Shown: one piece after another, positions 1-64,000 of the stretch
Numbering within the stretch: the stretch's first letter is position 1
Layout: every line of letters starts with the position of its first letter
Assembly (NCBI GenBank): GCA_963727455.1
Contig: CAVSGG010000003.1
Location: 64,001 to 128,000, forward strand
Source: Candidatus Krumholzibacteriota bacterium
GTDB lineage: Bacteria > Krumholzibacteriota > Krumholzibacteriia > JAJRXK01
DNA length: 64,000 bases
Reading direction: 5' to 3'
Program-made: the position numbers and the translations under genes
Notes under the pieces: generated by a model
Seen by the model: the letters and a program-made list of their open reading frames with translations, nothing else
Database searches by the model: none
What the model was told of the DNA's origin: nothing

Positions 1-1
1 G

Positions 2-853
2 CAGTGGAGAGAGGACGAGAGCAACACGAGCGCGGACTTCCGCCGCAACCGGGTGCGCCACGAGCTCGTCCCCCTCCTGAACGAGATTTTTGACGAGGGC
101 GCGCCGGAGCGGCTGGGAAACTTCGCGGAGCACTGCGCCACCCTGGCGGCCTGGCTCGCCGAGCAGGCCGAGGAGGCACGCGCCACCCTGAACCGCGAGC
201 CGGAGCCCCCCCTGGATCCCGCCGCCTGCGAGCTCCTCCACCGGCCTGGATTTTGCGCACTTCAAGAGCCAGTACAATTGGAGATCCTGCGCCACATCGC
301 GCGCGAATTGGAGCCGGCGGGGCCCCAGCACTGGAATCGAGAGAATCTGCTGCGCTTGCGCGAATTCGCGCTCAAAGCGCCCGTGGGAAGCCGCTTTCCC
401 CTGGCCCAGGGGGGCTGGCTCGTGATCGACCGCGATCAGCTGCGATTTCAGCCACCCGGGGCGAGCGCTGAGGCCGATCGCGACTCGATGCGACTTTCCG
501 TGGAGCTTTTGCCCGCCGAAGGCGTTGAGACTACTATGACAGCTAGGAACTGCACCCAGATTGACGCGGACAAGATCCATGGAAACTTGAACTTGCGGTG
601 CTTCCGGCCGGGAGACCGCATGCGAGTGGAAGGAATGCCCGGACGCAAGAAAGTGGCGGAGCTCTACCGCGAACACGGAGTACCCGCCGACCACCGCGAT
701 TCCATGTGGATCGTGGAGGACGAGGAAGGCATCGTCTGGACCGTGGGGGTCGCGACCTCGCAACACTGTCGAATCACGAGCGCAACGCAGAGAGTCTTGC
801 GTTTGAGCTTGCAACCCCAAAAGAAGGAATCCGATCTCGATGACCGGACCTGA
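2..853 (+). CDS. tilS: tRNA(Ile)-lysidine synthetase, 5'-truncated by the window edge
   Basis: Frame is open from position 2 ([20 protein letters not shown], matching the TilS ED.SN...RNR motif). It has a C-terminal TilS_C-like region ([18 protein letters not shown]) and lies upstream of ftsH. Confidence 0.9.
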
Positions 854-2885
854 TCGTGATCGCCGCACGCCGCCTCCGCGGAACCGGCGCCGCCGCGCTC
901 CCAGCGGTGGATCACCGAGACCACTCCCCCCCGGACGCACCATGGGCTTCTGGCTCGTGATCATCGTCCTGCTATTCTTCGGCTTCCAACTGCTCTATCT
1001 GGACAGCAAGAAGGAATACAACCTGAGCTATTCCACCTTCATCCAGCAGGTGGACAAGGGAAACATCGCCGAGGCCACGCAGAACGAGCGCGAGATCACC
1101 GGACGTCTGGCCAAGAAGGAGATGCTCAAGACCGATGACGGCTCCCAGCAACAGGTCGAGTCGTTCAAGGTCATCCTGCCCGTTCAGGATCCCAAGCTCA
1201 TCCAGCGTATTCAGGACAAGAATCCCGATGCCGTCATCAAGGGCAAACTCAGCGGCATGAACTGGTGGGGCGCGGTCCTTACCTATTTGCCCTTCATCCT
1301 CATCATCGCGATCTGGGTGTTCTTTTTGCGGCAAATGCAATCCGGCGGGAACAAGGCCTTCAGTTTCGGCAAGAGCAAGGCGAAACTCATCGACGCCGAC
1401 CGGCCCACCGTCACCTTCCTCGACGTGGCGGGCTGTGACGAGGCCAAGCAGGAACTCGAGGAAGTGGTCGAGTTCTTGAAATCTCCGCGCAAATTCCAGC
1501 GCCTCGGGGGACGTGTGCCCAAGGGCGCGCTTTTGGTGGGACCCCCCGGCACGGGCAAGACCCTTCTGGGCCGCGCCGTGGCCGGTGAAGCAGGGGTTCC
1601 ATTCTTTCACATGTCCGGTTCGGACTTCGTCGAGATGTTCGTCGGGGTCGGCGCTTCGCGAGTCCGCGACCTCTTCGAGCAGGGCAAGCGCGCCGCGCCG
1701 TGCATTCTCTTCATCGACGAGATCGACGCGGTGGGCCGCCATCGCGGTGCCGGACTGGGGGGCGGTCACGACGAACGTGAGCAGACCCTCAATCAGCTGC
1801 TCGTCGAGATGGACGGCTTCGAGAGCAACGACGGCGTCATTCTCATCGCCGCGACCAACCGTCCCGATGTGCTCGATCCCGCCCTTTTGCGCCCGGGCCG
1901 TTTCGACCGCCAGGTGATGGTCGATCTGCCGGACATTCGCGGACGCGAGGGAATCCTCAAGGTGCACATGCGCAAGGTGCAGGTCGGACCCGACGTGGAC
2001 ACCCGCGTGTTGGCCAAGGGGACTCCGGGGATGAGCGGCGCCGACCTGGCGAACCTGGTCAACGAGGGCGCGCTCCTGGCCGCGCGCCGGGGTCACGAAG
2101 TGGTGACCATGCTCGACATGGAAGACGCCAAGGAGAAAGTACTGCTGGGTCCGGAGAGACGCAGCCGCGTGATGAGCCCGAAGGAACTCGAGCTCACCGC
2201 CTACCACGAGTGCGGTCATGCCATCGTGGCCGCCTCGATCCCCGACTACGACCAGGTCCACAAGATCACCATCATTCCGCGCGGCCGCGCGGCCGGGCTC
2301 ACCTGGGTCTTGCCCGACGAGGATCGCATCCCACGTCAGGACTGGGCGGAGGCTCGCATTGCCCATGCTCTGGGTGGGCGCGCCGCGGAGGAATTGATCT
2401 TCGACATGATCTCGGCCGGTGCGAGCGACGACATTCAGAAGGCGACCGAGCTGGCGCGGCGGATGGTCACGCGTTGGGGCATGAGTCAACTCGGTCCCAT
2501 CGCGCTGGCGCAGCAGAACGAGCAGATCTTCTTGGGAAGAGAGATCTCCCAGCACCGCGACTACAGCGAGAAGACCGCCATCGCCATCGACGACGAGGTC
2601 TCCCGTCTCATCCGCGAGAGCCACGACCGGGCCAAGAACATCCTCTCGGAGAACATCGATGCGCTGCACAAGATGGCCAAGGCCCTCCTGGAGCGGGAAA
2701 CCCTGGATGGCGAGGACGTGAACATGATCCTCAAGGGCGAGGAGCTTCCGCCTTTGGCCCCGCCCGAACCCGTCGAGGAGGGAGAACCCGCCGACCTGCC
2801 TCCGAAGGAGTCGCCCACTGGCCAGGAATCCTCTCCGACTCCCAAGGGCCTTCACGGGCAGCCGGGACCCGATCCGGCGCTTTGA
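840..2885 (+). CDS. ftsH: ATP-dependent zinc metalloprotease FtsH
   Basis: Two TM helices, Walker A GPPGTGKT, Walker [30 protein letters not shown] and zinc motif HECGH. Confidence 0.98.
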
Positions 2886-2961
2886 CGGCCTTTGATTTGC
2901 TAGAATGAGGGTTCGGGGGAGTGTCCCCCGGACCCTTACTTTTTTTGCCGGCAAGGTCGCG

Positions 2962-3879
2962 ATGCCCCAATCTGACAAAGTCCTGGCCCACTCGCCGCGA
3001 TTTTGGCCCCACCGACCCCTGATCATGGGGATCGTCAACGTCACCCCCGATTCTTTCAGCGACGGGGGACGCCACTACCACTGGCAGGATGCGGTTGGCT
3101 TCGGCCTGCGGCTGGCCCAAGAGGGCGCAGACCTCTTGGACATCGGTGGCGAGAGCACCCGGCCCGGCGCGCCCCCGGTCGAACTCGAAGAAGAGCTAGC
3201 TCGCGTGCTCCCGGTGGTGCGAGTGTTGAAGGGGGAGGTGGACCTTCCCTTGAGCATCGATACGCGCAAGGCGGCGGTAGCGAAGGAAGCCCTGGCCTGC
3301 GGCGCGCATTGGGTCAACGACATCAGCGCCCTTGGCGATCCCGCCATGGCGCAGGTCGTGGCCGAAGCGGGGGCTGGCGTTATCCTCATGCACATGCAGG
3401 GGGAACCGGCCACCATGCAGAAGAATCCGCACTACCAAGACGTGGTGGAAGAGATCGCAAGCAGCCTGCAGAGCCGCGCCGCCGTGGCTGAGGAAGCCGG
3501 CATCGATCCGTCGCGCATCTGGCTGGACCCGGGAATCGGTTTTGGAAAGACCCTGCAACACAACTTGCGAATTTTCGCGGCGCTCGACCGATTCGCGCGT
3601 CTAGGCTACCCTGTAGTCTTGGGAGCCAGCCGGAAACGCTTCCTCGCGCAACTGTACGACTGTGAGCAGAGTGTGGACCGACTCGCGGGCAGTTTAGCTG
3701 CGGCTGGTCTCTGTCTTCGCTTGCGCAGAAGCGTGGTTCGCGTCCACGATGTGGCCGCGACGCGCCAATATCTAACGGTACGGCGCGCGCTCATGGCCGG
3801 AGCGCCCCTACCCTGGGAACCCTCGGGCCTGGATCGAATGGAAGAGTATCCCGCCCCTACCACCCACGACGAAGAGTAG
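2962..3879 (+). CDS. folP: Dihydropteroate synthase
   Basis: Motifs MGIVNVTPDSFSDGG, DIGGESTRPG, DPGIGFGK, SRK and RVHDV. The start could also be 2905. Confidence 0.96.
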   Translation: MPQSDKVLAHSPRFWPHRPLIMGIVNVTPDSFSDGGRHYHWQDAVGFGLRLAQEGADLLDIGGESTRPGAPPVELEEELARVLPVVRVLKGEVDLPLSIDTRKAAVAKEALACGAHWVNDISALGDPAMAQVVAEAGAGVILMHMQGEPATMQKNPHYQDVVEEIASSLQSRAAVAEEAGIDPSRIWLDPGIGFGKTLQHNLRIFAALDRFARLGYPVVLGASRKRFLAQLYDCEQSVDRLAGSLAAAGLCLRLRRSVVRVHDVAATRQYLTVRRALMAGAPLPWEPSGLDRMEEYPAPTTHDEE

Positions 3880-3914
3880 GCCGGCCGGGACCAACCAAGC
3901 TAAGGAACGCGGAA

Positions 3915-4757
3915 TTGGGTACTGTCCTGGAATTCTTGCGCAGCTACTACATTCTGGATCTCCTCGACGTTCTCATCGTTGCCTTCCTCTTCTACCGCCT
4001 GTACTTGATCATCCGCGGCACCCGCGCCATTCAGATGTTTTTGGGGCTGGGCGTGCTGTTTCTCTTTTCCTCTCTCGCGCAGAGTTTCGGCCTCACCCTC
4101 TTGGACCGTATCATCGTGAGCTTGCAGACGGTCTGGCTCATCGGATTCATCATCATCTTTCAGCCCGAGCTGCGGCGCGCTCTCACCTACCTGGGACAGA
4201 CGCGTTATCTGCGCCGTTTCTTGGCCGAGAGTCGTCCGGAAATGGTGGATGAAATTCTGCTGGCGATCTCCAGGCTGCAGAAGGCGGGGCTGGGCGCGAT
4301 CCTGGTGCTCCAGCGCAACACCGGCCTCAAGACCCACGTGGAAACCGGCACCCTCATCGACGCCAAGATCAAGGCGACCCTGCTGGAGACCATCTTTACG
4401 CCGCCCACTCCGCTGCACGACGGCGCCGTGATTCTCCAACACGATCGCATCGTGGCCGCCGGTTGCATCTTGCCGCTGTCGCGCAACGAGCACCTGGCCT
4501 ATACCCTGGGCACCCGGCACCGCGCCGCCCTGGGCATCACCGAAGAGAGCGACGCCCTGGCCATCGTGGTGAGCGAGGAAAACCGTCAGCTCAGTGTGGC
4601 CGAGGAGGGACGGCTCCGGCGGCGCCTCAGTCTGGAAGATCTCGAGGCGAGGCTGCTGGAGATCTACGGTCAGCCCGAGACCCTGCCCAACCTGGCCGAC
4701 GAGGAACTGGGGGGCGAAGACGCCACGAGCGAGCGTCCCGACCATCGCAGTCTGTGA
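3915..4757 (+). CDS. cdaA: Diadenylate cyclase CdaA/DacA
   Basis: Three N-terminal TM helices, FQPELRRAL, and DAC motifs PLHDGA and GTRHRAA. Confidence 0.93.
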   Translation: MGTVLEFLRSYYILDLLDVLIVAFLFYRLYLIIRGTRAIQMFLGLGVLFLFSSLAQSFGLTLLDRIIVSLQTVWLIGFIIIFQPELRRALTYLGQTRYLRRFLAESRPEMVDEILLAISRLQKAGLGAILVLQRNTGLKTHVETGTLIDAKIKATLLETIFTPPTPLHDGAVILQHDRIVAAGCILPLSRNEHLAYTLGTRHRAALGITEESDALAIVVSEENRQLSVAEEGRLRRRLSLEDLEARLLEIYGQPETLPNLADEELGGEDATSERPDHRSL

Positions 4758-5121
4758 GAAGGAACCCCCACCGACAAACTCCGGTGCCGGCGGAGAGCCC
4801 CCGGCATCCAAGAGCCACTCCGCCGACCCGGGGAGCGATGCGGCGGGTGCACCAACCCCGCCCTCGCTCCGCTCCCTGAACCGCTCCAAGGCGTGGGGCT
4901 GGCGATCCGCAGGGCGATGGCGCCCCGGCGCCGCCGGCCTGCGTCCTCTGCCCTCTGCAGGGGTGGGACCAGCGGAACTCGCAACCCTCAGCTCGGTCGC
5001 GAAGTGTTGAAAAACCAACAAGTTAAGGGAGAGAACCCACGCGAGCGCGGACACGACGCAGGGCCCTCAGAGCTGACAGCGCCTGGGGATGGGCAGACTT
5101 TGTTCGCGAAGCGGGACAGCC

Positions 5122-6741
5122 TCAGTCCTTCAGCCAGGTGGGCAGGGCGACGATTCGATCCTGGAGCAGTTTCACGAAGACCGCGACCGTATCGGGACAG
5201 AACTGGGTCCGCACCTTGGTCGAGAGATGCCAGATGGCTTCCGTCAGGCCCATGCCCTCGCTGTAGGTGCGGTTGGAGGTCATCGCGTCGAAGGAATCGG
5301 CCACGGTGACGATGCGCGCGCCCAAGCTTATTTCTTCGCCCTTGAGCTGGTCCGGGTAACCCTCGCCATCCCAGCGTTCGTGGTGATGCCGCACCATCTT
5401 GCGCGCTTGCTTGAGGAAGAGAATCTTGCGCAGGATTCTATCCCCGAGGGCGGGGTGCTCCTTCATGATCTCTAGTTCTTCGTCGGTGAGACGGCCGGGC
5501 TTGTTCAGGATTCCCTCGTGAATGCCGATCTTGCCGATGTCGTGCAGGGTCGCGCCCAAGCGCACGTCCTCCAGCGCCTCCCGGGAGAAGTTCATCGCCT
5601 TGGCGATGGCCAGCGCGTAGCGGCTCACGCGTGCGGTGTGGCCGCGCGTGTAGGTGTCCTTGGCTTCCATGGCCGACATCAGACTCTGGATGGTGGCCAC
5701 GTAGCTCTCCTGCAGCTTCTGGAAGAGCTCGGCCTTCTCCATCGCGATTCCGGTCGAAGCGAGCAAGCTGGAGAGCAGCATCTGATCGGCCAGCTCGAAC
5801 GGACGACCTCCGAGCTTGGGTCCCAAGAAGAGCAGCCCCGCGAGTTTGTTCCCGGTGAGAATGGGCGCCACCAGCGCGAAGCCCATCTGTTGCAAGTGTC
5901 GCAGGTCGCGGCCCAGTGTCACCCCCGAGGGGATCTCGGTGAAATCGACGCTGCGCGCGTGCTCTTGAATGTAGCTGAGGAAAGAGATCTCGCGCTTCAA
6001 GTGAACGCTCTGAATCTCGATGCGGTCCACGCCCTTGGCCGAGTGCAGCTCGAGCAACTCCTGATCGTTCTTGCTCACGAAGATGGCGGCCGATTCGATG
6101 ACGAGCTGCCCCATGACGGTCAGCAGGAGAATGTTGATCTGGTCGTCGACGTCGATGGAGGAGTTGATCTGGTGGCTCACGTCGAAAAGCGCGCGCTGAC
6201 TCAAGAGCTGCACCTTGAGCTGCCGGTACGCGACCGCCAATTCGCGCTGTCCCTCGTCCAGTTCGCTCGAGAGCTCGACGTTCTGCTGCGATAGATCTTT
6301 GCGCAGCGCAACACTGTTCAGTGCGTGTTCCACGCGCGCCGCGACTTCCACCGGACTCATGGTGTGCACGAGATAGTCCTGCGCCCCGGCCTGAAAAGCC
6401 TGGCGCGTGGCCCTCTCATCGCCACCCATGCCAAACACGAGCACCGGGACTCCTCCGGACTCGCCCTCACGCGAACTCAAACGCGAGCACAGCGAGAAAC
6501 CGGACAGATCGGGAAGTTCGCGCTCGATCAGAACGAGATCTATGGGTTGGGCATGGAAATATTTGAGACCCTGGCTCCCGTCCACGGCCACCAGAACTTC
6601 AAATCCGCTTTCGACCAATACGCGACTGATCAGCCCGCGGTGCACGGGGTCGGAATCGATCAGAAGAACACGCTGCGCCGGTGCCGAAGCGGCGAGAGTC
6701 AAGACTGAAGGGTTTGTGGGCTTGGTGGCAAATCCGCTCAT
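5122..6741 (-). CDS. Receiver-like + GAF + HD-GYP cyclic dinucleotide phosphodiesterase
   Basis: Intact HD-GYP motifs EAKDTYTRGH, LHDIGKIG, HHHERWDGEGYP and VADSFDAM, preceded by a REC-like N-terminus and a GAF-like central region. Confidence 0.88.
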   Translation of the reverse strand: MSGFATKPTNPSVLTLAASAPAQRVLLIDSDPVHRGLISRVLVESGFEVLVAVDGSQGLKYFHAQPIDLVLIERELPDLSGFSLCSRLSSREGESGGVPVLVFGMGGDERATRQAFQAGAQDYLVHTMSPVEVAARVEHALNSVALRKDLSQQNVELSSELDEGQRELAVAYRQLKVQLLSQRALFDVSHQINSSIDVDDQINILLLTVMGQLVIESAAIFVSKNDQELLELHSAKGVDRIEIQSVHLKREISFLSYIQEHARSVDFTEIPSGVTLGRDLRHLQQMGFALVAPILTGNKLAGLLFLGPKLGGRPFELADQMLLSSLLASTGIAMEKAELFQKLQESYVATIQSLMSAMEAKDTYTRGHTARVSRYALAIAKAMNFSREALEDVRLGATLHDIGKIGIHEGILNKPGRLTDEELEIMKEHPALGDRILRKILFLKQARKMVRHHHERWDGEGYPDQLKGEEISLGARIVTVADSFDAMTSNRTYSEGMGLTEAIWHLSTKVRTQFCPDTVAVFVKLLQDRIVALPTWLKD

Positions 6742-6759
6742 GGGACCATCTCGTCTCAC

Positions 6760-8973
6760 TCAGTGAGCTCCGACCAGGATGTTCGTCACCGGCTCGACTT
6801 CCCCCTCTTCCTCGATAATTTCCAGGAACGCCTGCAAGACCTCGGCGTCGTAACGCATCCCCCAGTTCTCGCGAATGACTTCCAGCGCCTCGCCGCGACT
6901 CAGCGCCGCGCGGTAGGGTAGGTCGCGCGTCATGGCGACGAAGGACTCCACCACCGAGACGATGCGCGCGCTCAGGGGAATGGCCGCTCCACGCAGACCG
7001 TGGGGATAGCCTTCTCCGTTGAATCGCTCGTGGTGGTAGAGCACGACATCGGTGATCGTCTGGGAAAACTCCATCGCCGAGAGGATGTTCACCCCGGTGA
7101 GCGGATGCTGCTTGATGAGCTGCCACTCTTCCGGCGAGAGACTGCGGGGAGACTTCAGGACCAGGTCGCTGATCTCGATCATCCCGATGTCGCGCAGCAC
7201 CGTGCCATATACCAAGTCGCGGATTTGATCGCTGGGATAGTTGATCTTGGTCGCCACCTTGCCCACGTAGTGCGAGATCAACTCCGTGCTGGCGCGCGCT
7301 CCGGGGCCGCTGCGCTTCTCGATGAGATTCACGAAAGTCTGCGCCACGCCCAGGTTGCGGTCGTGCAAGTCCCGGATGAGACGCGCGTTCTCCAGCGCAA
7401 CCCCGGCCTGGTTCAAAAGGATCTCCAGGAACTCGTGGTCGACCCCCTCGGCGCGCCCGCCCGAAAGCCGCGGTCCCAGAGCCAAAATTCCGTACATTTT
7501 GTTCTTGCCGGTCAAGGGCGCTACGAGATCAAAGCCGTACTCGCGCAGGCAACCCATGACCTTCTCCAGACCCTTGGGCACATTTTCCGGATCCAATTGC
7601 AGTGGGTGGTTCACCCCGCCCATGAGCTGGGGATCTTCCAGGGCAATCTCGCTGAGCGAGATCTCCTCCGGCCCGCGCTGCTTGCGCGGCACCAAGCGAT
7701 CCCCCACCATCTCGAACCAGGCCACCGAACCCACGCCCACCTGAGCGATGGTGGTGAGCAAGACGAGGTTCACCAAATGGTCTTCGTCCCGGGTGCTGTT
7801 GAATTCTTTGCCGATGGTGAAGAGGGCCTTTTGCTGGTGGATTTTGCGGTTGAGATCGCGATCCTCGCTCTTGGAGCCGGAGCCCTTCGTTCTGGTTCGT
7901 CCACTCAGTTCTTCTCCGCCGATCGCGAGCGCGTGCGCGATCTTGCGGCCGAGCAGGTCGAGGGCCAAGACTTCGCTGGGACCGTACTCGTTTCCCGCGT
8001 GCTCCTTGCGCAGAAAGAGAGCGCCCTCGAGCTTCTCGCCGACGATGATCGGCACTGCCATCTGACAGTTCAGTTCGGTGAGCAGCTGGATTTCGCTGGG
8101 TGTCGCTTCGTCGGCATCGAGGTCGTCCATGGGCACCGGAGTGTTGGCTTTGAGGAGCCTCATCGCGATGGCGCCGCTCAGATTCAGCGAATGTTCCTTG
8201 TAGCCGACCTCTTCCAGCTTCTTGCCCTTGCGCGTCATGAGATGGCAGGAATCCGCCAGGTCGACACCGTAGAGCAGCGCCGCCACTGCGCCCTTCATGC
8301 CCGCCAGATCCTGGGCCGCGCCGAAGGCCTGCTCGGCCTCGGCCAGGCTCAGATAGCGCGCAGCGGGAACGGGCCTATCCACCTCGCGAATGCGCAATTT
8401 GCTGCTAGGATCGGGAGGCGTCGCGGGCGGAGCAGGCTCGCCGCCGCCGGCGCCCGCGTCGAATTCCACCCAATCGTGAATGAGGGATTCCTCGAAGGAC
8501 TCGCTTGCTGCCCGCTCTTCTTGGTCCACCGCGTCCGCTTCCGGACTCCACACGATCTCCTCTTCGCTCGCCGCAAGCGGCTCGTGGCGGGAAGGATTCG
8601 CAGCGGGAGCGGGAGTAGGAGCGTTGGCGAAATATTCCGAACTCTCTTCGAGTGAGGAGAAGAAGGAGGGCACGCCTCCGTCGCAACGCGCGCTCAAGAA
8701 GTTCTGCACCGTATCCGAGCAGCCTACGAACGCGGGACGGAACCCGAGCTGATTGCGCTCGCCGACGAAGTCACCCAAGAGCTTGGCGACGCCGCCCCCC
8801 AGACTCTCCAACTCGGAGAATTCGAAGATGACCTTGGACTTTTGCCTTTCGTCGCACTTCTGCAGCAGCTCCTGGACACTGGCGCGTTCCTTGACGCCCA
8901 GGTGTCCGGAGACCTTGATCACGAAGAGCTCGGGATCGGCGAGTTTGACGTGGGAAAACTTCGCTCTGGGCAT
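6760..8973 (-). CDS. STAS-like + 2x GAF-like + degenerate HD-GYP domain protein
   Basis: N-terminal STAS-like segment (FVIKVSGHL...VIFEFSELESLGGG) and GAF-like segments. The C-terminus has HHERFNGEGYP, but the HD motif reads RD (VLRDIGM). The start is placed at MPRAKF; the ORF track extends to 9120. Confidence 0.78.
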   Translation of the reverse strand: MPRAKFSHVKLADPELFVIKVSGHLGVKERASVQELLQKCDERQKSKVIFEFSELESLGGGVAKLLGDFVGERNQLGFRPAFVGCSDTVQNFLSARCDGGVPSFFSSLEESSEYFANAPTPAPAANPSRHEPLAASEEEIVWSPEADAVDQEERAASESFEESLIHDWVEFDAGAGGGEPAPPATPPDPSSKLRIREVDRPVPAARYLSLAEAEQAFGAAQDLAGMKGAVAALLYGVDLADSCHLMTRKGKKLEEVGYKEHSLNLSGAIAMRLLKANTPVPMDDLDADEATPSEIQLLTELNCQMAVPIIVGEKLEGALFLRKEHAGNEYGPSEVLALDLLGRKIAHALAIGGEELSGRTRTKGSGSKSEDRDLNRKIHQQKALFTIGKEFNSTRDEDHLVNLVLLTTIAQVGVGSVAWFEMVGDRLVPRKQRGPEEISLSEIALEDPQLMGGVNHPLQLDPENVPKGLEKVMGCLREYGFDLVAPLTGKNKMYGILALGPRLSGGRAEGVDHEFLEILLNQAGVALENARLIRDLHDRNLGVAQTFVNLIEKRSGPGARASTELISHYVGKVATKINYPSDQIRDLVYGTVLRDIGMIEISDLVLKSPRSLSPEEWQLIKQHPLTGVNILSAMEFSQTITDVVLYHHERFNGEGYPHGLRGAAIPLSARIVSVVESFVAMTRDLPYRAALSRGEALEVIRENWGMRYDAEVLQAFLEIIEEEGEVEPVTNILVGAH

Positions 8974-9065
8974 AAAGTCCCTGACAAAAATTGCGGCGGT
9001 CCGCCCTGAGGCCGACCGCCGCGACGAAACCCTGATTCGAGGTGGGTCAGCGACGCACTCGAGGC

Positions 9066-9290
9066 TCAGACGAGTTCTTTCGTCAGCCAACGGTCGAGGA
9101 CGCTCTTCAGAAAGCGCCACTCACTCCCCACTTTCTTCGCGGGGATCTTGCCCTCCTTCGCGAGCCGGCAGACCGTCTTCACGTGCATTTTCAGATAGTC
9201 CGCGGCCTCCGTGGAGGTCATGACGGGAGAGCTGGTGTCCTCCCCACCGATGTAGATATTGGCGTAATCGCCAAAGTTCTTCTCGCTCAT
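9066..9290 (-). CDS. Excisionase/BldC-like helix-turn-helix DNA-binding protein (HTH_17)
   Basis: MTSTEAADYLKMHVKTVCRLAKEGKIPAKKVGSEWRF matches the Xis/MerR-like HTH pattern, with a purine-rich RBS upstream. Confidence 0.88.
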   Translation of the reverse strand: MSEKNFGDYANIYIGGEDTSSPVMTSTEAADYLKMHVKTVCRLAKEGKIPAKKVGSEWRFLKSVLDRWLTKELV

Positions 9291-9350
9291 TCCGTTCCCC
9301 TTGTTACCTCTAGGTGTGGTCCCCAGGATGTTTGGACTCGCAAACTAATC

Positions 9351-9367
9351 AGCAACCCGTATGCCAA
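9351..9367 (-). promoter_or_regulatory. Putative sigma54 (-24/-12) promoter
   Basis: Minus strand reads TTGGCATACGGGTTGCT, with exact GG-N10-GC spacing, about 60 bp upstream of the HTH gene. Confidence 0.7.
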
Positions 9368-9520
9368 CGGACGAGCTAGAATCAGGATCGTCCAATCGTC
9401 CATTTCCGAGCACTTTGAGCCGCTTCGAGGAAGCACGTGCCCCTTGCCGTCCGTTGCTGGAAACCACCAGCCGCTTGGGTGGATTGCAAGGTGCCAACCG
9501 CATTCGGGAAAGCTTTCATC

Positions 9521-11704
9521 CTAGGAGGCGGGTGACACAAATCCGCCGCTTTGAGGCCCCGGACCGTTCACGCCCAGAGCCTGAAGCAGGGAATGCAGCG
9601 CGCCCCAGTGGAAGGGTTCGAGCCAGCAAGCGTCCGCGCCGGTGCGCTGGACGAGTGCCTCGGCATGCTGACGCTCCACCGAAGTGCTGAGAATCAAGGG
9701 AGTGGAGGAAAACGCGCGTCTCAAATCGGCGAAGCCGGCCGCATCCTCGCGACCCAGCCGCAGATCGCTCAGCACGAAAGCGAGCCGCGCTCCTTCCACC
9801 ATCGAGATTCCGCGGGCGATGTCCTGCGCCGCGGTGACCTCATAGCCCCTCAGTTCGAGGATCCGCGCCAACTCGCGCCGGCGGAATTCGCTGTGGTTCA
9901 CCAAGAGCACCCTTCGAGTGACGGGAGCAGCGGGCTCCTGTTGCGCGCTTGGCGCAGCGGGCTCTTGAAATTCGGGATACATGTCCAGCATCGGATCGTG
10001 GACGCTGCCCGGCTCGGCCGCTTCCGGCATGGCCATGCGCAGGCGCAGAAGACGTGCGATGCTCAAAAGTGGAAGGGTCTTCCCCTGACGCCGTACCAGC
10101 TTGGTGGACACTTCGTCCCAGCCGTCCAGGGTCTCGTTGCTCGCCTCGAGCGCCATGTTCTCCGACAATCCGTAGCAGTAAATCCCCAGGCGCTTCTCCA
10201 CCGAGCCGACAATGACGATGCCCGTGGCTTCCTCCGCCATGGGATCGACCCCGGCCACGTACTGGGCGAGGTCGACCAAAGGGACGGTGTGTCCATTGCG
10301 GATGAAATGTTCTCCGTCGGTGTCACGATGAAAAAGCAGGCCGTCCGTACTCAGATACTCGTCGATCAGCAATCCCGGAAGCGCGGCCTGAACCGAACCC
10401 AGGTCCACCAACTTGACCACGGGATGCTGCGGATCGCGGGGCAAGCTGAGCACGAAACGCGTGCCCGGCTGATCGGCCGGTTCGACGACGATGATTCCGT
10501 GCAGCTCCTCGATGAGTCTTCGGCAGCGTCGTAGGCCGCGGTACAGACCCAGAGGATCGGAGTGGGTGAGCGCGGGCGTGCCCTCGAGCTGGGGCCCGTT
10601 GTCGCGCAGGGAAATCCGCAGGCGATCGCTCTCGCCGCTCAGATGAAGTTCGAGCCGTCCGCGTGGTGGCGCATCTTCCTCCTGCAACATCTGATCTAAG
10701 ATGTCGCAGGAATCCTCCAAGAGATGATCGACCACCCGGTTCAGTTTGCGTTCCACCGCAGAGTCGAGCGTGCACTGCAAGACGCCGCGCACGCGGTAGT
10801 CAAGTCGTCCTTGGAGCGCGTTGCGACGCTCTTCCAAAAGCAGGGCCACTTTGCGCACGAAGGGATCGTCCGACTCGTCGAGGGTGGATTCCACCGTGGT
10901 GGGAGGCGCCGTTTCGATGGAAGCCGTCTCCTCCTCGATCGTGGCAGCGCTCTCTTCAGGAGGACTCGGATCCGGCGCACTCTCGAGCTGCAAGAATTCA
11001 CTGAGGGTCGTTTGGAGCTGCGTGAGCTTCTCGCGCAGCTCGCGTCGGGAGCGCAATCTCTCCCTGAGCTCCTCATCGACCGTGCCCAGACACTGCGTGA
11101 GTTCCTCTGCGCTTTTTAGGATGGGTTCCTGGGGATCGCTCGGGTTCGTCTCTCGCTCACCCTGCGCGGAAGACTCGAGTTCCGCCGAAGGCCGCGGAGT
11201 TTCCTCCACGCTCGCGTCCTCGTCTTCGCTCGTTGCGAGTGTCGGCTCGTCCTTTTCGTCCGCGATCTCCTCGAGGTCCAGGATCTTCTTGGCCGCGGCG
11301 CCCTCTTGGTTGTGACGGAGCAGAGCGCGCAGCTCGCCGATCTGTTGCTCGAAGGGGCTCAGGTCCGCGTCGTCCTGCTGAGACTCGAGATGGCGCAGGA
11401 GTTCTTCTTCGAACTCGATGACTCCGTCGAGAATGAGTTCTTGGGTGGGGGAGGTTGGCCGCTCGCTGCGCTGGATGCTCTGCAGCCATTGCAGAAATTC
11501 TTCCAGAAAAGCGGGGAGGCTCGACAGACGCAGCGCGCGGGCTCCACCGGCCAAAAGACGGGTGGCCATGACGGCGCGCTTGATCGCGACGAGATCCGAA
11601 CGGTTGGACTCCGCTCCTGTGAGAAGACGCAGCCGGCCGATCTGCTCGGAGATTTGCTCCGAGAAGAGATGGATCTGCAGCGGCTGCGATGAGTTCTCCG
11701 GCAT
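9521..11704 (-). CDS. CheA-like protein (Hpt-like, HATPase-like, CheW, REC) with degenerate catalytic residues
   Basis: Domain order is Hpt-like helix bundle, acidic linker, HLLEDSCD/RDNG/GTRFVLSLP, CheW-like region (VPLVDLA, IVIVG..KRLGI) and C-terminal REC. Confidence 0.72.
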   Translation of the reverse strand: MPENSSQPLQIHLFSEQISEQIGRLRLLTGAESNRSDLVAIKRAVMATRLLAGGARALRLSSLPAFLEEFLQWLQSIQRSERPTSPTQELILDGVIEFEEELLRHLESQQDDADLSPFEQQIGELRALLRHNQEGAAAKKILDLEEIADEKDEPTLATSEDEDASVEETPRPSAELESSAQGERETNPSDPQEPILKSAEELTQCLGTVDEELRERLRSRRELREKLTQLQTTLSEFLQLESAPDPSPPEESAATIEEETASIETAPPTTVESTLDESDDPFVRKVALLLEERRNALQGRLDYRVRGVLQCTLDSAVERKLNRVVDHLLEDSCDILDQMLQEEDAPPRGRLELHLSGESDRLRISLRDNGPQLEGTPALTHSDPLGLYRGLRRCRRLIEELHGIIVVEPADQPGTRFVLSLPRDPQHPVVKLVDLGSVQAALPGLLIDEYLSTDGLLFHRDTDGEHFIRNGHTVPLVDLAQYVAGVDPMAEEATGIVIVGSVEKRLGIYCYGLSENMALEASNETLDGWDEVSTKLVRRQGKTLPLLSIARLLRLRMAMPEAAEPGSVHDPMLDMYPEFQEPAAPSAQQEPAAPVTRRVLLVNHSEFRRRELARILELRGYEVTAAQDIARGISMVEGARLAFVLSDLRLGREDAAGFADLRRAFSSTPLILSTSVERQHAEALVQRTGADACWLEPFHWGALHSLLQALGVNGPGPQSGGFVSPAS

Positions 11705-11737
11705 GGGTCCCCGCCCCCCTCGTCGAGCAACCTGCGC

Positions 11738-12574
11738 TTAAAGTTCGACGGCCCCGAACTCGTTTAGATCATAGATACGCTCGTCGCGGGTCGCCTTCGT
11801 CGGCACGGCGGATAGCTCCACCGCGCCGAAGGAGCTGAGATCATACACTGGTTCCTCCTCGCGCGTGGACTCGGTGCCCGCAGAATCCGCGGAAACGGGG
11901 CGCGCATCGGCGGCGACCGCCGCTTGCGGGGCGGCAAAGCCCTCCGAGACGGCGGGGCCAGGCGCGGATGGCGCCGGGGCCTGCGGCTGGGGGTGGAAAA
12001 GCTCCTCGTGAACCGCGGCCAGTTCTTCCTCGGCCGATTTCGGGGGCATTTCGCGCGTCGCGGCGTCTTGGACCCCGGTCTGAAGCGTTTGTGAGGACAA
12101 GGGGTCCTGCGCGGGTGCCGCGTCTTGCGAATCGGCCGCGCTCTCTGCGGGGGGCGATTCCGGGGCCTTAGCCTTCGCGCGCGCCTCCTCCACGAGCTTG
12201 CGATCCTCGCGCCAGCGCTCAAGAATCGCGACCAGGGTGGGTTCGTCCTGGAAAGCTGCCAAATCCACCGCGCCGGGATCGTCGATCTTGGCCGCCTTCT
12301 TCATGAGATTGCGGCGCTGCCGACCCTCGTTTGCAACGAGATTGGCCGGTTGCGCTGCCGTCACCACTGCCAGATAGCCCAGAAGACCCAGCAAGGCCAC
12401 GCCGCCGCAGACGGCGTAGAAATTCCGCAGGGCGATGGAATCCGAGAAATCCAGATGGCCTCCGAAATAGGTGAAATACGCGTAGATGAGGCCGAAACCA
12501 CAGGATGCGACGAGTAAGAAGACGAAGAGCCCCAGCTTCCAGGGCGAGGTGACAACGATTCTCTGCGCCGACAC
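11738..12574 (-). CDS. Hypothetical membrane protein (2 TM, low-complexity cytoplasmic tail)
   Basis: Two hydrophobic helices, an Ala/Pro/Glu-rich tail and a duplicated C-terminal motif (YDLSSFGAVEL / YDLNEFGAVEL). RBS GGAG. Confidence 0.7.
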   Translation of the reverse strand: MSAQRIVVTSPWKLGLFVFLLVASCGFGLIYAYFTYFGGHLDFSDSIALRNFYAVCGGVALLGLLGYLAVVTAAQPANLVANEGRQRRNLMKKAAKIDDPGAVDLAAFQDEPTLVAILERWREDRKLVEEARAKAKAPESPPAESAADSQDAAPAQDPLSSQTLQTGVQDAATREMPPKSAEEELAAVHEELFHPQPQAPAPSAPGPAVSEGFAAPQAAVAADARPVSADSAGTESTREEEPVYDLSSFGAVELSAVPTKATRDERIYDLNEFGAVEL

Positions 12575-12880
12575 GGCTGATCTCCTTGGAGGATAGTTCT
12601 GAGCACAAGCGGAACGTCCGACACCGGATCAAAGGCAAGATGGATGCCACCGGCAGCCTTGGGTGAGGAGGGAAAGGAAGAGACGCAATTCCCGCGCATG
12701 CGCCCGAAATCGGCCATTTGCGGTCGTAACCCCCTCTGAAGCCCTTCGCGCGCCCCCTCTTTAGCGCTCCGCGTCGGCCTGGCGCGGCTCGGAACGAGCC
12801 GCCCGCTTGCCCGGCTGGCACGCCTCCTGCCAGATTGCCTGAAAGGGCGGCCGATTGCCCGGCCGTCGGAAGGAAGGGCC

Positions 12881-13678
12881 ATGGTGCAACGCCGTTACCT
12901 CTTGCTCGATTCTGCGGAATCCTCGCGGGCGCCCCTGGAAGGGGACACCGAGGACTTCCTGCTGCGCTGCCTCTTGGGAGCACGGCGCGAGGCCTCCTTC
13001 CCCAGCAACGAGGGCGGTTTCGACGAGGACGTCAACGTGTATCTGGTGGGCCTCTTGGGTCGCTTCTTCTCATCGGGCTACCATGAGGAGGCGCGGCTCT
13101 ACGTGCACTCCTTCGATCTGGACCTGAGGCGGTGTGTCGAAGAGAGCCAGGATCCGCGCCAGATCTACCGACTCTACAAGGTCAACGCCGACCATCTGCT
13201 CCTGGCCATCGGCCTCTTCCAGAGCGTCGAGGGGCTCCAGCAGGGCGCGCGGCCCTACCTCGAGCGGCAGGCTCGCGAGCTGGAAGGCCGCGGCGGTCTC
13301 TACTATCAAATCGCCAGTTCGCGCCTGCGTCACCTCAAGCGCAGCGGCAGCGGCACCGAAACGGCGCTCAGCAAATTGGGAGACGGTTTTTCTCGCTACG
13401 CGGAGGTGTTGCGCTATCTGCGTTCGAGCTACTTCCAACTCACCCGGCGATTGGGCGAGGGAACGCTCTACCATCTCGCGCGCGCCACCGAGAAAGCGGA
13501 TCCCCCCACCACCTCCACTCAGGAACTCTACGATCTCTTTCTGGATCGCTATTCGGAGTGGCGCAAGAACCCCGACGCCGAGCGCCGCGAGGCCCTGGCG
13601 CGCGCGGCGGAGCGTCTACGCGAGGCGGACGATTCCTTCCATTTTGAAGTTCCTGGAGAAGACGAGCCCGGGGCCTGA
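12881..13678 (+). CDS. Hypothetical protein
   Basis: ATG start with AAGGAAGG RBS, globular composition and typical codon usage. No family recognised with confidence. Confidence 0.75.
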   Translation: MVQRRYLLLDSAESSRAPLEGDTEDFLLRCLLGARREASFPSNEGGFDEDVNVYLVGLLGRFFSSGYHEEARLYVHSFDLDLRRCVEESQDPRQIYRLYKVNADHLLLAIGLFQSVEGLQQGARPYLERQARELEGRGGLYYQIASSRLRHLKRSGSGTETALSKLGDGFSRYAEVLRYLRSSYFQLTRRLGEGTLYHLARATEKADPPTTSTQELYDLFLDRYSEWRKNPDAERREALARAAERLREADDSFHFEVPGEDEPGA

Positions 13679-13684
13679 GACGAT

Positions 13685-14518
13685 TCAGCGCTCACGCAGG
13701 AAATTCAAGACCTCTTCGTGCAGCGCTTCCTTGGGGGCCTCGTCCATGAAGACGTGTCCCCCGCTTTCGAATTCGCGCAGCACGGTGTGGTCGCTGGTGG
13801 ATTGCTTGCGCAGGAAGCGCAGACTGCTCGCGTCGACGCGCGGGTCGTCGCGGCAGATCGCCCCGTAGATGGGAGTCTTCTGCCACCAATCGCTTTTGCG
13901 CGCCTGTTCGATTCCCTCCAGCACTTCCACTTTCCAACCCAGACGCCGCCGCACCCAGCGACTGCGGTGCAGCCCCAGCGCCAGCGCGAGGCGGGCCCGC
14001 CAACCCAGGTGGATGTGAATGGCCGGCGCGAGCAGAATGAGCGAACGCGGACGCGGCCGAACATTCATCTGCAGCGCGACGGAAGCACCGAAGCTGAAGC
14101 CGACCACGTGGAGCTGACGGCACCACACGGCCAGCATGCGGTAACGCAATTCGGCCTCCACCAGCCAGGCGCGCCACGAGTGGGTGGAGAGTTCCTCATC
14201 GCCCGCCGGATGCGCCGGCATGCGCGCACAGAGCACCGAAAATCCGGCGCGGTGCAGGGCTTCGGCCAGGCTCTTCAGCTGCTTGGGGCCCCCGGTGCTG
14301 CCGTGCAGCAGCAAAACGCCGCCGCGGGAGCGCTCGTTCACCTTGAGGAACGCGCGGTCCTCGCTCGCGATGCCGAGGGCCTCTTCGGTGAGCGCGGTCT
14401 GCTGGGCGTAGGCCCGCAGGAGCGCGAGGCGGCTGCGCGGGTCGCCCTGGCCTTCCTTGATGTGGTTTTCCAGTTCCCAGATGTTCTTACCCAGAATCTG
14501 TTCGGTATCCTCGCTCAC
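13685..14518 (-). CDS. Alpha/beta hydrolase (carboxylesterase-like)
   Basis: VLLLHG, nucleophile elbow GFSFG and C-terminal GGH. The GTG start at 14518 was chosen over the longer ORF that overlaps queG. Confidence 0.85.
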   Translation of the reverse strand: MSEDTEQILGKNIWELENHIKEGQGDPRSRLALLRAYAQQTALTEEALGIASEDRAFLKVNERSRGGVLLLHGSTGGPKQLKSLAEALHRAGFSVLCARMPAHPAGDEELSTHSWRAWLVEAELRYRMLAVWCRQLHVVGFSFGASVALQMNVRPRPRSLILLAPAIHIHLGWRARLALALGLHRSRWVRRRLGWKVEVLEGIEQARKSDWWQKTPIYGAICRDDPRVDASSLRFLRKQSTSDHTVLREFESGGHVFMDEAPKEALHEEVLNFLRER

Positions 14519-14622
14519 GCCCTTGGTCCTCGTCTTGGTTCGTTCGGGTTTTCGTCCTTGGCGGCTCTGAAGACGGGCTAATGTAGCACAGCTGCGCCTC
14601 CAGCGCGCCCTTTCCTCGTCTC

Positions 14623-15831
14623 TCAACTGGCGCGCGCCGCGCCGGCCGCCAGCCGGATGAGATCCTGCGCCATGAGAGACTTGAGCTCGGCCTCGTTCTC
14701 GCGCTGCAAGGCCGCTTTCAACTCGAAAGCCCCGGTCGGATCCCCCAGTTCGGCCAAATACCAGCTGGCCGTCTCGCGCAGCACCGGCGAGGGGTCCTTC
14801 AGGAGCGCGCGGGCCGCATCGAGGCAATCCGAACGCCTCAGGTTGGCGGCCACGATGAGGGCGTTGCGCAAGAGGCCCTCGCGGCGCGGGCGCCACAGGG
14901 GCGTACTCTTGAAGCGGCGCCGGAAATTTTCTTCGTTCAAACCGAGCAGTTCGGGCAGGGTGATTCCGCTCACTGCGGGTCCCGCCGCGGTGAAGTCCTC
15001 CTGCGCGGGATCCTGCCCGCGGCGGTTCGCGCGGTGCGCGATGGGACACGAGCTCTGGCAGAGATCACAGCCGAAGAGCCACGCTCCCATCGAGGGACGC
15101 AGCGCGCGCGGAATGGTGCCGCGATGTTCGATGGTCAGATAGCTGATGCAGCGGCTGCTGTCCAGAACTCCCGGAGCTACGAAGGCATCGGTGGGACAGG
15201 CGGGTTGGCAGGCGCGGCAAGTGCCGCAAGAGCCCATGGCGCGCTCCTCCTGAAGCGGCCCCACCGACAACTCCAGGTCGCAGACCATCACGCCGAGAAA
15301 GGCCCAGCTCCCGTGCCTCGCACTCAAGAGCAGTCCGTTCTTTCCCAGCCAACCCAAACCCGCGGCTGCCGCGAGCTGGCGCTCGAGCGCGGGACCGGTG
15401 TCGACATAGGCGTGCCGTTTCACAGGACGCGGTGACAGAGCGGACTCCAGGCGATTGCCGAGTTCCTCCAGACGCTCCAGGAGGATTTGATGATAGTCCT
15501 TGCCGCGCGCGTAGCTGGACACGAAGGGGGCAATGCCGTGTTCCTCATCCAAAGGCAAGAGGCGCGCGGGATACGCGCTGGCTACCATCAGCACCGACCG
15601 GGCCCAGGGAAAACGCTTGCGCAGATCCAAACGGACCTCGGCGCTGCTCTTCAGCCATTCCATCTGGGCCTGGTAGTCCTTGGCAAGCCAGTCCCGCAGA
15701 CGCGACTCCTCCTGTGGCAAAGCACAGGGAGCCACCCCGGCGGCGGAGAAGCCGCACTCTGAGGCGAGCTTGGAAATCAGGAGACGTGTCGCCGCTTCCT
15801 CCGGCGTGATGCCGTCTCCCTCGGGTTTCAT
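14623..15831 (-). CDS. queG: Epoxyqueuosine reductase
   Basis: YARGKDYH, VDTGPALER, GWLGKN, CGTCRACQPACPT, CISYLTIEH and GCDLCQSSCP. Confidence 0.95.
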   Translation of the reverse strand: MKPEGDGITPEEAATRLLISKLASECGFSAAGVAPCALPQEESRLRDWLAKDYQAQMEWLKSSAEVRLDLRKRFPWARSVLMVASAYPARLLPLDEEHGIAPFVSSYARGKDYHQILLERLEELGNRLESALSPRPVKRHAYVDTGPALERQLAAAAGLGWLGKNGLLLSARHGSWAFLGVMVCDLELSVGPLQEERAMGSCGTCRACQPACPTDAFVAPGVLDSSRCISYLTIEHRGTIPRALRPSMGAWLFGCDLCQSSCPIAHRANRRGQDPAQEDFTAAGPAVSGITLPELLGLNEENFRRRFKSTPLWRPRREGLLRNALIVAANLRRSDCLDAARALLKDPSPVLRETASWYLAELGDPTGAFELKAALQRENEAELKSLMAQDLIRLAAGAARAS

Positions 15832-16424
15832 CGCGCCGTGGTTTGTGCTGCGATTCCGTGATCGAGAATTCCCATCATCGTGCGGACCAGTTCTTCGGGG
15901 GAGCCGTCACGCTGGGGGCTATACCAAGTATAGATCCAGTTGATCATGCCGAAGACCGAGAGAGTCGCACGCCGGCGCTCCTCTTCCTCCCAAGCACCGC
16001 CGCTCAATTCGTCGATGACCTTGGACACGATCTGGTAGTACTCCCGCTTCATGTCGTCGATGTGTTGCCGATAGCCCCCGTCCAGAGAATTGGCCTCGTG
16101 ACTCAACACACGCATCTCGGTGACGTTTTGCGTGAAGAACTCCAGATGATTGCGCACGATCTCCTCGAGCTGGCGCCGCGGATCACTGATTCCCGCAAGG
16201 CGTTCCTTGAGACGGTCCAGCACTTCGCGGAAGCAGAAACTCTGGATGGAGAAGAGGATCTCCTCCTTGCCGGAAAAGTAGTGATACATCCCGGCCAGTG
16301 ACATGCCGGTGACCTTGGCGATGTCGCGCATGGACGCGTGATGGTATCCCTTCTCGCTGAAGACCTGGGCGGCACCGCTCAATACCACGCGCGATTTTTC
16401 GTCGTGTTTCTTGGCTTGATCCAT
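15828..16424 (-). CDS. TetR/AcrR family regulator (KstR2-like C-terminus)
   Basis: FSEKGYHHASMRDIA...MYHYFSGKEEIL and GMINWIYTWY. Overlaps the queG start (ATGA). Confidence 0.92.
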   Translation of the reverse strand: MDQAKKHDEKSRVVLSGAAQVFSEKGYHHASMRDIAKVTGMSLAGMYHYFSGKEEILFSIQSFCFREVLDRLKERLAGISDPRRQLEEIVRNHLEFFTQNVTEMRVLSHEANSLDGGYRQHIDDMKREYYQIVSKVIDELSGGAWEEEERRRATLSVFGMINWIYTWYSPQRDGSPEELVRTMMGILDHGIAAQTTAR

Positions 16425-16513
16425 GGCAGTCCATCCTCAATGGAGACGCAGATTCGAACCGACTATCCGCCTCCGCCCAAAGGTCGCGCGGGCTGAGCCC
16501 CGCGCGCACGAGC

Positions 16514-17974
16514 CTAGGCCGAGGGGTAGTTGGGGGCTCCCTTGGTGACCTGGACGTCATGGGGATGACTCTCCCGCAATCCGGCCGGGCTCACCCTTAG
16601 GAATGTCGTATCTGATTTTAAGGTCTCCAAATCTTTTGCCCCGCAATAACCCATTCCGGCGCGCAATCCGCCCATCAACTGGTGCACCGTATCCTTGAGG
16701 GGACCCTTGAAGGCCACGCGACCCTCGATTCCCTCCGGCACCAGTTTGGCCGCCTCCGTTTCGTCCTGGAAGTAGCGGTCTCCCGAGCCCTGCTGCATCG
16801 CCCCCACCGAACCCATTCCCCGGTAGACCTTGTAACTGCGGCCTTCGTAGAGAATCAACTCGCCCGGGCTCTCCTGGGTGCCGGCCAAGAGCCCGCCCAC
16901 CATGACGCAGTTCGCTCCGGCGGCCAGGGCCTTCACGATGTCTCCGCTGTACTTGATGCCCCCGTCGGCGATGAGGGGAATGCCGGCTCCGCCGCAGACT
17001 TTCGCGACCTCCCAGATGGCGCTGATCTGAGGCACCCCGATCCCGGCCACCACGCGAGTGGTGCAGATGCTGCCCGGTCCCATGCCCACTTTCACGGCAT
17101 CACAGCCGGTATCCAGCAGCGCCCGCGCGGCCTCCTGGGTCGCGATGTTGCCCACCACGAGCGGCAGCTCGGGATACTGCCTCTTGATGAGCCGCGCGGC
17201 CTGCAGGATGTTGCGGCTGTGTCCGTGCGCGGAGTCGAGGGCGATCACGTCCACTCCCCGTTCCACCAGCCGCTCCAGGCGTTCCTCGAGCAGAGGATCG
17301 GCCCCCACCGCCGCGCCGGCACGCAGGCGCCCGTGCTCGTCCTTGCAGCTGTTGGGGTAGTCCAGCTTCTTCTGGATGTCCTTGATGGTAATGAGCCCGC
17401 GCAGCATCCCTTCTTCGTCGACCACCGGCAGTTTCTCGATGCGGCCGCTGTGCAGAATGCGCGCGGCTTCCTTCAGGGTGGTGCCCACCGCTGCGGTGAT
17501 GAGATTTTCTTTCGTCATCACCGCCTCGATCGGCTGGTGGGGATCCTCCAGGAAGCGTAGGTCGCGGTTGGTCAGGATGCCCACCAACTTGCCTTCGCGG
17601 GTGATGGGCACTCCGGAAATGCGGAACTTCCGCATGACCTCCAGGGCCTGGGTCACCTGATCCTCGGGGCTCAGGGTGATGGGCCGGCTGATCATCCCGC
17701 TCTCGCTGCGTTTGACCCGGTCGACCTGATTGGCCTGTTCCTCGGGGCTCATGTTCTTGTGGATGAAGCCCAGTCCCCCCTGACGGGCCATGGCAATGGC
17801 CATCTCCGCCTCGGTCACGGTGTCCATGGCGGCCGAGACCAGGGGGATCTCCAGGGAGATCTGCCGGGTTAGGTAGGTTTGCACTTTTGTTTCACGTGGT
17901 AGGACTTCGCTGTAACGCGGTACCAGGAGGACGTCGTCGAAGGTGAGTCCCTCACCCTGGATTCTATCGCTCAT
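16514..17974 (-). CDS. guaB: IMP dehydrogenase
   Basis: [18 protein letters not shown], a CBS pair, catalytic GPGSICTTR and YRGMGS. Confidence 0.98.
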
Positions 17975-18081
17975 CGGAGCTCAGCTCCCGCGGATGGGTG
18001 CGACGCAAGGGGAACGGCAGGTGGCCGGTAGAATAGGCCCGGGAAGGGACAGGGTCAACCGACGCGCCCGCGCCGCGGGCT

Positions 18082-18621
18082 TCAGGGCTGTACGGACTTC
18101 ACCTGGGCGGAGAAGATGACCGCCACCGTGACGTGCTTGCCCTGCGGGAGGTCGACTCCAGACGCGTCGGTCTCGCAGGCGGGAAAGTTGACGGTGCCCT
18201 CCACCTGCGCCGGATTGACCTTGGTGAAGACCAGAAGGCCGTCGCTGTCGTCGGTGCGGAAATCCTGGCGCGTGTCCGCCGAACGCACCGTCAGCTGGCC
18301 ATGCCAGGCGTTTTCCAGCGCGTTGTTGACGGGGAACGAGGCCTTGCGAACGATCAGATCGCCCACCGGCCCACTCAGGCTGAGGGTGCTCCCCCCCTGC
18401 ATCTCGAAACCGAGGCTCAGGCGGGCGTCGCTGCCGCCCGTGGGCACCATGAGCTCGGCGACATCGCCTTTGGCCTGCGATTGCAGGTCGCCGGTGATCG
18501 ACCACTGCACCGCATAGTCGCTGGGCGGCGGCGGCTCGAAGGTCTCCTCATCCTTCGAACCGCAGGCTACGAGAAACAGGACCAGGGCACAGAGGGAAAA
18601 CGACATTCCACGGGCGTGCAT
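18082..18621 (-). CDS. Hypothetical lipoprotein
   Basis: Lipobox LVAC after a hydrophobic stretch, RBS GGAAAGGA and a beta-rich mature part. Confidence 0.7.
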   Translation of the reverse strand: MHARGMSFSLCALVLFLVACGSKDEETFEPPPPSDYAVQWSITGDLQSQAKGDVAELMVPTGGSDARLSLGFEMQGGSTLSLSGPVGDLIVRKASFPVNNALENAWHGQLTVRSADTRQDFRTDDSDGLLVFTKVNPAQVEGTVNFPACETDASGVDLPQGKHVTVAVIFSAQVKSVQP

Positions 18622-18663
18622 GACGGTTCCTTTCCCGACGCGCGCAAGCTTCGCGTGCGTCAC

Positions 18664-20607
18664 TTAAGCGCGCGGCCGCGCCAGGGACTTGTTCAGAAGC
18701 ATCCACATCATCACCGCGAGACCACCCAGGGAGAGAAGGTCGAGCCACCACCCTCCGGTGACCCAAGACTGCGGCATCCAGGGCATCGGGACGTGAGAGA
18801 CGATCAAGATGGCAATGAGAATGCTCGCGATCGCCTCTCCGGCCACCAGCCCGCTGCCGAACAAGAGGCCGCGTTGGATCGCTTGCTGTTGCTCCTGGGC
18901 ATCGTCGCCGCGCCGCTTGGTGCGCGCTTCGACATACTTGTAGACCCCGCCACCGATGATGATGGGGAAGGTGACCGTCCAGGGAAGGTACATCCCCACC
19001 GCCAGGGGCATGGCGTGCAAGCGAAACTTCGTATTGCGGGGTTCGAGGAAGATCCGGTCGATGAGAATGGCGGCCACCCCAACCAGGGCGCCGTAGCCGA
19101 CGAGGTTCCAGGGAATCTGCTCGCCCTTGCCGAAGATTCCTCCCACCAGTTTCTCGAACATGACTCCCTGGGGCGCCTTGAGCGCCTCCACTCCGGCGCG
19201 GGCCGGCTCCCCGATTCCGTAGGCCTTCTGTAAGAGCGTCATGGTGGGCGCGATGATGAAGGCGGGAACGATGGTCCCCAAGATCTCGCCGGTCTGCAGC
19301 GCGCGCGGGGTGGCGCCCACGATGTGTCCGATCTTGAGGTCCTGGCAGATGTCGCCGCTGGTGCAAGTGGCGCAACACACCACTCCGGCCACGCCCAGGG
19401 TGGCAAGCATGCCCGCCTTGCCGGTATAGCCCAGGGCCAAGAGCAGGCCCGCGGTGAAGAGCACGGTGCAAATCGTCATGCCCGACACGGGACTGTTGCT
19501 CGAACCCACCAGTCCCACGATGTAGGCCGCGACCGCCACGAAGAAGAAGCCCAGAATGAAGAGCAGCACCGTGGCCAGTGCGGCCGTGCTCAGATGCGTG
19601 GTCATCATCCAGTAAACGAGGAAGCTCAAGATGATGCTCGCGACGAGCAGAGTGAGAAGCGTGCGGCCGGTGATTCCGCGCTCGGTGCGCGGCATCTTCG
19701 AAGTGTCTTCCAGCCCCATGACGCCGTGCATCGCGGTGCGCAGGGCGGTGCCCATGCTCGGCGCGATCTTGATGATGGAGTAAATGCCGGCCACCACCAT
19801 GGCGCCGATGCCGAAGTAACGAATCTGCGCGTCCCACACGTCCATCAACACTTGGGCAGTGCCACCGCTGAAATCCATACCGTTGGCCAAGAACGGCAGT
19901 GCGCCCACGAAGGCCACCGCGCCGCCCAAGAACACCAGGAGAGATACCTCCCAGCCCACGATGAAACCCACCGCGGCCAGCATGGGCGAAATGTCGGTCC
20001 CCAGGTAGAAACCGGTCTTGCCCACCCTGAAACCCACTTCGACGGTGCCCTTGAAGATCCCCACCACCGAGGCCAGGCCCTTGAAGAGCATGCCCCAACC
20101 CAGCGCGGCAAAGATTCCGCGCATCTCGCTGCCACCCTTGTCGCCCGCCTTTAGGACCTCGGCACAGGCCACTCCTTCGGGAAACACGAGTTCGGGTTGT
20201 TCGATGATCATGGGACGGCGCAGCGGAATCATCATTACGACGCCCATGACTCCGCCGGCAATCGCGATGAGAGTGGTTTCCCAGTAGTTGAAGTGCTGCC
20301 AGATACCCAGGAGCACGATCGCGGGCACGGTGAAGATGATCCCCGCCGCCAAACTCTCGCCCGAAGAGGCGATGGTGTGGACCACGTTGTTCTCCAGGAT
20401 GGTACCGCGGCGCAGCAGTCCACGAAGCACTCCCATGGAGATGACAGAGGCGGGAATCGCGGCGCTCACGGTCATGCCGGCGTACAGTCCGACGTAGATG
20501 TTGGCGGCGCACATGATGATGCTGAGAATCAGGCCCAGGCCCAGAGCGACCGCGGTCAGCTCCGGCAGGCTCTTCTCGGCCGGAATGTAGGGGCGAATCT
20601 CACTCAA
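18664..20607 (-). CDS. Oligopeptide transporter, OPT family
   Basis: YVGLYAGMTVSAAIPASVIS, ILENN, FPEGVACAEVL, SNSPVSG and QDLKIGHIVGATP. Start is uncertain (20607 or 20667). Confidence 0.93.
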   Translation of the reverse strand: MSEIRPYIPAEKSLPELTAVALGLGLILSIIMCAANIYVGLYAGMTVSAAIPASVISMGVLRGLLRRGTILENNVVHTIASSGESLAAGIIFTVPAIVLLGIWQHFNYWETTLIAIAGGVMGVVMMIPLRRPMIIEQPELVFPEGVACAEVLKAGDKGGSEMRGIFAALGWGMLFKGLASVVGIFKGTVEVGFRVGKTGFYLGTDISPMLAAVGFIVGWEVSLLVFLGGAVAFVGALPFLANGMDFSGGTAQVLMDVWDAQIRYFGIGAMVVAGIYSIIKIAPSMGTALRTAMHGVMGLEDTSKMPRTERGITGRTLLTLLVASIILSFLVYWMMTTHLSTAALATVLLFILGFFFVAVAAYIVGLVGSSNSPVSGMTICTVLFTAGLLLALGYTGKAGMLATLGVAGVVCCATCTSGDICQDLKIGHIVGATPRALQTGEILGTIVPAFIIAPTMTLLQKAYGIGEPARAGVEALKAPQGVMFEKLVGGIFGKGEQIPWNLVGYGALVGVAAILIDRIFLEPRNTKFRLHAMPLAVGMYLPWTVTFPIIIGGGVYKYVEARTKRRGDDAQEQQQAIQRGLLFGSGLVAGEAIASILIAILIVSHVPMPWMPQSWVTGGWWLDLLSLGGLAVMMWMLLNKSLARPRA

Positions 20608-20742
20608 GATGAAACTCCGGATCAGAGGGAATCGGGCAGAGCACTGCGAGTGTGCTGCTTCACCCAAGGACGCGGCAATACAAAATCCGGATTCATTGGC
20701 TCGAAGAAAAGGACTATTCGCCCCGAATTGAAGCGAAGTTGC

Positions 20743-21057
20743 TTAAACCATCGGCTCGTGATGCATGAAGTAGCGCGCCACCATCACCACGAACACGCCA
20801 ACTACCCACAACACCATGGCAAGATAGCCCAAGAGGCGAGCCCAGCGGATTTGATCCTCACCCCGATAGCGGCCAGGGGCCGCCTCTAACGCGCGTTGCG
20901 CGCGCGCGGCCAGGATGAAGCCGAGAATCGTTCCTACCACCGGCATGACCGAGAAGCCCAGCGCGGAGAAGACGAGAGCCCGGATGGCGAGACGATGGAT
21001 GGGAGGGGGCGGCTCTGGAGGCGTTCTTTGCGGGATCTCGCCGGGACTTTCGGCCAT
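20743..21057 (-). CDS. DUF4190-like small membrane protein
   Basis: Pro-rich N-terminus, LAIRALVFSALG...ILGFILA..A and a Y.G motif before the second TM helix. Confidence 0.7.
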   Translation of the reverse strand: MAESPGEIPQRTPPEPPPPIHRLAIRALVFSALGFSVMPVVGTILGFILAARAQRALEAAPGRYRGEDQIRWARLLGYLAMVLWVVGVFVVMVARYFMHHEPMV

Positions 21058-21061
21058 CGTT

Positions 21062-21718
21062 TCACTCCTTCAATTCTTCCAATGCGGGCCGCCCCGGCTT
21101 CAGGGAAAAACGCTCACGGGTGCGGCAGTAGTCGTAGTGACCCATGCGTCCGATGAAGTCCAGTCTCTCCTTGTCCAGATAGAGATTCTCGTCCGCGAGG
21201 CCATCCTCCAGGTGGATACATACCACTTTCCCCAGCACGACGTTCCCACCGGCGGGAGCGCCCGGATTCATGTGGATCACTTGCAGGGTCTCGCATTCGA
21301 AGGCCAGTGGAGAAGCGGCCACCCGGGGCGGAGTGACCACCGTGCTCGCCTTCTGCTTCAGTCCGGAGAACTCGAATTCGCTCTCCCCGTAGGGAAGAGG
21401 CTCGGCGCATCCCACGACGCGGTGAATGATGGAATCGACCGCGACGTTCACCACGAACTCGCCGCTGCCGCCTTCACTCTTCGGCTTGCAGTTGCGCAGA
21501 GTGTCCTTCTCCGCGCCGCGAGCGTCGTTGGCGGGACAGAAGAGCAGGCTCATCGGATCGCTTCCCACGCCGTTGAAGAAGGAGAAGGGAGCCAGATTGA
21601 GACTCCCATCCGGAGAGATGGTCGAAACGAGGGCGATGGGACGCGGCGCGATGCCTTGGATCAAGAGCTTGTAGCGCTGACGAGTCTCCAGCTCCCCGGG
21701 GAACAGGGCTCTACTCAT
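21062..21718 (-). CDS. Flavin reductase family protein (RutF/DIM6/NTAB-like)
   Basis: PRPIALVST, NLAPFSFFN, KDTLRN, GEFVVN and IGRMG. Confidence 0.92.
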   Translation of the reverse strand: MSRALFPGELETRQRYKLLIQGIAPRPIALVSTISPDGSLNLAPFSFFNGVGSDPMSLLFCPANDARGAEKDTLRNCKPKSEGGSGEFVVNVAVDSIIHRVVGCAEPLPYGESEFEFSGLKQKASTVVTPPRVAASPLAFECETLQVIHMNPGAPAGGNVVLGKVVCIHLEDGLADENLYLDKERLDFIGRMGHYDYCRTRERFSLKPGRPALEELKE

Positions 21719-21774
21719 ATTTTGACTCCAGGTCTGAAGCGGAGGCCCTGTAGTATCGAGACCCAGAGCCCTCA

Positions 21775-22515
21775 GTGTCTAGCTTGAAGCTAAGCCGCAA
21801 GCGAAAGAAGGCTACTTTGAAGAGAATCCGCGACCGCCTGATCATCTTCGACATCGACGGAACTCTGCTGCTGAGCGGAACGGTAGCTCGGGAGTTGTTT
21901 GAGCGGGCCTTCGAAGAGGTCTTTGCAATGCCGCCGCTTCTGAACGATCTCTCGTTCGCGGGACGTTGCGATCGCGGCGTGGTGTCTCTCCTCTTGCAGC
22001 GCGCGCAGGCGAGCGAACGGCTCGCCAGCGAGTTTCCGCGTTTCGCGGCGCGCTACGCCGTGCTCATGCGCGAACAGTACCCCACCGCGAGAGGGCCCCG
22101 CCTGATGCCCGGCGCGAAGGAACTCTTGTTCGCGCTGCAAGAGAAGCCCGAGGTAGTGCTGATGATCGGCAGCGGCAATCTGCCACAGACCGCGCAAGTC
22201 AAGTTAGAGCGCTTCGGACTGGACACCTTCTTCGTGCACGGCGTGTACGGAGATCTTCACGAAGAGAGGGCTCCACTCTTCGCGTCCGCCCTGGAGCTGG
22301 CGCGCGAGGAACTCGGCTGGAGCGGGGCGCGTGAGCGCTCATGGATCGTCGGTGACACCGTCAGCGACATCGAGGCGGCCCGCGAAGTCGGCGTGAAGTG
22401 CCTCGCGGTCGCAACTGGCCCCACTCCGGCGGATCTCTTGCTAGAGGCACGGCCCGATTCTCTTTTCCCCGATCTCTCCGCCCTAGAAGACGTCCTCGCT
22501 GTCCTCTTGGCCTGA
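21775..22515 (+). CDS. HAD-superfamily hydrolase
   Basis: FDIDGTLL, GSGN and IVGDTVSDI. The true start is possibly TTG at 21817. Confidence 0.9.
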   Translation: MSSLKLSRKRKKATLKRIRDRLIIFDIDGTLLLSGTVARELFERAFEEVFAMPPLLNDLSFAGRCDRGVVSLLLQRAQASERLASEFPRFAARYAVLMREQYPTARGPRLMPGAKELLFALQEKPEVVLMIGSGNLPQTAQVKLERFGLDTFFVHGVYGDLHEERAPLFASALELAREELGWSGARERSWIVGDTVSDIEAAREVGVKCLAVATGPTPADLLLEARPDSLFPDLSALEDVLAVLLA

Positions 22516-23859
22516 TTCCTCCACCAGGGAGCGATTCTCAGGCGCCGGCTGCTCGGCCGCTTCGGCCAGGCGAGCCGCGTCGCCGTTGCGCAGGTGGATG
22601 TCGCGCTGAGGAAATGGAATCTCGATGCCGGCCTCTTTGAGCTTGTACCAGATGCTGAAGAGCAGCTCACTGCGCACTCTGGGTTCCAGCATCTCGTCGT
22701 TCAACCAGGCGCGCAGTTCGAAGTCGATCGAAGAATCGCCGAAGTTGCGAAAGAGGACACGCGGCTTGGGCTGGGGCAAGAGCTCCGGGTTCTCCTTGGC
22801 CGCGTCCACGAGAACCTTCTCCACTTCCCTCGGATCGGATCCGTAACTCACGCCAACGCGAATGTCGATGCGGACCTTCGAATCGCTCAGGCTGTAGTTG
22901 GTCACCGGGTTGGCGACCAGGAGCTTGTTGGGCACCACGATCTCGTGTCCGCTGCGGTTGCGCACGACCGAGCTGCGCAGTCCGATGCGCAGTACCTTGG
23001 CCACGCCACCCTCCATCGAGACGATGTCACCGCGCTTGATCGTGCGCTCGAAAAGCAGAATGAGGCCGCTGGCGAAGTTCTGCACCAAATCCTGCAGCCC
23101 GAAGCCGATGCCCACGCCCAAAGCGCCCAAGCCAATCTGCAGAGTGCCCAGGTCGAAACCGATGGTATCCAGGGCCACCATCACTCCGACCACGATGAGC
23201 ACGTAACGCAGCACGGTCCCCAGCGCTTCGCTCAACGGGCGGTCCATCCCCATTCTCGGGAGCACTCGTCCGCCCAGGAGGTCCCCCAGAAAGCGAGCCC
23301 CAGCGAAGAAGAGGAGCAAAAGAGCGATCCCCAGAAGCACGGAGAGGCTGGAGATGTCGCGCTCGGCGAGGTGAAACAGAGGCCGGTTGAGCCAGGCGAG
23401 CAAGCTTCCCAGGGCTCCGATTTGCTGCAATCCGGCCAGCACGAAGAGCACCGGCAAAACCACGAAGCGGATGCGGGCCTTGCGACGCGGATCGGATACC
23501 AGAACGCGCGAGAGCGCGCTGATGATCCGGAACACGAGGAAGAACCCCAAAACCGGCAGAACCCGGCTTTCCTCGACCGCCACCTGGGGCGCGTACGCGC
23601 GGATGAGCCAATCCATCAGGGAGAGAACCGCGACGGCCACCAGGGGCCAGATCGCCACGTGCACCACGACCATCGAGAGCATTCTCAAACTGCGCTGGCC
23701 GGGGGGCTCGCCCTGGATGCGCCGGCGAAGAGGGCGACAGAAAAGGCGCGCCAGGGGATAGGTGAGAAGAGTGAGCGCCAAGAGAATGGCCAGATCCCGC
23801 ACCCAACTCGGTTGCGAAAGATCGGTCAACACCTGCATGCTCAAGAGGGAATGTTCCAT
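22483..23859 (-). CDS. Mechanosensitive channel, MscS/MscK family
   Basis: Multiple TM helices, GALGVGIGFGLQ, NFASGLILLFER, FGDSS and IEIPFPQR. Confidence 0.93.
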   Translation of the reverse strand: MEHSLLSMQVLTDLSQPSWVRDLAILLALTLLTYPLARLFCRPLRRRIQGEPPGQRSLRMLSMVVVHVAIWPLVAVAVLSLMDWLIRAYAPQVAVEESRVLPVLGFFLVFRIISALSRVLVSDPRRKARIRFVVLPVLFVLAGLQQIGALGSLLAWLNRPLFHLAERDISSLSVLLGIALLLLFFAGARFLGDLLGGRVLPRMGMDRPLSEALGTVLRYVLIVVGVMVALDTIGFDLGTLQIGLGALGVGIGFGLQDLVQNFASGLILLFERTIKRGDIVSMEGGVAKVLRIGLRSSVVRNRSGHEIVVPNKLLVANPVTNYSLSDSKVRIDIRVGVSYGSDPREVEKVLVDAAKENPELLPQPKPRVLFRNFGDSSIDFELRAWLNDEMLEPRVRSELLFSIWYKLKEAGIEIPFPQRDIHLRNGDAARLAEAAEQPAPENRSLVEESGQEDSEDVF

Positions 23860-23865
23860 GGAACC

Positions 23866-24675
23866 TCAGTGGAAAAAGCGGGCTTTCAAGACGCCGAAGC
23901 TGGGGGCTTCGCTGGGCACCATCGTGTCGATCTGCACTTCGAGCACGAGATCGAAGAGAAGGATGTTGTCCTGGATGGAAGGGCAGGCTTGGGGGTCGGA
24001 AATGCCGTACAAGTACAGCATGCCACTCGTGCCGTCCAGCAGAAAGCTGCAGGCGTTGGTGCCGTCGTAGCAGTTGGCCGAACTGTCTCCGGCCGGAATG
24101 ATGGACGCGTCCATGGTGGCGTTGGGATCGGACAGCAGCACCAGGAGTTCGTTGCCGGTATGAATGTTGTAGGAGGTGAGATCGACCTGGTAGTTCTCTC
24201 CGGAGAATCCGGGGTTGCTGAGGATGGGCACGTCGACCCCGGTCACGAAGCCGAAGTTGCTCTGGTCGATCGCGCTGTAGAAGTCGACCGCGATGGTGCC
24301 GGGGTAGGAGGCGCCCAAGTCGATGACGGCAAAACTGACCCCCTTCAGATCGAGGGAGTCCGTGTCGGCCTGCGGCGGGTAGATGGTCCCGGCGGCTTCC
24401 GTGGGGTACAGCCCCAGCGTATGATCGATGCTGGGCACCCCATCGCTCCCGCAGTTCAGAACGCGCGGCTGAAGGGAAATCGCGGGGAAGGCTGCGCTCG
24501 GCGCGGCCGCCTCTCCCGAGGGACGAGAGCGGGCCGCGATCTGCCGGGAGAGTTGCGAGGGCACGACGGTCGCCGGGGTCGACCGCAGTCGCACGCCGGT
24601 CGCCTCGCGCGCCCAGGCCTCCCTTGCGGCGAGAAGACTCAGAAAAACGACCAACACCAAAGGTAGCTTGCGCAT
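23866..24675 (-). CDS. Secreted hypothetical protein with C-terminal 'SFGVLKARF' motif
   Basis: Signal peptide, Cys-containing mature region, and a C-terminus ending VPSEAPSFGVLKARFFH. Confidence 0.75.
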   Translation of the reverse strand: MRKLPLVLVVFLSLLAAREAWAREATGVRLRSTPATVVPSQLSRQIAARSRPSGEAAAPSAAFPAISLQPRVLNCGSDGVPSIDHTLGLYPTEAAGTIYPPQADTDSLDLKGVSFAVIDLGASYPGTIAVDFYSAIDQSNFGFVTGVDVPILSNPGFSGENYQVDLTSYNIHTGNELLVLLSDPNATMDASIIPAGDSSANCYDGTNACSFLLDGTSGMLYLYGISDPQACPSIQDNILLFDLVLEVQIDTMVPSEAPSFGVLKARFFH

Positions 24676-24867
24676 GCTCGGGCTCCTGGGGAATGTGGTG
24701 CCATCTCGTAGCCATCGCGTCGGAATACGATGACTTCAGTGTAGTGACCTCTCTCGCGTCAGGGCAAGGACGCAGCACAAGCACCGAGATTGATGCAGCC
24801 GGAGCGACGTGCTAGCCTCTCTGCCTAACTTGGCATTCCTTCTCCTACCCACGGACTCGATCGATTC

Positions 24868-25623
24868 ATGAGCCGCATTCGAATTTGCCTTCTGCTGCTT
24901 TGCGCAATGCTGAGTCTTGCCCCGGCGCAAGAAGCGCGCGCCACGGTGGGTTGGGAGCATTTTGCCGCACCCGCGGTGGTCGCCGGCGCCCGGCTTCTCT
25001 CTCCGAATCTGAAGGTGTTGCTCGAATACGAGTACGGTCATCTCGCTCTGAGCGATCTGGCCAACTTTTCGAGCTACCGCATCACCGGCACGGGTACGCT
25101 CGACACCTATCGCGACTATCGCTATGCACTGCGCAGCGAGAACACGAATGGTTTCCGGCTCGGCATTCGCCTGCGCGAGCAACTCGATCTCTACTGGACG
25201 CGCATGGCTGCCGACAGCCGTTACCAGGTGTGGGTGGACGGCGAGGAGCAGGTTTCCGATCCCGCGGGAGTTCCGCGCGTGGACCTACCGAAGGTACATG
25301 TGCGCCAGGACATTCTCAGCGCGGGTTGGCACTTCCGTTCCTTGCAGTGGCAGCGAATCTCGCCCACCGTGCACGCTGGTGTGGGATGGACGCTCACGAG
25401 TCAGGACGAGGGCTTTCAGGCGACCTACCGGCCGGCCGTCGACAACAGCGACAGCCGCTTGACCCTGGAATTGGGAGGCGGACTCGATTGGAATTGGCGC
25501 AAGATCGAAATCGGAATCGATGTGCGGACCTCTACCTTCCGCTGGGAATCCAAGGATAACCAGGTGTCCGCTTCACAGATCTGGACGTGGATGGGAAGCC
25601 TCCACGGCGGCATTTTGTTCTAG
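24868..25623 (+). CDS. Outer-membrane beta-barrel protein
   Basis: Signal peptide, alternating amphipathic strands and C-terminal Phe. Confidence 0.7.
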   Translation: MSRIRICLLLLCAMLSLAPAQEARATVGWEHFAAPAVVAGARLLSPNLKVLLEYEYGHLALSDLANFSSYRITGTGTLDTYRDYRYALRSENTNGFRLGIRLREQLDLYWTRMAADSRYQVWVDGEEQVSDPAGVPRVDLPKVHVRQDILSAGWHFRSLQWQRISPTVHAGVGWTLTSQDEGFQATYRPAVDNSDSRLTLELGGGLDWNWRKIEIGIDVRTSTFRWESKDNQVSASQIWTWMGSLHGGILF

Positions 25624-25652
25624 CGGTTCACTGTCGGCGCGGTCGCGCCTTA

Positions 25653-25874
25653 TCAATAATCGTCGTCGTCGTCGACGAAATCGCCGTCGAGAACCTCGTC
25701 ATCCAGATCCTCGTCATCGAGGTCCTCGTCATCGAGATCATCATCATCCAGGAGGTCCTCATCGTCGAGCTCGTCGTCGTCGAGTTCGTCCTCGAATCCC
25801 TCGTTGTCGAAATCATCATCGAAGTCGTCCGCGATGGCGAGATAACGCCGGGCCGATTTCATTTCCACGCTCAT
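25653..25874 (-). CDS. Small, highly acidic low-complexity protein
   Basis: ATG with GGAGAGG RBS. 41 of 73 residues are D/E, arranged in LDDED-like repeats. Confidence 0.6.
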   Translation of the reverse strand: MSVEMKSARRYLAIADDFDDDFDNEGFEDELDDDELDDEDLLDDDDLDDEDLDDEDLDDEVLDGDFVDDDDDY

Positions 25875-25979
25875 CGTACCTCTCCGTAGATCTGAACGTT
25901 GAACGATCTGAGTTGGGATCCAACCAGAGACACTTCCGCTAGATAGTCTTTCCGCCCAGGGCGCCGCAAGAGAAAAATC

Positions 25980-26534
25980 TCAGCCCTTGAGGACCCCCAC
26001 AAAGGGGAGGTGGCGGTACTTTTCCTGCCAGTCCAGGCCGTAGCCGATCACGAACTCGCTGGGGATGTCGAAGCCGACCCAGTCGACCGGAACCTCGATG
26101 ACCCTGGCCTTCACCTTGTTGAGGAGGGCCACCACCTTGAGCGAGTTCGGGCGCCGAGCCCTCAGAATCTGCAGAAGATAGGCCAGGGTGTGGCCCGTAT
26201 CGACGATGTCCTCCACCAGGATCACATCCCGGCTGGTGATGTCCTCCTTGAGGTCCTTTACGATTCGCACCACGCCGCTGGACTCGGCCTGGCCGTGGTA
26301 GGAGCTTACGCTCAAGAAGTCGATCTCGTGCAGCAAGGACAGCCGGCGCTGCAGATCGGCGTGGAACATCACCCCGCCCTTGAGAATGCTCACCACGATG
26401 GGGACGCGGCCTTCGTACTCGGCCGAGATCTCCCGGCCCAATTCCGTGACCCGCCGTTGGATGTCCTCGCTCGAGATGAGGACACGGTCGATCAAGGGAT
26501 CACGATCCACGTATTCCTGGTCGTCGAACGTCAC
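25980..26534 (-). CDS. hpt: Hypoxanthine phosphoribosyltransferase
   Basis: ILKGG, VSSY, PRPP motif ILVEDIVDTGHTL and FVIGYGLD. Confidence 0.96.
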   Translation of the reverse strand: MTFDDQEYVDRDPLIDRVLISSEDIQRRVTELGREISAEYEGRVPIVVSILKGGVMFHADLQRRLSLLHEIDFLSVSSYHGQAESSGVVRIVKDLKEDITSRDVILVEDIVDTGHTLAYLLQILRARRPNSLKVVALLNKVKARVIEVPVDWVGFDIPSEFVIGYGLDWQEKYRHLPFVGVLKG

Positions 26535-27217
26535 TCGTTTGCTCCTTGGTAACCCGCTTCGGCCCGACCTCGTTGGATGAGGATGTCTTGAACCTTGGCG
26601 CAGATCATGTCGATCGCCACCGTATTGTGGCCTCCCTCGGGAATGATGAGCTGAGCGTAGCGCTTGCTCGGCTCCACGAACTGTAGATGCATAGGCTTCA
26701 CCGTCTCGCGGTACTGGCGAATCACCGAATCCATGCTGCGCCCGCGTTCGGAAATGTCGCGTTCGAGGCGCCGAATGAAACGTTCGTCATCTTCCACGTC
26801 GACGTACAGGCGGATGTCCATCTGTCCGCGCAGCTCGGGGCTTTCCAGGACGAGGATGCCTTCCACGAAGAGAATGTCAGCGGGCGTCACCGGCTCCACC
26901 TGGTCGCTGCGACGCTGGGTGGTGAAGTCATAGACAGGAACAGCGACTTTCTTGCCCGCGCGCAGCGCGGCCAGGTGCTGCACCAGAAGGGAAGTCTCGA
27001 ACGCTCCCGGATGGTCGTAGTTGATGCGGTGGCGCTCCGATGCGCTCAGATCGGGCCGGTCGAGATAGTAGGAATCATGGTGGATGATCTCCACCGTCTT
27101 GCGCGGAAAGCGCTCTCGCACTTTGAGAGCGACCGTGGTCTTGCCACTGCCGCTCCCCCCACCGATTCCGATGATGACGGGGGGATGCTGGATGTCCGAG
27201 GTGGTCATGGTTGTCAC
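26531..27217 (-). CDS. udk: Uridine kinase
   Basis: GIGGGSGSGKTT, NYDHP, VEGILV, RRLERDISERGR and KPMHLQFVEPSKRYA. Confidence 0.96.
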   Translation of the reverse strand: MTTMTTSDIQHPPVIIGIGGGSGSGKTTVALKVRERFPRKTVEIIHHDSYYLDRPDLSASERHRINYDHPGAFETSLLVQHLAALRAGKKVAVPVYDFTTQRRSDQVEPVTPADILFVEGILVLESPELRGQMDIRLYVDVEDDERFIRRLERDISERGRSMDSVIRQYRETVKPMHLQFVEPSKRYAQLIIPEGGHNTVAIDMICAKVQDILIQRGRAEAGYQGANE

Positions 27218-27443
27218 TCTTCGTGATCGCCGCAGCAGTGGATCCTTGCAGAGCAGCTGGTTTGCCCGAGACGAGCTTCCACGACTTCGGACACGAGTAG
27301 CCTAGCGGCGCAAGCTGGGGGCGTCAACGGGACGCGTCGTGTGCTGCCGAGCCCTCGTGCCGTGGCGAGACGCGCCGTGTTCGAGGCCAGGATGGTCCAG
27401 GACCGGCTTGACACTGCGAATTTCGTTGCGGATGATCAAACCC

Positions 27444-28673
27444 ATGACACATCTCGTGGGGCTCTTGGGCCTCGTCGTTCTCATGGGGCTCGCCTGGCTC
27501 TTCTCCACCAACCGCCGGGCTGTTGATTGGCGGCTGGTCGGCTCCGGCCTCCTCTTGCAGCTTGCCTTTGCCGCGATCGTCCTACTCCTCCCTCCCGGCC
27601 GGGCCTTCTTCGACTTGATTCGCCAGGTCGTCACCCGTTTTCTGGCCTTCACCTACGAGGGCAGCGAATTTGTCTTCGGCGATCTGGCCCGGCCCAATGG
27701 AAGCGTGGGGATGGTCTTCGCCTTTTACGTGCTGCCCTCGATCATCTTCTTCAGTGCCACCATGTCGGTGCTCTACCATCTGGGCATCATGCAGCGGGTG
27801 GTTTCGGTCATGGCGCGCTTCATGACCCGCGTCATGGGGGTGAGCGGCAGCGAGAGCCTCTCGGTGGCGGCCAACGTCTTCATCGGCCAGACCGAAGCCC
27901 CCCTGGTGGTGCGGCCCTACATCGCGCAGATGACCCAGGCGGAATTGATGGTGCTGATGACCGGGGGCTTCGCCACCATCGCCGGCAGCGTCCTGGCCGG
28001 GTACATCTCCTTCGGAATCGACGCGGGCCATCTCCTGGCGGCCAGCGTGATGAGCGCGCCCGCCGCCCTCGTCATCGCGCGCATCATGGTCCCCGAGACC
28101 GAGGAGAGCCTCACCCGGGGCAAGGTTCAGCTCCATCTGCCCAAGACCACCGCGAATTTGGTGGAAGCGGCGGCCGAGGGCTGCTCGCAGGGGATGAAGC
28201 TGGCCCTGAACGTGGCCGCCATGCTCATCGGGTTCATCGCGCTCATCGCGGTCTTCGACGCCATCTTGGGCAAGGGGGCCTCTCTTATCGGACTCAGCTG
28301 GTGGCCGTCCAGCCTGCACGAGCTCTTTGGCTACCTGCTGTGGCCCATCGCGTGGGTGATGGGGGTTCCGGCCCACGACTGCTTCAAGTTCGCCGGACTC
28401 TTGGGCACCAAGATCTCCATCAACGAATTCGTGGCCTACGCCGACCTGGCCAAATACGAGCACACCGCAGCCCTCAGCCCGCGCGCTTCGGTCATCGCCA
28501 CCTACGCACTGTGCGGCTTCGCCAACTTCGGCAGCATCGGCATCCAGCTGGGGGGCATCGGACCTTTGGCCCCCGAACGTCGCGGGGACCTGGCCCGTCT
28601 GGGCCTACGGGCCATGATCGGCGGCGCGCTCGCCTCCTGGATGACCGCCACCATCGCCGGCCTCATGATCTGA
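27444..28673 (+). CDS. nupC: Concentrative nucleoside transporter (NupC/CNT family)
   Basis: FAFYVLPSIIFF, ANVFIGQTEAPL, GGFATIAGSV, NEFVAY and YALCGFANF. The ATG lies 7 nt after a TTGACA-N17-GATGAT element, so the mRNA may be leaderless. Confidence 0.94.
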   Translation: MTHLVGLLGLVVLMGLAWLFSTNRRAVDWRLVGSGLLLQLAFAAIVLLLPPGRAFFDLIRQVVTRFLAFTYEGSEFVFGDLARPNGSVGMVFAFYVLPSIIFFSATMSVLYHLGIMQRVVSVMARFMTRVMGVSGSESLSVAANVFIGQTEAPLVVRPYIAQMTQAELMVLMTGGFATIAGSVLAGYISFGIDAGHLLAASVMSAPAALVIARIMVPETEESLTRGKVQLHLPKTTANLVEAAAEGCSQGMKLALNVAAMLIGFIALIAVFDAILGKGASLIGLSWWPSSLHELFGYLLWPIAWVMGVPAHDCFKFAGLLGTKISINEFVAYADLAKYEHTAALSPRASVIATYALCGFANFGSIGIQLGGIGPLAPERRGDLARLGLRAMIGGALASWMTATIAGLMI

Positions 28674-29189
28674 ACCTTCGCGCGCTGCGCCACCGCGGTC
28701 TCCAGGGGGAGCGCCCCCGGCAGGGAGGGTTCGCATTCTGCCGGGACCCTCCGCCGTGCTCGATCCTTGTACCTTCGAAATAGTTTTCTCAAGCTCTTCT
28801 AAAGGCTTGAGTTAAAGCGCCTGGGGGACGCGCCCTCCGAGGAGGTCTTTGGTTCTACAAAATATTATGTTTGCGCTTTATCTTCTTATTTTTGGCCCTA
28901 CGGAACGCGAACTTGCTGGCACCACACCCCCGCCCCGGGCCAGCGAGAAAGCTCCGACGCAGCGACGCCCCAGACCTGCGCAGAAGAAGGGAGGCGAAGC
29001 GCGCTCGGTAGCGACGATTGGACAGCTTCGGCTGCCCGCTATATATAGGTAGCTCTGCGGCAGCAGTAGGCGGCGCCGGGCGCCGATTCTCCCCCCGTCT
29101 CAGCTCTGCCCGCGGATCTGAGGCCTGGAGCAGCATTGCGCCCCGGCCAAATTGGTCTCCCTACGAAGAATGATGGGGTTTTGAAGTTC

Positions 29190-31844
29190 ATGGCGAAGAA
29201 GACCACCCGTAGCAAGATGCCCAAGACCGACGGCAAGCAGCTCGTCATCGTCGAGAGCCCGTCCAAGGCGCGAACCATCAACAAATATCTGGGAAAGGAC
29301 TTCGTGGTGGTCGCCAGCGTGGGCCACGTACGCGACCTCCCCAGCAAGAACCCCAAGGGAGACAAGTCCCCGGTCCCGGGAATCGATCTGGAGAATCACT
29401 TCGAGCCGCGCTACGAAGTACTCAAGGGCAAGTCCAAGCTGGTGAGCGAGCTGAAGCGCGCCGCCAAGAACGCGCGCGAGGTCTGGTTCGCCACCGACCT
29501 CGATCGCGAGGGCGAGGCCATCGCCTGGCATCTGGCCGAACTCGTGGGGATCACCCCGGAGGAAGCCAAGCGCGTCATCTTCAGCGCCATCACCCGCGAT
29601 GAGATCGATCATGCGTTCAAGGACCCGCGTGCCATCGACATGGATCGCGTCAACGCGCAGCAGGCGCGGCGCATCCTCGATCGCATCGTGGGCTACCAGG
29701 TTTCTCCGCTCTTGTGGAAGAAAGTGGCGCGCGGACTTTCCGCGGGCCGCGTACAGAGCGTCGCCGTGCGCCTGGTGGTGGAGCGCGAACGCGAGATCCG
29801 CGCCTTCGTGCCGGACGAGAGCTGGCAGATCCTGGCCAATTTCCACGGCGATACTGCGGTGGGCGAGAGCTTGAGCACCGATTGGGCGGCCCTGCTCGCA
29901 ACGCGCGACGACAAGGGAAAACCCCCCACGCAGAAGGAGCTCAATGCGTGGCTCGCCAAGAAGGAAGCGGTGCGCGCCGAGTTGGTCAAAGTGGCCGGAG
30001 AGAAATTCGAACTCGAACTGAAGGGCATGATCGACGGCGTGTCCCAGGATGAGAAGTTCAAGGACGCGTCGGCCCAGGACAACACGCCCGCCGTGCTCGA
30101 AGTGGCGCGGCTGGCCGGTTTGCAGTCCATCCAGACTGAGGTCACTCAAGATCCCAAGGGCAAGGGCCCGGCGCGCTATCGGCGCACGGTCCGCGGAGAA
30201 ATCGATCCCGCGGCCAAGTACAGGGTGAGTTCGATCGAATCCAAGCGCACCAGTACACGCCCCGCCGCTCCCTTCATCACCTCCACTTTGCAGCAGGCAG
30301 GATCCTCACGCTTGGGATTCGCTGCGCGGCGCACCATGCAGGCGGCGCAGCAGCTCTACGAGGGAGTCGACATTCCTGGCGAGGGACCGACCGGTTTGAT
30401 CACCTACATGCGAACCGACAGCACCCGCCTGAGTGGCGATGCGCTGGCGATGGCGCGCGAGTTCATCTCAAAGGAATACGGCCACGAGTACTTGCCCGAG
30501 AAGCCCAATTTCTTCTCGTCTTCGAATCGCCAGGCCCAGGACGCGCACGAGGCGATCCGCCCCACCTCACTCGCGCACTCTCCGCAGAAGCTCAAGAAGG
30601 TGCTGCGGCCGGATCAGTACAAGGTGTATTCCCTCATCTGGAGTCGTTTCGTGGCCTGCCAGATGAAGCCCGCCCAGTGGGACTCCACCAGCGTGTTCAT
30701 CGAGGGCGGCATCGACCCCAAACGACCGCTCACCTTCAAGACCCAGGGGCGCACCCTGGCATTCGACGGCTTTTACAGAGTGGCGGGGGTTCCTTTGGCC
30801 AGCGATGAACAGTCGCTTCCTCCGCTGAAGGAGAACGACTCACTCTCGCCCTTCGCCATCGAGCCCAAGCAGCGGTTCTCGGCGCCGCCTGCGCGCTATA
30901 CCGAGGCCAGTCTCATCAAGAAGCTGGAGGCCGAAGGCATCGGACGGCCTTCCACCTACGCCTCCATCATCCAGGTCATTCAGCTGCGCAAGTACGTGGA
31001 GCAAATCGAGCGGCGCTTCTATGCCACCGATCTGGGCGAGATCGTCATCGACAAACTGCGCGAGGCGTTTCCCGGCATCTTTCGGGTGGACTACACCAAG
31101 AAAATGGAAGCCGAGCTCGACAAGATCGAAGAGGAGCACCACGACTGGATCAGCATGTTGGAGAAGTTCTACGAACCCTTCTCGCAAAAGCTGGAGAAGG
31201 CCCTGGAGGAACTGGGGCACGCCAAGGCGGAAACCCAACCCGCGCCCGACGAGTATCGCTGTGGTGCCTGCGGCGCTCCCACCGTCTACCGCTTCGGGAA
31301 AAACGGGCGCTTCCTCTCTTGTTCCACCTATCCCAAGTGTCGCTGGGCCAGTCCCATCGATCGCGACGGAAGGCCCCGGCCGGTGGAGGAGACGAACGTG
31401 GCCTGCCCCAAGTGCGGCGAGCCCATGATCAAACGGGTGGGTCGCTTTGGTCCCTTCCTCGGATGCCGGCGATACAACGACGAGAAGAACCCCTGTGACG
31501 GCATTCTCAATCTGGACAAGAAGACGCACAAGGTGGTGGCACCCTCCCAACCTCCTCTCCAGACCGATCTGCCTTGTCCCAAGTGCGGAAAGCCGCTCAA
31601 TCTGCGCCTCGGCTTGCGCGGACCCTGGTTGGGGTGCTCGAGCTTTCCCAAGTGTCGCGGCCGCATGGCCTGGACCAAGCTCGACGCGGAAGTGAAGGAG
31701 AAGTGGCAGCGCGCTCTGGACGAGCACGTCGCGAAGCACCCCATCCCCATCATCACGACGGTGGACGGGGAGGCGCTCACCGACGAGAGGGGCAAGCCGT
31801 TGCCCGATTCGCCGGTTCCCGGCGAGGAACTCCTCAACGTCTGA
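29190..31844 (+). CDS. topA: DNA topoisomerase I (type IA) with three C-terminal Zn ribbons
   Basis: LVIVESPSKA, ATDLDREGEAIAWH, SAGRVQS, active site ITYMRTDS and GIGRPSTYA, followed by C4 zinc-ribbon repeats. Confidence 0.97.
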   Translation: MAKKTTRSKMPKTDGKQLVIVESPSKARTINKYLGKDFVVVASVGHVRDLPSKNPKGDKSPVPGIDLENHFEPRYEVLKGKSKLVSELKRAAKNAREVWFATDLDREGEAIAWHLAELVGITPEEAKRVIFSAITRDEIDHAFKDPRAIDMDRVNAQQARRILDRIVGYQVSPLLWKKVARGLSAGRVQSVAVRLVVEREREIRAFVPDESWQILANFHGDTAVGESLSTDWAALLATRDDKGKPPTQKELNAWLAKKEAVRAELVKVAGEKFELELKGMIDGVSQDEKFKDASAQDNTPAVLEVARLAGLQSIQTEVTQDPKGKGPARYRRTVRGEIDPAAKYRVSSIESKRTSTRPAAPFITSTLQQAGSSRLGFAARRTMQAAQQLYEGVDIPGEGPTGLITYMRTDSTRLSGDALAMAREFISKEYGHEYLPEKPNFFSSSNRQAQDAHEAIRPTSLAHSPQKLKKVLRPDQYKVYSLIWSRFVACQMKPAQWDSTSVFIEGGIDPKRPLTFKTQGRTLAFDGFYRVAGVPLASDEQSLPPLKENDSLSPFAIEPKQRFSAPPARYTEASLIKKLEAEGIGRPSTYASIIQVIQLRKYVEQIERRFYATDLGEIVIDKLREAFPGIFRVDYTKKMEAELDKIEEEHHDWISMLEKFYEPFSQKLEKALEELGHAKAETQPAPDEYRCGACGAPTVYRFGKNGRFLSCSTYPKCRWASPIDRDGRPRPVEETNVACPKCGEPMIKRVGRFGPFLGCRRYNDEKNPCDGILNLDKKTHKVVAPSQPPLQTDLPCPKCGKPLNLRLGLRGPWLGCSSFPKCRGRMAWTKLDAEVKEKWQRALDEHVAKHPIPIITTVDGEALTDERGKPLPDSPVPGEELLNV

Positions 31845-31850
31845 AACAGA

Positions 31851-31880
31851 AGAGGCCGGCACCTGAGGTGACCGGCCTCT
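31851..31880 (-). terminator. Hairpin between convergent topA and the rhodanese gene (probable intrinsic terminator)
   Basis: Inverted repeat AGAGGCCGG...CCGGCCTCT with an inner CACC/GGTG stem, followed by TCTGTTTC on the minus strand. Confidence 0.6.
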
Positions 31881-31924
31881 CCTTCGACCAGCGCATCTCA
31901 CACCGATGGGCGTGGCTGACCCTC

Positions 31925-33001
31925 TCAGTTCTTCGTCACGCCCGTTCCTTCGCAGGGATAGTCGGTCGTCGCCGCATTGAAGGCATGCGTGTTGACGTTC
32001 GAGTTCTCGTAACAAAGCGACTGCACACCGTAGACCATGCTGTAGGCATGGTAGCCCAGCATGTTCAGCGCCACCGTCACCTGCGCCGAGGTCTGCCCTG
32101 TCCAGCAATAGACGAGGATCTTCTGGTCGGTGGGCAGGGTGTTCAGGGTATTGTCGGTCTGCAGGCTCGCCTTGGGAGCGTACTGCACCGCGGTGGGCAT
32201 GTGGCCCGCGTTGTATTCGGCCGTGGGGAAGTAGTTCACCACGTACCAAGTTCCGTCGTCGGCCGCGATCGAGTCGTACACGTTGGAAATCCCGCGCGAG
32301 TTCCAGCCGCTGCCGAACTCGTTGTAGGTACCCCTGACGTAGGCATCCGCGCGCGCCTTCAGAACGTCCAGACCGGTGCCCAAGCCGGTACCCAGCGCCG
32401 GATAGCTACCAGGAGCGTTGCAGGCGCAAGGATCGGGAGTCATCCAGGTATTGTAGTCATTGGAGGTCTTTTTCATGTAGTCAGTACCGATGTAATCGGT
32501 GTTCGAGGTCCAGCTGCTCATCCCGAACACCAGGTTCACGGCATCGTAGCCCGTGTCGATTCCCAAGAGATTCAAGATGGCGGTCGCGGTGCTGGCCGTC
32601 TGGCCGGTAAAGCACACGTTGCAAATCACCTTGTCGGTAGGGAAGTCCCCCGCGTTGACATGGTCGATGATCTCCGAGAGCGACCAGTTCACTGCGCCCT
32701 GGATGTGCGCATTGTCGTAGACCGCCGGCGAGCGCCAGTCGACGATGAAGTAATCGTCGGAGGGATCGGCGTTGCCGAAATTGGCGTCGAAGAGCGCCTG
32801 GGCGGAGATGTTGACCCCCAGGCCACGGTTCGGCGTCACGTAGGTGCTCAGATAGGCGTCGGTGTAGGGAGAAACCAGCGAGAAGCCGTCCGCCGCGGGC
32901 GGGGGATTCGTTCCGTTGTCGTCGTCGCTACAACCGACGAAAGCGAAGACGAGGATCATCATACTTGTGAGAAGCAGCTTGCTCCAACGACTGCGATTCA
33001 T
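31925..33001 (-). CDS. Tandem-rhodanese-domain lipoprotein (sulfurtransferase)
   Basis: Lipobox FVGC. Two rhodanese domains: IVDWRS..YDNAHIQGAVN..CFTGQTA and YNAGHMPTAV..VYCWTGQTS. Confidence 0.88.
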   Translation of the reverse strand: MNRSRWSKLLLTSMMILVFAFVGCSDDDNGTNPPPAADGFSLVSPYTDAYLSTYVTPNRGLGVNISAQALFDANFGNADPSDDYFIVDWRSPAVYDNAHIQGAVNWSLSEIIDHVNAGDFPTDKVICNVCFTGQTASTATAILNLLGIDTGYDAVNLVFGMSSWTSNTDYIGTDYMKKTSNDYNTWMTPDPCACNAPGSYPALGTGLGTGLDVLKARADAYVRGTYNEFGSGWNSRGISNVYDSIAADDGTWYVVNYFPTAEYNAGHMPTAVQYAPKASLQTDNTLNTLPTDQKILVYCWTGQTSAQVTVALNMLGYHAYSMVYGVQSLCYENSNVNTHAFNAATTDYPCEGTGVTKN

Positions 33002-33092
33002 GGTCATTCCTTTCCTGGTCTGCAATGAGCGAATCCCTCGCGAAGATCATCCCCGAAAGGGACCCGCTCACTCACGATGGTGATCCTCTCGA

Positions 33093-34451
33093 TCACCAGG
33101 ATGAATTGGGCGCCCCGTCGGGCACCACGAGAGCTTGATTGGCCTGCTGCTCTGCTACCGGCAGAGCGGACAGGTCCGAAGCACGCAGGAAGAAGTCCTT
33201 CGCTCCGAGATGCGAGTTGTGACACGCGTCGAAGCAGCTTGTCCCGCTCACCGCCGGGTCCGGCGTGCGATCGGTACGGCGCCGGATGTTGTGCGGCGTG
33301 GCCAGCTTCCAGGTCGGTTCGCTGCTGAAGTTGGGCAGCGTGCTCATACCCCAAGCGGCATAGGTGTCGTCCACCACCGGCACGTGGCGCAGGACTACGT
33401 ACTTCTCGGAGCGGATATCCGACCTGGGGTTGTAACCGATCTTGAAGGTCTCATAGGAAGAACCCGTGATACCCTCACCCGCGTGGCATCCGTTGCAGCT
33501 CTTGTAGTTCTGGCTGTGGCAGACCTGACACGCGAACTGCGACAGATGCGTGGTGTGGTAGATGTTGTTCCAATTGGCGTCGGTGCCCGGTCCGTGGCAG
33601 TCCGTGCACTTGGCCAGCCCCGGCGCCTCGTAACGAGATTGCGTCGCGCTACCATCGCCGTGCATGTCCGCGCCGTCGTGGCAATCCATGCAACTCATGG
33701 CCAAGGGAACGCGGTGGTAGTCGGCTCCGGCATAGTCATTGTTGCCGTAGTACTCGTCTCCGATTCGCGATCCATGGCATGCCGTGCAGTTCAAGGACAT
33801 GTCCGGAGTGCGGTTCACGCGATGTGCTTTCACGAGTCCGCCGCCCACGGGCTTCGGCGAGGAGATGTGGCAATCGCCACAGCTCACATGACAGCCCCCG
33901 CAGGCCGAGCCAAAGCCCGCCATGTACGCCGCGTTATCGCTGATCTTTTGCCCCGATCGTTTTTCGAAGAGGGCATAGTAGGCAGCTTGCGTGGAGTGGA
34001 TGGCGGTCGTGTAGGTCCCTTTGGCTCCGTGGCAACTCGCCTCCAGGCAGGTATTGTTCGCGCCGTCGCTGGGATCGGCAATGAGACCAGCGTGTGCATC
34101 GTCCTTGGTGTTCTCGCCGCTCTGCCCCCCGTGGCAATAGATGCAGCCGAGGGAACCATGGGTGCTGGCCAAGAAGGCAGCACCGTCCGTACCATCGATC
34201 AGAACTTTCTTCCATCCCTCAACCTGAGGGATCGATCCGCCTCAGCCCTCCCCCGTGTCGGCGGGGAGGGTGTCGGGGAGGGCGGTGGCCATCAGCATGG
34301 CCTGGTTCGTATGGCAACCCTGGCAGGTGGCAACTTGGAGGGCGGGTCCTCCACCCCCGCCATCCCCCGAATCGCTGCTGCCGCAGCCCCAGAGGCCACC
34401 CAGCGCCAGCGATCCTGCGGCAAGCCAGAACAAGAACTTATGTGAGACCAT
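33093..34451 (-). CDS. Multiheme c-type cytochrome lipoprotein, predicted selenoprotein (UGA = Sec70)
   Basis: ATG at 34451 with RBS and lipobox LWGC. The only in-frame stop is TGA at 34244-34242 (GEG*GG), and the frame continues into the 33093..34172 ORF. It has 9 CxxCH motifs plus CX4CH and CX3CH, and a SECIS-like hairpin after the UGA. Confidence 0.85.
34211..34235 (-). promoter_or_regulatory. Putative bacterial SECIS element
   Basis: UGA-GGCGGAUCG-AUCCCUCA-GGU-UGAGGGAU: a perfect 8-bp stem with a G-initiated apical loop 17 nt after the UGA. Confidence 0.8.
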
Positions 34452-34467
34452 TCCTATGGCTCCCTTC

Positions 34468-35136
34468 TCAGCTCTTCGCCTCAGGCACGGATTGGCCGGC
34501 GGAGTCGTTTTCTTCGTTTGCGGCTTTTTCGGGGACTTCCGCCAAAAGCCCGCGCGCGAAAATCGGTACGTTGTTGCAGATGATGTCGAGAGTCTCGTAG
34601 CTGACGTCTTCGAGCCTGTTCCAGAACTCGGCATTGACCGCGCAGCCGATTACGAGTCCGACGTAACAGCGCGCGGTAATGCCGGGATCGACTTTGCGGA
34701 GTTCCCCGCTCTCGATCCGTTTCTTGAATTCCTTCGCGAGAAAGTTCACGTAGGGCATGCGGAACTCGCGCAATAACTTCGCAGCGGCTTCGTCGTCGGT
34801 GACCGAAGTCATCAGAAGCAAGCGAAGCAGCTGGGGGTCCTGCTGCGCGGTGGAGAGCAAGTGCAGCGAGGCGGCACGCAAGAGGTCTTCGACCGATTCC
34901 AAGGAGCCGAGGGTTTCCAGATAGCTGCTGATGGCCAGACCGCGCGAACGAGATTCGACGGCCTTTTCGAAGAGGTCGAGCTTGCTGGGAAAGTGTCGGT
35001 AGATGGCGGCGGCGGTGATGCCCACGTCTTCCGCCAGCTGCCGCATCGAGGTGCCCGCATACCCGTAGCGGGAGAAGTGCCGCAGGGCGACTTCCAGGAT
35101 CTGGTCCCGCCGGGACAGCTTGGACGACGCAGGCAT
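34468..35136 (-). CDS. TetR/AcrR family transcriptional regulator
   Basis: RRDQILEVALRHFSRYGYAGTSMRQLAEDVGITAAAIYRHFPSK. It ends 16 bp upstream of the cytochrome start. Confidence 0.92.
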   Translation of the reverse strand: MPASSKLSRRDQILEVALRHFSRYGYAGTSMRQLAEDVGITAAAIYRHFPSKLDLFEKAVESRSRGLAISSYLETLGSLESVEDLLRAASLHLLSTAQQDPQLLRLLLMTSVTDDEAAAKLLREFRMPYVNFLAKEFKKRIESGELRKVDPGITARCYVGLVIGCAVNAEFWNRLEDVSYETLDIICNNVPIFARGLLAEVPEKAANEENDSAGQSVPEAKS

Positions 35137-35161
35137 CGTGGGGGTCCTCGTTAAAAAGAGA

Positions 35162-35336
35162 GGAAACGATCTGCTATTTCCGTATCCAGACTAGCTAGCC
35201 GTGATTTTCGCCGGCAAGGAGAAAGTTAACGATTCTTCACTTTTTGTAGTCCCGGTATTGTGTTTTCTCTTAACTGCCTGATATGACCTTAATTTAGCTG
35301 TTTTGGTCGTCTTAAGAAGTAAACGATCGCTTAACG
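35162..35336. promoter_or_regulatory. AT-rich divergent promoter region with three AACGAT-containing imperfect palindromes (candidate TetR operators)
   Basis: GGAAACGATCTGCTATTTCC (35162-35181), AAGTTAACGATTCTTCACTT (35223-35242) and AAGTAAACGATCGCTTAACG (35317-35336). A minus-strand TTGCCG-N18-TAGTCT lies at 35217-35188. Confidence 0.5.
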
Positions 35337-35524
35337 CCATTCAAACATTCGTTCCGGCTGCGCGAGGGTGCCCGCGACCTGAAGCGATCGGCGCGGGGGG
35401 GTCGGCGGCGGGAGGCGATGGGCGCGGGGAGTTGCAACCGGGGCGTTGCGGGTTCACCGCCATCTCTCCCTGGATTCTCGAAACGGCCCGACAGAGAATC
35501 ACAGGCTGAAAGGGCGTGATAGCG

Positions 35525-36373
35525 ATGGAAAGCGGGTTGAAGGACAAGGTCGTATGCATCACCGGAGCCTCGGGCGGCATCGGCCGGGCGCTCGCGGAGT
35601 GCTTTGCGCAAGAGGGCGCTCACTTGGTGCTCTGCGCATACTCACAGCTCGGGGGCCTGAAGAAGTGGGCCGAGGCGCAGAAGTGGAACGAGCCCGCACT
35701 GCTAGCGAGTGTCGACGTGCGCCACCCACGCGAGCTGAAGGAACTGTACGCGCGCGCCCGCAAGCGGTGGGGTCGTGTGGATGTGTGCGTGGCCAATGCG
35801 GGGATCTGGCCCGAGGAGAGCTTGCCTCTGCACGAGATGAGCGAGGAGAGAATTCTCCACACCGTGGACGTAGATCTCTTGGGTGCCACCTGGACTGCGC
35901 GCGCGTTTTTGGCGGGTCTCGCCCAATGCGGGCCGCGCGAGGACGGGCACGGTGCGAGTCTCATCTTCATTGGTTCGACGGCGGGGCGCTTCGGCGAGGC
36001 CGGACACTGCGATTATTCCCTGAGCAAGGCGGGGATGTACGGACTCTTGCGCACTCTGAAAAACGAGATCGTACAGCTCGACCCCTTCGGCCGCGTGAAC
36101 CTGGTGGAGCCGGGCTGGACGGCCACACCCATGGCCGAGGACTCGCTGCAGGACGACGCCGCAATCAAGGGGATTGCGCGCACCATGCCGCTGCGACAGA
36201 TCGCGCGCGCGGAAGATATTGCACGCGCGGTGGCATTCCTCAGCTCGCCACTCCTGGCGCGCCATCTGAGCGGCGAGGTGCTCACGGTGGCCGGCGGCAT
36301 GGAGGGCCGGACTCTGTGGCGCGAAAGCGAGATCGAGGCCGACGCAGTGCGCCGCCGCCTCGATCCCGATTGA
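35525..36373 (+). CDS. Short-chain dehydrogenase/reductase
   Basis: TGASGGIG, ANAG, catalytic YSLSK and VNLVEPG. Confidence 0.93.
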   Translation: MESGLKDKVVCITGASGGIGRALAECFAQEGAHLVLCAYSQLGGLKKWAEAQKWNEPALLASVDVRHPRELKELYARARKRWGRVDVCVANAGIWPEESLPLHEMSEERILHTVDVDLLGATWTARAFLAGLAQCGPREDGHGASLIFIGSTAGRFGEAGHCDYSLSKAGMYGLLRTLKNEIVQLDPFGRVNLVEPGWTATPMAEDSLQDDAAIKGIARTMPLRQIARAEDIARAVAFLSSPLLARHLSGEVLTVAGGMEGRTLWRESEIEADAVRRRLDPD

Positions 36374-36386
36374 AAGGACCACTTCC

Positions 36387-37730
36387 TTGAGAATCCTGCG
36401 ACTCTCGCTTGGCTCGAATCTGCTCGGCCTCTTCGTCCTCGTGGCGACGGCCCTGACGCCGCTGCAGAGCGCGGCCCTGCAGGATGCGCAGGGGAAAAAG
36501 ACCACCGACGAGCTGACGCCGGTTCGGCAGCTGGCCAAGCAAGCCGAGGGCGAACCGTACTGGGCACCGCTGCTGCGCCTGCGGGAGGCCGAGGCCCAGT
36601 ACCGGGATACTCCGCAGTGGAGCGCCTACTTGCAGCTGCGCGCCTACCTCGAGTGTAAGGTGGGCGACCATCATGCAGCGTTGGCGTCCTGGGATGCGGC
36701 TTTCACCCCCCCGGATTCCGTGGGGACCCTTCCCGCCGGCATCGTGGCGCGCGATGCGCTCGCGACTTTGAGCGCGGTGGCCGATACCGCCCGGGTGATC
36801 ATGATCAACGAGCGTCATCACGCGGCCTCCGATCGCTTGCTGACCCTCGCTCTGCTTCCCATCCTGCGCGCCAAGGGCTTCCGCTACCTCGCAGCGGAGG
36901 CCTTCAATCCCCGCGACGCCGAGCTCAACGTGCGGTCCTATCCGGTGGCCGCGACGGGGACCTACCTGCAGGATCCCGTCTTTGCCGCGATCGTACGCGA
37001 GGCGCGGCGTCTGGGTTACACCCTGGTGCCGTACGAGAGCCTGCAGGGGGAGGAGGCGGGGGACGATAGCATGACCGCCCAACAGCGGCGGGACTTCACG
37101 CAAGCGAAGAATCTGGCCCGGGCGACGGTTCAGCAGGATCACGAGGCGAAAGTCCTCGTCCATGCCGGATACTCGCACGTGCTCGAGCGCGCGAGCGAGC
37201 GTTTCACCCCCATGGCCCTGTATTTCCATCAGCTTACCGGCATCGATCCGGTCACGGTCGACCAAACGCGCCTCAGCGAACGAAGCAGCCGCGAGTACGA
37301 GGCTCCCGCCTATCGCGCCTGCCTGAAGGCGGGACTCTTGAAGGACCGCGCGCTAATCTTGTTTCAGGTCAACGGAAAGCCCTACTCGCCCGCGGCCTTC
37401 GCCGTCGACTACCAGGTCTTCACTCCGCGCACACGCTACGAGGATGGGCGACCGGTCTGGATGCGCTGCGGTGGGCTGCGCCAGGCGATACGAGTCGCGG
37501 TTCCCGAGGCGGAGGACGAGTGGTGTATGGTGGAAGCCCGAGTGCCGGACGAGCCGGACGAGGCAATTCCACTCGACCGCTGCGAGCTCGAGGGAACGCA
37601 GAAGGCGATGCTCTTTTTGCCGCCCGGCAAGAAGTTCATCCTCTGGGTGCGCGATCAGGATGGAGACGTGCTGCGCAAGACCCAGATCATTAATCCCCTT
37701 CGCCAGGAAAGAGGCGAGGGAAGCAATTAG
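36387..37730 (+). CDS. Secreted hypothetical protein (possible ChaN/EreA-like fold)
   Basis: Signal peptide, VIMINERHH...GFRYLAAEAF and VLVHAGYSH. The fold assignment is tentative. Confidence 0.6.
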   Translation: MRILRLSLGSNLLGLFVLVATALTPLQSAALQDAQGKKTTDELTPVRQLAKQAEGEPYWAPLLRLREAEAQYRDTPQWSAYLQLRAYLECKVGDHHAALASWDAAFTPPDSVGTLPAGIVARDALATLSAVADTARVIMINERHHAASDRLLTLALLPILRAKGFRYLAAEAFNPRDAELNVRSYPVAATGTYLQDPVFAAIVREARRLGYTLVPYESLQGEEAGDDSMTAQQRRDFTQAKNLARATVQQDHEAKVLVHAGYSHVLERASERFTPMALYFHQLTGIDPVTVDQTRLSERSSREYEAPAYRACLKAGLLKDRALILFQVNGKPYSPAAFAVDYQVFTPRTRYEDGRPVWMRCGGLRQAIRVAVPEAEDEWCMVEARVPDEPDEAIPLDRCELEGTQKAMLFLPPGKKFILWVRDQDGDVLRKTQIINPLRQERGEGSN

Positions 37731-37809
37731 GGCGCGGGGAGAACTCTGATGCCGTCAACTTGGGCTCTCGTTCCTTGGATTGCAATGGTGCTCGATGAAA
37801 CTTGACTCG

Positions 37810-39840
37810 ATGACAGAGCGGGCGAACGCTGACGACAGGAAGCGCGCGAAGGCTGCCGGCTGGCTGGCTGCGGTGTGGATTGGAGCGGTTGCGGGCTGGG
37901 TCGACGCGAGCGCTGGATTTCTCCACCCGGTGTCGACGCGTTTGCTGCTGTTCTCTCCTCTCCTCTACGGTCTTTTCGCGCTCGTCGTTTACCTTCTCGC
38001 CCGCGTCGTACTGCGATTGCTTTCCGCACTGATGGGCAATCGGGTGAGTTATTTGCGCCACATCGAGAGCCTCGCCTTGGGCGCGACCGCCGGTGCTCTG
38101 ATCCTGTTCTTCGGGGTATACTTCGTAACCACTTCCACGGTGCCCTTCTTCGCCTCACTCCGTGGCCTGCTCCTGGGATTCGTGGGGGCTACGATCCTGA
38201 GCTGGGTGGCCCTCGTGTCGGTTTCGCTCCTGGCCCTGCGCCGATATCCTACCCCGCCTCAGGATCGAGACACGCGCGCTCTCGAGCACCGCGCCGCGCC
38301 GTCCCGAGCTTTCTTTCGGCTCTGGCTGCCCTTTACTCCCCTGCTGGCCATCGCGTTCGCCTACGGAATCCTGGCTGGAATCTACTTCGCTCGCGACGGC
38401 CACCTCGCTCGCGGGCAGAGCCCGCCGCGGGGATTCGTTCTGGTGAGTCTCGACGCAGCTCGCGGTGATCACTTGACCGCCCTCGGTTACCCACGGCCGA
38501 CCACGCCGCAGATCGACAAGTTGATTTCCGGGGGTACGGCATTCCGGCGCGCCTACGTGCAGATGCCCGCCTCGGCGCCTGGCCACTCCAGCATGTTGAC
38601 CGGTCTGCCGCCGCTGTCGCACGGCGTGCTCGTAAACACGGGGGTACTCGACAATCGAATTCTGACCCTGGCCGAACGCTTACGCGGCGAAGGATTTCGT
38701 ACGGCCGCCTTCATCAACAACTACTATCTGGAGAGTCGATTCGGCTTCGATCAGGGTTTCGAGACCTTCATCGATCAGTACCGTGCTTCCCAGTTGGCCA
38801 CCTGGGACCCGCGCTTCTTGCTACGCGGGACGGCGCTCTTCCATGCCATCATCCGTGCGACTCGCCGCCCGGGCGCCCGAAACGATGATACGATCAATCT
38901 CACCCTAGACTGGCTGCGTAACCGGCCAGCCGGCGACTTCTTCGTGTTTCTGCACATCATGGATCCGCACTCCCCCTATGCGCCGCCGGAGGATCTGCGC
39001 CGGAAGTTTCAGTCGCCGGAGGACGACAGGAGAACACATCCCGTTACCGGTGAGAAGCTCGAACCGGTTCGGGACAACGCGGCCCTACGAGCGCGCATCG
39101 GCGCACTAAACCCCCATGAGATCAGCGGCATGCGCAATCTCTACGATGGCGATCTTGCGCTGGCCGATCGCAAAGTCGGCAGGCTTGTCGCTGAATTGCG
39201 GCGCCTCGGCCTATTCGACTCGACGCTTTTGATGGTCACGGCCGACCACGGCGAGGTTCTCTACGAAAAGGAACACGACTTCGACCACGGTTTCATCTGG
39301 AACGGCGATCTCCACGTTCCCCTGGTGATGAGTTACCCGGGACACGTGCCGGCTGGAAGAATCGTGGACGAAGAGGTGCCCGGCGCTGCGATCCCAGCCA
39401 CCGCCTGTGCGCTGCTCGATGTTCCCTACGAGGAACAGACCAAAGCTGGCTTCTACGGCCCGCTCTTACCCACCGGCCCATCCGAGATTCTGGCAGAGAG
39501 TTCTCCCCCTTCCGCTGAGAACGAGGAGAAAATCGTCTGCGCCCTCGCCGGCCTGAAGGACGGGAGCCGGGTCACCGCTGCCATGGGGCCGCGCTACAAG
39601 CTGATTGTCTGGCCGGACGGGCGGAGCATGCTCTACGACCTTCAGCACGATCCCTTCGAACTGACGGATCTCTGGCCGCCACAGGATTTCGGCCAGATCG
39701 AGGCCGCACGGCGCCTGCGCGAGCACCTGTCCACGTGGCTCGAGACCTCGCAAGCGCAGGCGATCGGGGAATCTCGTCAGGAGGACGACATCGACCGCGA
39801 GACGCGCCAGCGTCTGCGCTCGATCGGGTATGTTCACTGA
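37810..39840 (+). CDS. Membrane-anchored sulfatase-like hydrolase/transferase
   Basis: N-terminal TM helices, LVSLDAARGDH, SAPGHSSMLTG, MDPHSPY, TADHGE and RLRSIGYV. Start is uncertain (37780-37810). Confidence 0.85.
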   Translation: MTERANADDRKRAKAAGWLAAVWIGAVAGWVDASAGFLHPVSTRLLLFSPLLYGLFALVVYLLARVVLRLLSALMGNRVSYLRHIESLALGATAGALILFFGVYFVTTSTVPFFASLRGLLLGFVGATILSWVALVSVSLLALRRYPTPPQDRDTRALEHRAAPSRAFFRLWLPFTPLLAIAFAYGILAGIYFARDGHLARGQSPPRGFVLVSLDAARGDHLTALGYPRPTTPQIDKLISGGTAFRRAYVQMPASAPGHSSMLTGLPPLSHGVLVNTGVLDNRILTLAERLRGEGFRTAAFINNYYLESRFGFDQGFETFIDQYRASQLATWDPRFLLRGTALFHAIIRATRRPGARNDDTINLTLDWLRNRPAGDFFVFLHIMDPHSPYAPPEDLRRKFQSPEDDRRTHPVTGEKLEPVRDNAALRARIGALNPHEISGMRNLYDGDLALADRKVGRLVAELRRLGLFDSTLLMVTADHGEVLYEKEHDFDHGFIWNGDLHVPLVMSYPGHVPAGRIVDEEVPGAAIPATACALLDVPYEEQTKAGFYGPLLPTGPSEILAESSPPSAENEEKIVCALAGLKDGSRVTAAMGPRYKLIVWPDGRSMLYDLQHDPFELTDLWPPQDFGQIEAARRLREHLSTWLETSQAQAIGESRQEDDIDRETRQRLRSIGYVH

Positions 39841-39860
39841 GAGTTGCCGATGGCGATGAG

Positions 39861-40760
39861 CTAGCCGAAGGAGTCCGGTTTGCCCGCGAACAGATCGTTC
39901 GCGAAGGCCAGAAGCAGGCGAGCGAAGTCCTCGCGGCGCGCGGCGCCCACCGCGATGACCTCTTCGTGGCTGACTTCTTCCACTCCGTGCTCGCGAGCGA
40001 CGTTCGTGATGCAGGAAACGCCCACTACCTTGACGCCCAAGCGGCTGGCGAAGGCCGCCTCCGGACCGGTGGACATGCCGATGGCCGAAACCCCTATCGA
40101 CCGATAGAAGCCGATCTCTTTGGGCGTTTCGTAGCTCGGTCCCCACAACGATACGTAGGTCCCGGTGGCCACCGGGATTCCGCTTGCGGCCCCGACGTCG
40201 ACCATGCGCAGGGCCAGTGCTCGATCGAAGGGCCCGTTGTGGGTTGCGGCGCGCAATTGAATTTCGGCGTCGTAGCCCGAGGAATCGTCCGCCACCGGTG
40301 GCAACACCAGACCGCGCAAAGCATCGCCGTGAGCATCCAGGAGCCCGGTGAGTGCGACCAGATCACCGGCGCGGGCGTCCGGGCTGGCGCCACCCGCGGC
40401 ATTGGTCAGAACCAAAACTTCTACTCCGAGCGCGAGTAGGGTCGCGATGGGAAAAAGCACGTCCTCCATCGCGTGACCTTCGTAGGCGTGCAGACGTCCC
40501 TGGAGCACCAAGAGCTCGTGCTCCGTGCCGGGAATCCGGCAGGCGAGAAGCTGTCCCTTGTGAGCGGCGACGCTCGGCGCGTGAAAGCCCGGGATCGCGC
40601 CGAACTCGCGCTGGCGCACGAGCTCCAGCTGATCGGCGAAATTTCCCAGCCCGCTGCCTAACACTACACCCAGCCGTCCGCGAAAGCCCTCTTCGCGAAG
40701 AGGCTTCGCGCCGGCCTCGACCCGCTGCGCGTAATCGTCCCGCAAGCGCCATCCGCTCAT
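39861..40760 (-). CDS. punA: Purine-nucleoside phosphorylase (trimeric type)
   Basis: VVLGSGLG, QGRLHAYEG, LTNAAGG, GPSYETPKE, GMSTGPE and SCITN. Confidence 0.92.
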   Translation of the reverse strand: MSGWRLRDDYAQRVEAGAKPLREEGFRGRLGVVLGSGLGNFADQLELVRQREFGAIPGFHAPSVAAHKGQLLACRIPGTEHELLVLQGRLHAYEGHAMEDVLFPIATLLALGVEVLVLTNAAGGASPDARAGDLVALTGLLDAHGDALRGLVLPPVADDSSGYDAEIQLRAATHNGPFDRALALRMVDVGAASGIPVATGTYVSLWGPSYETPKEIGFYRSIGVSAIGMSTGPEAAFASRLGVKVVGVSCITNVAREHGVEEVSHEEVIAVGAARREDFARLLLAFANDLFAGKPDSFG

Positions 40761-41869
40761 CCGGCAACTTCCAATCCGTGCCGATGGCGAACCTCGCTGA
40801 TCTGCTTGATGGCTGAACGCATGAGTTCCACCCGCCTCCTCTGTGGCAGAAATGCGCTCTTGAATCCAGCCAGGAGGAAGTTCTCCATCTCGAGCAAGGT
40901 GAGATCGAAGGTGTCGACGGCGAGTCTGAGCTCGCTCGTGAAGTCGTTTCCCAAGAGAAGTCGGTTGTTGGTGCACAGGGTCACGCGCAGCCCGTGACGC
41001 AGAAAACGCCGTAAGGGATGTTGATCTACGCTCGCAACCGCTCCGGTACGCACGCTACTGCTCAGGCCGACCTCCAAGGGAATCCGGTGGTTCGCCACGT
41101 AGCGCAGCAGGTTCATGTCCTCCAGCAATCGCGTTCCGTGCCCGATGCGATGCGCGCCCAAATAGTGCAGCGCCTGATGAATGCTGGGGGGGCCGAATTC
41201 CTCCCCCGCATGTACCGTGCAGTTGATGTTGTTGTTCAGAATGAGATAGAACGCTTCGCGATGCTCCTTGGCAGGGTTGTCCATCTCGATTCCGGCCAGA
41301 TCGAAGCCGACCACTCCGCGCCGCTTGTACTGCACCGCCAGCTCGGCGAGCCGATGAGTCTCTTCAGGCGAGTGGTGTCGAAGCCCCGTGATCACCAGCT
41401 CGGCCGAGATTCCGGTTTGCTCGCGTCCCTCCATCAGACCCGCCAGCACCGCGTCGGTCGCGCCCTCCGGAGTGAGTTCCCCCTCGCAATGAAGCACGGG
41501 ACTGAAGCGCATCTCGAGATGCTTGACGTTTTCCGCCGCACAGTCGGCCACCAGTTCGCGGGTGACACGCCGCAGAGAAACCTCGTCCTGCAGCACCCGA
41601 TGCACGATTCCAAAAAGAGGAATGTAGCCGGCCAGAGTGGGGCTTTCGTTCGTACCTTTCAAGAGCTGCCGCAGACCCTCCTCGCTCCCTCCGGGAAGGT
41701 CCAGCCTCTTGGCGCGGTAGAGCTCGACGAGGGTGGAGAATCTCACGCTGCCGTCGAGATGCACGTGCAGATCGGCTTTGGGCAAATCGCGAATGAGCTC
41801 GGTCGCGATTTCCTCGCCGCGCAAGAGATCCCCGCGCAGATAGCCATCCTGTCGCACGAAACCCGTCAT
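40757..41869 (-). CDS. add: Adenosine deaminase
   Basis: LPKADLHVHLDGS, VVGFDLAG, TVHAGE and RIGHG. The usual NTD/SDD motif reads CTNN. Confidence 0.88.
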   Translation of the reverse strand: MTGFVRQDGYLRGDLLRGEEIATELIRDLPKADLHVHLDGSVRFSTLVELYRAKRLDLPGGSEEGLRQLLKGTNESPTLAGYIPLFGIVHRVLQDEVSLRRVTRELVADCAAENVKHLEMRFSPVLHCEGELTPEGATDAVLAGLMEGREQTGISAELVITGLRHHSPEETHRLAELAVQYKRRGVVGFDLAGIEMDNPAKEHREAFYLILNNNINCTVHAGEEFGPPSIHQALHYLGAHRIGHGTRLLEDMNLLRYVANHRIPLEVGLSSSVRTGAVASVDQHPLRRFLRHGLRVTLCTNNRLLLGNDFTSELRLAVDTFDLTLLEMENFLLAGFKSAFLPQRRRVELMRSAIKQISEVRHRHGLEVAG

Positions 41870-42534
41870 CAGGCCTTGCCTTTCAGTTCCTTGCGATGAG
41901 AAAGAGAGCGAATCACTTCCACCAGCTCGTCCTGCGCCTTACGGTCGTTCTTGAGATCGAGTTCCTCGGTGTTGACCACGTGCAGTGGAGAGATCAGGGG
42001 AATACGTTCTGCCCACAGCTCATAGCTCTCGTGCAATTCACGAATGTAGCCCTCCTCGATCTGCTGCTCGCAATCGCGGCCGCGGGCGCGAATGCGCCTT
42101 AGGATGGTCTCGGGCTGTGCGCGCAGGTACAGAATGAGATCGGGAGCACGCAGATAGCTCACCATCGTGGCGAAGAGGTCCTTGTAGTTGTGATAGTCGC
42201 GCTCGTCCATCATGCCGCGCCGGTAGAGGATGCGCGCGAAGATCTCGGTATCTTCGTAAATGGTGCGATCCTGAACTACGCTGCGCCCGCTCTCCAGGAT
42301 CTTGCGCTGCAAAGCGAAGCGCTTGCTGAGCAGAAATACCTGCAAGTGGAAACTGTAACGCTTCATGTCGGCGTAGAAGTCGTCGAGATAGGGGTTGTCC
42401 GCGACCGGCTCGTAGTAGGTGTCCCAGCCCAAACGCTCGCCCAGAAGATCGGTGACGAGGGTCTTTCCCACTCCGATGTTGCCGGCGATGGCGAGGAAGA
42501 ACGGTTGCTTGTCTCGATTGGGTGTTGTCATCAC
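41869..42534 (-). CDS. Deoxynucleoside kinase
   Basis: IAGNIGVGKT, YEPV..NPYL..FY, QDRTIYED and RGRDCE. Confidence 0.93.
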   Translation of the reverse strand: MMTTPNRDKQPFFLAIAGNIGVGKTLVTDLLGERLGWDTYYEPVADNPYLDDFYADMKRYSFHLQVFLLSKRFALQRKILESGRSVVQDRTIYEDTEIFARILYRRGMMDERDYHNYKDLFATMVSYLRAPDLILYLRAQPETILRRIRARGRDCEQQIEEGYIRELHESYELWAERIPLISPLHVVNTEELDLKNDRKAQDELVEVIRSLSHRKELKGKA

Positions 42535-42552
42535 GCCTCCTCGTATCTTCTC

Positions 42553-43167
42553 TCACGCGCGGGGGGGTAGTCCGTCCAAAGCGTCGATCTTGGCCACACG
42601 TCGCGCGTGTCGTCCTCCGGAGTGATCTGTACGCAGCCATATCTTCAAAATGCGACTGGCGTACCCGGGATGAATCTGCGCGCTCCCCAGCACCAGTACG
42701 TTGGCGTCGTTGTGTTCGCGGCTGTTGGTTGCGGTTGCCTCGTTGTGTACGGTCGCCGCGCGTACCCCGCGCATTTTGTTCAGGGCCATGGCGCTGCCGA
42801 TGCCCGCGCCGTCGATCATCACGCCGAAGCGACAGGCCCCGGCCTGAATCTGTTGACCCACCTTGATCGCGAAGTCGGGATAGTCGCACGACTGTTGGCT
42901 GTGGGTTCCCACGTCTACCGCCTCGTAACCCGCCTCGGCGAGCACTTCCTTGAGACGCCTCTTCAGGGCGAAGCCGCCGTGGTCACTCCCGATGGCCACC
43001 CGCTTGGCCGCTCCCGGTTTGAGAACAACGGGCTTGGTCCTGCCCGGTTTGAGCATAGGGGGTTTTGTCACACCCACTTCGAGAACGCTTGGCGTCTCGG
43101 GCGCAAACTCGTCCAGAGCTTGCTCGACGAGCTGCCGCACTTGTTCTCGCGAAATCGCAGCCAACAC
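42553..43167 (-). CDS. rpiB: Ribose-5-phosphate isomerase B with N-terminal extension
   Basis: IGSDHGG, DYPDFA, GIGSAMALNK, SREHNDAN and GGRHARRVAKI, with about 55 extra N-terminal residues. Confidence 0.9.
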   Translation of the reverse strand: MLAAISREQVRQLVEQALDEFAPETPSVLEVGVTKPPMLKPGRTKPVVLKPGAAKRVAIGSDHGGFALKRRLKEVLAEAGYEAVDVGTHSQQSCDYPDFAIKVGQQIQAGACRFGVMIDGAGIGSAMALNKMRGVRAATVHNEATATNSREHNDANVLVLGSAQIHPGYASRILKIWLRTDHSGGRHARRVAKIDALDGLPPRA

Positions 43168-43198
43168 AGCTCCTTTCTCGTATCAGAAGGTGGCGAGA

Positions 43199-43227
43199 AT
43201 CGTAGCCCTTTCCCGCATAAAGGGCAA
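43199..43227 (-). promoter_or_regulatory. Putative sigma70 promoter of the rpiB-dNK-add-punA operon
   Basis: Minus strand reads TTGCCC-N17-TACGAT, with the inverted repeat GCCCTTT/AAAGGGC overlapping the -35 and spacer. Confidence 0.5.
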
Positions 43228-43274
43228 TCCTAGGGCTCCGATGTGCCGGGTGCGGGCATTTGCCGAAGGCCGGT

Positions 43275-44435
43275 TTAGGACCCGCCCTTGAAGTCGCTCC
43301 AGCGTTTGTCCTCGAAGATACGGATCTGCGCGGTCGCCGCGTCCACCACGTAGAGGATTGCGCCCGAGATTTCCACCTGGATGCCGCCGCGGGTGGTGAC
43401 GCCGTGCACGATCGCGAATTTGCGCGGCGATTCCAGCGGCATCGAGCCCCCGGCGCCATTCCCGAAGATGAGATCAAAGCTGCCGTTGGGCGTGAATCGT
43501 TGCCCGCGGCTATTGCCCGAATCAGCCACGTAGATGCGGCCTTCGCGGTCGATGCCGACGCCGTAGGGCACATTGAACTCGCCCGCGTCGCTGCCCGGCC
43601 CGGGTTCGAACATTCCACCGCAGCCGGGCGCCTTACCCAGTACGTGAGCCGAGATGTCGACGGTGGGGCAGTTGGTGGGATGGAAGGGAACGATCTGTCC
43701 GGTCGAGGTGGAATCGTCGCCAGTGGGAGTGGGATCAAAGCGGATGACCCAGTTGCGCGTGGTGTCGGCGTCGCACACGAGCAGCATGCCCGCCGAATCG
43801 AAGGCCAGTCCCACCGGGCGCTGGACGAATTGCGGACTCTCCGCGCTACCCCGCTTGTTCGTGACTTCCCCGCGCGCCTGCAAGACCCCCCCCTGGTGGT
43901 CCAGCCAGCGGAAGCGCAACACCGCGCCCGAATCCGGATCGGCCAGATAGAGCAAATCACCGCGCGTGGCGAGAGCGGCGACGCTCTTGGCCAGACCGCT
44001 CAAATCAAAGCTGCCCTGCGGCGCAAGGTCTCCCTGAGCGTAAAACGAAAGTCGCGGCGGAATTCCGTCGCCGCCGTTCTCCCCCACCACCACGGTTCGC
44101 GCCAGAGAGTCCAGGCACACCGCGGTGGGGTTGGCCAGGCCGGTGACCGGTCCCTTGTCGAGCGCCCCCTTCAAGTTGTACTTGGTGAGCGTACCCGGCT
44201 GCCCCTCGGTGACGAAGATCTTGCCCGCGGCTTCGATGAGATCCGTGGGATCCGTCAGGTCCCACTGACCCTTTTCCAGATAGAGACTGCTGCTGGGAAT
44301 CCCCTTGGCCTCAGGCACGGTGATCTTCTCGCCGCAACCCAAGAGAGAGGAAACCAAGACAATTGCTCCGCACAGGGCCGGCAGGAGGAGAAGCTCCGGC
44401 CTCTTTCGTCCCAGGAGCGTTCCTTGCCGCTTCAT
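43275..44435 (-). CDS. NHL-repeat beta-propeller lipoprotein
   Basis: Lipobox LLGC and NHL repeats (FNVPYGVGIDREGRIYVADSGNSR; PVGLAFDSAGMLLVCD). Confidence 0.85.
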   Translation of the reverse strand: MKRQGTLLGRKRPELLLLPALCGAIVLVSSLLGCGEKITVPEAKGIPSSSLYLEKGQWDLTDPTDLIEAAGKIFVTEGQPGTLTKYNLKGALDKGPVTGLANPTAVCLDSLARTVVVGENGGDGIPPRLSFYAQGDLAPQGSFDLSGLAKSVAALATRGDLLYLADPDSGAVLRFRWLDHQGGVLQARGEVTNKRGSAESPQFVQRPVGLAFDSAGMLLVCDADTTRNWVIRFDPTPTGDDSTSTGQIVPFHPTNCPTVDISAHVLGKAPGCGGMFEPGPGSDAGEFNVPYGVGIDREGRIYVADSGNSRGQRFTPNGSFDLIFGNGAGGSMPLESPRKFAIVHGVTTRGGIQVEISGAILYVVDAATAQIRIFEDKRWSDFKGGS

Positions 44436-45409
44436 CGTCCCAGCTCCAAGCTGACCGTGTGCAGGCCGCCGAAGGCCCCGCGATCGTCGTAGGCGTAGGC
44501 GAGGCGCATGAGCAGGCCCTTCTTTTCGAAGTGCACTCCGAATCCGGCGGAGAGTCCGCCCTGATCGACGTTGCTCCGCCATCCACCACGCAGCGCCAGG
44601 TGATCGAGCAAGGCTGCCTCGCCACCGAAGATCATCGACTCCTGCTCATCGCTGGGATGGCGGAAATCGAAGCAGAGGGTGAGGCGATGGTCGTCGCCCT
44701 TTCCAAAATCGTAGGCTGCGCCGAAGATGGCGATGGTCGGCGCCGCGAAACTCTGCCAACCCGATTCCGTTTCCGCGGGTGGCGTTCCACTGAGCTTCAA
44801 GTCACTGCCGAAGTTCTGCACCGTGAAACCAATGCGCGCGGTGTGGAAACCGATGTAATAGAGCGCACCCAGGTCGAGGAAAAAGCCCTCGTTCTTGAAC
44901 TCGTCCAGATTCTCCTGCAGGAATTTCGCAGTGGCGGCGACGGTGAAGCGATCCGTCATCTGCCGTCCCAAAGAGACTCCCCCCACGAATTGGTTCGCGC
45001 TGAAAGTGAAGCCCTGGCCGGTGGGATGCAGCTCGCTCGTGCGCAGAATGTCCCCACTGCGCAGCACGCCACCCATGATTCCCAGACGCCAAACTCCCAG
45101 CTTGTGGACGTAGGCGATGTGGTCGACATCCATGTCCGCCGCATAGGCGGTGTGCGAGAGGAGAAGGCGATCGCTGCCCTCGACGGTGATCATGGCCGCG
45201 GGATTCCAGAACACCGCAGAGGCGCCTTCTGCTGCGGCGCTCATGCCGCTGCCCATGGCGATTCCGCGCGCGCCCGCGGGCACTCGCAGGAACTGGCCAC
45301 CGCTGGATCCGGCCCGCTCTCCTCCATAGAGCGTGATGAGTTGCCCGGCCCGCGCCGGAGCGAGGGAGGCGAGTAGAAGCCAGAGAACCAGAACCGTGCG
45401 CACTACCAT
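44432..45409 (-). CDS. PorV/PorQ family outer-membrane protein
   Basis: Signal peptide and QFLRVPAGARGIAMG...SAVFWNPA (PorV/FadL-like N-terminus), followed by beta strands. Confidence 0.85.
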   Translation of the reverse strand: MVVRTVLVLWLLLASLAPARAGQLITLYGGERAGSSGGQFLRVPAGARGIAMGSGMSAAAEGASAVFWNPAAMITVEGSDRLLLSHTAYAADMDVDHIAYVHKLGVWRLGIMGGVLRSGDILRTSELHPTGQGFTFSANQFVGGVSLGRQMTDRFTVAATAKFLQENLDEFKNEGFFLDLGALYYIGFHTARIGFTVQNFGSDLKLSGTPPAETESGWQSFAAPTIAIFGAAYDFGKGDDHRLTLCFDFRHPSDEQESMIFGGEAALLDHLALRGGWRSNVDQGGLSAGFGVHFEKKGLLMRLAYAYDDRGAFGGLHTVSLELGR

Positions 45410-48354
45410 TGGTAACTCACCCCCAGGATCAGGGTGCGGGGGTCGGTGCGATAGGAAGGATCGACGTAGTCCTCCACGTAGTCGATGGTGGAGACGGTGC
45501 GGGGGGACCCGTTGAGGCGTTGGCTCGCAATATCCCCGTCCCAGTTGCCTCGAATGTATCCCTCACCCGTCCAGGGATTGACGCGCCGGTAGTTGGCGTG
45601 ATCCAAGATGTTGCGCGCTTCGAGGTAGATCGTCACCCTTCGCTTCTCGTCCAAATGATAGAACTTGGAGAGTTTCAGATCGAGGGTACTTCGATAAGGC
45701 CCCAGCTTGCCGTAAGTATCCGAGGAGTTCTGCACGCTTCCGTTCTCGGTCAGCACGCGCTCGGTATAGCGCTGCCCGGACCAGGCCTTCAAAAGAAGAT
45801 TCGCACTCCAATTCTCGGGCAGCGTCCATCCCAAAAGCTGCGGCGCGTGCTTTTCACCCACGTAGAAGTCCAGGTTCAAGGTCACCGACCAGGGACGATC
45901 CCACAGGAGCGGCACGTTGCGAATCCCCTGCTCGGTCTGGAAGTCGGGATTGCCCTGTCCCAGCTCCGCGCTCAGGAAGGTGGCGTTCGCATCACTGTTG
46001 CTCCCGGTGGTCCGCTGCAACTCGAAGGTGAGACTTCCGCTGAGGTAGCGCGTGGTGCGTTTCACGATCGACAATTCCATTCCGATGGAGCGCGCCGCAT
46101 CGGCGTTGAAGTAGCGAATGGGATTCACCACCACCGCCACTTTGTCGTTGGGATCGGGGGTGTCCTGCGGATCGATCACGACCTGATCCAAGGCCACGCT
46201 CTGCGCGTAGCCGTAGATGTCGTTGCTATAGAAGGTGAGGCCGGCGCTCCAGAGATTTTCGAACTCGTGCTGAATTCCCGCCTCGTACTGCACCGTGACC
46301 TTGGGATCGAGATCGGGATTGCCCAGGAGCTGCAGGTCGGTCGCGAAATTGGTCTGCAGCTGCGCGTACACGTAGTTGTAACGCGGCCACTGGTTGAAAT
46401 GACCGTAATTGAAGAAGAACTTGTCATGCGGGGAGACCGGAAAACTCACCCCGATACGCGGGCTCAAGCGGGCCTTCCAGCGCACTCCGAAGGCGCTGGT
46501 CGTTTTCGAGTTATAACTGTCGACCATCTCGGGAAAGATGAAGACGTAGTCCTCGCTGTTTTCCATGACGCGGTCCACTTCCCGCCCCGGGGCCCAGGCG
46601 TCGAGACGACCACCCAAGTTGAGAATGAGACCCTTGTAGCTGAGACGATCCTGTACGTAGCCCGCGAAAACCTGAGGATGAACCCGAAAAATGTCCTCAC
46701 TGCGCGCCAAGAAGCCAGGCGGCGGATTGCCCAAGGATCCACTCAGGTCGATGAGCTGCATCTCGCTGTAAGTGTATTCGAAGCCCGTCTTGAAGCGGCT
46801 ATTCTCGCCTGCGAGCCAGGCATAGTCGGCTTTCGCCACATAGGATTCCGAGTAATGGTCGTGCCAGCGGTCGGCATCTCCCCCCACGTGCGCGCCCGCG
46901 ATATACGAAGGAGCGCCCTCCCCGGGGGGATCATGGTAGTTGAGCTCGGGTCCCTGGTAGGTGGTGAAGTCGTCGTTACGATTCTTGTTGGTATGCTGCC
47001 TGGAGAACTGCCGTCCCAGGGTAACATCGTAGAAGGCGCTCTTCCCGTTGACGTGATGCCAGTTGAGTTGGGTGAGGATGTTCTGCGTGGTGGTCACGTC
47101 ATAGTTGTAGAGGATGTTCTGGTACTTCTTCGGAAAGCCCTCGCCGGCGAGCAGATAGCCCAGTCCCACCGTGGCCTGATTGCTGTAAGTGAGGTTGAGC
47201 TTGCTCAGGGGCGAGAAGGCCCAGGTCAGCTTTGCCAGCCCGCTCCACTTGTTGTCCGCGCGGGGCGACCAGACGTCGCTGCCGAGAATCGGTGAGAGCA
47301 CGCCCTTGGTTTGCTCTTTGGAGGGCATCTGTGAAATCTGGGACGGGTCCGGATCGCGCAACGATTTGGTAGGGAGGTAGGTGTCGCTGATGTCGCCGGT
47401 GAGACTGACGATGAAGTACTGCTTCCCCGGCAGATTCAGGTTGTTCCAGGGTACCACCGGGCCGGACAGGGTGAGCCGCGCCATGTCCTTGTCGTAACGG
47501 TACGAGTCTGGTGCGATCGCGTCGCTACGATAGGTGGCTTTGCCTTCGAACTCCTCGCCACCTTCCTTCGTCGAGACGTTCACGACCCCGCTCACCGCCT
47601 GACCGTATTCCGCCGAGAATCCGCCGGTGAGAACCTCGACTTCGTTGATGAGATCGGTGTTCACGCCCACTCCGTAGGAGCCAGCGCCAAGCGGGTCCTT
47701 CACTGCGATGCCGTCGAGGCGGAACTGCGTGTCGTCTTCGCGGCCGCCGCGGATGTGGATGGCATTGTCCTGCACCGTCACTCCGGCCTGCAGGGCCACC
47801 GCATCCACCAGATTGTCCAAGGGCAGCGCGTCGATGTCGCTGCCGCTGAGGCGCCGCGCGGTTCCCGTCTCGCTCACCACCAGCAACTTGCGTTGGGCCA
47901 AAACCTCGTAGGGATCAAAGACCTCCGCGTGCGGTTCCAGCCAGAAGTTGATCTCGACTTCGTCCCCGGGCAGAAGACTCAGAGTCACTTCGCCAACACC
48001 GTAGGTGATGTAACTGGCGCGAATGGTATAAGTGCCAGGCGAAAGGCCCCTCAACCAGAACTGGCCGTTGTTCAGCGAGAGAGTCCCTTTGCCGGTGTTC
48101 AGCACGAAGATGTTGGTATAGCTCAAGGGGACGTTGCGATCCTTCGCGAATACCCGCCCCTTGACCACGATGGGAAGATTCGGGTTGCGCTTGGCCTCTT
48201 CCTCGTAGCGGTGGAGGTAGCGGTAGCCAGTGACCTTCTCCCCTATGTCTCCGGTGACTTTCCCGATCTGTTCATCCTGCGCTCGCGCCATGACCGGTAA
48301 GAGGAAAAAGGCAAGTGTAACGATCAGTCGGACTCTCAGTTGCCAACTCCTCAC
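45403..48354 (-). CDS. TonB-dependent receptor with N-terminal carboxypeptidase-regulatory-like domain
   Basis: Plug motifs HIRGGR..D and VLTGGFSAEYGQAVSGVVN, plus SPRIGVSFP, GNPDLDP and C-terminal W. Confidence 0.92.
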   Translation of the reverse strand: MRSWQLRVRLIVTLAFFLLPVMARAQDEQIGKVTGDIGEKVTGYRYLHRYEEEAKRNPNLPIVVKGRVFAKDRNVPLSYTNIFVLNTGKGTLSLNNGQFWLRGLSPGTYTIRASYITYGVGEVTLSLLPGDEVEINFWLEPHAEVFDPYEVLAQRKLLVVSETGTARRLSGSDIDALPLDNLVDAVALQAGVTVQDNAIHIRGGREDDTQFRLDGIAVKDPLGAGSYGVGVNTDLINEVEVLTGGFSAEYGQAVSGVVNVSTKEGGEEFEGKATYRSDAIAPDSYRYDKDMARLTLSGPVVPWNNLNLPGKQYFIVSLTGDISDTYLPTKSLRDPDPSQISQMPSKEQTKGVLSPILGSDVWSPRADNKWSGLAKLTWAFSPLSKLNLTYSNQATVGLGYLLAGEGFPKKYQNILYNYDVTTTQNILTQLNWHHVNGKSAFYDVTLGRQFSRQHTNKNRNDDFTTYQGPELNYHDPPGEGAPSYIAGAHVGGDADRWHDHYSESYVAKADYAWLAGENSRFKTGFEYTYSEMQLIDLSGSLGNPPPGFLARSEDIFRVHPQVFAGYVQDRLSYKGLILNLGGRLDAWAPGREVDRVMENSEDYVFIFPEMVDSYNSKTTSAFGVRWKARLSPRIGVSFPVSPHDKFFFNYGHFNQWPRYNYVYAQLQTNFATDLQLLGNPDLDPKVTVQYEAGIQHEFENLWSAGLTFYSNDIYGYAQSVALDQVVIDPQDTPDPNDKVAVVVNPIRYFNADAARSIGMELSIVKRTTRYLSGSLTFELQRTTGSNSDANATFLSAELGQGNPDFQTEQGIRNVPLLWDRPWSVTLNLDFYVGEKHAPQLLGWTLPENWSANLLLKAWSGQRYTERVLTENGSVQNSSDTYGKLGPYRSTLDLKLSKFYHLDEKRRVTIYLEARNILDHANYRRVNPWTGEGYIRGNWDGDIASQRLNGSPRTVSTIDYVEDYVDPSYRTDPRTLILGVSYQW

Positions 48355-49901
48355 GGCTTCCCCCCGCTCGGCAGGGTCACCGGGTGCCCGAGGTGATTTT
48401 GTAAAACGAGACCGAGGGTTTCGATCGCATTTCCCAGGGCGTTGCAGTATTCCAGTTGGAATCCGAAGCAGACCGCATTCGCGGTTCCCGTGTCCGGTCT
48501 ACGCGTGGCGACCAGCGGACTGGAAGGACGACGATCGTGCAGATAGTCGTAGTTCTCGAAGCGGTAGAGCTCGGCGGTACCCGAGGTCATCACGAAGCCG
48601 TAGATCCCGAAGAAGAAACCCGTTCCGTCCAGATAGTTGCGGCCGATCGAAGATATGACCGGAAGATCCGTGGTCTGTGGCTCGGCATCGAGCGAACCGC
48701 CGAGAGCGGAAAGGTCCTGCGAGGTAGTGCGGAAGCCCGAGCGCGGATCCGGGTTCTTCTGCAAGCCCAGTACTTGCGAGCGGAAGGTGGTGCTCAGGTT
48801 CGAGCTGGCACCCACCGCGTTCTGGGTCTCCAGGAAGAGGTGACCCGATTGCGTACCGGCCGTATTGGGATCGAGGTCTTTGGTGAGATAGTCCTGCAGA
48901 ATTGCCTGTACGCGTAAGAGGTTCTGACTCTCCGAATTGCCGGTGTACCACACGAGCCACTGGAATTGTTCGAGAGTGAGACGAATGTCGTCGTCGCGGT
49001 CCGGTAGACCATCGGAGATGTCCCACAAGCTGTGCTGACCGGGCAGGAGCACCTCGAGCGCATCGCGATAGAAGGTGTCACGGCTGGCAAGGGAGGCCGT
49101 GTTCGGACAATCGTCTACCAATAGGACGTCACCGATTACCTGATAGACCTTCCAGGTATGAGAGAGTTCGGCCACGCCTCCTGCCTCGTCCGCAATGCGC
49201 ACGTAGATGGTTTGATCAAAATCTTTCGCGGGATCGCCAGGGGGAATGTTGCGCAGCACCAGCGAGAAGCGCGTCGGCGGTCGTGACTCACGCACCCATC
49301 CCTGACTCGGATCGGCCAGAGGGTCGCCAATGTCGTAGACGAGATCAGGATCGCTGCCTTCGTAACGGTACTCGATCCACGGAAGCAAGGTGGAGTCGCC
49401 GTCGAGATCGAAGCCGAAGAACTCGAAGGAAGCCGCACCAAAACTCGTCTCCACCGGATTGAAATTGTCGGCGAACTCCAAGAGCGGAGGAAAGTTCACC
49501 AGAGGGATGGTGACCGATACGGTATCGCTGAGCGCGCCACGATCGTCTTCGGCGACCACGTACAAAGTCGGGAACGCGCGACCACTTTCGTCGGTGGTGT
49601 AGGTCGCGGTCGATTCCTCCTTGGTAGTGAAGACCCAGGGATTGGAGGCCTGACCCTGTTGGGCGATGCTCACGTGGTAGCCCACGATGAAACCGTCCTG
49701 ATCGGTCCCGGACCAATGGAAGGTCGCCTGGTTGTAGGTGGTGGGTTGCAGGCTGTCCGCATCGGCGGGAAGAACCCAGATCGACGCTACCGGACGCGCG
49801 TTCTGCCAGCTCGAAGGATCGAAGGGTTCATTGGAGCAGGCGGCGGCGAGCGCGACACAGCCCAAGAGCCAGGGAAGGAGTTTTGCGAATGGTCTCGACA
49901 T
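48351..49901 (-). CDS. Hypothetical lipoprotein (Ig-like N-terminus)
   Basis: Lipobox AAAC, FHWSGTDQDGFIVGY, AEDDRGA and VLLVDD. First gene of the TonB receptor-PorV operon. Confidence 0.8.
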   Translation of the reverse strand: MSRPFAKLLPWLLGCVALAAACSNEPFDPSSWQNARPVASIWVLPADADSLQPTTYNQATFHWSGTDQDGFIVGYHVSIAQQGQASNPWVFTTKEESTATYTTDESGRAFPTLYVVAEDDRGALSDTVSVTIPLVNFPPLLEFADNFNPVETSFGAASFEFFGFDLDGDSTLLPWIEYRYEGSDPDLVYDIGDPLADPSQGWVRESRPPTRFSLVLRNIPPGDPAKDFDQTIYVRIADEAGGVAELSHTWKVYQVIGDVLLVDDCPNTASLASRDTFYRDALEVLLPGQHSLWDISDGLPDRDDDIRLTLEQFQWLVWYTGNSESQNLLRVQAILQDYLTKDLDPNTAGTQSGHLFLETQNAVGASSNLSTTFRSQVLGLQKNPDPRSGFRTTSQDLSALGGSLDAEPQTTDLPVISSIGRNYLDGTGFFFGIYGFVMTSGTAELYRFENYDYLHDRRPSSPLVATRRPDTGTANAVCFGFQLEYCNALGNAIETLGLVLQNHLGHPVTLPSGGKP

Positions 49902-50059
49902 CGCGCTTCGGCCGCAGTCCGGGTAATGAAACGGGGACGCGTGGGGTTTTGGTTCTTCTCGCGGCCGACGGTGGGGGCCGGCGGGATGGAGGAGTTTACA
50001 CCCGTCCGTCGGGTGATGGCTAGCAGCGAAGCCCCGTGGAGCGTGTTAGATTTGCGCTC

Positions 50060-50770
50060 ATGAACGTCACACCCTCTTCCGAAAATTCCGCGGCTTCGCG
50101 CGCCCTGGAGCGTACTCTGGGGATCGTGCCCCTGCGCACTCGCACCAGCGCGGCCTGGCTGCGGATCGCGTTGAACGATCTGCCGACCTTGCTCGAGGAT
50201 CACCGACAGTGCGAACTCAAGGCGGCAGCCAATGCACTCGCCCTCATTGGGCGAAATCCCGGAAAAAACGTACTGGTGGATCGGATGCAACGATTGGCGA
50301 AGGAGGAGTTGCAACACTTCCAGTTGCTGCGCGAGCTTCTGGCCGCGCGCGCCATCGAAGCGCGCGCCCCACAGCGCTCACCCTACATGAGTGGCCTGCA
50401 CGCGGGGCATCGAGATCCCATTCCCGCCCTGCTGGACGCCTTGCTGATCTCCGCTCTGGTCGAAGCCCGCTCCTGCGAACGCTTTGCTGCGCTGGCCCTG
50501 GGCCTGAAGCAGGATGTGTCGGCCGCAGGCCCGGAGCTACCAGCCACCGCTACGGGCCCTGAGAGTGAAAATTTAGCGCAAACCTATGAAAATTTGGCCC
50601 GCTCGGAAAGCGGCCACGCCGCCACCTTCTTGGATTTGGCCACGCGCTATTTCGAGCCCAATTTGGTGGAGAAGGAACTGGCGCGGCGTCTGGATCTGGA
50701 GGCGGAAATTCTGGCCGAGATCCCAGTCCGCGCGCGCATGCATGGGGGAAACGGTCCGCGCGGCAGCTAA
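50060..50770 (+). CDS. miaE: tRNA-(ms2io6A37) hydroxylase MiaE-like diiron protein
   Basis: DHRQCELKAA, LAKEELQHF, VEARSCERF, SESGH and C-terminal RMH. Confidence 0.88.
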   Translation: MNVTPSSENSAASRALERTLGIVPLRTRTSAAWLRIALNDLPTLLEDHRQCELKAAANALALIGRNPGKNVLVDRMQRLAKEELQHFQLLRELLAARAIEARAPQRSPYMSGLHAGHRDPIPALLDALLISALVEARSCERFAALALGLKQDVSAAGPELPATATGPESENLAQTYENLARSESGHAATFLDLATRYFEPNLVEKELARRLDLEAEILAEIPVRARMHGGNGPRGS

Positions 50771-51129
50771 AGATCCTCGCTTTGACGCCGGAGAACGACT
50801 GCGGCCCCGCGGGCGTTGCGGAGAGCGCCGGGCTTGTCCACCCGGACTCGCACCGATTCGACACGGGTATCCTGCAGGCACATTCCGGCCACGTCCCAGG
50901 CCACCGCTTCCAGGGTGAAGCGCCGCGCGGCGATCACCCGCTCTTCGATGGCAAGGGCCAGCTTCTCGTAGTCGACCGTGGCTTTCAGATCATCCTGACG
51001 CGCTGCGGACTCCAGATCCACCGAGAGCTGAAGATCGAGGACGATGTCTTGGGGGACCTCGCGCTCGTGCTCCTTCACTCCCACCGTGGCGCGCACTTTC
51101 AGGCCTTCGATGAGGATGAGATCGGGCAT
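50767..51129 (-). CDS. folB: Dihydroneopterin aldolase
   Basis: DLILIEGL, VGV..HER...Q, DDLKATVDY, TLEA and VDKPGA. Confidence 0.92.
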   Translation of the reverse strand: MPDLILIEGLKVRATVGVKEHEREVPQDIVLDLQLSVDLESAARQDDLKATVDYEKLALAIEERVIAARRFTLEAVAWDVAGMCLQDTRVESVRVRVDKPGALRNARGAAVVLRRQSEDL

Positions 51130-51136
51130 GGCTGTA

Positions 51137-51928
51137 CTACTTGGTGGTGCCGCCGAAGAAACTGTAGCCCACCGAGAGAACCACATTCCAGCCGCTGAAA
51201 TCCCAACCAACGGTTCCCAGCGGAAGTTGCTGGGAATCGGAGACTCCGTTGATCGAGGTCTCGACCGTGGTGCCGCTGGGATCTCCCATGTCCAAATAAT
51301 GATAGCCGCCGCGCATCGTCACCTTGGTTCCCGCAACGAAATCGAAATGGTACCCCAGGTAAGCCTGTGCGCTCAGGCCCGAGCCGGTCCAGTTTCCGCG
51401 GTAATGGGTATCGGAGTCCGGATCCAACTCGCTGACGATGTCGATACTCTCGCTCATGTCACTCCACCCGTATCCCAGGCCGCCACCAAGGAAAATGCCC
51501 TTGTCCACGGGGGGATACCAAGTGAGGTTCAAGCTGAGGTCCTGTAGCTTGGCATGGGTGTTGTCCAAGAAGCCCGTGTATTGGCCGCGCGATCCGGCGT
51601 AAGTATTGTTGCGCAGATCCCGCGACATGCGGCTGTACTCCACCGAAATCGCCACGCGATCCATCATTTGATAGGCCATCCCACCGCCCAAGTTGCCCGT
51701 GAGACCGAAGATCTCGTAGTTGGCCATAACATAGCTGTCGCGCAGGAAGGTCTCGTTCTTCTCGAGAGAGTTGTTTACCGAATCCATGTTCATGTTCAGG
51801 CCGCCGACCAAACCGTAGACGGTGACGCTTCCCTTGGGCGGCATGGACTGGGCGCTCGCATCGGGCACGAGAAAACTCAAACTGGCCACTGCCACCACAA
51901 GCCCAATCCAAACTCGATTCGCTCTCAC
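51137..51928 (-). CDS. Outer-membrane beta-barrel protein
   Basis: GTG start with GAAGGAG RBS, signal peptide and Gly/aromatic-rich strands. Confidence 0.75.
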   Translation of the reverse strand: MRANRVWIGLVVAVASLSFLVPDASAQSMPPKGSVTVYGLVGGLNMNMDSVNNSLEKNETFLRDSYVMANYEIFGLTGNLGGGMAYQMMDRVAISVEYSRMSRDLRNNTYAGSRGQYTGFLDNTHAKLQDLSLNLTWYPPVDKGIFLGGGLGYGWSDMSESIDIVSELDPDSDTHYRGNWTGSGLSAQAYLGYHFDFVAGTKVTMRGGYHYLDMGDPSGTTVETSINGVSDSQQLPLGTVGWDFSGWNVVLSVGYSFFGGTTK

Positions 51929-52133
51929 GGTTTCTCCTTCAGGACGACTGCAAGCGGGCAATCTCGCCTCGTTTCGGCGAGGCGAGCCGCAGATCCACAC
52001 TCTACCCCCCCCACAGTGGGCGAGGCAGATGGAGGATGGTAGCACCCCCATAGGGTGGAGTCCACCGGCCGCAAAAGCAAGGGGCCGCAGGGGCCCCAAG
52101 CTCTCCAAGTAGGATTTTCAGCCAAGCCGGGCC

Positions 52134-52751
52134 CTATTCCTGTCCGTGCCGCTCGGACTGGCCGTGGGCCCGGCCGCGCCGGCCCTTGTAGATGAGCCAA
52201 CCGCCGAAGTACACCAGCAGCAGCGGCCACCATTCCTCCATCCAGCGCAGGGACCAATCAAAGCGGGTGTGGAGGAAGAGGACGAGCCCCAAGAACACCA
52301 GCACCACACCCCAAGGGACGCTGCCTCGGCTGGGGAGCTCCAAGTCGCGGGGAAGCTCCTGCTGGAGCTGATGACCCTGCACGAATTGATTGTACAGAGC
52401 TGCGCGCCGGTAGGCGTCGATGATGCCAAAGAACCACCAGAACCCCAAAAAGATCCCCAAGAAAGGCTCGAGATCGTGGAAGTCGTTGGAAGACAGCATC
52501 GCGATCACTCCGGCGAAAACCAGGGCCTGCACGAAGCCGCGCTGGTAATAGCCGACATAGATGTTGCCCAACCCCGGAATCATGGCCGAAAGAAACGCCG
52601 CCCAGCCGGGAGCCTTGAGCCCCACTGTAGGAGCCGGGGCGGGTGGGGGTCCCGCGGGAGGCCACTGGCCCTGGGCATTCGCCGAGCGCGGTGCACCCTG
52701 GGAGGAAGGATCCGGGCCGTAGCCGCTCTGGTACTCGTGACTCTCACTCAT
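52134..52751 (-). CDS. Membrane protein (TM2/DUF5683-like + LiaF/DUF5668-like)
   Basis: AAFLSAMIPGLGNIYVG, IIDAYR and WWPLLLVYFG. Third gene of the ECF operon. Confidence 0.75.
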   Translation of the reverse strand: MSESHEYQSGYGPDPSSQGAPRSANAQGQWPPAGPPPAPAPTVGLKAPGWAAFLSAMIPGLGNIYVGYYQRGFVQALVFAGVIAMLSSNDFHDLEPFLGIFLGFWWFFGIIDAYRRAALYNQFVQGHQLQQELPRDLELPSRGSVPWGVVLVFLGLVLFLHTRFDWSLRWMEEWWPLLLVYFGGWLIYKGRRGRAHGQSERHGQE

Positions 52752-53631
52752 GGTTCGCTCCTTGCCTTGGAAGATCGGGATTCGGGTTCCCCCCGAGGCC
52801 CGCTGGGTCCTCTTGGGATCGAGGATGACGCAGTCCGCGCCAGATGTGATGGAATCCACCGTTGATGTCCTGGAGTGCCGGTGCGACCGCCGCGTTTTCG
52901 CGGCCGGTGACGGCGGAAAAGAGATCGCCCACGCCATCCATCAATTCGCGCACACCCGTCCAGGCTTCGGATCGTGCTTGCAAAGCACGCAGGAAGCCGC
53001 TCTTGCTCTCACGAAGATGCCGCTGCGCCGGACTGAACGTGCGGTCCAGGGTCTCGCTCGTCAGCGGTCGCAAATCCTGCGGCAGGGGAATCCCGGCCAT
53101 CACCGCGGGCTGACTCTCGCCCTTCAGCCAGTGCAAGCTCTGCTGAGCCACCGAGTGGAAGGGGGAAACCGGGGTCCCCGCCAGAAGCAGGACAAGAAGG
53201 GTGGCGACATAGGCTGCTTCCAGAGGAAACAGCGGGCGTTGCAGAGCCCGTTGCCAACGCCCTCGGGCGGAAGCGAAAATACTGGCCGGCCCAAAGAAAA
53301 AATCTCCCAGACGCTCTTGGGTGCTGCGCCACAGGCCGGCGACCCCGTGCGGGGCCAAGCTGGTGCGCGCTAAAATCGCTGCGGTGCACGCTTCGCCGGG
53401 TTCCTCTTCGACCATCGCGGGAAAGACGTCCTTCAACCAGGCCAGCGCCTCCGCCATGCCGCGGCATTCTTCGCAATGTTCCAGGTGGAGTTCGACCAGC
53501 TCGCGCTCGGCCGCGCGCAGTCCGCCGGCGTCGAAAGCCAGCAGTCGTTCGTGACAGCGCGCGCAGCTCTTGCCGGAAGTCGCGGCGAGGATGGCATCTG
53601 TCAAACGCTCGTCGTCGTGGGAGCGATTCAC
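52744..53631 (-). CDS. Anti-sigma factor with zf-HC2 zinc finger
   Basis: HLEHCEEC motif and a TM helix. Overlaps the ECF sigma stop codon. Confidence 0.85.
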   Translation of the reverse strand: MNRSHDDERLTDAILAATSGKSCARCHERLLAFDAGGLRAAERELVELHLEHCEECRGMAEALAWLKDVFPAMVEEEPGEACTAAILARTSLAPHGVAGLWRSTQERLGDFFFGPASIFASARGRWQRALQRPLFPLEAAYVATLLVLLLAGTPVSPFHSVAQQSLHWLKGESQPAVMAGIPLPQDLRPLTSETLDRTFSPAQRHLRESKSGFLRALQARSEAWTGVRELMDGVGDLFSAVTGRENAAVAPALQDINGGFHHIWRGLRHPRSQEDPAGLGGNPNPDLPRQGANHE

Positions 53632-54203
53632 CTTGCACCTCCCGCCGCTTCGGGTCCGGAGACCATACGCCGGATCTGTCCCGCCAGTGCGAGGCGCGCG
53701 CGACTGCTGCGCGACTTTACCGTTCCGACCGGGAGATCGAGCATGCTCGCGATCTCTTCGAAGCTCAGACCTTGAATGTCCTTCAGGAGCAAAATCTCGC
53801 GGTTGATCTCGCCGAGTTCGGCCAGCGCGCGATGCACAAGCCGCTTGCGTGTCTGCAGATGGGCAAGCTCGTCGGCCGCGAGCCCCGGCGCGGAGAGGTC
53901 GTGCATTTCCTCGATGGGAACGTCTTGGGCCGGAGGACGGGCCTTCTGCCGGCGCAAGAAATCGCGGCAGGCATTGCGCGCGATCGAGAGCATCCAGCTC
54001 TCAAAGCGCCGGGGGTCCTCACAGCTCGCCAGATGCCGATAGATCTTCACGAAGATCTCCTGCGTCAGGTCCCGCGCATCGTCCCGGCTGCCCACGAAGT
54101 GGTAGGCGAAGCCGCAGACACGCGCTTGATAGCGCCGCACGAGGGCCTCCCATGCCATCTCATCGCCGTCTTGGCAATACTGCAGCAGCTCAGGTAGCTC
54201 CAT
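53628..54203 (-). CDS. ECF RNA polymerase sigma-70 factor
   Basis: GDEMAWEALVRRYQ, DLTQEIF, WMLSIARN and region 4.2 EIASMLDLPVGTVKSR. Confidence 0.95.
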   Translation of the reverse strand: MELPELLQYCQDGDEMAWEALVRRYQARVCGFAYHFVGSRDDARDLTQEIFVKIYRHLASCEDPRRFESWMLSIARNACRDFLRRQKARPPAQDVPIEEMHDLSAPGLAADELAHLQTRKRLVHRALAELGEINREILLLKDIQGLSFEEIASMLDLPVGTVKSRSSRARLALAGQIRRMVSGPEAAGGAR

Positions 54204-54228
54204 GGAAACCCTTCGCGCCCTCTGTAAG

Positions 54229-54309
54229 TTGCGGCGATTCGTCGCGCCGGTCGAAGCTTGCGGCGATTCGTCGCGCCGGTCGAAGCTTGCGGCGATTCCT
54301 CGCGCCGGT
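54229..54309. repeat. 29-bp tandem direct repeat, about 2.8 copies
   Basis: ttgcggcgattcgtcgcgccggtcgaagc starts at 54229 and 54258, and at 54287 as a partial copy with 1 mismatch. Confidence 0.9.
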
Positions 54310-54724
54310 TCGGCTTCGTCTCTAGCTCCTCGATCCGGCCAGGTAGCCACTCCAGCTTGGTCCGAATCCCCGCGGAAGGGAAGCCTGGCCTGGGACTTCA
54401 GCCCCGAGCTTTCTCCTCCGCTTCCTAAGGATGGACGCGCGGCGTGCTCGACGGGTTCGCCCGTTCTTGAACTTTTGTCAGTCCGGGATGGCCTCGAGGC
54501 ACTGGCGGCTCGAGGCCGCGCAGCACGGGAACGCCAAAGAAAGAGGAATCGGTTTCGCAAGTGGGTAAATTTGCTACTCTTGGGGCGGTGAACTTCCCCG
54601 GGCCGCCGAACGCCCCGTGGCGGGGAGCGTCTCGAGGCGCCGAATCCTCCGATGCGCAGGATTCAACCGCTGACCCGGGCAGAAAGACCATCGGGAAATC
54701 TGTCCGCATCCTTGAAGGCTTCGC

Positions 54725-57157
54725 GTGAACGCAAACCCACGGCAAGCTCGATCGGATCCCTCTCCAAGCCTCATTGCCGCGGGAGGGGATCGTTCCCCTC
54801 GCTCCACTTCGACTCTCGACGATCCGGTGTGGAGACTCTGTCTCGTCGCGGCCAGCGCCTCGCTCTTGGCCGCCCTTTCCCATTGGATCTTCGGCCACGG
54901 AAGCATCGCGGGGATCTGGCTGCTCGCAATCATCACCGGCCTGGGGTGGCTGGCCACGGTGCGCATGCTGCTCCTCGACACGCGCCTGCGCATTGCGTGG
55001 ATCGTTTGGCTCGTCTTCGGTCTCCTCACGCTGGCGGTGGCCCACTCGGTCGGAATGGCCAGCTTTACTTCCCTGACCTTCCTGCTGTTTCGGCGCTACC
55101 AGCCTTTGCGGCAGCTCAGCTCCATACGCCGCGCGAAACTTTTCGGACTGGCTTTTTTGTGTACCCCGCTCCTGATCGCGGGCGTCTCCACCGGCGAATC
55201 GCAGGGCGCGCTTGCCATTTTGGGGAACGAAGTCACCCGCTACGCCGTCTTGTCCTTGGCCGCGTTTTGGATCATGACCATCCTGCAGCTCGCATTTCGC
55301 GCGCGCCTGCACTTCCTCCGCCTCAAGCCGAAGCTCGCCATCGCGGTCCTCTTGATCGCCTTCGTGCCCCTGGTGTTGGTCGTCACTCTGGGATTTCTCG
55401 TGGGTTACGGCGCGCTCGGCGGACGCTCCGCCGACCGCGGCGGAGCGATTCTGAAAGATTGGGCGCGGCTCGTGGATCAGCACCCCGAGAACGGCGCTCT
55501 GCTCTTCGGCCCCGGCTTCACCGATCCACCCGCTGCGGGACAGGAAGTTCCCTGGTGGACGAAGCAATTCCGCGAAGCCCTGGCCAAGACACCCAGCTCC
55601 ACCGCGTGGGCCCCCAGCGACACGACCGCATTCTTCGTCTTGGGCAAGGAAATGTGGTTGCTGCGCATCCGGGGGATCCGTGCCGAGAGTAGTCCACGCT
55701 TGCAGGGCTGGCCGGTGCGTCAAGAGCTGATGGACCATCTCTCCGCGCTCCTGCATGCGAATTCGCGTTTGGCATTGAAGCTCGAGACGGCGGGCGCCTT
55801 CTTCGGAAAGTCCAATGTTGCCGCGGGCGATTGGGTAGTCGATGGCCACTACTATGCGGTGGTGGATTCTTCGAAGAGCGTGTTCGAGCGTCCTCTCTAT
55901 TTCGGGGGCACTCAGATCCAGGCCATCGAACTCGCGAACGACAAGCTCAAGCAAGATTCCGTGCTCCTCACCTTCAGCGTGAGTCCGGCCGAACTCGCGC
56001 GGGATTTCGTCTCGGGGAACAACGAGGTCAGCCAGGGTCTGGTTTTGCTCTTGGCCATTCTGGCCGCGCTCTTTCTCTTCGTGGAATTGGCTTCGCTCTT
56101 CTTTGGACTGCGCATCTCCACCGGGATCACATCGGCCGTCAAGGCGCTGCACAGGGGCACCGAGGAGCTCGCGCGCGGTAATCTCGACACACACATCAGC
56201 GTGCCCAACGAAGACGAGTTCGGGGATCTCGCACGATCGTTCAACGAGATGACCCTGGCGGTAAAACAGGGACAACACGAACTGCTCGAACGCGAGAGGC
56301 TCCAGCGGGAACTCGAAACGGCTCGCGAAATCCAGCAACGGCTCTTGCCTTCCGCGGTGCCACAGCTCCCTGGATTTTCCATCGCCGGTATCTCGGAGCC
56401 CAGTCGGCAAGTGGGTGGCGACTACTACGACTTTCTCCGCCTTCCCAATTCGAATCTCGGGATTGCGGTGGGCGACGTTTCGGGTAAGGGAATTCCGGCC
56501 GCTCTCTTGATGTCGAACCTGCAAGCCAGCCTCAAGGGACAGATCCTGCACGGGGGCAGCGTGTCCAGAACGGTGGCGCTGGTGAATCAACTTCTGGTGT
56601 CCTCGACCGACACGAACATGTTCGCCACCTTCTTCTACGGCGAGCTCGATCCCCGGGCGGGCACTTTCACCTCCAGTAACGCCGGCCACGATCCGCCCAT
56701 CCTCTGCCGCGCCGACGGCAGCATCGAGCGCCTCTCCACTGGAGGCCTCATCCTGGGCATCATGGATGAGACCAAATACGAGGAGAGCACGCTGCGTATG
56801 AACGAGGGGGACGTCCTGGTGGTCTACACCGACGGGATCACCGAGGCGCAGGGACCTCTGCCCCAACTGCCGTCCTCAAAGCAGGGAAATTCCGCGCCGG
56901 CTGCACGCGGAGTGCTTGGCGCGGCGGAGCGCGCGCAGGGAGGAGAACTCGCAAGTGGAGCCTCCGAAGTCCAAGACGACAGGGTAAACCTCTTCGAGGA
57001 AGAGCGGCTCATCGACGTCATCCTCGCCAACCGCGGCCGGAGCGCCCAGGAGATCGAGCACGCCATTCTCGACGCGGTCAAGCGGCACGTGGGGAACATC
57101 CCGCAGTCGGACGACATCACCTTAGTGGTGATCAAGCGCGACTCGCATCACTCCTGA
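54725..57157 (+). CDS. Membrane PP2C/SpoIIE (RsbU-like) phosphatase with HAMP domain
   Basis: Multiple TM helices, HAMP (DEFGDLARSFNEM), VGGDYYD, GDVSGKG, YTDGITEA and SDDIT. Confidence 0.92.
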   Translation: MNANPRQARSDPSPSLIAAGGDRSPRSTSTLDDPVWRLCLVAASASLLAALSHWIFGHGSIAGIWLLAIITGLGWLATVRMLLLDTRLRIAWIVWLVFGLLTLAVAHSVGMASFTSLTFLLFRRYQPLRQLSSIRRAKLFGLAFLCTPLLIAGVSTGESQGALAILGNEVTRYAVLSLAAFWIMTILQLAFRARLHFLRLKPKLAIAVLLIAFVPLVLVVTLGFLVGYGALGGRSADRGGAILKDWARLVDQHPENGALLFGPGFTDPPAAGQEVPWWTKQFREALAKTPSSTAWAPSDTTAFFVLGKEMWLLRIRGIRAESSPRLQGWPVRQELMDHLSALLHANSRLALKLETAGAFFGKSNVAAGDWVVDGHYYAVVDSSKSVFERPLYFGGTQIQAIELANDKLKQDSVLLTFSVSPAELARDFVSGNNEVSQGLVLLLAILAALFLFVELASLFFGLRISTGITSAVKALHRGTEELARGNLDTHISVPNEDEFGDLARSFNEMTLAVKQGQHELLERERLQRELETAREIQQRLLPSAVPQLPGFSIAGISEPSRQVGGDYYDFLRLPNSNLGIAVGDVSGKGIPAALLMSNLQASLKGQILHGGSVSRTVALVNQLLVSSTDTNMFATFFYGELDPRAGTFTSSNAGHDPPILCRADGSIERLSTGGLILGIMDETKYEESTLRMNEGDVLVVYTDGITEAQGPLPQLPSSKQGNSAPAARGVLGAAERAQGGELASGASEVQDDRVNLFEEERLIDVILANRGRSAQEIEHAILDAVKRHVGNIPQSDDITLVVIKRDSHHS

Positions 57158-57783
57158 ATCGCCGACAGCAGGCCTTTCTTCATGTCCTTGGAGGCGGGGT
57201 CCTTGCCGAACCACACGCTCCATAGGGCCTGCGTGAAGATGGGGTTCTTGATGACGCCGAGCTCCTTGCCATTGAGCGAGGTGTGGAGCCCGCTCGCGGG
57301 CACGTACTCGAAGATGATGAGGTCCTTGTCCTGCGCGTCACGCGTCCAGTAGGACTTGAAGGTCTCGAGTTCCACGGCAAAGGAGTCCATTTTGTCGCCG
57401 TAGTTCTTCTCGATGTCGTGCTGGAAAGCGTTGATAAGTTTGTCGCGCGAGAACCCGCGCCGCAGATCCATCTGCAAGCGCTTGGGCACATCGGCCATGA
57501 TGAGAGCGGTGGCGGGATCGCTTCCCAGATCGGTGCCCTTTTCCACGTACGATACGATGGTGTACACGTCGACCTTCATGAAGGTCTTTTCGCGCAGCGC
57601 GGTGCCGGTGGCGACCAGCTCGACCGGCTTTTGGGCAATTTCGATCGTGATCTCGTCGGGGTAGCTCTTGCCGCTCTTCTCCTCGGTGATTCCCAGTGCA
57701 AGTTGGGGAATGCTCAGGAAAGCCAAAACGGCGAGTGGCATCCAGGAGCGCGTTCTCAGCTTCGAACGGGATCGGGTCTTCAT
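57148..57783 (-). CDS. Chalcone isomerase-like family protein
   Basis: Signal peptide, GTALREKTFMKVDVY and ALWSVWFG..P...MKKGLL. Confidence 0.8.
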   Translation of the reverse strand: MKTRSRSKLRTRSWMPLAVLAFLSIPQLALGITEEKSGKSYPDEITIEIAQKPVELVATGTALREKTFMKVDVYTIVSYVEKGTDLGSDPATALIMADVPKRLQMDLRRGFSRDKLINAFQHDIEKNYGDKMDSFAVELETFKSYWTRDAQDKDLIIFEYVPASGLHTSLNGKELGVIKNPIFTQALWSVWFGKDPASKDMKKGLLSAIQE

Positions 57784-57961
57784 GAGAGGGCTCCCCCTTC
57801 TCCGGCGTGGTCTAGGGAAATTGGCCGGTATTTCGGCGACCTTTCCTCGAGCATAGCCCGGCATCGCCACCAGGTCCATTTGGAACCCGCGGGGGAGCTG
57901 GGGGGTTCCCGAAAGACTCCGTTGCAGACAGATCGAGGGCCCTTGGCTAAGCTGAGGCGTC

Positions 57962-59308
57962 ATGAGTCTCTTCGACATCGTCGCCATTCTGCTGCTTCTG
58001 GCCGCAGTCTTCGGCTATCTGAACACACGCTATCTTCGCCTGCCGCCCTCGGTGGGGCTCCTTCTCATCAGCCTGGGCAGTTCGCTGGGCGTCATGCTAG
58101 TGCACCTTTGTTTCCCCGGGCTGGGACTCATCGACGTCATCCGGAACTACTTCCAGAACATCGATTTCAACGAAGCCCTCATGCACGGCATGCTGGGCTT
58201 TCTCCTTTTCGCGGGGGCGCTGCACGCCGACCTCGATTACTTCGCGCAGCGACGTTGGACGATTGCTCTCTTGGCGACAGTGGGGCTTCTCATTTCCACC
58301 GCCTTGATCGGGGTGATGAGCCGTTTCCTCTTCGCCTGGCTGGGTTACGCCGTGCCCTGGCTGGTGTGCCTGCTTTTCGGAGCACTCATCTCGCCGACCG
58401 ATCCGATTTCGGTGATGGGCACTCTGAAAACCCTGCATGCCCCGCCGCGATTGGAAGCAAAGATCGCCGGCGAGTCGCTCTTCAACGATGGCGTGGCCGT
58501 GGTGGTGTTCACCGCTCTTTTGGAGATGTTGCACTCCTCGATGGGAGGCGCTCCAGGCGCACTCGGTGCGGCGGCGGTACACGGAGCCGCGGCAACACAC
58601 GGCGCGGTCGCCAAGTCATTGGACGTCGCCGGCGCGCACCTCGCCGGCGGCGGGTCGCTGGGACCCCTGGATATCGCGTGGCTCTTCTTGCGCGAGGCGG
58701 GCGGCGGGATCCTGCTTGGCTTCGTCTCGGGTTTCTTGGCCTACCGCATGATGTTGGCCATCGACGATTACAAGGTGGAGGTCCTCATCACCATTGCTCT
58801 GGTAATGAGTTCCTATGCGCTGGCGATGCGTCTGCACATTTCCGGACCCATCGCGGTGGTGGTCTCGGGACTCTTGATCGGAAACCGCGGGCGCAGCTAT
58901 GCGATGAGCGATACGGTTGCCGACTATCTGGAGAAGTTCTGGGAGCTCTTGGATGAAATTCTGAACGCGGTGTTGTTTCTGCTCATCGGGGTGGAAGTCA
59001 TCGTGGTGGACTTCCAGACGCGGGGAGCCTTGGCGGGTCTGATCATCATCGCCGTGGTGCTCTTAGCGCGCTTCATTTCGGTGGCGGTGCCCATCAACCT
59101 TATGCGCCGCTGGAGCGAGTTCTCCGACGGAGTGATCCGAATTCTCACCTGGTCCGGCCTGCGCGGCGGCATCTCGGTGGCGCTCGTTCTTTCCCTGCCA
59201 CAGATCCCCGAGAAGCAGTTGCTCCTCACCTGCACCTACGTCGTGGTGCTGTTCTCGATTCTGGTGCAGGGCACCACGGTGTCGAGAGTCTTGAAGAGGT
59301 ATTTGTGA
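57962..59308 (+). CDS. nhaP: Na+/H+ antiporter, CPA1 (NhaP) family
   Basis: GFLLFAGALH, ISPTDPISV, GESLFNDG and WSGLRGGISVAL. Confidence 0.9.
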   Translation: MSLFDIVAILLLLAAVFGYLNTRYLRLPPSVGLLLISLGSSLGVMLVHLCFPGLGLIDVIRNYFQNIDFNEALMHGMLGFLLFAGALHADLDYFAQRRWTIALLATVGLLISTALIGVMSRFLFAWLGYAVPWLVCLLFGALISPTDPISVMGTLKTLHAPPRLEAKIAGESLFNDGVAVVVFTALLEMLHSSMGGAPGALGAAAVHGAAATHGAVAKSLDVAGAHLAGGGSLGPLDIAWLFLREAGGGILLGFVSGFLAYRMMLAIDDYKVEVLITIALVMSSYALAMRLHISGPIAVVVSGLLIGNRGRSYAMSDTVADYLEKFWELLDEILNAVLFLLIGVEVIVVDFQTRGALAGLIIIAVVLLARFISVAVPINLMRRWSEFSDGVIRILTWSGLRGGISVALVLSLPQIPEKQLLLTCTYVVVLFSILVQGTTVSRVLKRYL

Positions 59309-59426
59309 TTCGACCCGCTCTCAGATTGGATGGAAACGACTGGAATCTCCGTTATCGTAGGTTGGTCCTGTAGCTCCAGAGCCACACGAGTGGTGATGAC
59401 ACTCAAGAAATCGGAGGATTCCGGCC

Positions 59427-59819
59427 ATGAATCAGTGTATCTCTGTGGGTCTCGATGTGCACGCCGAATCCATTACCGCTGCCATTCTTGAGGGTGATTC
59501 TCCGGATCTCGAGGTTCTGACACTTTCTGGGGATCTGATGAGGGTTCGCCGGCTCTCTCGCAGCTTGTCCTCCAAGGGATCAATCCGTGACTGCCATGAA
59601 GCTTCGGGATCGGGCTTGGTGCTGCAGCGCGTTCTGAGCCGCGACGGCTTCCAGTGTGAAGTCATCGCGCCTTCTCTTATTCCCCGCAAGCCTGGAGATC
59701 GACGCAAGGCCGATCGTCTCGACGCGATCATCTTGGCTCGGATCTTTCGAAGTGACCACTTGACTCCCGTCCACATCCCAACGGAGGACCGGCAGGCCCT
59801 ACGCCGGCTGTTCTTGTAA
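59427..59819 (+). pseudogene. Truncated IS110-family transposase (N-terminal DEDD domain only)
   Basis: VGLDVH, HEASGSG and VIAPSLIPRKPGDRRKADRLDA. It stops after 130 aa with no C-terminal domain. Confidence 0.85.
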
Positions 59820-60124
59820 TCCAAACCCCGCTTGCAATAGAATCGTTCTGACGAGGGAGATGCCATGTCACGGCACACTATCCAGTCTCTGGTTGCTTTC
59901 TGCCCACCGCGGGCTTCGGGCTGCGACCACACTAATGTGGATCCCGCTTCGCTACCCTTCGAACATCATGGAAAATGCCGCGTTCCGGTGAGGTCCTGTT
60001 GCTCTGACCATTCGTGGAACGAACAAGTCAAGGTGCCGCCGAGCGCCTCGGGGTGCGGCAACAGTAACACTCAAATCTCATCAAGATCATATTGTCATGG
60101 AGGCCTACCGACTAAGGAGTGGCC

Positions 60125-62611
60125 ATGCAGCGAAGTATCTTCCTAGCACTTTCGTTCGTATTCTTGCTGGCACTGCCGGCACGTGCCAATGATTCAGTCG
60201 ATTACGCTTCGTTTTCTACCCTCTACGAATCAAAACTCACAGATAGCGCATCATCTTCGATGGTTCGGGTTGGTACCCTCGCGGTCAGCCTTTACGACGG
60301 GCACATTACCGTGTGGGATCTTGGCGATTTTTCACATCCAATTCGAAGAGGTAGTTTGCCTGTCGACCCGGATGCGTTGCGGCTCATCGTGCATCGTGGA
60401 GAGTGTTATCTTCTGGCACGCCATCTCAAGTACCTGAACGACGGATTTCACGAATACTGGGGCTACCTTTACTGGATCGACTTGAGCAACCCTGATTCTC
60501 CACACAGCACGGAGCTATATGATACGGGGTATGTAGCTGGGACAGCCAGTTGGGGTGACGATCTCATATTCACCACCTACGCTGAATTTTGCAACATTCC
60601 TCCACTCGGCAACTGCTGGTTCGATTACAGCGGAACCAAAGTCATGCATTTCACATCTCCTACCGACATTTCTGTCGGGGACTTTGGCCTGGGCAAAACT
60701 GATGATTACATGGGAAGCGGCCCTTGGCTGTGGGTCATCCACGGAGATCTGCTCACGGTTTATGCACCAACCGGCTCTTTGCAGAATGGGATCGAGCGCG
60801 CTCTTCCCTTGGGAAGTAAGCTGATTTCGATCGACGGCGATCGGGCCTGGATTCGCACCTCTTCGTCCACCTTCGAGTCCTTTCGTGTAACCCCGGACGA
60901 AGTGATATCTGAGAGAATTTTCAGTTGCGACCAAGCCGACGACGTGGGTCGCATCATTCCCTGGCAAGATGGCGTGGTGGCTCTGGGAAGTTTTGGGGTG
61001 CAGGTGTTTGGAATTCCGGGATCAGCTTCTTCCATTTGGCGAGTTGCTCAGTCTTCCAATTCGGCGATCACGCAGAATAATCGCGCCTGGGTGGCGAGCG
61101 AGATCACGGGAATCCAGCAGATTCTCTTGGACCCGGCGGTGGAAACCCCACCGAAAATTGGAGTGATCGACGAGGAGTATGCGCATTTCGACATTACGGC
61201 TGATGGACACTTTCTCTACTCGAAAACCGCCGGGTTCCTGGATTGTTGGGACTTGCAGAGTCCTGGCGGTCCCCAGCTTGCTATTCGTACGAGCCTGGGA
61301 TCGACTGCCGGTATCTTCTCAATCTCCATTCAGAACGATGAGATCGCCGTAGTTTATTCTGACGAGGTCCAGTTCTTCCGATTCAACACCACGAACGGCT
61401 TGCCGACCTTCGAGACCGGCTTGCCCACGCAGATTACGGCACGTGACGGTCTGTTCGGGAACGGTTGCATCGCGCTTCTAAGCCAGACAGAGGGCCTTGA
61501 AATTCACGGTCTCGAGGCGGGGAATCCTCTACTCAGCCTTTACGACGAAGAGGGCTTCGCCAATCTGCAGCAGCTCCACGTCGATGGGGACATGGTGTGG
61601 TTTCTCTCGGGAAACCCGCTTAACGGCTACCAATTGGTCGGAATTTCCATCTCTCAACTCGATGCGCCCTTCAAAGCAGCTGAGATTCCCCTGTCAAGTT
61701 ATGTCCCCCACTTCAGCGTTTCCGCCGGAGACCTCATAACTGCACCGAATGGCGGCACACCACATGCCTATCATTACGAGAGTGGAATGGGAGTCAGCGA
61801 CCTCGGCGAACCCTTTCCTAGCGATGCCTTCGAAGTGGTCCTTCTCCACGATGGCATTCTCTATACCTCGAGCCGAGAGGAAATCCGTGTCTATCTCTGG
61901 GGCGGTGGCTCTCCGGCTTTGCTGGGTTTGCAAGAGGGATCTGGCACGAACGTGGGCTACGAACTTCTGGATCGCGGCGGCAATCTCGCCTTCTTGACTG
62001 CCGACTCACATACCGGCCACTTGCTTCCCATTTATCCAGCACAGATCTCTCCATTCCGGGTTCCTGTGCTCGTGGAAAATTTCCAGGTACAGACTACCGG
62101 GGCCCAATGTCGCTTGACGATGAAACTGGCAGAACCGCTGCCTGTTGAGCGTCTTCGCCTGATCGTTCTCAAGCCGGGGATGGAACAGAAGCTAGATTTG
62201 GAGCGCATGGGGACGACTGAATACCAGGCGTGGGACGAAGTGTATGCGGATGAGGTTAGCTATCGACTCATGGAAAAGCAGGAAGGAGCAACTTGGATCG
62301 TCCTCCATGAGGAGAGCGTAGCTGGAACGACCCTCTCCTGGGTTGGCCCGAGGATTCTACAGAATCCCGCCTCAGGTAGCCTGCACGTGGCATTTATGCA
62401 GGCTCGAACTGGACCGGTTTTTCTGGATGTGATCGATCTGGCGGGCCGGCGCATCGCTCGACTTCAGAGCGGTGTCCTGCAATCTGGGCTTCACCAATTT
62501 CTATGGAACGGACGAGATGAGAAGGGTAGTTCGGTCGCTAAAGGAGTGTACTTTTTGCGATCCCAATTCGCAGGACATGTATCTTCCTCAAAATTTGTAT
62601 GGTTGCGTTGA
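60125..62611 (+). CDS. Secreted LVIVD-like beta-propeller protein with C-terminal FlgD-Ig/T9SS-type domain
   Basis: AAGGAG RBS, signal peptide and DLSNP-type repeats. The C-terminus reads NP...DLAGRRIARL...WNGRDEKGSSVAKGVYFLR. Confidence 0.85.
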   Translation: MQRSIFLALSFVFLLALPARANDSVDYASFSTLYESKLTDSASSSMVRVGTLAVSLYDGHITVWDLGDFSHPIRRGSLPVDPDALRLIVHRGECYLLARHLKYLNDGFHEYWGYLYWIDLSNPDSPHSTELYDTGYVAGTASWGDDLIFTTYAEFCNIPPLGNCWFDYSGTKVMHFTSPTDISVGDFGLGKTDDYMGSGPWLWVIHGDLLTVYAPTGSLQNGIERALPLGSKLISIDGDRAWIRTSSSTFESFRVTPDEVISERIFSCDQADDVGRIIPWQDGVVALGSFGVQVFGIPGSASSIWRVAQSSNSAITQNNRAWVASEITGIQQILLDPAVETPPKIGVIDEEYAHFDITADGHFLYSKTAGFLDCWDLQSPGGPQLAIRTSLGSTAGIFSISIQNDEIAVVYSDEVQFFRFNTTNGLPTFETGLPTQITARDGLFGNGCIALLSQTEGLEIHGLEAGNPLLSLYDEEGFANLQQLHVDGDMVWFLSGNPLNGYQLVGISISQLDAPFKAAEIPLSSYVPHFSVSAGDLITAPNGGTPHAYHYESGMGVSDLGEPFPSDAFEVVLLHDGILYTSSREEIRVYLWGGGSPALLGLQEGSGTNVGYELLDRGGNLAFLTADSHTGHLLPIYPAQISPFRVPVLVENFQVQTTGAQCRLTMKLAEPLPVERLRLIVLKPGMEQKLDLERMGTTEYQAWDEVYADEVSYRLMEKQEGATWIVLHEESVAGTTLSWVGPRILQNPASGSLHVAFMQARTGPVFLDVIDLAGRRIARLQSGVLQSGLHQFLWNGRDEKGSSVAKGVYFLRSQFAGHVSSSKFVWLR

Positions 62612-62612
62612 C

Positions 62613-64000
62613 ATGAAATCCATAGCCATCCTGGTTCTTTCTAGTCTTCTCTTTGCTGACACCGCGTCGGTCCTCGCTTCGGATTGTGTGGATTACTCGG
62701 GATTGATGCGCGTTGTCGCTCGAACCCCGGTGCATGGGCAACTTTTGTGCTTGCAGGGTCATGAGGCGCTCGTTGTCGATGGCAACAAGTTACACCGATT
62801 CGACCTCAGCAATCCCGAAGCTCCCCTGGAGGAAGGTGTCTACGAGCTGCCCGTTGCGCCAGACGACCTCGTCTGGAAGGATGACACAATCCTTTTCTCT
62901 ACCCAAGGTACTGAGGCCGGAATTTACGCATTCCGATTGGATTCACCTCCCCTTCTGCAACCCAGGGGCTTTGTCGCCGCAGTTTCGGATTACTCTGCAA
63001 TCGGATTGGGCGCACTGGCGAGCGGAAGTTTCGTGGCGGTGGCGATCGATTCCCTGCATGTGCTGGAGCTTCCCCAAGGTGGCGATCTTCAACGACGTAC
63101 TTCGATCAAATTGCCGGTTTGGATGACTTTGTGGAGCATTGATGGCGACAGAATCTGCATGGGACAACACAACATTGGATCGTGCTACTTGGCTGACCTT
63201 TCTCACCCCGACCAACCTCAGGTGGAGACGACACTTTCCGGTTGGAGAGGGGCATCCGCCGTTCTCAAGGGGGATTGGATCTACCTAACGGACAGAGACT
63301 ACCTCCATGTATTGTATGTCGCCGATCTCATGCATCCGCAGGAAACGGGACGCTTAGCGATTGGTGACATGAGATCTTACTTTACTTTTCCAAAGCTGAA
63401 GTGGGGCGACGCTACTCTGTTCTTCATCGCAGAGGGTACTAATACCTCGTACCCCGGCACTTTGCTCGCCCTAGATGTCTCAGACCCATTTCATCCAAAG
63501 CGCGTCGGTTCCACCGGACTACAGTGTTTAGTCAGTGCGTCCGTTATCGAACAAAGCCGATCTTTCGGTTTTGTTCTGTCTAATGATTCGGGTGTCTTGG
63601 AGACTGTCGACCTCAACCAGGTCGAAAACATCAAATACGCGCTCACCTATCCAGGCCCTCCAAGCTACAACAAAGTGCGCTCGATGGATGGGGGCCTGCG
63701 CGCCATTCTCTCCTCCCAGGACAGCGGCATCCAGGTTCTCGAACCTGATCCGAACGGCACGTGGATTAGCACTTCGTCCATCTCCACTTATCCGTCGAGC
63801 GTCGCGAATTTCGTTTGTGACGGTCGCTATGTGTATGCGGGTACTTACTACATTCCCGACCCCTGTTGTGGCACGACTCCCGAGTTCTTCGTATACGACC
63901 TCCAAGAACAGCGAAATCTCGGTGATTTGGGAGTTCAATATGGCTTTGGCTTACCAAATCATCTGGTGCGAGATGGAAGCCAGGTCGTCGTCTCGTGCAT
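62613..64000 (+). CDS. Secreted LVIVD-like repeat protein, 3'-truncated by the window edge (absent from the ORF track)
   Basis: MKSIAILVLSSLLFADTASVLASDCVDYS..., open to the window end, with FDLSNPEAP, ADLSHPDQP and LDVSDPFHP repeats. Confidence 0.8.
   Translation, partial: MKSIAILVLSSLLFADTASVLASDCVDYSGLMRVVARTPVHGQLLCLQGHEALVVDGNKLHRFDLSNPEAPLEEGVYELPVAPDDLVWKDDTILFSTQGTEAGIYAFRLDSPPLLQPRGFVAAVSDYSAIGLGALASGSFVAVAIDSLHVLELPQGGDLQRRTSIKLPVWMTLWSIDGDRICMGQHNIGSCYLADLSHPDQPQVETTLSGWRGASAVLKGDWIYLTDRDYLHVLYVADLMHPQETGRLAIGDMRSYFTFPKLKWGDATLFFIAEGTNTSYPGTLLALDVSDPFHPKRVGSTGLQCLVSASVIEQSRSFGFVLSNDSGVLETVDLNQVENIKYALTYPGPPSYNKVRSMDGGLRAILSSQDSGIQVLEPDPNGTWISTSSISTYPSSVANFVCDGRYVYAGTYYIPDPCCGTTPEFFVYDLQEQRNLGDLGVQYGFGLPNHLVRDGSQVVVSC

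Follow-up and report, generated by a model that had tools for sequence, protein, structure and literature searches.

Does an in-frame TGA in a multiheme cytochrome gene end one protein, or does it encode a residue within a longer one, and what could a selenocysteine (Sec) contribute to a chain of hemes? The locus considered here raises both questions. In the 64,000-nucleotide stretch of DNA that was analysed (the window), the list of open reading frames and their translations places two minus-strand pieces, 34242..34634 and 33093..34172, in one frame whose sole interruption is the TGA at 34244-34242. Reading through this codon gives a product of 452 aa that begins MVSHKFLFWLAAGSLALGGLWGC, with its lipobox, and carries the putative selenocysteine (U70) within the peptide TGEGUGGSIPQVEGW. 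The initial annotation of this DNA had described the shared frame, the read-through protein and a downstream piece devoid of a signal peptide of its own, and on all three points the reading frames and translation agree with it. We interpret the two pieces as a single gene for a ~48-kDa lipoprotein cytochrome c with eleven covalent hemes and one selenocysteine, and consider this explanation probable when taken as a whole, with the function proposed below included. The gene and its immediate surroundings comprise the following features.

33093..34451, minus strand: predicted gene for an undecaheme lipoprotein cytochrome c selenoprotein, 452 codons plus the stop TGA at 33095-33093, with the start ATG at 34451-34449
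34242..34244, minus strand: in-frame UGA, predicted selenocysteine 70, in the loop G-E-G-U-G-G-S-I-P (from the sequence and the homologue alignment)
34214..34232, minus strand: SECIS-like hairpin after a 9-nt spacer 3' of the UGA, with an 8-bp stem AUCCCUCA/UGAGGGAU and the loop GGU (from the sequence)
34383..34451, minus strand: predicted signal peptide (residues 1-22) and lipobox Cys23 (L-W-G-C; ...LALGGLWG-C23; from the sequence)
34460..34466, minus strand: Shine-Dalgarno-like AAGGGAG, 8 nt ahead of the ATG, read from the sequence and putative in its role
34468..35136, minus strand: TetR-family regulator gene directly upstream of the cytochrome (Pfam TetR_N, E 7.4e-16), whose stop TGA at 34470-34468 lies 16 nt ahead of the cytochrome start codon

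The in-frame UGA and its decoding

Assembly error does not account for the TGA: contigs from two further public sequencing runs, one of which may be the source sample, carry it unchanged, a point that the initial annotation had left to be checked in the reads. The contig of run X1 spans 33000-34271 with 0 differences from the locus and in that of run X2, which covers 34129-34602, a single position differs (34374). None of the data sets found to carry the locus was of RNA. Comparison across homologues bears on what the codon means. Of 20 related loci, drawn from several families of the class and with identity down to 40%, 19 have an in-frame TGA at the aligned codon, within the motif G-E/D-G-U-G-G-x-V/I-P. 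It recurs in 68 of 80 further loci spread over many phyla, while another codon was found in 4 and a motif search located no site in 8. Cys codons are present in two of these further loci (TGT in L066, TGC in L069), Cys stands at the site in the full-length database homologues P0007, P0011, P0024, P0043, P0045, P0055, P0073, P0083 and P0145, and ten of the 65 aligned rows covering the N-terminus are Cys forms. The initial annotation had expected TGA or Cys here, which holds with TGA common and Cys rare, and had counted any other codon against selenocysteine; TGA does predominate, but a few homologues depart from that expectation, with Trp in three (L037, P0040, P0014) and Gly (L093), His (P0056) and Tyr (P0063) in one each. 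Ala, Pro and Leu also replace Sec in some homologues. These non-Sec, non-Cys forms make up a minority and branch from within the Sec forms, and the residue therefore appears dispensable for some family members. Judged by the aligned codons, the UGA at 34244-34242 is a conserved sense codon with Cys among its natural alternatives. In the raw tables, Arg229, Lys317 and Arg423 seemed to co-occur with the Sec/Cys forms (Arg229 and Lys317 being commoner there); the link was not significant on six phylogenetically independent pairs and was therefore left out as evidence.

Bacteria insert selenocysteine when SelB, carrying Sec-tRNA(Sec), binds a hairpin shortly 3' of the UGA whose apical loop has a G near its start. 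The hairpin of this locus, AUCCCUCA-GGU-UGAGGGAU, has its loop 17 nt from the UGA, exactly where it had first been placed. Folded as a single sequence it is unremarkable (z = -1.39, 17/200 shuffles folding equally well), and the reason to regard it as more than chance comes from the homologues, not from single-sequence energy. Within the locus's own family, every cell pairs (100%), and compensatory change is seen at two of the pairs. Across the wider set the hairpin occurs in two registers, with UGA-to-loop distances of 17 or 20 nt and loops GGU/GUU or GGA/GGC; when each sequence is placed by its better-pairing register, 94.8% and 93.5% of cells pair, compared with 26-55% for slid partners, and multiple pairs are compensatory. 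For the 46 sequences that share one register, 94.8% of cells pair vs 38-52% with slid partners, and the pair 21-35 is CG in 10, GC in 30, AU in 4 and UA in 2, with zero mismatch. In L091 three further pairs are altered on both sides, the peptide changing with them and the stem being kept. The covariation that the initial annotation had proposed to look for is thus present, in two registers, and SelB with Sec-tRNA(Sec) would almost certainly bind this hairpin (9-nt spacer, 8-bp stem, G-first loop) and insert selenocysteine.

Of the selABCD genes to which the initial annotation had pointed, three are in the genome and one was not found. The genome carries selB (355 bits), selA (455 bits) and selD (352 bits), all over their cut-offs, and selD itself has an in-frame TGA. 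The search for selC in the metagenome-assembled genome (MAG), which is 88.85% complete, gave Rfam tRNA-Sec matches of at best 43.4 bits against a cut-off of 47, these matches being Leu, Ser and Tyr tRNAs; default aragorn reported no tRNA-Sec among 39 tRNAs, five low-threshold aragorn candidates had no tRNA-Sec match in cmscan, and none was present around selA, selB and selD. All 5 of 5 relatives have a tRNA-Sec (72-74 bits). In one relative, whose cytochrome copy is 96% identical, selC lies in a 700-bp region that is absent from the assembly of our MAG.

That the UGA is something other than Sec, whether a true stop (two genes, or a pseudogene) or a Trp or Gly codon through near-cognate read-through or an altered code, is very improbable: the Trp (TGG) and Gly forms among homologues, the Gly-rich loop around the codon and the selC not found in the MAG would suit it, but against it stand the standard Sec signature (a stop conserved across many phyla with an intact flanking frame, Cys homologues and a covarying hairpin), the selA, selB and selD of the genome with selC in every relative searched, a downstream piece that lacks a signal peptide yet needs export for heme attachment, and the use of TGA to terminate both the TetR gene and the cytochrome gene (the latter exactly at the end of the homologue alignments), so that TGA is not generally a sense codon here. 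We reject UGA as Gly, as Trp and as a true stop, and the Sec-containing lipoprotein cytochrome of the initial annotation is supported.

Eleven hemes and the nearest known proteins

The lipobox Cys aligns with Cys in 56 of the 65 homologue rows covering the N-terminus, and the pre-protein would be exported via its signal peptide and lipidated at Cys23. Heme would be loaded outside the cytoplasm, at these sites of the product of the minus-strand gene.

Hemes 1-11: C43xxCH, C103xxCH, C135x4CH, C184xxCH, C191xxCH, C222xxCH, C254xxCH, C282xxCH, C308xxCH, C319xxCH, C406x3CH

Nine of these are CxxCH motifs, as first counted (one plus eight more). The CX4CH (C135..C140-H141) and CX3CH (C406..C410-H411) motifs align with conserved heme motifs of the homologues, which settles the earlier range of 9-11 hemes at 11 conserved motifs; all are invariant or nearly so in alignments of 18 and of 91 homologues. 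The His residues outside the motifs at positions 98, 120, 152, 210, 246, 264, 299, 302 and 387 are kept in 88-91 of 91 rows and H356 in 78 of 91. With 9-10 conserved distal His for 11 motifs, at least one heme is left without a conserved distal His, and the alignment contains no conserved free Cys apart from that of the lipobox. Multiple heme motifs, distal His and an export signal, all found in the sequence and alignments, mark the protein as a multiheme cytochrome c; the Pfam c7/c3 models score slightly below their cut-offs.

An AlphaFold2 model built from the 91-row alignment reached a pLDDT of 89.6 and a pTM of 0.84 (one from the 18-row alignment, with a pLDDT of 38.7, was discarded). Foldseek gave no match to this model at E <= 0.001. 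Its best match was octaheme tetrathionate reductase (OTR; 1sp3), with a probability of 0.96 and an E of 7.8e-3 over 162 columns at a TM-score of 0.21; HAO, OcwA and nitrite reductases came next, at E > 1. A phmmer search of the PDB sequences returned 0 matches at E <= 10, and the 18-row profile matched the sulfite reductase MccA weakly (E 2.8e-4) and SoxA at E 0.29. OTR is the only probable fold match, and the profile aligns hemes 6-9 with OTR residues 134-236; it is a multiheme cytochrome with a catalytic role whose substrates are sulfur oxyanions. The two proteins differ in that OTR has 8 hemes against 11 motifs here, the TM-score is 0.21 and the Sec-bearing N-terminal loop lies outside the matched part; the OTR family model TIGR04315 gave no match at E <= 1 in the NCBIfam search. 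In the table of a 2026 selenoproteome review, TIGR04315 is listed as a GenBank-annotated selenoprotein family (PMC13188914).

The closest precedent in kind is MccSep (ExtKL), a Sec-containing multiheme cytochrome of Geobacter sulfurreducens with demonstrated activity as a polysulfide/selenite reductase (PMC13510729). It has 5 hemes, Sec325 in a C-terminal Ig-like domain (peptide ...PDGUPTP...) and a strictly conserved heme-ligating Cys239; it is split in annotation at its UGA, has a SECIS-like hairpin <=30 nt from that codon, and occurs predominantly in Sec forms, the Cys forms being derived (PMC13510729). The protein described here is likewise an extracytoplasmic multiheme selenoprotein that annotation splits at the UGA, with a SECIS-like hairpin and with predominant Sec forms beside derived Cys forms. 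It departs from MccSep/ExtKL (NF040886), as the latter is described in that paper, in having 11 heme motifs instead of 5, in placing its Sec (U70) in an N-terminal GEGUGG loop and not, like Sec325, in a C-terminal Ig-like domain, and in lacking any conserved free Cys to correspond to Cys239. NF040886 does not match the cytochrome at E <= 1, and a genome search with this model misses the locus. The difference in architecture that the initial annotation had asserted is borne out by heme number, Sec position and this failed match. The PDB sequence and fold searches (fold library to April 2026) contained no MccSep chain.

A probable tandem-rhodanese partner and the possible chemistry

The gene that follows the cytochrome bears on its function.

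31925..33007, minus strand: lipoprotein gene with two rhodanese domains, downstream of the cytochrome (Pfam Rhodanese, E 1.8e-18, two stretches)

Both active-site loops read C-[FWY]-T-G-Q-T, and 45 homologues of the tandem rhodanese share both catalytic Cys without exception and, almost without exception, the lipobox Cys. The adjacency is conserved among the related loci and extends to 70 of the 80 wider loci, where 64 of 72 rhodanese ORFs begin 0-214 nt past the cytochrome ORF; natural cytochrome-rhodanese fusions occur in P0063 and P0057. In the source organism the cassette is TetR-cytochrome-rhodanese. A homologous TetR gene adjoins the cytochrome in 18 of 20 related loci, and the TetR cluster appears in only 10 of the 80 wider ones. 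The cassette encodes no quinol dehydrogenase or electron donor. A DmsE/GSU2203-like periplasmic decaheme (TIGR03508, 193 bits) lies nearby at 22/80 loci and a 631-aa protein weakly resembling the GSU2204/MtrB-type barrel at 8/80; in the source genome no DmsE-type decaheme scores above cut-off. MtrC/MtrF domain models have matches among some of the homologues; MtrC-family matches are weak (E 1e-5 to 1e-6).

From this neighbourhood and by analogy, we think it rather likely that the cytochrome is the redox partner of the tandem-rhodanese lipoprotein, acting on sulfane-sulfur or other chalcogen compounds, and its substrate and direction are proposed on the same grounds. The two genes would be co-transcribed, and candidate substrates are polysulfide/S0, thiosulfate or tetrathionate, or selenite. 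The cytochrome would then be a reductase that works outside the cytoplasm on compounds of sulfur or selenium. Wolinella offers a partial parallel in Sud, a periplasmic rhodanese-type carrier that hands polysulfide sulfur to the respiratory reductase Psr, a molybdoenzyme; here too a rhodanese-type carrier would be paired with a reductase, which would be a heme-selenoprotein instead. ExtH is presumably a rhodanese lipoprotein as well. The Geobacter ext cluster is reported to include rhodanese genes (PMC5877670, PMC6148476).

For the chemistry itself we take MccSep as the model. The U70 selenolate would attack the cysteine persulfide of the rhodanese, or a free substrate, forming an Se-S (or Se-Se) adduct; electrons passing along the heme chain would reduce this adduct at the one heme without a conserved distal His, and sulfide (or selenide/Se0) would be released. 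Drawn by analogy, and with direction and substrate undecided, this scheme is put forward tentatively, its likelihood falling a little short of even.

A variant of this scheme that we regard as unlikely makes U70 the distal axial ligand of the His-less heme, with catalysis on rhodanese-delivered sulfane sulfur proceeding through a heme-bound Se-S adduct. It is kept in view because there are eleven hemes for 9-10 His, because some homologues have His or Tyr at the site, and because there is no partner Cys. TsdA and SoxAX, oxidative sulfur enzymes that use a His/Cys heme, would be its analogues if U70 (or Cys) ligates or approaches the odd heme, since the heme at which they carry out chalcogen chemistry has a non-His sixth ligand; they differ in being di-heme proteins and in showing no specific sequence similarity to the cytochrome. 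If correct, His/Sec ligation would be the first natural case of a selenolate-ligated heme and the selenium analogue of the His/Cys hemes found in TsdA, SoxAX and MccSep.

Somewhat less likely again is that U70 serves as the sixth (distal) ligand only to tune one heme for pure electron transfer, for instance at the surface-exposed end of an outer-membrane conduit to minerals or electrodes. The shortfall of conserved distal His and the possible heme ligands His (P0056) and Tyr (P0063) at the Sec site fit such a role. So do the lipoprotein nature of the cytochrome, the decaheme at 22/80 loci, the barrel-like protein at 8 and the MtrC/MtrF matches of some homologues, all of which recall the MtrCAB/DmsEF conduits. 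Yet neither the window nor (above cut-off, the DmsE-type decaheme included) the source genome contains the conduit partners; the near-universal rhodanese partner and the fusions, foreign to Mtr systems, suggest sulfur or selenium chemistry and not mineral reduction; non-ligating Trp, Ala, Gly, Pro and Leu also replace Sec; and we know of no natural Sec-ligated heme.

We consider it improbable that the cytochrome works in the oxidative direction, as a thiosulfate, sulfide or polysulfide dehydrogenase that, with the rhodanese, would feed electrons into the respiratory chain. Rhodanese neighbours and fusions would suit that role, contigs near-identical to the locus occur in wetland and salt-marsh metagenomes, and the authors of the MccSep study suggest that its mechanism may be the reverse of that of TsdA/SoxAX (PMC13510729). 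On the other side, similarity to TsdA does not go beyond the heme motifs and that to SoxA reaches only E 0.29, eleven is a large number of hemes for a simple dehydrogenase, and the nearest fold and profile matches, OTR and MccA, are reductases.

Distribution and significance of the family

The cytochrome family comprises at least 562 loci among species-representative genomes, and 1007 representative proteins match the cytochrome at E <= 1e-3. By record titles these spread over Krumholzibacteriota, Eisenbacteria, Calditrichota, KSB1, Gemmatimonadota, Chloroflexota, Planctomycetota, Ignavibacteriota and others. Public protein sets mostly hold the C-terminal piece, stripped of the signal peptide, first heme and Sec and named "hypothetical protein", which is how the initial annotation had predicted that standard pipelines would split the gene. 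Pfam and NCBIfam profile searches returned no named family for the cytochrome (in NCBIfam, nothing at E <= 1). Heme c is present in few selenoprotein families; those in the table of the 2026 review are ExtKL, the GSU2204 family and OTR-type octahemes (PMC13188914), of which MccSep, published in August 2026, is the first to be characterised (PMC13510729). By sequence comparison, the eleven-heme family is unrelated to these listed families. We found no account of it in the literature searched, that review among it (PMC13188914), though supplementary tables might give it another name.

Recognising the family would correct many annotations and would mean that sediment and wetland bacteria from little-known phyla need selenium. 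It would also provide a second, independent case in which selenocysteine, a heme chain and a rhodanese come together, one that lets a convergent origin of selenium-plus-heme S-S cleavage be tested.

The in-frame UGA and its conservation

The initial annotation had read two minus-strand open reading frames as one gene in a single frame split only by a TGA, and direct reading and translation bear this out.

34451-34449 to 33095-33093, minus strand: cytochrome gene, from its ATG start to its TGA stop (direct reading)
34244-34242, minus strand: in-frame TGA, the sole interruption of the frame (direct reading)
34242..34634 and 33093..34172, minus strand: the two halves of the gene as called (ORF listing)

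The sequence AAGGGAG sits eight bases 5′ of the ATG, and the 452-residue read-through product begins with a signal peptide and lipobox (…LALGGLWG-C23), has the peptide TGEGUGGSIPQVEGW around U70—the residue encoded by the in-frame UGA when read as selenocysteine (Sec)—and carries nine CxxCH, one CX4CH and one CX3CH heme motifs. The TGA is unchanged in contigs from two other public runs, one of which may be the source sample; no RNA run is listed among those that contain the locus.

In a six-frame search of the window’s own genome and 60 relatives, the gene was present in 20 of 61 genomes, and a wider scan, covering a single genome for each species, yielded at least 562 loci related to it, the best 80 of which were retained for codon and neighborhood counts. 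TGA is found at the U70 position in 19 of the 20 loci and in 68 of the best 80, a Sec share that is biased upward because both sets were found with a Sec-type query and that comes from sets which partly overlap and both draw on species representatives. The surrounding motif, G-[ED]-G-U-G-G-x-[VI]-P-x-[VL]-E-x-W, is strongly conserved across the 20 loci at identities down to ~40%; their one exception, L037, has TGG at the site with both neighboring residues altered too. Among the wider loci, Cys codons, which like TGA had been named at the outset as support, occur in two (TGT in L066, TGC in L069) and other codons in two more (GGC in L093; CGC in L110, where the motif match is doubtful); in a further eight the motif pattern matched no U70 site.

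The prediction that standard annotation would split the gene also holds. In a representative library of 1.84 billion proteins, 1007 match the family profile at E ≤ 1e-3, and 30 of the best 150 start just past the UGA (profile positions 77-81), the footprint expected because gene callers stop at TGA; most database entries span ~83% of the query, corresponding to what follows the UGA. Members stored at full length cannot contain the TGA and have at this site Cys (e.g., P0007, P0011, P0024, P0043, P0045, P0055, P0073, P0083 and P0145), Trp (P0040, P0014), His (P0056), Tyr (P0063) or still other residues. In a tree of 65 rows built with the Sec loop excluded, the Cys and other forms are nested within Sec-form clades, which implies that Sec was lost repeatedly. 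The residue labels cannot be explained with fewer than 14 changes; for the Sec label, six of these are forced by branches with good support. The gene tree is also discordant with taxonomic labels, with Gemmatimonadota and Eisenbacteria rows scattered and Thermodesulfobacteriota beside Gemmatimonadota, which suggests either that the cassette is often transferred or that the labels of metagenome-assembled genomes (MAGs) are unreliable.

The downstream hairpin and the Sec machinery

34232-34214, minus strand: SECIS-like hairpin AUCCCUCA-GGU-UGAGGGAU, nine bases past the UGA (direct reading)

Taken alone, the hairpin of the window has an ordinary folding energy (z = -1.39; matched by 17 of 200 shuffles). 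The distance from UGA to hairpin does not vary, so that related hairpins align without gaps, and within the window’s own family 100% of hairpin cells pair, with two pairs altered on both sides, while in a second group of relatives 93.8% of cells pair and one pair is split 7 CG / 5 AU. Across 74 loci (UGA -6 to +54) the hairpin takes one of two registers, offset by a codon, and both are found in several phyla. Register 1, that of the window, pairs stem columns 19-26 with 30-37 around a GGU or GUU loop that is separated from the UGA by 17 nt; in register 2 the distance is 20 nt and the loop GGA or GGC. Cells pair at 94.8% in register 1 (46/74 sequences; 38-52% with partners slid) and at 93.5% in register 2 (28/74; 26-55%), in groups that are defined by the feature counted, each sequence being sorted by its better-pairing register. 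The compensatory changes inside each group are independent of this assignment: in register 1, pair 21-35 is CG 10, GC 30, AU 4 and UA 2 with zero mismatches and pair 22-34 is CG 27, GC 10 and UG 6 with three mismatches, and in register 2 pair 26-36 is CG 15 / AU 10. The conserved or covarying hairpin named at the outset as support is recovered in both registers.

The stem overlaps the codons of V-P-x-L/V-E-x-W, and several stem changes combine an amino-acid replacement on one arm with a synonymous or replacement change on the other. At L091 the peptide is rewritten to SVSGVPAW, yet a 7-bp stem is kept; the Trp form L037 has one extra stem mismatch and the Cys form L069, one of the two Cys-codon loci, has two. 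RNA structure thus leaves a visible mark on the peptide: which amino acid (G, A, V, P, R or K) precedes the conserved Trp varies together with the wobble position of the Val codon in the opposite arm. Comparison across loci shows that UGA70 is conserved as a sense codon, that Cys can stand in its place and that the hairpin 3′ of it covaries.

The initial annotation had also tied this reading to a selABCD set in the genome, a MAG of 3.46 Mb in 18 contigs. There, selA (455 bits), selB (355 bits) and selD (352 bits) were found; selC, the tRNA-Sec gene, was not found in this 88.85% complete assembly and is present in five of five relatives (72-74 bits), including three from the same genus. The 700-bp selC region of a relative with a 96%-identical cytochrome copy is wholly absent from the window’s assembly, and the missing tRNA-Sec looks like an assembly gap rather than gene loss. 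The selD gene (L009; G000:C3:155157-156089, ~27 kb past the window’s end) carries its own in-frame TGA and is probably a second selenoprotein of the organism.

Gene neighborhood and protein family

34468-35136, minus strand: TetR regulator, first gene of the cassette, followed by the cytochrome
31925-33007, minus strand: lipoprotein with two rhodanese domains, after the cytochrome
29136-31844, plus strand: DNA topoisomerase I (topA), outside the cassette
27339-28673, plus strand: nucleoside transporter, outside the cassette
36387-37730, plus strand: protein with a weak ChaN/heme-binding-like match, outside the cassette
37780-39840, plus strand: sulfatase, outside the cassette

The cassette of TetR regulator, cytochrome and rhodanese is followed by the convergent topA, and none of the four flanking genes outside it has an evident link to the cytochrome. 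A rhodanese ORF of the window’s type occurs in 70 of the 80 wider loci, 64 of 72 such ORFs start 0-214 nt past the cytochrome, and both rhodanese active-site Cys are invariant in 45 homologues. Natural fusions of the cytochrome to two C-terminal rhodanese domains also exist: P0063 (715 aa) has Tyr at the Sec position, and P0057 (652 aa) begins right after the UGA position and is probably a truncated Sec form.

The remaining neighbors differ by lineage among the 80 loci. In 25 of them (e.g., L081:5353-6546) the gene immediately following the cytochrome encodes a 398-aa protein that has a signal peptide and matches no Pfam or NCBIfam family; it might be an outer-membrane protein and would then recall the porin-like ExtI beside ExtKL. 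Others are a 295-aa multiheme cytochrome (24/80), a DmsE/GSU2203-type decaheme (TIGR03508, 193 bits; 22/80), a sigma-54 PAS regulator (19/80) and a 631-aa protein with weak similarity to the barrel of the GSU2204 (seleno)protein (8/80). The decaheme and barrel-like neighbors hint at a trans-outer-membrane conduit in some lineages; no DmsE-type decaheme scored above cut-off in the window’s genome. In loci labeled Krumholzibacteriia or Latescibacterota, a DmsE/GSU2203-family decaheme precedes the cassette; neighbors of the decaheme or barrel-like kind include L107:506-1420 and L075:1196-3088.

All 11 heme motifs are conserved in alignments of 18 and 91 sequences; the initial annotation had put the number of hemes at 9-11. 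Non-motif His are conserved at H98, H120, H152, H210, H246, H264, H299, H302 and H387 (88-91 of 91 rows) and at H356 (78/91); this leaves one heme or more without a conserved distal His, as is also seen in catalytic multiheme enzymes. Heme motifs aside, neither alignment has a conserved Cys other than that of the lipobox.

Pfam gave only sub-threshold c7/c3 matches and NCBIfam a sole match to ExtM (16.7 bits), with nothing for ExtKL (NF040886), GSU2204 (NF041027) or octaheme tetrathionate reductase (OTR; TIGR04315). An AlphaFold2 model from the 91-row alignment (pLDDT 89.6, pTM 0.84; Sec loop 74-86) had one probable, partial Foldseek match in the PDB, OTR 1sp3 (prob 0.96, TM 0.21, 162 columns), followed at chance-level E-values by hydroxylamine oxidoreductase, OcwA and nitrite reductases. 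Against PDB sequences, the 18-row profile matched MccA (E 2.8e-4) and a broader profile matched GSU1996, “cytochrome cf”, OTR and OcwA over hemes 6-9 (E 1e-9 to 1e-12). On these matches, the cytochrome represents a new architecture in the multiheme cytochrome superfamily, with its nearest recognizable relatives among enzymes.

Novelty and proposed function

Family members are publicly named “hypothetical protein” (NCBI) or, in many JGI entries, “thiosulfate/3-mercaptopyruvate sulfurtransferase”, and none of these entries is named a selenoprotein. The JGI name, borne by many truncated cytochrome pieces (e.g., P0155, P0162, P0179), was probably carried over from the rhodanese fusions. The accessible portion of a 2026 review’s table of prokaryotic selenoprotein families has cytochromes only for ExtKL, GSU2204 and OTR (PMC13188914), and full-text literature searches, covering main texts, found no description of an undecaheme Sec cytochrome family. 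We rate this as a new family, a Sec-bearing multiheme cytochrome associated with a rhodanese, within a kind, the Sec multiheme cytochromes, that is already known.

The cytochrome may be a redox enzyme acting on sulfane-sulfur or selenium compounds, as we infer from its link to the rhodanese and the natural fusions, from its enzyme-like relatives and from the precedent of MccSep (PMC13510729). Sec is very probably inserted at UGA70 by the established SelB-dependent bacterial mechanism, and the signal peptide, lipobox and heme motifs suggest that the protein is exported, receives a lipid anchor and acquires its hemes outside the cytoplasm. The U70 selenolate could then attack either the substrate itself or a persulfide on the rhodanese, forming an adduct that the heme chain would reduce. 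Whereas MccSep has a partner cysteine, the undecaheme family has no conserved one; the part of the partner may be taken by the rhodanese cysteines, or Sec may act at or on the odd heme itself.
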